IMG/VR virus record: IMGVR_UViG_3300031951_000129
Source: an uncultured virus (IMG/VR IMGVR_UViG_3300031951_000129)
Taxonomy: Duplodnaviria; Heunggongvirae; Uroviricota; Caudoviricetes
Reading direction: 5' to 3' (one strand)
Length of the DNA: 20,000 bases
Of the stretch, positions 1 through 20,000 are shown one piece after another (positions within the stretch are counted from its first letter, which is position 1; the number at the start of each line of letters is the position of its first letter). Below the pieces are notes generated by a model. That model ran no database searches. It was given only the letters and a program-made list of their open reading frames with translations, and was not told the origin of the DNA. Both the position numbers and the translations under genes were made by a program.

Positions 1-1497
1 CTCCCCATCCGCCACACCCGTCTCGTGATAGTAGATCTTGTGGTCCGGCGCCGCCGCAATCGGCAGGCTCAGCATGTCCTTGTCGAGCCACGCCGTGCGC
101 TCCATCGCGCCATAGTACCATAGGTTTTGCTGGTAGTTGAACACGACGTACCGGTCGTTTTCCTCCGAACCCGCCGCGCAGTAGAACCACCAGATTTCGC
201 CAAACGCGGAGTTATGCCCCGCGCATACCTTGTCCCAACGGGCGTTGTTGATGTTGTCGAATACGTACGACTTCACCGCACACGGGATAGGCATCACGAC
301 GCCGTTGAACCGGTAAAACTCGCCCCGCCCCATCCAGTAGACATCGTCGCCAGTCGCCACCGCAGCGTTAGGACTGGCCACCGTGATGCCGTAAGCTGCT
401 TCCCCTAGTCCGAAGGTGTAGGGAGGCCCAAGAAACTGCATAGTGTGCGCGGAGCTGTCGGTGAGCACGAGGATGACCTGCTTGGTTGCAACCGCCGTGA
501 TGATCTCGGTGCCGCTCGACAGCCGCAGACTTCCGGCCGTGTTGTTGGCCCGCGTCTCCCAGTCGAGGTAGTCTTCCGTTGCCGAGAAGCGGATCAGCAG
601 CGGGTCCAGCACCCCCGGCGTGAACTCGTCGTCCGTACCAAACACAATCAGGTGCCGGTCCTGTTCCGACAGCAGGACACAGTTGGCTACCCGAGGCGCC
701 TTGTTCTCGCCCGGCAGCGTCGCGATATTCTGTGCCCGCACGCTGAGCCCATTCGTCCGGTCCCAGAGGTAGACACCGCCGCCTCGCGGGTTGATGACGA
801 GGTCCTCGCCGTACGCTGTGTTTGACCACAGGCGCAGTTTTGCCCCCGCGATGGACAGGTCGGCCGGATCACCCCACCCGCCGCCGCCCCATGGGCCCGC
901 TCCCCAGCCGTTGCCGTACGCCGACGTCTCAAGCCCGATGTTGATCTGGTAGGCCCCCACAACGCTGGCTCCGCCGTTGCCAGTGTCGCTGGCGTTGGCC
1001 GTAACCGAGACCGTGATCGTGTACGTGTCTGCGGTCAGCACCTCCGTGACGGTGTGCTCCGCGTTCAGAACCGCCGCCGTGACGTTCCCGCCGAGCGACA
1101 CAGCCCCGCTGAAAGTGACGTAGTCCCCTTGGATAGCACCATGCCCGGTATCGGTTACCGTGATAGTCGACAGCCCGTTTGTCGCCGCAAACGTGACATC
1201 ACCCGCGGCTGTAGTGACGCGCAACGGCGTGATGTCGTTGTAGTCACTGCCGCGCACGATGTAGTATTTCAGGTGGGTTCCCACCCCGACGAAGTCCGTG
1301 CCATCCAGCGCAGACCACGAGGTGAGTTTGCGGCAGACGCCGAGGAACGTGCTGTTAGACAGCGCCGTCCACCCACCGATAGTCTCCGGAGTCCCCGCAC
1401 GAAACCGTATCCGGTTGCAGTCGAACCAGCCGCCCTCACTCGCGTACGACGTTGTCTCGCGGTTCACGCCCGGTTGGAACTTCAGCGTGGTGAGCAT
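1..1497 (-). CDS. Tail nozzle / DNA-stabilisation protein (P22 gp10-like beta-propeller), 3'-truncated by the window edge
   Basis: Absent from the ORF track because no stop lies in the window. Translated by hand from ATG 1497 (RBS GAGG upstream): MLTTLKFQPGVNRETTSYASEGGWFDCNRIRFRAGTPETIGGW...DPLLIRFSATEDYLDW...AGSLRLSSGTEII...DDVYWMGRGEFYRFNG...FGEIWWFY...DRYVVFNYQQNLWYYG, open for 499 codons. The motifs are typical of podovirus nozzle proteins. Confidence 0.8.
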   Translation of the reverse strand, partial: MLTTLKFQPGVNRETTSYASEGGWFDCNRIRFRAGTPETIGGWTALSNSTFLGVCRKLTSWSALDGTDFVGVGTHLKYYIVRGSDYNDITPLRVTTAAGDVTFAATNGLSTITVTDTGHGAIQGDYVTFSGAVSLGGNVTAAVLNAEHTVTEVLTADTYTITVSVTANASDTGNGGASVVGAYQINIGLETSAYGNGWGAGPWGGGGWGDPADLSIAGAKLRLWSNTAYGEDLVINPRGGGVYLWDRTNGLSVRAQNIATLPGENKAPRVANCVLLSEQDRHLIVFGTDDEFTPGVLDPLLIRFSATEDYLDWETRANNTAGSLRLSSGTEIITAVATKQVILVLTDSSAHTMQFLGPPYTFGLGEAAYGITVASPNAAVATGDDVYWMGRGEFYRFNGVVMPIPCAVKSYVFDNINNARWDKVCAGHNSAFGEIWWFYCAAGSEENDRYVVFNYQQNLWYYGAMERTAWLDKDMLSLPIAAAPDHKIYYHETGVADGE

Positions 1498-1517
1498 GGA
1501 CTACCTCTGACCGTACG

Positions 1518-1685
1518 TCACGGCCTGTTGGGGGTACGGAACACAAAGTACGACGTCACGAAGGGCACCAGCGTATTGACCAGCGCCTCGTCGAATACGA
1601 AGCCGGTGTTGAAGTGCGTGTTGAGGACGACGACCAACCCGCCGAGGATCGACACGATGGCCTTGTTATACGCCGCGAGGTTCAT
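1518..1685 (-). CDS. Small membrane protein, putative holin (55 aa)
   Basis: Read by hand: MNLAAYNKAIVSILGGLVVVLNTHFNTGFVFDEALVNTLVPFVTSYFVFRTPNRP. It has an AAAGGA RBS, two hydrophobic segments and lies directly downstream of the endolysin. Confidence 0.65.
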   Translation of the reverse strand: MNLAAYNKAIVSILGGLVVVLNTHFNTGFVFDEALVNTLVPFVTSYFVFRTPNRP

Positions 1686-1697
1686 GATGCAATCCTT

Positions 1698-2441
1698 TCA
1701 GGTCATAGAGGGGTTGGCTGCTTCACTCGGAGTCAGCTTGGGGAGCGTGAAATCCTCCGGGCGCGTCCACGTGAGCGGCCAGCGGAAGGACTCAGGCACG
1801 AAGCGGGTCTTCGAGATCGGGGCGATGCTGACGCGGTTCGACTGGTTCCCGCCAAGCATGTAGTAGTGCTGCGCGTCCTCACCCACGATAAAGCCCACAT
1901 GCCCGCCACCGTCTCGGGAGATGCTGGCCACCGCACCGTAGGCCGGCCGCATCAGGCCAACCCCGAGGTGCCGCCAGTTCAGTGCCCAGTAGGGGTTCTG
2001 CCCGAGCGGGCCGGGAAAGCGCTCATTGGGCAGTCCGAGGCGCAGTGCAGTGGCCACGAAGTCACCGCACCACGCATTCTTCGCCGGGTCGCCCAGCGCC
2101 TGTCCATCGCTCTTGAGCCACATGCTCAGAGGCTTGTTGTCGTAGACCTCATGCAGCCGGATGACCTTCATGGCCTCCTTGATCCACGGCAACGTCTCAC
2201 GGGTCATCGCAGTGTCCGGCTTCTCCGCCATCAGCTGGTCCCACGTCAACGGACCGACAAACACAGTCGGCTTGAACCCGATGGACCGCTTGAACGCGAT
2301 GATCGCCGCTTCCGTGCGGCTCCCGAAGACGCCGTCGGCGCCGGCGGTGCCGAGGTCGTACCCCTTCTTGATAAGGGCCGTCTGCACCTGCTTCTTCTCG
2401 TCGGTCGTGAGACCAGAATTGTCGCTTTTGAACACGGGCAT
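1698..2441 (-). CDS. Endolysin: N-terminal PG_binding_1 domain plus TIGR02594-type NlpC/P60 (CHAP-like) peptidase
   Basis: PG-binding motif VQTALIKKGY...ADGVFGSRTEAAIIAFKRSIG. Catalytic motifs AWCGDFV, GGHVGF and LGGNQSNRV. ATG 2441 overlaps the upstream stop (TGATG). Confidence 0.85.
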   Translation of the reverse strand: MPVFKSDNSGLTTDEKKQVQTALIKKGYDLGTAGADGVFGSRTEAAIIAFKRSIGFKPTVFVGPLTWDQLMAEKPDTAMTRETLPWIKEAMKVIRLHEVYDNKPLSMWLKSDGQALGDPAKNAWCGDFVATALRLGLPNERFPGPLGQNPYWALNWRHLGVGLMRPAYGAVASISRDGGGHVGFIVGEDAQHYYMLGGNQSNRVSIAPISKTRFVPESFRWPLTWTRPEDFTLPKLTPSEAANPSMT

Positions 2442-2809
2442 CACATCCCCTCCCAGTCGCCAGAAAATATCAGGGCCGCACCGACGGTCCCTTCCTGTAT
2501 GTCGAGAACCGGTGGCACCGCGTAGAACCCGTCTTCCGGTACGATCTCGATGCTGTCCGCTCCGGCCGTGTAGGTAAACACGATCTCTACAGACAGCCCG
2601 TCGATACTGAGCGGGTACGCGCGGTTGTCGCTGGTTCCATTAACGTCCCGGTTGTCAAAAATCACTTCCGCCACGGCCCCTGCTTTATCCGTCGGTTGCA
2701 AGGTCACCGTAGTCAAGCTCCGCTGCGTCATCATCGGTGGCCCAATATGCGCGACTTCTTGTGCGGCAACCGCGACAGGGAGCACAGCTACGGCAAGAGG
2801 CATACGCAT
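2441..2809 (-). CDS. Hypothetical secreted protein (signal peptide, acidic beta-rich body)
   Basis: MRMPLAVAVLPVAVAA|QE resembles a signal peptidase I leader; there is no Cys lipobox. It is tightly packed within the lysis cluster. Confidence 0.6.
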   Translation of the reverse strand: MRMPLAVAVLPVAVAAQEVAHIGPPMMTQRSLTTVTLQPTDKAGAVAEVIFDNRDVNGTSDNRAYPLSIDGLSVEIVFTYTAGADSIEIVPEDGFYAVPPVLDIQEGTVGAALIFSGDWEGM

Positions 2810-2812
2810 AAC

Positions 2813-3256
2813 TCAGCTTTCTGCAACGACGCGGAACCGCGCGGATGGTTGATCGACTTGGTGGGTGAACCCGGGGCAATTGTATATGAGGTGCACGCGC
2901 AGCTCGTAGTCATCTGGCGGCATCACTGTGAGCGTGGGGTAGGCGTAGTCGATAAACTCGGTCTCGGGCGGGCCGCCGCTCCACAGCGCGGACGGAAGTT
3001 CGTAGGCCACGCCGTCGGAGTTGATCGCGGTGCGATGCGAGTACACCGGGCAGTCGTCCCGGGTTTTCTGCCGCCAGATTCGCACCACAAGCGGGTTGCC
3101 TGCGTAGATCGGGCTGTTGAGGACTTCGACGCGTTGAAACGTGACCGGAGGGTCGCTGTCGTAGCTGATGTACCGGTACGTCTCAGCGATCAACACCCCT
3201 GCAAGTATCGCCATAGACAGCCAAAGCCACCACCATGACCGCTGCACCGAGCTCAT
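2813..3256 (-). CDS. Hypothetical membrane-anchored protein with a periplasmic Ig-like domain (lysis-associated)
   Basis: Likely start ATG 3256 (ATGA overlap with the upstream stop). One TM segment (WWWLWLSMAILAGVLIA) is followed by a beta-rich domain with two Cys. Confidence 0.6.
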   Translation of the reverse strand: MSSVQRSWWWLWLSMAILAGVLIAETYRYISYDSDPPVTFQRVEVLNSPIYAGNPLVVRIWRQKTRDDCPVYSHRTAINSDGVAYELPSALWSGGPPETEFIDYAYPTLTVMPPDDYELRVHLIYNCPGFTHQVDQPSARFRVVAES

Positions 3257-3450
3257 TCCACAGGCCCCCGAAACATCCATGAGATCGCGGCTTGCACATC
3301 TTCTCTGAACGCCACCAGCGCTGCAAGCACCGCGGCGGTTCCCGCCGCCCAGCGCCTGACTGACGCCCAAAACCACTGTACCCTCTCTTCCTGTTCCAGC
3401 ATCTTCCGCAGCGCCGCAATTTCTTCCGGGGTAAGCCGCTCGTCACTCAT
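3253..3450 (-). CDS. Small single-TM protein, holin-like (65 aa)
   Basis: Charged N-terminal helix followed by WAAGTAAVLAALVAF. TAATG overlap with the tail fibre stop. Confidence 0.6.
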   Translation of the reverse strand: MSDERLTPEEIAALRKMLEQEERVQWFWASVRRWAAGTAAVLAALVAFREDVQAAISWMFRGPVE

Positions 3451-5054
3451 TACTGCGCTCCGTTTAGCCGCGTTTCCAGTTCGTCAACCTTGTCAGCCAG
3501 CTCCTGCAGCGCTTTCAGCATAAGCGGCACCAGAACTGAGTACTTGACCGATAGTGTGCCTTCCTCGTCCCGAGACACGAGCCCCGGTTTGACCGTTTGC
3601 ATTTGCTGTGCGATGACGCCCACATGTTTCGGTGCGTCGTCCGGCATGTCCTTGAAGCGGTAGTTGACCACTTCAATTTTGCGCATGTCCGCTAATTGTG
3701 GGTTTGCCGGCGTTATGTCTTTTTTCAGGTTGAGGTCAGAAAGCGCGCCGTAGGAGTTGTTAGCGTTCACTACGTTTCCAGCGGCTTGTACCCTGAACTT
3801 TACAACGTTTCCTTGGTAGTGGTTTATAATCCCGGTGGTGTCGACTTCCAGCGCCCGGCACTGGGTAAACAGATAGGTAACCGTAGACAGCTGCTGGAAT
3901 CTGACGCCGTTAGTTCCATTAGAACCTACGTCGATATCCCCGACATAGAAGTTGGTGTCTACCGTCAGATTGTCGGTGCACACAATGTTGTCGGTAAACG
4001 TCTTGGCACCGGCGATGCTCTGAGTACCGGTCGTGCGGACAACGGTGCTGTTGACCGCCACATCGTTGGCGTTGACCGTGATACCGTCCCCCGCGCCAAT
4101 ATCCAGCGTTCTGTTTGTCGTGAGATCACCCCCGCCAGTCAAGCCATTCCCAGCCGTGATGGTGACAGCTGACCGCGCAATGGTGCTGTCAATCGCGTGC
4201 GTGTGGCTGCTTGCCGTGACGGCGCTTGTACTGGACGCCGTCAGATCTGAAGGCGTACCGAGCGTGAGGGTGCGGTTCGCGGTCAAATCCCCGCCACCGG
4301 ACATTCCGTTGCCAGCAGTGATCGTGCGCGTCGTCCGAACAACCGAGCTGTCCACGGCGACGGAGTCCGCAGCTACAGAGATACCGTCACCCGCGCCGAC
4401 TGCCAGTGTACGGTTGGCCGACAGGTCGCCGCCGCCCGTCAATCCGTCGCCCGCCGTGATGGTGGTGGCCGAAGCCGCTGCGCCGAGGTTTGTCCGGGCC
4501 GTCGCCGCGTCGCTGGCGCCTGTGCCGCCCTGCGCCACTGCAAGGTCCGTGGCCAGCGTCAGCGAGCCCAGAGCCACCGCCCCGGTGCCATCCCGCTGCA
4601 CGACCGCGTTGGCCGTGTTCGCGCTCGTCGCCGTGTTCATGAGGGCCGTGATGTCCCGCACCTGCGCACCGGCACCTGTGCCCGTGCAGATAGCGACGGC
4701 GGACCGGCCGGCTGCAAGAACCAAGTCGCCGCCGGACCCCTGCGTGATCGTCACCGTCTGCGCGGTGCCGTTGTGGAACATATACTGCTTGGCGGCGGAG
4801 TTCGGTGCAATCGTGACCGTCACCGGAGACGCCGGAGAGCCTGTGAACAGGATCGTCCCGTACTGTCCATCCGACAACACCCCGTTAGTCGTGGTCAGCG
4901 TCAGGGTCGTACCCGACAGCGTGACAGAGAGCGCGCCGTTCACCGCCCGGTCGATGACATCGTAGTTCAGGTTCGCCGTGACGTCCCACGACCCAGTCTG
5001 CTCGCCGGAGCCGGGCTTCTCGATGCCGGTGTTCGTCGTAAACGTACTGGGCAT
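3450..5054 (-). CDS. Tail fibre with C-terminal intramolecular chaperone / autocleavage (Peptidase S74) domain
   Basis: N-terminal anchor MPSTFTTNTGIEKPGSGEQTGSW, a Thr/Gly-rich shaft with AGxGLTGGGDL repeats, and a C-terminal SDLNLKKDI...HVGVIAQQMQTVKPGLV...VKYSVLVPLMLKALQEL plus coiled coil, typical of S74 domains. Confidence 0.88.
   Translation of the reverse strand: MPSTFTTNTGIEKPGSGEQTGSWDVTANLNYDVIDRAVNGALSVTLSGTTLTLTTTNGVLSDGQYGTILFTGSPASPVTVTIAPNSAAKQYMFHNGTAQTVTITQGSGGDLVLAAGRSAVAICTGTGAGAQVRDITALMNTATSANTANAVVQRDGTGAVALGSLTLATDLAVAQGGTGASDAATARTNLGAAASATTITAGDGLTGGGDLSANRTLAVGAGDGISVAADSVAVDSSVVRTTRTITAGNGMSGGGDLTANRTLTLGTPSDLTASSTSAVTASSHTHAIDSTIARSAVTITAGNGLTGGGDLTTNRTLDIGAGDGITVNANDVAVNSTVVRTTGTQSIAGAKTFTDNIVCTDNLTVDTNFYVGDIDVGSNGTNGVRFQQLSTVTYLFTQCRALEVDTTGIINHYQGNVVKFRVQAAGNVVNANNSYGALSDLNLKKDITPANPQLADMRKIEVVNYRFKDMPDDAPKHVGVIAQQMQTVKPGLVSRDEEGTLSVKYSVLVPLMLKALQELADKVDELETRLNGAQ
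4030..4463 (-). repeat. Three degenerate intragenic repeats encoding TITAGxG(L/M)xGGGDLxxNRTL
   Basis: The protein has TITAGDGLTGGGDLSANRTL, TITAGNGMSGGGDLTANRTL and TITAGNGLTGGGDLTTNRTL. Copies 1 and 3 extend with GAGDGIxV...VAVxSxVVRTT. Confidence 0.85.
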
Positions 5055-5064
5055 GGGCTATCCT

Positions 5065-5511
5065 CTACACGATGCGCAGCAGTGCGGTCGTCGCACCTGA
5101 CAGTGGGAAACGTACAGTGAAAGTGCCCCCGGTGGCAACGCGATCTGCACCGAAGTCCAGTACCGCAACTGCGGGGTTCGTGTAGGTGTGCGCCGGCGTC
5201 GAGTTGTAGATCAGCGCCCCCCGCGCCGTCAGCGTGACCCCGGTGAACGTCAGATCGGCAAAGGTAGCGAACGCCGTCGTGCCATCCGTCGTCGGCGAAA
5301 CCAGCGTCAGCGTGCCTCCACCCGCCGCGTAGTTGCCGGTATCCGGCACCTCGTTGGTAGCGGTATAGGCTGTCGTGTCCGCCGTGAAGCTGGCCGCGTT
5401 GGTGTACAGCGCGAGCTTGAACACCTGCCCAGACCCCAGCCGCAGATCGTGCACCCCCTCAAGGAGCTGCTTCTTGAACGACGTGGTGAGGAAGGTGCCG
5501 GTGAACGCCAT
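5065..5511 (-). CDS. Conserved virion structural protein (tail/fibre-associated)
   Basis: MAFTGTFLTTSFKKQLLEGVHD...FKLALYT...TARGALIYN...AVAVLDFG motif chain, a type commonly found just before podovirus fibre genes. TGATG overlap. Confidence 0.7.
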   Translation of the reverse strand: MAFTGTFLTTSFKKQLLEGVHDLRLGSGQVFKLALYTNAASFTADTTAYTATNEVPDTGNYAAGGGTLTLVSPTTDGTTAFATFADLTFTGVTLTARGALIYNSTPAHTYTNPAVAVLDFGADRVATGGTFTVRFPLSGATTALLRIV

Positions 5512-6155
5512 CACTTGCCCTTCCTGAGCTGCCCGTCGCGGAAGTCATCCCGCTGCGCCCGCACGTCGACACCCGTGAGCTGACCCATGGCCTCGGTGTA
5601 CCGCTCCTTGTACTGCGCCAGCAGGTCAGCCTCCCCCTTGAGGTATGCGTAGGACTCCAGCAGCGTGCCGTAAAGCAGCGCGGTCTCCGCGTTGTCCCCC
5701 AGCCACGAGGTGCTCTCGTCGACGATGGACGGCGGGTCGTAGTAGTAGTTCAGCTCAACCGAGTAGGCCGCGTCTGGCGTCGGCGCCAGCAGGAAGCGCC
5801 CCGGACTCGACGGCGTCACCCCATCGAACTGGGCGTAGAACACCGGCACGCCTTCGGTCGACGCGGACGGGAACGCCTCGCGGATGAAGCTGACATCCTT
5901 GTCGATCAGGAAGCTATACTCACCAGCGTCGACCACTGCCATCGAGAACACCGACAGAAAGTCCGTCGGCCGGTCAAGGTACGCAACGGACATGGTGGTG
6001 GTCAGCGTGGTGGACTTGCGCAGCTCCGGCAGCATGACAGTGCGGTAGATCCGCTGCTCTGCCTGCCGCACAAAGCGCGGTATATTGTCCACGAAACTCG
6101 TCTCGCGGCTCTCCATGTAGTCCTGAACCAGCTCGACAAGCTCGGCGTAGTTCAT
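5511..6155 (-). CDS. Head-tail adaptor / tail tubular protein A-like (second copy)
   Basis: MNYAELVELVQDY...FVRQAEQRIYR...LAPTPDAAYSVELNYY...LLYGTLLESYAYLK adaptor-type pattern. Confidence 0.7.
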   Translation of the reverse strand: MNYAELVELVQDYMESRETSFVDNIPRFVRQAEQRIYRTVMLPELRKSTTLTTTMSVAYLDRPTDFLSVFSMAVVDAGEYSFLIDKDVSFIREAFPSASTEGVPVFYAQFDGVTPSSPGRFLLAPTPDAAYSVELNYYYDPPSIVDESTSWLGDNAETALLYGTLLESYAYLKGEADLLAQYKERYTEAMGQLTGVDVRAQRDDFRDGQLRKGK

Positions 6156-6158
6156 GTC

Positions 6159-6377
6159 TTATCCCGCCCGCGTGAATTTCTTGCCGCGCTTCGCCGCGCC
6201 AGCGCCGCGGACGACACCGCCCTTGGCGTAGCTGCCGGTGCCGCTGTCCGTCTGGTCGTTAAACGACCGCACCCGCTCAGGCCGCGCCTTGGGACGGAGC
6301 GAGGTCTCGGGGGCCGCCGTGGGCCGGGCCCGCGGGCGCAGCGAGGTCTCAGGGGCAAGTTTGGACTTCTTTGCCAT
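6159..6377 (-). CDS. Small basic protein with duplicated APETSLRPxARP and a YAKGG motif
   Basis: 72 aa, with an AGGAG RBS upstream; it fills the gap between its neighbours. Confidence 0.7.
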   Translation of the reverse strand: MAKKSKLAPETSLRPRARPTAAPETSLRPKARPERVRSFNDQTDSGTGSYAKGGVVRGAGAAKRGKKFTRAG

Positions 6378-6378
6378 G

Positions 6379-6699
6379 TCAGGCTCCTATCTCGACGGTT
6401 ACGGCGCCCACTGCGCCAGTCATGAACACCAGCGGGTGTCCCACTGGAGACCACCCGAAATACCCGCGAAACTCTCCCTTGTTCCCCTCGGGGCGCGGAT
6501 CGCGCAGAGACTGGGGGTCCGTGATGCGCAGACGGCCCAGAAAGTTCTGGGGGTGGTCGGGGTCGGCCACGTCCTTGCCGACGCGCAGCCCGGTCCGCTT
6601 GCCGTTCTTGTACTCCCAAACAAGCTCCGACAGCGGGTACTGGAACCCGGTACGGTCGCAGATGCCCAATGCGTGGGTGCCCTTGGCAAAGCTCGACAT
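6379..6699 (-). CDS. Conserved phage hypothetical protein (ICDRTGFQY motif)
   Basis: Start ATG 6699 by TGATG overlap. The DPDHPQ...DPQSLRDPRP pattern is typical of the ORF following adaptor genes in this phage type. Confidence 0.7.
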   Translation of the reverse strand: MSSFAKGTHALGICDRTGFQYPLSELVWEYKNGKRTGLRVGKDVADPDHPQNFLGRLRITDPQSLRDPRPEGNKGEFRGYFGWSPVGHPLVFMTGAVGAVTVEIGA

Positions 6700-7373
6700 C
6701 ACCAATTCCCTCCCGACGGCGGCAGGAGAAACACCGACGCGCGGTCCCGATCTTCATCGGCCGCCCGGGCAAACTGCTCCTCATACGCCTGCTTGAGCGG
6801 CACAACCCGCGCCGCGACCTCGGGCCGCTTGGACGCCACCGAGTAGGCCAACCCCGCCACGAGCGCAGGCACAAAGCGCGGCGGGATGTCGGCCGTGCCA
6901 CTGACCCCAGAAGCCAACCCGTTCATGCCCCGCAGCCGGTAGAAGGCCAGCGTGTAACTCTGCTGCGCGTCCGGCACCGGCCAGAGCGTTGCGGTCACCC
7001 CTGTGGACAGCCGCTGGATGAAGATCTGCGTCGGACGACCCTGCAGCGCCTTGTTCGTCTGCTGCGCGTAGGTGGCCACGCTGATCCGCTCAAGGTTGGT
7101 GTCCGTCTGGCTGGTCCCGCTGCCGGTCCGCAGCTGGTGCTCGATCAGGTCGATGGTGTCCGTCGGCATGGTGTAGGTCGCGGTGCCCGGCGTGAGCGCC
7201 TGCGTCCCCCCGGCGACAGAAAACAGGTTCAGCCCCCGGTTCTGCCACTCCAGCAGAAGCAGGTTCAGGCTACGGCGGATCGTCCGCAGGTCGTAGCCCG
7301 ACCGCATTTCGAGGCCAGCCATCTCGTAGGCTTCCTCGAACAGCTCCGGAAGATCGGGGACAACGCTCGGCAT
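6699..7373 (-). CDS. Head-tail adaptor / neck ring protein (P22 gp4 / T7 gp11-like)
   Basis: EEAYEMAG...SGYDLRTIRRSLNLLLLEWQNRGLNL...GRPTQIFIQR...LWPVPD...RFVPALVAGLAY...LKQAYEEQFARAADEDR. Confidence 0.75.
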   Translation of the reverse strand: MPSVVPDLPELFEEAYEMAGLEMRSGYDLRTIRRSLNLLLLEWQNRGLNLFSVAGGTQALTPGTATYTMPTDTIDLIEHQLRTGSGTSQTDTNLERISVATYAQQTNKALQGRPTQIFIQRLSTGVTATLWPVPDAQQSYTLAFYRLRGMNGLASGVSGTADIPPRFVPALVAGLAYSVASKRPEVAARVVPLKQAYEEQFARAADEDRDRASVFLLPPSGGNW

Positions 7374-7384
7374 TGACCGTTACC

Positions 7385-7663
7385 TCAGCACATCCGACCC
7401 TTGGTCTTGCCCCGGCGCGCGGCGCCGTCGACCTTGCCGCCGGACTTCATACGCCCGGGTAGCGCACTCACCCCTTGCTTGATCTGACCAACCGCCTGCT
7501 GCCGCTGATCCTGCCGCACCGCGCGGTTGTCCTGCCGCGTCGCCTGCCGCGCCTGCGACGCATCGCGGGCGGCGGCCATCTGCCCGCCAAGGGCCATCTT
7601 CTTCGGCTTTTTCATCGTTCCACCTGTGAGTTGAGAGCCCATCTGAGCCCGGGTTATCGCCAT
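7385..7663 (-). CDS. Small basic protein with MALGG and MKSGG motifs
   Basis: Start ATG 7663 lies 1 nt after the upstream stop. A second possible start is ATG 7615 (GGTGGA upstream). The protein is K/R/Q-rich. Confidence 0.65.
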   Translation of the reverse strand: MAITRAQMGSQLTGGTMKKPKKMALGGQMAAARDASQARQATRQDNRAVRQDQRQQAVGQIKQGVSALPGRMKSGGKVDGAARRGKTKGRMC

Positions 7664-7664
7664 G

Positions 7665-7916
7665 TCAGCAGTTCCACGCACGAAGCGACAGCGCCTTGCG
7701 TGTCGGTCGCCCCTTGTCGTCCTTCATCGGCCCGGGCATCCCCGACATCCGGGCACAAAAGCTCTTGCGCCGCGCAGCGTCCTTGGGCGTCTTCGGGTTC
7801 GGCGCCGGTGGCTTCAGGTTCATACCCTGCTTCTTGGCCGACGCCCGTCCCTTGGCGTTCAGGCCGCCTTTGGGGTTCTGTCCCTCTTTCCTTTGCCACG
7901 CCGGTGTCTTCGCCAC
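7665..7916 (-). CDS. Small highly basic phage protein (DUF6321-like)
   Basis: MAKTPAWQRKEGQNPKGGLNAKGRAS...RRKSFCARMSG...SLRAWNC, with a GTG start and GAGAGGG RBS. The family label is from memory. Confidence 0.75.
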   Translation of the reverse strand: MAKTPAWQRKEGQNPKGGLNAKGRASAKKQGMNLKPPAPNPKTPKDAARRKSFCARMSGMPGPMKDDKGRPTRKALSLRAWNC

Positions 7917-7938
7917 GATGCCCTCTCAGGTTGGCTGC

Positions 7939-7967
7939 ATACTACATCGCAGGCAGCGTTCGGTCAA
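7939..7967 (-). promoter_or_regulatory. Putative sigma70 promoter
   Basis: Minus strand TTGACC-17 nt-TAGTAT in the intergenic gap before the 7916 start. Confidence 0.6.
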
Positions 7968-8345
7968 TTAAAGGTCTTCGGCGGGCACCGCTTCGACCGC
8001 CTCGACCGCCTCAACCGGCATTGGCTCAACCGCCTCGACCGGGGTTGGCTCAACCGCTTCGACCGGCGCCGGCTCTATCGGCTTGATTTCCTGCACGGTG
8101 GCCGCCGCCGCCCGCATCGCGGCTTCGCGTTCGGCATTGGTCGTGGCGTCCAGCAGACCTTGCAGGATGCCTGCAGCGAACGCCTTCACGGTCGCTTCCA
8201 TGGCACGGGGATTGCCTTCCGCGTCCGTGCCGTAGTGGCTCTGCGCCAGATAGGCGAGAATACGGGGCGTGTCAGTGTCCGCGATCTGCATGGACACGGT
8301 GAAGTCCATCGTGGAGCCTTTGACGCCAAACGAAAGGTCAGCCAT
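7968..8345 (-). CDS. Hypothetical protein with an acidic Pro/Glu/Val repeat tail
   Basis: The likely start is MADLSFGVKG at 8345 (AAGGA RBS; ATGGCTGA overlap with the upstream ORF), not 8420. Confidence 0.7.
   Translation of the reverse strand: MADLSFGVKGSTMDFTVSMQIADTDTPRILAYLAQSHYGTDAEGNPRAMEATVKAFAAGILQGLLDATTNAEREAAMRAAAATVQEIKPIEPAPVEAVEPTPVEAVEPMPVEAVEAVEAVPAEDL
7988..8075 (-). repeat. Tandem 24-nt and 9-nt coding repeats (EPxPVEAV x3, then EAV units)
   Basis: Minus strand ccggtcgaagcggttgagccaacc / ccggtcgaggcggttgagccaatg / ccggttgaggcggtcgaggcggtcgaagcggtg. Confidence 0.85.
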
Positions 8346-8493
8346 TGTCGGTTTCCTTCTGTGCCTGTTCGAGTTTCTGGATGATGGAGATGGCTTCCGG
8401 CACAAGGGCGCGGATGCCAACCGCCTTGGTCCCGGCGTCCATGAGGCCGACGAGAGTTTGAAGTTCTGCGGGGGTCAGTTCGATCTTGAGCAT
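8338..8493 (-). CDS. Small helical protein (51 aa), possible fibre-associated chaperone
   Basis: Read by hand: MLKIELTPAELQTLVGLMDAGTKAVGIRALVPEAISIIQKLEQAQKETDNG. It has a strong RBS (AAGGGAG) and exactly fills the gap between genes. The function is a guess from position. Confidence 0.7.
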   Translation of the reverse strand: MLKIELTPAELQTLVGLMDAGTKAVGIRALVPEAISIIQKLEQAQKETDNG

Positions 8494-8504
8494 GTGGGTC
8501 TCCC

Positions 8505-9452
8505 TTACGGTTCGATTGCGATTTGCTGGGCTGCACCCGTGTTGAATCTAATCATGAGGCGGGTTTTGCCACTTCCGTTGTCTTCAAGGTAAAGCCTACC
8601 CGTGTTGACGGCCCCCGCAGCAGGCGCAGTCTGTTCCGACATCTCAATAAAGCCGCCACCGTTTAACGTGTCTATTATGATTCCGCTGGAAGTAGACCTT
8701 ATTGCTGTGGGCCTCCCGGACGCACTATTTGAACCGAGAGTAAAAGTTCCCCCCACATTGTTTACGTTGAAGTAATCAATTCCGACCACGCGAATGACGA
8801 CTTGCTTGGTCCCGCCAGAGGTCCCTACAGCCGGGTCAATGACGATAGTATTACTTACTGAGGTTGACACTGGCGAACCAATCGTCAGTGTGCGAATGGT
8901 GCCAGTCCCTGCGGCTTCCGGAAAAATATGAAACACGTTCCCGCTCCACCCCATATTGACGCGCTCATAGTTGCTGGCGTCGGTGAAGGTGTTGTAGAGG
9001 CGGAAGGCTTGGGGGTTCACGCCCCGGCGCTGGGCGAGGATGTCGGCGGCGTCACGGGCCAGCAAAAGGTCCGAGGAAACCTCTGGGTCGGTCGCGCTGG
9101 ATGACCATCCGATCAGCCCGCCGGACTTCATAACAAGAGAGCCGGGGCCCCCACTCAGGTTAAACGTAGCGACACGTTTGCCAGTGAGTGTAGCGGTGGC
9201 CAGATCAGAGGCTTCACTGAAAATCATAAGCCCGTATGCGGTCGTATAGATACCGCCGTAAATAGCACCTCCGGTTTGGCGAATGCCCATCGCGCCTGCT
9301 TTTGACACACGGAATTGAGCGTTGCCACCCACCTGCAAGTCCATCAGTAGTGAAGCCGCCGCAGACGCCGTGTCGGTGACGTTCATCTTGATCGCGGTGA
9401 AGGTGGTGGCCCCCTCGTTCCAAGTGTCGGCCAGATCGTAAATCAGTGCCAT
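8505..9452 (-). CDS. Fibre / receptor-binding-like virion protein
   Basis: 315 aa, rich in Gly/Thr/Ser beta-type sequence, with fibre-type segments DLLLARDAADILAQRRGVNPQAFRLYN and RLYLEDNGSGKTRLMIRF. GGAGG RBS. Confidence 0.6.
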   Translation of the reverse strand: MALIYDLADTWNEGATTFTAIKMNVTDTASAAASLLMDLQVGGNAQFRVSKAGAMGIRQTGGAIYGGIYTTAYGLMIFSEASDLATATLTGKRVATFNLSGGPGSLVMKSGGLIGWSSSATDPEVSSDLLLARDAADILAQRRGVNPQAFRLYNTFTDASNYERVNMGWSGNVFHIFPEAAGTGTIRTLTIGSPVSTSVSNTIVIDPAVGTSGGTKQVVIRVVGIDYFNVNNVGGTFTLGSNSASGRPTAIRSTSSGIIIDTLNGGGFIEMSEQTAPAAGAVNTGRLYLEDNGSGKTRLMIRFNTGAAQQIAIEP

Positions 9453-9453
9453 A

Positions 9454-11250
9454 TCACGGCCTCCTTTGAATGGTGCTGCCGAAGCGGTCTTCTACGGTAG
9501 TGAGCGCCCGGTCGTATATGTCGACGGACAGGAGTTCAGGTATCGGCACCCCAGCCTTGGCCCCGGCGAACGCCTCCAGTGCGGTGAGGTCTGCGCCGCT
9601 GGTCAGCGCGCCACGGATCAGGAGGAAGTAGATGTTGCCGTTGAGGGGGAACGTGCCGCCAGAACGCAGCCCAACGTTCAAGGTTTGCGACGAGAAAACT
9701 GTGCCCGCAGCGCCTATTCCAGACGGGTTTTCTCGCTCAACAACCCCGTTCACCCGAGGGGTGATCGCAGTCGATATATTTGCCCCAGTTACGTCAAAAA
9801 CACCTGTAAGGACATTTGTTGTGGGGGCGTTGTAGGTCTGCGGCTGGTAAACATTACTGTTGGTCGGCCCTCTGCAAAGAAACCCATAACCGTCGGCCAG
9901 CGCCCACGGTGCCCAGATACCAAAGGTATTTGCAGTGGATGAGGCGTCCGGCCCAAATTCGGCTAGGCAGTGGAAGTCGTCTGTGTCGTTTTTCCGCACT
10001 CCAACGCAGAGCGTAGCTTGCCCAGTGCCGCTCAGGTTCAACGTCGCCGCCGATGCAAGGCTGTCAGTGGTCCCGTCGAATTTCAGCCAGTGGACAGTCG
10101 GCACGCCCGCCTCTGTAACACCGAGCGCGGAGTTGACACGCTGGTACGCCGTGGCAGTGGAGCCGAGTTCAAGTTGCGGATGCCAGATGGCAATTTGCCC
10201 AAAGCCCGAAGCATTTCGGTCTTGCACATATAGTCCAAATAAGTTGTTAACCGTATCGTGAACCCACGAAGCAGAGTAAAACGTCCACGTGTCCGAAATG
10301 GTTATGCCTGTCATATAGACAGTGCTGGCCGTGTTTGCTCTGAGTTGTAGGTTTGTGTTTCCGCTAATGCGCCGTATCCACAAACCGTTTGTTACAGTGC
10401 CAGAAGTTAAAGCAGCGGAAAGGGTTTGGCCCACGTGGGCGAACTGAGCGCCAAACGTCACAAGTTGGGCGGTGTTCGTCCCATCTGGTGCTGTCGTAGC
10501 CCCGTTTCTGGTTGCCCCCAAAAGGTACAACCACGCCGCATTATCGAACGCCTCGGTATAGGTCAGCAGGTTCCTGACGCCCGTCGAGGGTGCAAAGGCG
10601 TAGATCGGGCGGTTGGCGAGGGTGGATTGCGTCAGGGCGGTGAGGGCGACTTCCTTGACGGAGATGTTGTCGAAATCAATGTAGTCGCTGACGTTTCCAG
10701 AGGTGCTTGAGAAACCAAACTGGACAACCATCGACGTTCCGGTAGCCACATGGACGAAGCTGGCAGAACCAGACGCAGCGGTTCCAAAGCTCCGAGAAAT
10801 GCCGCTGGTGGAGACATGGACATCCCTACCGAACGAGTTGGAATACGAAGCAGTTACCCGATACGCCCTTCCTGCAACAGTCGTGATCGTCTGCTCCGCC
10901 ACAGGGAACGCCCCGGTCGTAGCCTTTGTGACCCGAAGTGTTCCAGACACCCACGACAGGGTGGCGCTCGAAGATGCTGCCCACCCGGTGATGTTGCTGT
11001 CAAACGTCCCATTCGTCACCAACTCGACGTCAGCGCCCCTGCGCTGCCCGAGGATCAAAGCTACGCTCTGCCCGTCCGCCGTGACAGGCGTTGTCCCTGC
11101 GGTGTCAGTGAACATCCGCGACAGGTCGGACGGGTCGAACCAGTCGCCCGCCTCGCCGGATGCGAAAAGAACGGAGGGAGAGTAGACGGCCGCCGCGCCG
11201 CCGCGCAGCAGCGTGCGAAACGGCGACGGCATTCCGAAGGCGCTGCCCAT
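9454..11250 (-). CDS. Multi-domain carbohydrate-binding virion protein (LamG-like with two inserted jelly-roll domains), probable head spike fibre
   Basis: WFDPSDLSRMF...LTQSTLANRPIY...WLKFDGTTDSL...LNVGLRSGGTFPLNGNIY (LamG-like). Inserts ELVTNGTFDSNITGW...FDNISVKEV and RNLLTYTEAFDNAAW...QLELGSTATAYQR. Confidence 0.65.
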   Translation of the reverse strand: MGSAFGMPSPFRTLLRGGAAAVYSPSVLFASGEAGDWFDPSDLSRMFTDTAGTTPVTADGQSVALILGQRRGADVELVTNGTFDSNITGWAASSSATLSWVSGTLRVTKATTGAFPVAEQTITTVAGRAYRVTASYSNSFGRDVHVSTSGISRSFGTAASGSASFVHVATGTSMVVQFGFSSTSGNVSDYIDFDNISVKEVALTALTQSTLANRPIYAFAPSTGVRNLLTYTEAFDNAAWLYLLGATRNGATTAPDGTNTAQLVTFGAQFAHVGQTLSAALTSGTVTNGLWIRRISGNTNLQLRANTASTVYMTGITISDTWTFYSASWVHDTVNNLFGLYVQDRNASGFGQIAIWHPQLELGSTATAYQRVNSALGVTEAGVPTVHWLKFDGTTDSLASAATLNLSGTGQATLCVGVRKNDTDDFHCLAEFGPDASSTANTFGIWAPWALADGYGFLCRGPTNSNVYQPQTYNAPTTNVLTGVFDVTGANISTAITPRVNGVVERENPSGIGAAGTVFSSQTLNVGLRSGGTFPLNGNIYFLLIRGALTSGADLTALEAFAGAKAGVPIPELLSVDIYDRALTTVEDRFGSTIQRRP

Positions 11251-11549
11251 CAGGCGTGGCTCACCACAATCTTGGCCCGGCGGCCGTTGATCGGCGTTGC
11301 GAAGACCCGGTCCGCCGTCGCGGACAGCTGCGCGATGGTCAAGTTCACTTCACCCTGCTTGTCGCTGTCGTCCGGATCCGCGCGGTACTCGAAGCCTGCG
11401 TCGGTCAGCGCAGACGGAGCAGACCCCGTCGTGCACCGGATCTTGACCGCGCCACTGAGCACCTGAAACGTGATGGCCGTGGCGTCGGAGTTCGTAAGCT
11501 CCGTCCAGACCCCGACGGGGCAGGTCACCCTGACTTGGTCTTGCGCCAT
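11250..11549 (-). CDS. Small beta-rich protein, possible head-spike base
   Basis: 99 aa, coupled by a TGATG overlap to the fibre gene. Confidence 0.55.
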   Translation of the reverse strand: MAQDQVRVTCPVGVWTELTNSDATAITFQVLSGAVKIRCTTGSAPSALTDAGFEYRADPDDSDKQGEVNLTIAQLSATADRVFATPINGRRAKIVVSHA

Positions 11550-11551
11550 GG

Positions 11552-11926
11552 TTACACCGCCTTGACCGTCGTGAAGCTGACGACAATCGTGCCGTTGAAG
11601 GCTTGCGCGGAGTCGTGCGCGTTCCGCACGATGACGACGACAGACCCGGCGGCCGGGGTGACGCGGACGATGACCGGCGTACCCTGCGTGTTGGTGCCGT
11701 TGGCCACCGACGCCATCACAATGTCTGCCGCGGCGATGCGGCTGTTCGTGATGGTCAGGGTATAGTTGACGTTCTGGGCAGTCGTCAGCGACTCGCTGGT
11801 GACCTTGCCATGCAGAGCGTTGAGGGTAGCAGCGCCCGCCGTCGCGGTGGCCGTGCCGATGCCCGTGATCGCGCCAACAAAGCCGTTGGTCGACGTCACT
11901 GGGCCAGAAAACGTGGTGGAAGCCAT
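11552..11926 (-). CDS. Conserved virion protein (ASTTFSGPV N-terminus), probably capsid-associated
   Basis: Start ATG 11926 with a GAGG RBS at 11938-11935. Thr/Ala/Val-rich. This N-terminus is commonly seen in the gene following the capsid gene in this phage type. Confidence 0.7.
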   Translation of the reverse strand: MASTTFSGPVTSTNGFVGAITGIGTATATAGAATLNALHGKVTSESLTTAQNVNYTLTITNSRIAAADIVMASVANGTNTQGTPVIVRVTPAAGSVVVIVRNAHDSAQAFNGTIVVSFTTVKAV

Positions 11927-11933
11927 GAAAGGT

Positions 11934-12008
11934 ACCTCATGCACGAGGGTTGGCCGGCAGTCTGTGCATCGTCAGGTGGGCGCCTGTCTGCTCGGCTGAT
12001 GAGCCCAT
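11934..12008 (-). ncRNA. Candidate structured RNA (multi-pseudoknot leader; possibly Mu-gpT-DE-like)
   Basis: Four crossing complementary pairs within ~75 nt and two CAGAC motifs, located just downstream of a predicted promoter and overlapping the RBS. Confidence 0.55.
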
Positions 12009-12014
12009 GGCGCA

Positions 12015-12044
12015 AGTGTAGCACAGCGCCTACGGTGCTGTCTA
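12015..12044 (-). promoter_or_regulatory. Putative sigma70 promoter with extended -10
   Basis: Minus strand TAGACA-18 nt-TACACT with TGn immediately before the -10. Predicted transcription start near 12008. Confidence 0.55.
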
Positions 12045-12890
12045 CGCCCGACGAAAGCTCCACCCGGCGAAGTGTCCTTTACTCAGCGGCCGGCCCGACT
12101 CCAGCGCCCGATGCACTGTTGGAGGGGTCAGGCCGAGCACCGCCCGCAACTCCGTGATCGTAGCGTATGCGGTCTCGGCCCCCGCAGGATCGACCGCTAC
12201 CACCGGTCTCCCCATCTTGGCGCGGGACTCCGCCGTGTGCGTCTTGCCTAGCCAGTGCGTGTTGCCTTTCTGTGCCGCAGACAGTTTGGCGCGGTGTTCC
12301 GCGCTGCGAACGTGCCCCTTAGCATGCTGGTTGCCCTTGGCCGCCGCGGCCATCTTGGCCCGGGTCTCGGGAGACGGAATGAACTTTCCACCCCGGCCCT
12401 CCGCCAGCGCAGCCTGCACCTTAGCGCTGATCTTTTGCTTGGCTTCCTCCGAGTGGGTCTTGCCAGTCCGCGGGTCGTCGACCTCCCATTGCCGCTTGGT
12501 CGCGGCGCGCAGTGCGGCTTTGGCTTCGTCTGATATTGTTTTGCCGTAGCCGGGATGGGCCTCTCCTACCATCCCTCGAAACGGGCTCTTAGCGTACAGC
12601 GACAGATTGCAGCATTTGGGGTCACCCGCGCAGTCTTGCAGTAGCGCTTCTTCGCACGCCTCCATATCGGAGGCGCTCTCGAACTCGGCCAGCACGACAA
12701 ACTGAAATACGGCTTCGCCGTGCTTAGCCCACGTGGCCTGCAGCTTGGGGTTAGGATGCACCCCGGCCCGCAGCTTCTTCCTATGCGTCCGCCACCGCTC
12801 GTACAGGTTCGTGCTGCTTCCGACGTAATAGGAACCGCTGACCGTGTTGACGATCCGGTATACGGCGATCTTTTTGTTAGGGGTGGTCAC
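12042..12890 (-). CDS. Free-standing GIY-YIG homing endonuclease with NUMOD3 repeats (Seg / I-TevI-like)
   Basis: AVYRIVNTVSGSYYVGSS motif, conserved R (ERWRTH), E (CEEALL) and N (CNL). About five NUMOD3-like units (e.g. GKTHSEEAKQKIS, GKTHTAESRAKM) and a C-terminal HTH-like segment. GTG start with AGGAG RBS. Confidence 0.9.
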   Translation of the reverse strand: MTTPNKKIAVYRIVNTVSGSYYVGSSTNLYERWRTHRKKLRAGVHPNPKLQATWAKHGEAVFQFVVLAEFESASDMEACEEALLQDCAGDPKCCNLSLYAKSPFRGMVGEAHPGYGKTISDEAKAALRAATKRQWEVDDPRTGKTHSEEAKQKISAKVQAALAEGRGGKFIPSPETRAKMAAAAKGNQHAKGHVRSAEHRAKLSAAQKGNTHWLGKTHTAESRAKMGRPVVAVDPAGAETAYATITELRAVLGLTPPTVHRALESGRPLSKGHFAGWSFRRA

Positions 12891-12954
12891 AGTTTGCTCC
12901 TACACAAAGCTATATGTCGATATAGGTAGCTTGTAAAATCCTTGTAGTCAACCC

Positions 12955-12983
12955 AAAAGAAAAGGCCCGCCGGAGCGGGCCTT
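12955..12983 (-). terminator. Rho-independent terminator after the major capsid gene
   Basis: Minus strand AAGGCCCGC-TCCG-GCGGGCCTT followed by TTCTTTT: a 9-bp stem with a cUCCGg (UNCG) tetraloop. Confidence 0.9.
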
Positions 12984-13006
12984 AACTACTTGATTTTTCT
13001 TGTAAC

Positions 13007-13915
13007 TCATGCCCCCTGAGTGCCGTACATGCCCAGCGGATCGCTCACGCCGAATGAGTAACGCTCGCGTGCCTTGTACCGGACGTTTCCGCTGTCGAAA
13101 TCGCCCTCCATGGCCGTCTGCATCGCCACGCGGACGAAGTGCTTCATGCCGTTGGGGACGTCGGTCGTGAGGAACCACGCATCGTCATCGGTCAGGTAGT
13201 GGTTGACGCGATAGCCCTGCGGGATCGACCCGTTCGACTTCAGCGCGTTGATGTCGTTGTCCGCCGTGCCGACCCGCATTTCAGTCTGCAGGAGGCGCGT
13301 GGCGACGAACATCAACGCCGGGGGGACGATCAGCTTGCGCGGACGGGCAGCGATGAGCAGCCCGCGCTCGTCCTTGAACGCCGCGATGTCGATCACAGCC
13401 TGTTCGAGAGAGGTCTCGTTCAGGTCGGAGTCGGCCGCGGGGCGGTTGGCGTTGGTGACACCGGACACGGTCGGGTGGGCCGTGTTGAACAGCGTCACGT
13501 TGTCCCCTGAGAGGAACGTGCTGAACCCGGTGTTCAGGAGCGACGCCGCCTTGACCTGCTTGGTGTAGGCCATGCCGCGCGCCAGCGCCTTGGTGTACCG
13601 GGCCGAGAGCGAGTCATAGAGGTTGTCCTCCATGGCTTCCTCGGTGATCGAGAAGCCCATCGCGACGGTCTCGTGGTTGTACCGCGCGGTGAACGACTCT
13701 TGCGCCGTGTCGTAGGTGATGGACGCGCCTTCCGTCTTCACCGGTGCCGCGCCGAAGCCCGACAGCTTGACTTCTTCCTCGAAGCTGCGCTCCGAGTTTT
13801 CAGTCTCGTAGATCTCCGCATGCTCGTTTTCGTACTTGCCGTACTCAAGACCGAACAGTGCGTTGAGGCCCGGGAGGAGTTCCTTGAGGGCCTGTGCGCG
13901 AGAGATAGTTGCCAT
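13007..13915 (-). CDS. Major capsid protein (HK97 fold, Mu gpT-like family)
   Basis: MATISRAQALKELLPGLNALFGLEY...SERSFEEEVKLSGFG...ITEEAMEDNLY...KLIVPPAL...DFDSGNVRYKARERYSFG. Strong AAGGAGG RBS, followed by a terminator. Confidence 0.92.
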   Translation of the reverse strand: MATISRAQALKELLPGLNALFGLEYGKYENEHAEIYETENSERSFEEEVKLSGFGAAPVKTEGASITYDTAQESFTARYNHETVAMGFSITEEAMEDNLYDSLSARYTKALARGMAYTKQVKAASLLNTGFSTFLSGDNVTLFNTAHPTVSGVTNANRPAADSDLNETSLEQAVIDIAAFKDERGLLIAARPRKLIVPPALMFVATRLLQTEMRVGTADNDINALKSNGSIPQGYRVNHYLTDDDAWFLTTDVPNGMKHFVRVAMQTAMEGDFDSGNVRYKARERYSFGVSDPLGMYGTQGA

Positions 13916-13928
13916 TCAGGTACCCTCC

Positions 13929-14591
13929 TTAGATGCCAAGCGGGTTGGTGTACGAGTGGACACCGACGTTGAGCTTGACGTGGAACTCGGGGTAGGTGTC
14001 GGTCTGCGTGCCGGGCTCGAACCCGACAATGCGAACCGCCAGCGTCGACGTGACCGCGAGGCTGCCGCCGTTGGTACCGACCAGAAGCCGCACGCCAGAG
14101 TTGCCCGTCGTGGTGCTGCCCGCGGTGTTGAAGTCCAACGCCGCGTTCTTGCCGATGGCACCGGGCCAGCCGGAACCGGCCGTACCGGAGTTGAAGGTAC
14201 CGAGGGCAGCGGTGCCCTTGACCTTGAACACGGCATAGGGGTCGTCGCACACCATCACCCACACATCGGTGGCGCCGCCAGTGACGAGGCCGGCCGGAAG
14301 GTAGTGATTGTGCACGAGTTGGCCCGTCTGCGAGATGTACCGCGCGCCGACGCAAACACCGACGATGCCGGCGGTGGCGTTGGACGACGTGGACGGGATG
14401 TTGATCGCGACGGGGGTGGAGCTGACAGCCGCAGGCTGTCCAGCCGTGGTAAGGGCGACGAGGTCTCCGTTGAAGATCGCCGCGGCGTTGTTCGCCGCGA
14501 CCCGAAACTCACGGATGGTCCCGCCGTTGGAAGCACGACCCGCGAGGTTGTTCACCATCTGGAGGCCGTAGGGAGTGGCGAACGATGCCAT
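13929..14591 (-). CDS. Capsid decoration / minor capsid protein (putative)
   Basis: 220 aa, Gly/Ala/Thr-rich, with IFNGDLV and VCDDPYAVF motifs. It lies immediately upstream of the MCP and has a strong RBS. Confidence 0.6.
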   Translation of the reverse strand: MASFATPYGLQMVNNLAGRASNGGTIREFRVAANNAAAIFNGDLVALTTAGQPAAVSSTPVAINIPSTSSNATAGIVGVCVGARYISQTGQLVHNHYLPAGLVTGGATDVWVMVCDDPYAVFKVKGTAALGTFNSGTAGSGWPGAIGKNAALDFNTAGSTTTGNSGVRLLVGTNGGSLAVTSTLAVRIVGFEPGTQTDTYPEFHVKLNVGVHSYTNPLGI

Positions 14592-14628
14592 TTCTCTCTC
14601 CTTCGAGCGTGAGGGTCACCGGCAAGGG

Positions 14629-15075
14629 CTACTTGCCGAACTGCGTGGTGCGCGTGGACCGCTCGGGGCGAAGAACCGGCATACGCGGGTCGGACTCACG
14701 CAGGAAGTTGTTGTCGACGGCTTGCATCTGGACGTTTGCCTGCTCCAGCTGGCCTTCGACGCGCTCCATGACGCGTTCCTCGGGGATACTGCAGAGCAGC
14801 AAGCCCCCGACTTCGATGTTCCCCTTGAACCGCGAGTCCAAGTCGGAAAGGATTTTCAGCTCGGGGAAGTCTTCGGCACGGACCGGGGTATACCCTTCGC
14901 GCATGCGCTTCGAGACGTTGATGTTGTCAGTCTGACCCAGTGTGGAGGTGCGCACCCAACGGAACTTGAGTCCGTCACGCGGTGCGGGGGTCGGAAGCAA
15001 CTCAGCCTTGGACCACGGCTTTTTACGCTCGGTGGCCTCTCTCGTCTGCAGATCACGGGGGGTACGGTCAGCCAT
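14629..15075 (-). CDS. Conserved head-cluster hypothetical protein
   Basis: Start MADRTPR at 15075 (AAGGAG RBS, ATGGCTGA overlap). Motifs FRWVRTS...REGYTPV...IEVGGLLLC. Confidence 0.75.
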   Translation of the reverse strand: MADRTPRDLQTREATERKKPWSKAELLPTPAPRDGLKFRWVRTSTLGQTDNINVSKRMREGYTPVRAEDFPELKILSDLDSRFKGNIEVGGLLLCSIPEERVMERVEGQLEQANVQMQAVDNNFLRESDPRMPVLRPERSTRTTQFGK

Positions 15076-16018
15076 TTCTCTTCTCCTTGCGAAGTTGCGC
15101 CGCATACTGTTCAGGCGTCAAACCAAGGCGCTTGGCGAGAGCGACCGCGGACGAAGTGAGAACCACCTTTTCGCGTGATGTTGCGCCGCTGTTGCGAGAC
15201 GCAGGGGCCACCACGGAGCCCGTCTGACGCTGCTGGGTTCTCACCGCGGGTGCAGCTGCGCCAAACTTCTCTGGAAAACGGGACCTTACGGCCTCGTCGA
15301 TCTGAGTGTAATACGTTTCGCTCTCCGGATCAACTCCGCTTGTGACAAGCTGCTCGTGCACACCGTACACGAAGCCCGTCATGGCTTTGTCCTTCTGAAA
15401 CCACGTATTCTGTTGCGCCCACGCCTTCGCCCGGGGCGATGGTTCAGCTACCCGTGGGGAGGACACAGGCGCTGGCGCCGGCGCCCGCGCGGGCGAAGGC
15501 GTGGACTCCGGAACCGGCTGCGGACGATATGTCGTCAACCGGTGTAGCTCGTTGGTGAGGGTGGCCAACTCGGTCTGTGCCGTGACCATGGCGTCGACGT
15601 CGCCGGCCTCGTAGGCACTCTTGTACTTGGCTTTGGCCTGTTCCAGCTGCGTCTCGGCCCGCGCCTTGGCTTGCCCGATAACGGCGTTCTGGCCTTCGGT
15701 CAGGCGCCGACGCAAATCGTCCGCTTCCCGCTTGGCAGCTTCAGCGAAGCGAATGGCCTCCTCGCGGATGCGCTCTGCCTCCTCCTTGCGCCGCCGCTCC
15801 TCGTGGCGCTCGTACTTCAGCTTGTTGATGCGTTTCTTGACGCGCTCGCTGTAGCCTTCGAGGTCGTCCGTCTCGTCGGTAGGCTCCGCCTCGTCTGCGG
15901 CATCCGGCTCGGGCTTGGCCCGGTTGCGGTCGGGTTCAGGAGTGTCGTCCTGAATTTCAATCTCGAACTCGTCGCCGTCGACCTCGACCTCGATGTCCTT
16001 GTCCTGTGCGTCGCTCAT
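15068..16018 (-). CDS. Capsid scaffolding protein
   Basis: Acidic N-terminus, long coiled coil, Pro-rich linker and C-terminal LAKRLGLTPEQYA helix. It lies between portal and MCP. Confidence 0.75.
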   Translation of the reverse strand: MSDAQDKDIEVEVDGDEFEIEIQDDTPEPDRNRAKPEPDAADEAEPTDETDDLEGYSERVKKRINKLKYERHEERRRKEEAERIREEAIRFAEAAKREADDLRRRLTEGQNAVIGQAKARAETQLEQAKAKYKSAYEAGDVDAMVTAQTELATLTNELHRLTTYRPQPVPESTPSPARAPAPAPVSSPRVAEPSPRAKAWAQQNTWFQKDKAMTGFVYGVHEQLVTSGVDPESETYYTQIDEAVRSRFPEKFGAAAPAVRTQQRQTGSVVAPASRNSGATSREKVVLTSSAVALAKRLGLTPEQYAAQLRKEKRNG

Positions 16019-16383
16019 GCCCTGCTATACCCTCTCGGGTCCTCCACTACTGCTTCCACCGTGTCGTCATTGATGAGCCGGAACTCTCTGCCCAGCACCT
16101 TGAACCGGGTGCCCGAGTACGAGCGGAACATGACAAAGTCCCCCTCCTTGCACCATGGACCATCCGGAAACTTGTTCGGATCCGAGTACGCATCGGACCC
16201 CATGGAGATGACGAAACCGATGATTGACGCCGTCTCTTCCGCTTTTTTCAGCGAGTCCGGCATGTAGACGCCGCCGTCGGTCTTCTCGCTGACCTCTGGT
16301 ACGGCGATGAGGAGCTTGTAGCCTACCGGGGTCGGTAGCTTGGCCTTGAGGTGCTCGTCCTCGATCTTGTTTGCTGTGTACAT
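16015..16383 (-). CDS. groES: Phage co-chaperonin GroES (Cpn10)
   Basis: PVGYKLLI, mobile loop EKTDGGVYMPDS, KEGDFVMFRSYSGTRFKV and FRLINDDTVEAVV all match the Cpn10 pattern. Confidence 0.88.
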   Translation of the reverse strand: MYTANKIEDEHLKAKLPTPVGYKLLIAVPEVSEKTDGGVYMPDSLKKAEETASIIGFVISMGSDAYSDPNKFPDGPWCKEGDFVMFRSYSGTRFKVLGREFRLINDDTVEAVVEDPRGYSRA

Positions 16384-16432
16384 TCTCTCCCTCGTGCAGT
16401 GATAAGGCCCACCGTTGCCGTAACTCCGTACT

Positions 16433-16621
16433 CTACTCGTTAATGAACCGGGACTCCAGCTCTTTTACGTCCTGAATTGTGCGCTCCACGGCGCGTATCG
16501 CACCTACCATGGAGCGGTACTCGGCGTAGTCAGCGGCCACCCCGCTGACCAGCGCGTCGACATACCCCTGCCGGTTCTCGTTGAGGCTGCGCAGCAGCAG
16601 GCTGAATACGGTCTGCTCCAC
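16433..16621 (-). CDS. Small conserved hypothetical protein (62 aa)
   Basis: LVSGVAADYAEYRSMVGAIRAV helical pattern, GTG start with AAGGAG RBS, between portal and groES. Confidence 0.7.
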   Translation of the reverse strand: MEQTVFSLLLRSLNENRQGYVDALVSGVAADYAEYRSMVGAIRAVERTIQDVKELESRFINE

Positions 16622-16624
16622 GCG

Positions 16625-19180
16625 TCACTCCTTCGATTTTGTGGTGCTGTTGTCGGTGCGGTCCACAAGCCGCTGGGACGCGGCCGAGGCGAGCTGGGTG
16701 CCTGCCTGCAGCGCCGCGCGGGATTCCGCGCTCTTGTCCGCCATGATCTGCGTGGCCAGCCGCACGCCGACACGCGCGCCCTCGCGCTCGTCTTCGGAGG
16801 CGATGCGCTCCCGGTTGACCTCGATGGTGGCCGCCTTGTTGGCCATGTCGAGTTCCAGCTTGGCCTTGTCCAGCAGCATCTGGTGCTCCGCGACGGACTC
16901 CTCCAGTTCGAGCCGGCGCTCCTTGATCTCCAGCTCCTTGAGCTGGATCTGCGTCAGCGGGTTCTGCGCCTCGGCGTCTGCCTCCGCCTGCGCTGCTTCT
17001 GCCTTGTTCGACGCCAGCAGCTTCTGGGCCGCCTCGGCCACCGCGCGGGACAGGTCGACCTCGACATCCTCTGGCAGCGGCGTCTCCTCGGCCGGCAGCT
17101 CCGTGCCCAGCTTCTTCTCGATCTCCTTGCGGTACTGGAAGGCGACGTGCTCGGTGATGTGCGACGCCATGGCGTTCTGGATAGCGGCGGCGAAGGGCGA
17201 CTGCCCGACGATCTGCTGCAGCTTGGGGTCCTCCATAGCGGCCATGTGCACGGCGATGTGCGCCTCGTGGTCTTGGTAGAGGAACGCCTTGACCGGCTCC
17301 TGACGCAGCACGGCCATGTTCTCGGCCACCGGGTCCTTGGGCAGGATCTCGTCGGGCATCTTGACGATCTCGGCGGCGTCCTGAATGCCCATCACGGTCA
17401 GCATCTGCCGGTGCAGCTTGGCCATGTCGTAGAACTGCGGGGACTGCTGCGCGAGCTGCAGCGCAGCTTGGTACTGCACGATGCGCTGGGCCATGGTGGC
17501 GGCGTTGGGGTCGGAGACGGGGATGACGTCCACGGTGTTGGGGTCGAAGTCGGCCTTGCGGCTGAACTCCTCCGGCGTGTCGTAGGAATACTCGTCGGGC
17601 ATGAAGTCGTGCACGACCCGCGCCAGAATGCGCAGCTCCTTGTGCATCGCGGCGTGCATGCGGGCCTGCACCCCGGACATCACCTTCATGGACCGCTCCA
17701 TCAGGGCGAGCGTGGTGCCCACCGGCGCCTGCGCGCTCATGTCCCCGACTTGGATATCGGCCACGGAGCCGATACGCCGCCCCTCGTCGACGATGTTGCC
17801 CAAGAGCTGGTAGAGCACCGCGGAGGGCTCCTTGTAGGGCAGCGGGAAGATGGAGTCGCGGATAGCCCCTCCGGGGATGTCGACGTCGCGGAACTCGCCC
17901 GGCATTAGCGGCGTGTTGTCGCCCTTGATGCGGAGCCCACGGGCCTTGAGCCCGGCCGGCAGGTTGGACAGCGTGCCAGCGTCGATCAGCTGGCGGAGGA
18001 TAGAGGTGGCAGACTTGGCCAGACCTCCGATGAGGTGGATGAGCCCGATGCCGTAGAAGCCCATGCCGGGCAGGTACAGGTAGTGGGTGAAGTGCATCCG
18101 CTTGCGCTTCTTGACGTCGTCCTCGTACCAATTCCGGCGGATGGCGAGGATCTTCCGCGAGGAGAGGTCGATTGTGACCACATGCGGCCGCGCGATGCCA
18201 TCGGGGTCGTCGTAGGGCTCGGGCAGGTTGATATCGACGTGCATCTCCAGCAGCGTGTGCCGCGGGTCGTCGGTCATGGGCACCTCGGTGCCCTCCATCT
18301 CGTCGTACTTCTCCTGCACGTCGCTGCGCTCGGTCACCGGGTCCGGCAGCTCGATCTCGCGGTAGAAGCCCGCCACCTGCAGTTCGAGGACCTCGTTGGG
18401 GAACTTCTTCATGACGTGCGTGTAGCGCGGGCACCGTTCGAGGTTTGACGCGCCGTACGCGATGACGAAGTCCTCTGCCGGCACGAAGATAGACACCGGG
18501 CGCTCAAGGATGGGGTCGTAGTAGAGCTTCTTGAACGCGGAGCCCGCCAGCGGCAGGCGGAACGTCATCATCTCCATCTCGTCGCGGAACTCGGTCATCT
18601 CCTCGGTGATGATGTAGTTCATCTCGTTGCGGACGCGGACGGCCTGCTCGTCTTTCTCCCGGGTGGGTGCGCCGACGACTTTCGTCTCCACCGGCCCCTG
18701 CGCGGGCATCATCTCGCTCATGGCCTGCGCTTGGAAGCGCACCACGGCCTCTGTCAGCATGGGGTGGAACACCCCCGAGGCCCCGTTCCACGGCGTCGTC
18801 CGGTCCTCGATCTTCATCCCCAAGAGGTCGAGCCCCTTGATGTACGCCTTGGCCCAGTCCTTCCGGCTCTCGCGGTCCTGCAGGAAGGCTTCCACGAGGT
18901 CCGCGGCCAGCGTCTGCAGCTCTTTATCTTCCAGCATCTCGGCGAAGTTGGCGTTGTGCGTCTCGGGGTCGTCCGGGTCCAGCGACTTCCGCCGGTCGGC
19001 GCTCATGGAGTCAGGGAACTCGATGATGACCGAGCCGTCCTCCGTGGCCATGGACGTGATGCCATCCGTGGAGATCTCCGCAGCGGCCTCCGGGTCCTCG
19101 ATCTCGATTTCGAGGGTGTCGAGGTCATCCAGCTCGATGTCGTTGGGGATCATCGGCTTTGTGATGCTGTTCACGGCCAT
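16625..19180 (-). CDS. Portal protein (P22-like, long C-terminal helical barrel)
   Basis: 851 aa directly after the terminase. Motifs HPMLTEAVVRFQAQA, LAGSAFKKLYYD, GFYGIGLIHLIGG and LRQLIDAGTLSNLPAG, with a coiled-coil C-terminus. Confidence 0.9.
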   Translation of the reverse strand: MAVNSITKPMIPNDIELDDLDTLEIEIEDPEAAAEISTDGITSMATEDGSVIIEFPDSMSADRRKSLDPDDPETHNANFAEMLEDKELQTLAADLVEAFLQDRESRKDWAKAYIKGLDLLGMKIEDRTTPWNGASGVFHPMLTEAVVRFQAQAMSEMMPAQGPVETKVVGAPTREKDEQAVRVRNEMNYIITEEMTEFRDEMEMMTFRLPLAGSAFKKLYYDPILERPVSIFVPAEDFVIAYGASNLERCPRYTHVMKKFPNEVLELQVAGFYREIELPDPVTERSDVQEKYDEMEGTEVPMTDDPRHTLLEMHVDINLPEPYDDPDGIARPHVVTIDLSSRKILAIRRNWYEDDVKKRKRMHFTHYLYLPGMGFYGIGLIHLIGGLAKSATSILRQLIDAGTLSNLPAGLKARGLRIKGDNTPLMPGEFRDVDIPGGAIRDSIFPLPYKEPSAVLYQLLGNIVDEGRRIGSVADIQVGDMSAQAPVGTTLALMERSMKVMSGVQARMHAAMHKELRILARVVHDFMPDEYSYDTPEEFSRKADFDPNTVDVIPVSDPNAATMAQRIVQYQAALQLAQQSPQFYDMAKLHRQMLTVMGIQDAAEIVKMPDEILPKDPVAENMAVLRQEPVKAFLYQDHEAHIAVHMAAMEDPKLQQIVGQSPFAAAIQNAMASHITEHVAFQYRKEIEKKLGTELPAEETPLPEDVEVDLSRAVAEAAQKLLASNKAEAAQAEADAEAQNPLTQIQLKELEIKERRLELEESVAEHQMLLDKAKLELDMANKAATIEVNRERIASEDEREGARVGVRLATQIMADKSAESRAALQAGTQLASAASQRLVDRTDNSTTKSKE

Positions 19181-19244
19181 CAGGCAGTCCTCTCGCGGCA
19201 GGGCGTTCTATGCAAGCAACGTGCAGTATACAGCAGGACGGGGC

Positions 19245-20000
19245 TCAATAATACCCCTCCGTTACCGGCGGCCGGAAGCCGTTGTAGGTGTCCTCGATCT
19301 CGTCGGTCGGCAGCGTCAGGAAGCCCCCCTGCCGGAAGCGCAGCAGCGCCTGTACGGTGGAGTCGACGTGGTCGTCATGGGAGCCGAAGGGGAAGGCTGC
19401 GATCTCCTCGATGACTTCCTCTGCCCAGCGCCGCTCCGGCGCCCAGACCATCCCCGACGCCAGAATGTCAGCCACGCTGTTGAGGCGAGCCATCTTGTCG
19501 CCCGTCCCCCGGTGCGGGGTGTACTCCTGAACCGGCAGCCCCATGCGGCGCAGTTCTTGGTATATGGCAACGCCAGCCGACTTCTTCTCGACGATGAACG
19601 CATCCGGGGCCCACTCCTTGTACTGCTCCAGCACCATCTTCTTCAGCTCGGGGAACTCGTACCGGTCCTTGATGGCATGCAGCAGGATCAGGTGGTGCAC
19701 ACCCTCGTCCTCGTGCTCGAACACCCCCCAGATTGTCAGCGAGGTGTAGTCGGCACGGTTGTGTGTCTCCGCCGCGGCGTCGAGCGACATCATGATGTAC
19801 TCGCACGGGGGCGGCTGGTCGCGCAGCCAGCGACGCCACCACTCCCGCTTGACCACGGCCGCCTCCTCGGCCGTCGGCGACTGCTGGTACTGCGCGTTCC
19901 ACTGGAACAGGGGCATCGACGCCTTGGTGCGCAAGAGCGCGGGCAGGTCGAAGAACTCCGGCCAGAGCGCCTTCTGCACGATCCGCTCGTCGCCGGTCTC
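19245..20000 (-). CDS. terL: Terminase large subunit, C-terminal nuclease domain (5'-truncated)
   Basis: The frame is open to the window edge. Motifs WNAQYQQSP, SLDAA...ADYT, IVEKKSAG, DKMAR and FPFGSHDDHVDS are RNase H-type terminase motifs. Confidence 0.93.
   Translation of the reverse strand, partial: ETGDERIVQKALWPEFFDLPALLRTKASMPLFQWNAQYQQSPTAEEAAVVKREWWRRWLRDQPPPCEYIMMSLDAAAETHNRADYTSLTIWGVFEHEDEGVHHLILLHAIKDRYEFPELKKMVLEQYKEWAPDAFIVEKKSAGVAIYQELRRMGLPVQEYTPHRGTGDKMARLNSVADILASGMVWAPERRWAEEVIEEIAAFPFGSHDDHVDSTVQALLRFRQGGFLTLPTDEIEDTYNGFRPPVTEGYY

Follow-up and report, generated by a model that had tools for sequence, protein, structure and literature searches.

What does the short gap in front of the gene that follows the capsid gene of an uncultured tailed phage encode, and what might it do for that gene? 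The window, i.e., the whole stretch of DNA analyzed here, consists of 20,000 nucleotides from the IMG/VR record IMGVR_UViG_3300031951_000129 (Caudoviricetes). A first-pass annotation of the window had proposed a compact, multiply pseudoknotted RNA in this gap, beginning at the predicted start site of an extended -10 promoter and acting as a translational switch or as a structural/packaging RNA. The genes in this part of the window are all on the minus strand, and the locus is organized as follows.

16625-19180, minus strand: portal gene (context)
13007..13915, minus strand: gene for the major capsid protein, Mu gpT-like (Phage_capsid_4, 4.6e-15; Mu-like_gpT, 9.2e-10)
12962..12983, minus strand: strong intrinsic terminator after the capsid gene (context)
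12042..12890, minus strand: free-standing homing-endonuclease gene of 849 nt (GIY-YIG, 4.5e-11; NUMOD3, 8.5e-26)
12039..12044, minus strand: -35-like hexamer TAGACA from the promoter scan, overlapping the endonuclease stop codon (12044-12042)
12015..12023, minus strand: extended -10 element from the promoter scan (TG 12023-12022, c, TACACT 12020-12015)
11552..11926, minus strand: downstream gene of 124 aa (MASTTFSGPV...), start ATG at 11926

The homing-endonuclease gene sits between the capsid terminator and the promoter of the leader, and is followed by a 115-nt gap before the 11926 gene. The promoter scan found a single sigma-70-like site in 11800-13100, in which TAGACA and TACACT are separated by 18 nt and a TG lies upstream of the latter (12044..12015, minus strand; 0.3 sites expected from shuffles). 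The transcript would thus start at about 12008, one base before the first helix, which agrees with the start proposed in the first-pass annotation. Compared with its flanks, the 12891-13006 stretch (minus strand), between the capsid stop codon and the beginning of the endonuclease gene, is far richer in A+T; it carries the terminator and also a TTGACT...TACCTAT stretch that was not called by the promoter scan.

The fold of the element

The element spans 12007-11935 on the minus strand (about 75 nt). It begins at the predicted TGnTAnnnT promoter and ends in the Shine-Dalgarno (SD) sequence of the 11926 gene. Three helices (P1, P2, and P3) are combined with two loop-to-strand pseudoknots (PKa and PKb). 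The parts are listed below in 5′ to 3′ order, with the letters a to d denoting the helices of the first-pass annotation.

12003..12007, minus strand: 5′ strand of PKa, UGGGC, at the 5′ end of the predicted transcript, with its partner in the P2 loop (helix a)
11997..12002, minus strand: spacer UCAUCA, the 5′ half of helix b, with no conserved pairing
11988..11996, minus strand: 5′ strand of P1, GCCGaGCAG, with A11992 bulged (helix c)
11987, minus strand: J1, a junction A (A in 56/57 distinct sequences)
11973..11986, minus strand: P2 hairpin, CAGG 11986-11983 with CCUG 11976-11973 (see the in-register pair counts below)
11977..11982, minus strand: P2 loop CGCCCA, of which GCCCA 11981-11977 is the 3′ strand of PKa
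11961..11972, minus strand: J2, the junction strand, ACG 11972-11970, AUGCAC 11969-11964, and AGA 11963-11961
11964..11969, minus strand: 5′ strand of PKb, AUGCAC, within J2 (helix d)
11953..11960, minus strand: 3′ strand of P1, CUGCCGGC, pairing with GCCGaGCAG 11996-11988
11949..11952, minus strand: linker between P1 and P3
11935..11948, minus strand: P3 hairpin, CCUC 11948-11945 with GAGG 11938-11935, the latter being the SD sequence
11939..11944, minus strand: P3 loop GUGCAU, the 3′ strand of PKb, pairing with AUGCAC
11926, minus strand: AUG start codon of the downstream gene

In both pseudoknots, a hairpin loop takes up a strand from outside, and five to six of the six loop bases are paired. 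This geometry of a hairpin loop and an outside strand is known from kissing loops. Helices a, c, and d are present exactly where the first-pass annotation had drawn them, as is the CCUC/GAGG pairing. The pentamer CAGAC indeed occurs twice (11990-11986 and 11965-11961). The P2 hairpin was absent from that annotation.

Relatives of the element

Is this fold conserved? IMG/VR was searched with the downstream protein and the capsid protein, yielding 96 loci (denoted below by L numbers). By eye, the regions upstream of the homologous genes have the same architecture with different helix sequences. I built two covariance models, one (R1) on a MAFFT seed carrying the nested helices and the other (R2) with the two pseudoknots as its sole structure. 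R1 and R2 give the identical 63 matches in 100 sources (57 distinct sequences), with one copy in the window. Each of the 63 has the orientation of the gene following the Mu-gpT-like capsid gene and extends as far as the AUG of that gene.

The types of RNA were tallied among the 80 best capsid-gene matches to the window, a sample biased towards the window's type. There, 47 loci have the window's type, and 24 are Mu-gpT-DE-like by pattern, with L051 added by a relaxed pattern. As for the rest, two loci end too early, four with an inserted gene end before the next gene, and L081 and L097 look like variants. Inspected by eye, the L097 RNA (2700-2880) varies the window's type by a longer P2 loop and was missed by the models; L081 (1136-1200) has a Mu-gpT-DE-like start that breaks off past the inner hairpin. 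One 15-mer of one subtype was found in at least 120 IMG/VR stretches; among 80 of the matches listed, 80/80 match R2 (partly by construction), 78 of them at full length. The element is widespread in uncultured phages.

By capsid DNA, the closest phages in GenBank are Planktothrix phage Pag-Yong1 (with two further records that match equally well) and phage DSL-LC04, and the latter carries the RNA. In BLASTN searches against GenBank phages, an AT-rich member of the RNA family matched none and the DSL-LC04 copy matched itself alone. In Pag-Yong1 (L001, 4910-5013), neither RNA type is present. By eye, its second intergenic hairpin (…CCGUCUCC…) has a loop complementary to GGAGACGG, the SD region of the minor capsid gene; this seems to be the same theme in a different structure.

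An extra gene separates the RNA from the capsid terminator in the window and in 13 loci (L005, L018, L028, L043, L052, L065, L066, L074, L083, L090, L094, L095, and L098), and the RNA and the promoter-like box stay with the downstream gene. That the RNA stays beside the downstream gene despite such inserts argues for a cis leader of this gene and against a tail of the capsid message. In 38/57 homologues, a TAnnnT box is found 2-14 nt upstream of PKa, and 12 of these also have the TG; many other homologues have, by eye, boxes of the TATAAA/TAAAAC type, some with TTGACA at 17 nt.

The gap between the terminator and the promoter is an insertion hot spot. GIY-YIG (+NUMOD3) genes occur in the window and in six loci (L043, L066, L098, L075, L080, and L089), and L018 has an Endonuclease_7-type gene. 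L045 and L055 have DUF723 proteins there, and no Pfam family was found for several further inserts. As a GIY-YIG gene adjoins the element, I also considered whether the endonuclease gene and its flanks could be a group I intron. This was rejected; no intron model matches, and relatives without the endonuclease gene carry the same RNA.

Comparative support for the helices

A single sequence says little here. The nested minimum free energy of 11920-12045 is -42.5 kcal/mol (z = -0.30), and 71/200 shuffles fold equally well or better. The above-chance evidence for the element is comparative. In the alignment of the 57 distinct homologous sequences (A4), the whole five-helix structure is paired in 84.2% of 1517 cells. 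The controls gave 62.9% for column shuffles (0/500 reach the observed value) and 29.6-39.6% for slid partners. The covariation score of the whole structure is 0.560, as compared with 0.199 in shuffles. A4 was fitted to the two pseudoknots alone by R2, which favors those pairs, and the slid and shuffle controls answer this partly. MAFFT alone misaligned several subtypes, and the A4 rows of some subtypes are 1-3 columns out of register, including the 3′ half in the 'CUAG' subtype; thus, the pair counts given by the tool are conservative for PKa, P2, and the 'CUAG' 3′ half.

P1 is paired in 92.0% of cells, with both-sided changes in 9/9 pairs. For PKb, 86.3% of cells are paired and 6/6 pairs vary on both sides; for PKa (columns 2-7/42-47), the values are 74.9%, with some rows out of register, and 6/6. 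Taken together, the two pseudoknots have both-sided changes in 12/12 pairs, covering 155 cells (57 in shuffles). Hence the multiply pseudoknotted nature claimed in the first-pass annotation is borne out, in that two pseudoknots covary, and the covariation in homologous intergenic regions that it called for was found. In-register counts made with a script for P2 (n = 57) gave C-G in 57/57 for pair 1 and G-C in 57/57 for pair 3, and four Watson-Crick types for pair 2 (U-A 25, A-U 23, C-G 7, and G-C 2). P3 is the weakest helix; 77.9% of its cells are paired, and changes are only one-sided in the common register, as is expected where the SD sequence constrains one strand. Besides the junction A of J1, the two ends of J2 are conserved, the first being AC in 54/57 and the last AGA in 51/57 distinct sequences. 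This near-invariant junction (A; AC; AGA) suggests a specific tertiary structure or a putative binding site.

Helix b (UCAUCAG 12002-11996 with CUGACGA 11975-11969) fared differently. Its complementarity, with one A-C mismatch, is real, but its conservation is not (52.9% as compared with 50.3% in shuffles). One of its pairs forms in 0/57 sequences, and changes in the window's own subgroup (L030 and L031) are, by eye, uncompensated. Of the four crossing helices originally drawn, a, c, and d are supported comparatively as PKa, P1, and PKb, respectively, and helix b was rejected as a conserved pairing. By reasoning, the formation of a, b, c, and d all at once is also sterically implausible, as it would give loops of 0 and 1 nt for a and b.

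The junction strand and the initiation region

The subtypes differ in the partner of J2. In subtype i, to which the window belongs, this partner is the P3 loop, and the SD sequence forms the 3′ strand of P3. In subtype ii, it is the loop of a GUG/CAC hairpin, with the SD sequence starting 0-3 nt after the hairpin. In subtype iii, J2 (CCUCA) pairs with the SD sequence itself (UGAGG). In subtype iv, J2 has GCCA, GCCG, or CCCA, which is complementary to the start-codon context UGGC or UGGG in 42/42 distinct sequences, including both CCCA/AUGGG cases. Thus, in every subtype, J2 is predicted to pair with the SD sequence, with a hairpin adjoining it, or with the start codon. By script, the SD sequence falls inside the 3′ strand of P3 or of PKb in 39/57 sequences. 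In the remaining 18/57, of which three are unparsed, it lies mostly -1 to +2 nt from the helix end. The CCUC/GAGG pairing of the first-pass annotation is accordingly one instance of a conserved SD involvement.

A similar relationship was found in Mu-gpT-DE proper (RF03012), the Rfam motif to which the element had been likened. The junction tetramer NCCA is complementary to the UGGN of the start and second codons (e.g., L034, 2771-2832). The second codon and the J2 position covary (C-G 7, G-C 7, and G.G 1 among 15 distinct combinations); GCCA goes with AUGGC and CCCA with AUGGG, and 23/25 loci pair. At its 3′ end, the RF03012 model stops short of the partner of NCCA and thus cannot show this pseudoknot.

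Relationship to Mu-gpT-DE

Is the element a member of Mu-gpT-DE or a divergent relative, as the first-pass annotation had it? The RF03012 model has 53 positions and a gathering cut-off of 49 bits. It gave no match in the window at gathering, and none at E<=10 in 2 kb or in 161 nt. No Rfam family matched the window at gathering or the element's own strand at E<=10, and the checks with the Mu-gpT-DE and ribozyme models proposed earlier therefore came out negative, even at E<=10. Other loci of the window's type were likewise unmatched by RF03012 (0/12 and 0/8). As a positive control, 8/12 sister loci are matched by RF03012 at the same spot, with 50-74.5 bits.

Mu-gpT-DE is likewise located in the gap from a Mu-gpT-like capsid gene to the next AUG, and the capsid proteins there are 75-89% identical to that of the window. 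The RNA of the window is also found downstream of a Mu gpT-like gene and reaches up to the SD sequence and AUG of the 11926 gene, with the 849-nt endonuclease gene intervening. The RF03012 consensus, CCCUG-A-CAGcc...ggCUG-ACAcUAGCCAcGA-CAGG-AGAUuaACAUG, has the same core as the window, GCAG-A-CAGG...CCUG-ACG-AUGCAC-AGA-CUGC. Common to both are an outer stem, an A, an inner hairpin C-N-G...C-N-G, an AC, a variable strand, (A/C)GA, and the outer stem again. I made a core model of 35 positions (R3) from 33 window-type sequences and ran it unfiltered on 24 Mu-gpT-DE loci (96.5 kb). The top 11 matches (E 0.02-0.5) fall exactly on Mu-gpT-DE sites. At E<=10, 19/24 of these sites are listed, along with 12 matches elsewhere, all with E>=1.4. 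The single E-values are marginal, and it is the positional agreement that counts. Forms intermediate between the two types also exist.

On the other hand, there are clear differences. The outer stem has 9 bp in the window's type and 4 bp in Mu-gpT-DE, and the inner hairpin of the window's type has 3-4 bp and a 6-nt loop. PKa and P3/PKb are both absent in RF03012. The length is about 75-85 nt in the window's type, as opposed to the 53 positions of RF03012. The outer stem of Mu-gpT-DE (CCUG/CAGG) runs into the SD sequence (CAGGAG); in the window, P1 (9 nt/8 nt) has another sequence and is separated from the SD sequence by 14 nt and the P3 hairpin. The R3 matches on Mu-gpT-DE sites and the RF03012 matches in sister phages at the same spot indicate that the two RNAs are related. 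The element is a larger relative of Mu-gpT-DE, without an Rfam family of its own, so that divergent kinship holds and strict membership does not.

Mu-gpT-DE reportedly goes back to the survey by Weinberg et al. in 2017. Rfam assigns RF03012 the type 'Gene; sRNA'. The name Mu-gpT-DE and the accession RF03012 are confirmed in the text of PMC7657543. In the main text of the 2017 survey (PMC5737381), the motif goes unmentioned.

The downstream gene

The 124-aa downstream protein matches phrog_18251 (function unknown; E 7e-5). A Pfam search returned no family, and a PDB sequence search returned 0 matches at E<=1. In the GenBank relatives Pag-Yong1 and DSL-LC04, the gene after the capsid gene is annotated as 'minor capsid protein' or 'cement protein'. 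A BLASTP alignment of the 124-aa protein with the DSL-LC04 'cement protein' is limited to the first 10 residues. The 'cement protein' identity is thus derived from synteny, this N-terminal match, and the GenBank annotation. The downstream proteins (62-243 aa in total) have a conserved N-terminus of about 20 aa (MASTTFSGPVTSTNGFVGAITG) followed by a hypervariable rest, with NVTG repeats in some; judging from this pattern, such a protein looks like a capsid-anchoring arm with exchangeable outer domains. Two other N-termini (MGFATHLGPW... and MALSTTQS...) are found behind the same RNA core. Autoregulation via the conserved N-terminal arm was considered and is unlikely, as the RNA core is kept with these two other N-termini. 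Since the core is kept with three different N-termini, the bound protein, if any, is more likely to be the capsid protein or a host factor.

Possible roles of the element

What might the RNA do for the gene? The fold, its position, and its pairing with the SD sequence or the start codon recur across the relatives. I consider it probable that the element is a cis-acting leader whose fold holds the initiation region in or against the knot and limits or gates 30S binding. Transcription from the promoter about 7 nt upstream of the first helix would make the RNA the 5′ leader of the mRNA of the 11926 decoration gene. P1 would enclose P2, and the 5′ end of the transcript would pair with the P2 loop (PKa), giving a compact scaffold. 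The 3′ side of the P1/P2 junction (J2, AC-N-AGA) would then present a variable strand for pairing with the translation-initiation region. In the window, AUGCAC of J2 would pair with the 6-nt loop of P3, whose 3′ strand is the SD sequence GAGG. With the ribosome-binding site inside or against a knotted structure, 30S binding would be limited or gated, and this may set the amount of the decoration protein relative to the capsid protein. Of the roles proposed in the first-pass annotation, the translational one is favored by the conserved SD involvement, an effect on translation being what I infer from it. One caveat is that in about a third of the sequences (18/57) the SD sequence abuts the structure and is itself unpaired, so that simple SD masking is not universal. 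The decoration (cement-type) protein is presumably required in large numbers, and a pure brake does not fit this well.

The latter points are those on which an alternative could be built, in which the knot formed by PKa shields the late mRNA from 5′-end-dependent RNases and raises the expression of the decoration gene. The 5′ strand of PKa begins 0-4 nt past the predicted start, the decoration protein is probably made in many copies as cement proteins generally are, and the SD sequence is not base-paired in 18/57 sequences. However, such a protective structure needs neither a J2 strand that tracks the SD sequence or start codon nor near-invariant junction nucleotides, and the minimal relative Mu-gpT-DE, which is without PKa, keeps the pairing with the initiation region; I regard this role as unlikely. 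The junction itself would be explained if the element were a switch gated by a ligand or protein (riboswitch or autogenous operator), in which binding at the junction decides whether J2 holds the initiation region. The element combines near-invariant unpaired nucleotides at a multi-helix junction with a compact double pseudoknot, both of which are characteristic of aptamers and protein operators (e.g., the T4 gene 32 leader and the S15 mRNA pseudoknot). The persistence of the RNA core with differing downstream N-termini would leave the capsid protein or a host factor as the likelier binder, if there is any. Against such a switch, no conserved alternative fold was found, its sole candidate (helix b) having failed, and no Rfam riboswitch matched, either at gathering or at E<=10; a gated switch of this kind is improbable on present evidence.

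Being small and doubly pseudoknotted, with a conserved junction, the element could also be a self-cleaving ribozyme or a processing site; it lies between two late genes, downstream of a terminator that may leak, and would separate the decoration message from read-through capsid transcripts. Yet no Rfam ribozyme family (twister, pistol, hatchet, hammerhead, or HDV-like) matched at E<=10, the order of helices presumably differs from those of the HDV-like, twister, and pistol folds, and a conserved promoter directly upstream makes processing unnecessary, so that cleavage is extremely improbable. Hardly more credible is a trans-acting small RNA or a structural/packaging RNA, the latter being the other role originally put forward. 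Rfam does list RF03012 as an sRNA gene; however, the stretch from the fold to the AUG is without a terminator, in all subtypes the SD sequence or start codon of the gene that follows is part of the fold, and element and gene always stay together. The analysis yielded nothing in favor of a structural or packaging role.

Returning to the cis-acting leader, a bolder and rather doubtful extension of it would cover the whole family, including the minimal Mu-gpT-DE. The family may be a modular 'anti-initiation' scaffold, in which a factor sensing head assembly binds at the junction and the variable strand can be retargeted to the SD sequence, a hairpin loop, or the start codon. If so, the scaffold would be a gated, programmable translational operator that matches the synthesis of the decoration protein to the capsid supply, the sensor being, e.g., unassembled capsid protein.

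Comparison with known systems

A narrow literature search found no capsid-linked pseudoknot motif. PMC10690425 describes 8,495 unnamed candidate structured RNAs (csRNAs) from IMG/VR. Its text mentions the gene 32 pseudoknot and names no motif between capsid and decoration genes, and the tables searched gave no match to two short motif strings or to four sample numbers from the element's family. Since the study mined the collection in which this RNA family abounds, the fold may be among its unnamed candidates, which would amount to an earlier anonymous listing.

Mu-gpT-DE has been an orphan, listed as a small RNA whose function is unknown. It now has a larger, doubly pseudoknotted relative, which outnumbers the filed form in the sample of the 80 closest capsid-gene relatives (47 loci, as opposed to about 25). 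Both forms are at the 5′ end of the message of the next gene rather than in the tail of the capsid message, and their one variable strand pairs with the ribosome-binding site or the start codon in every subtype; the orphan motif thereby gains a concrete, testable job, i.e., control of translation initiation of a head-decoration gene. With about 80 nt, five helices, two pseudoknots, and rich covariation, this compact natural RNA is suited to structural study.

The element can be likened to the operators in the T4 gene 32 leader and the E. coli rpsO/S15 mRNA. A relationship to these operators in sequence or model is absent. Unlike them, the element has two pseudoknots and a conserved junction, and it is not known to bind a protein. 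What it shares with them is a pseudoknot at the 5′ end of the message, by or including the ribosome-binding site, which controls initiation in those operators and probably does so here.
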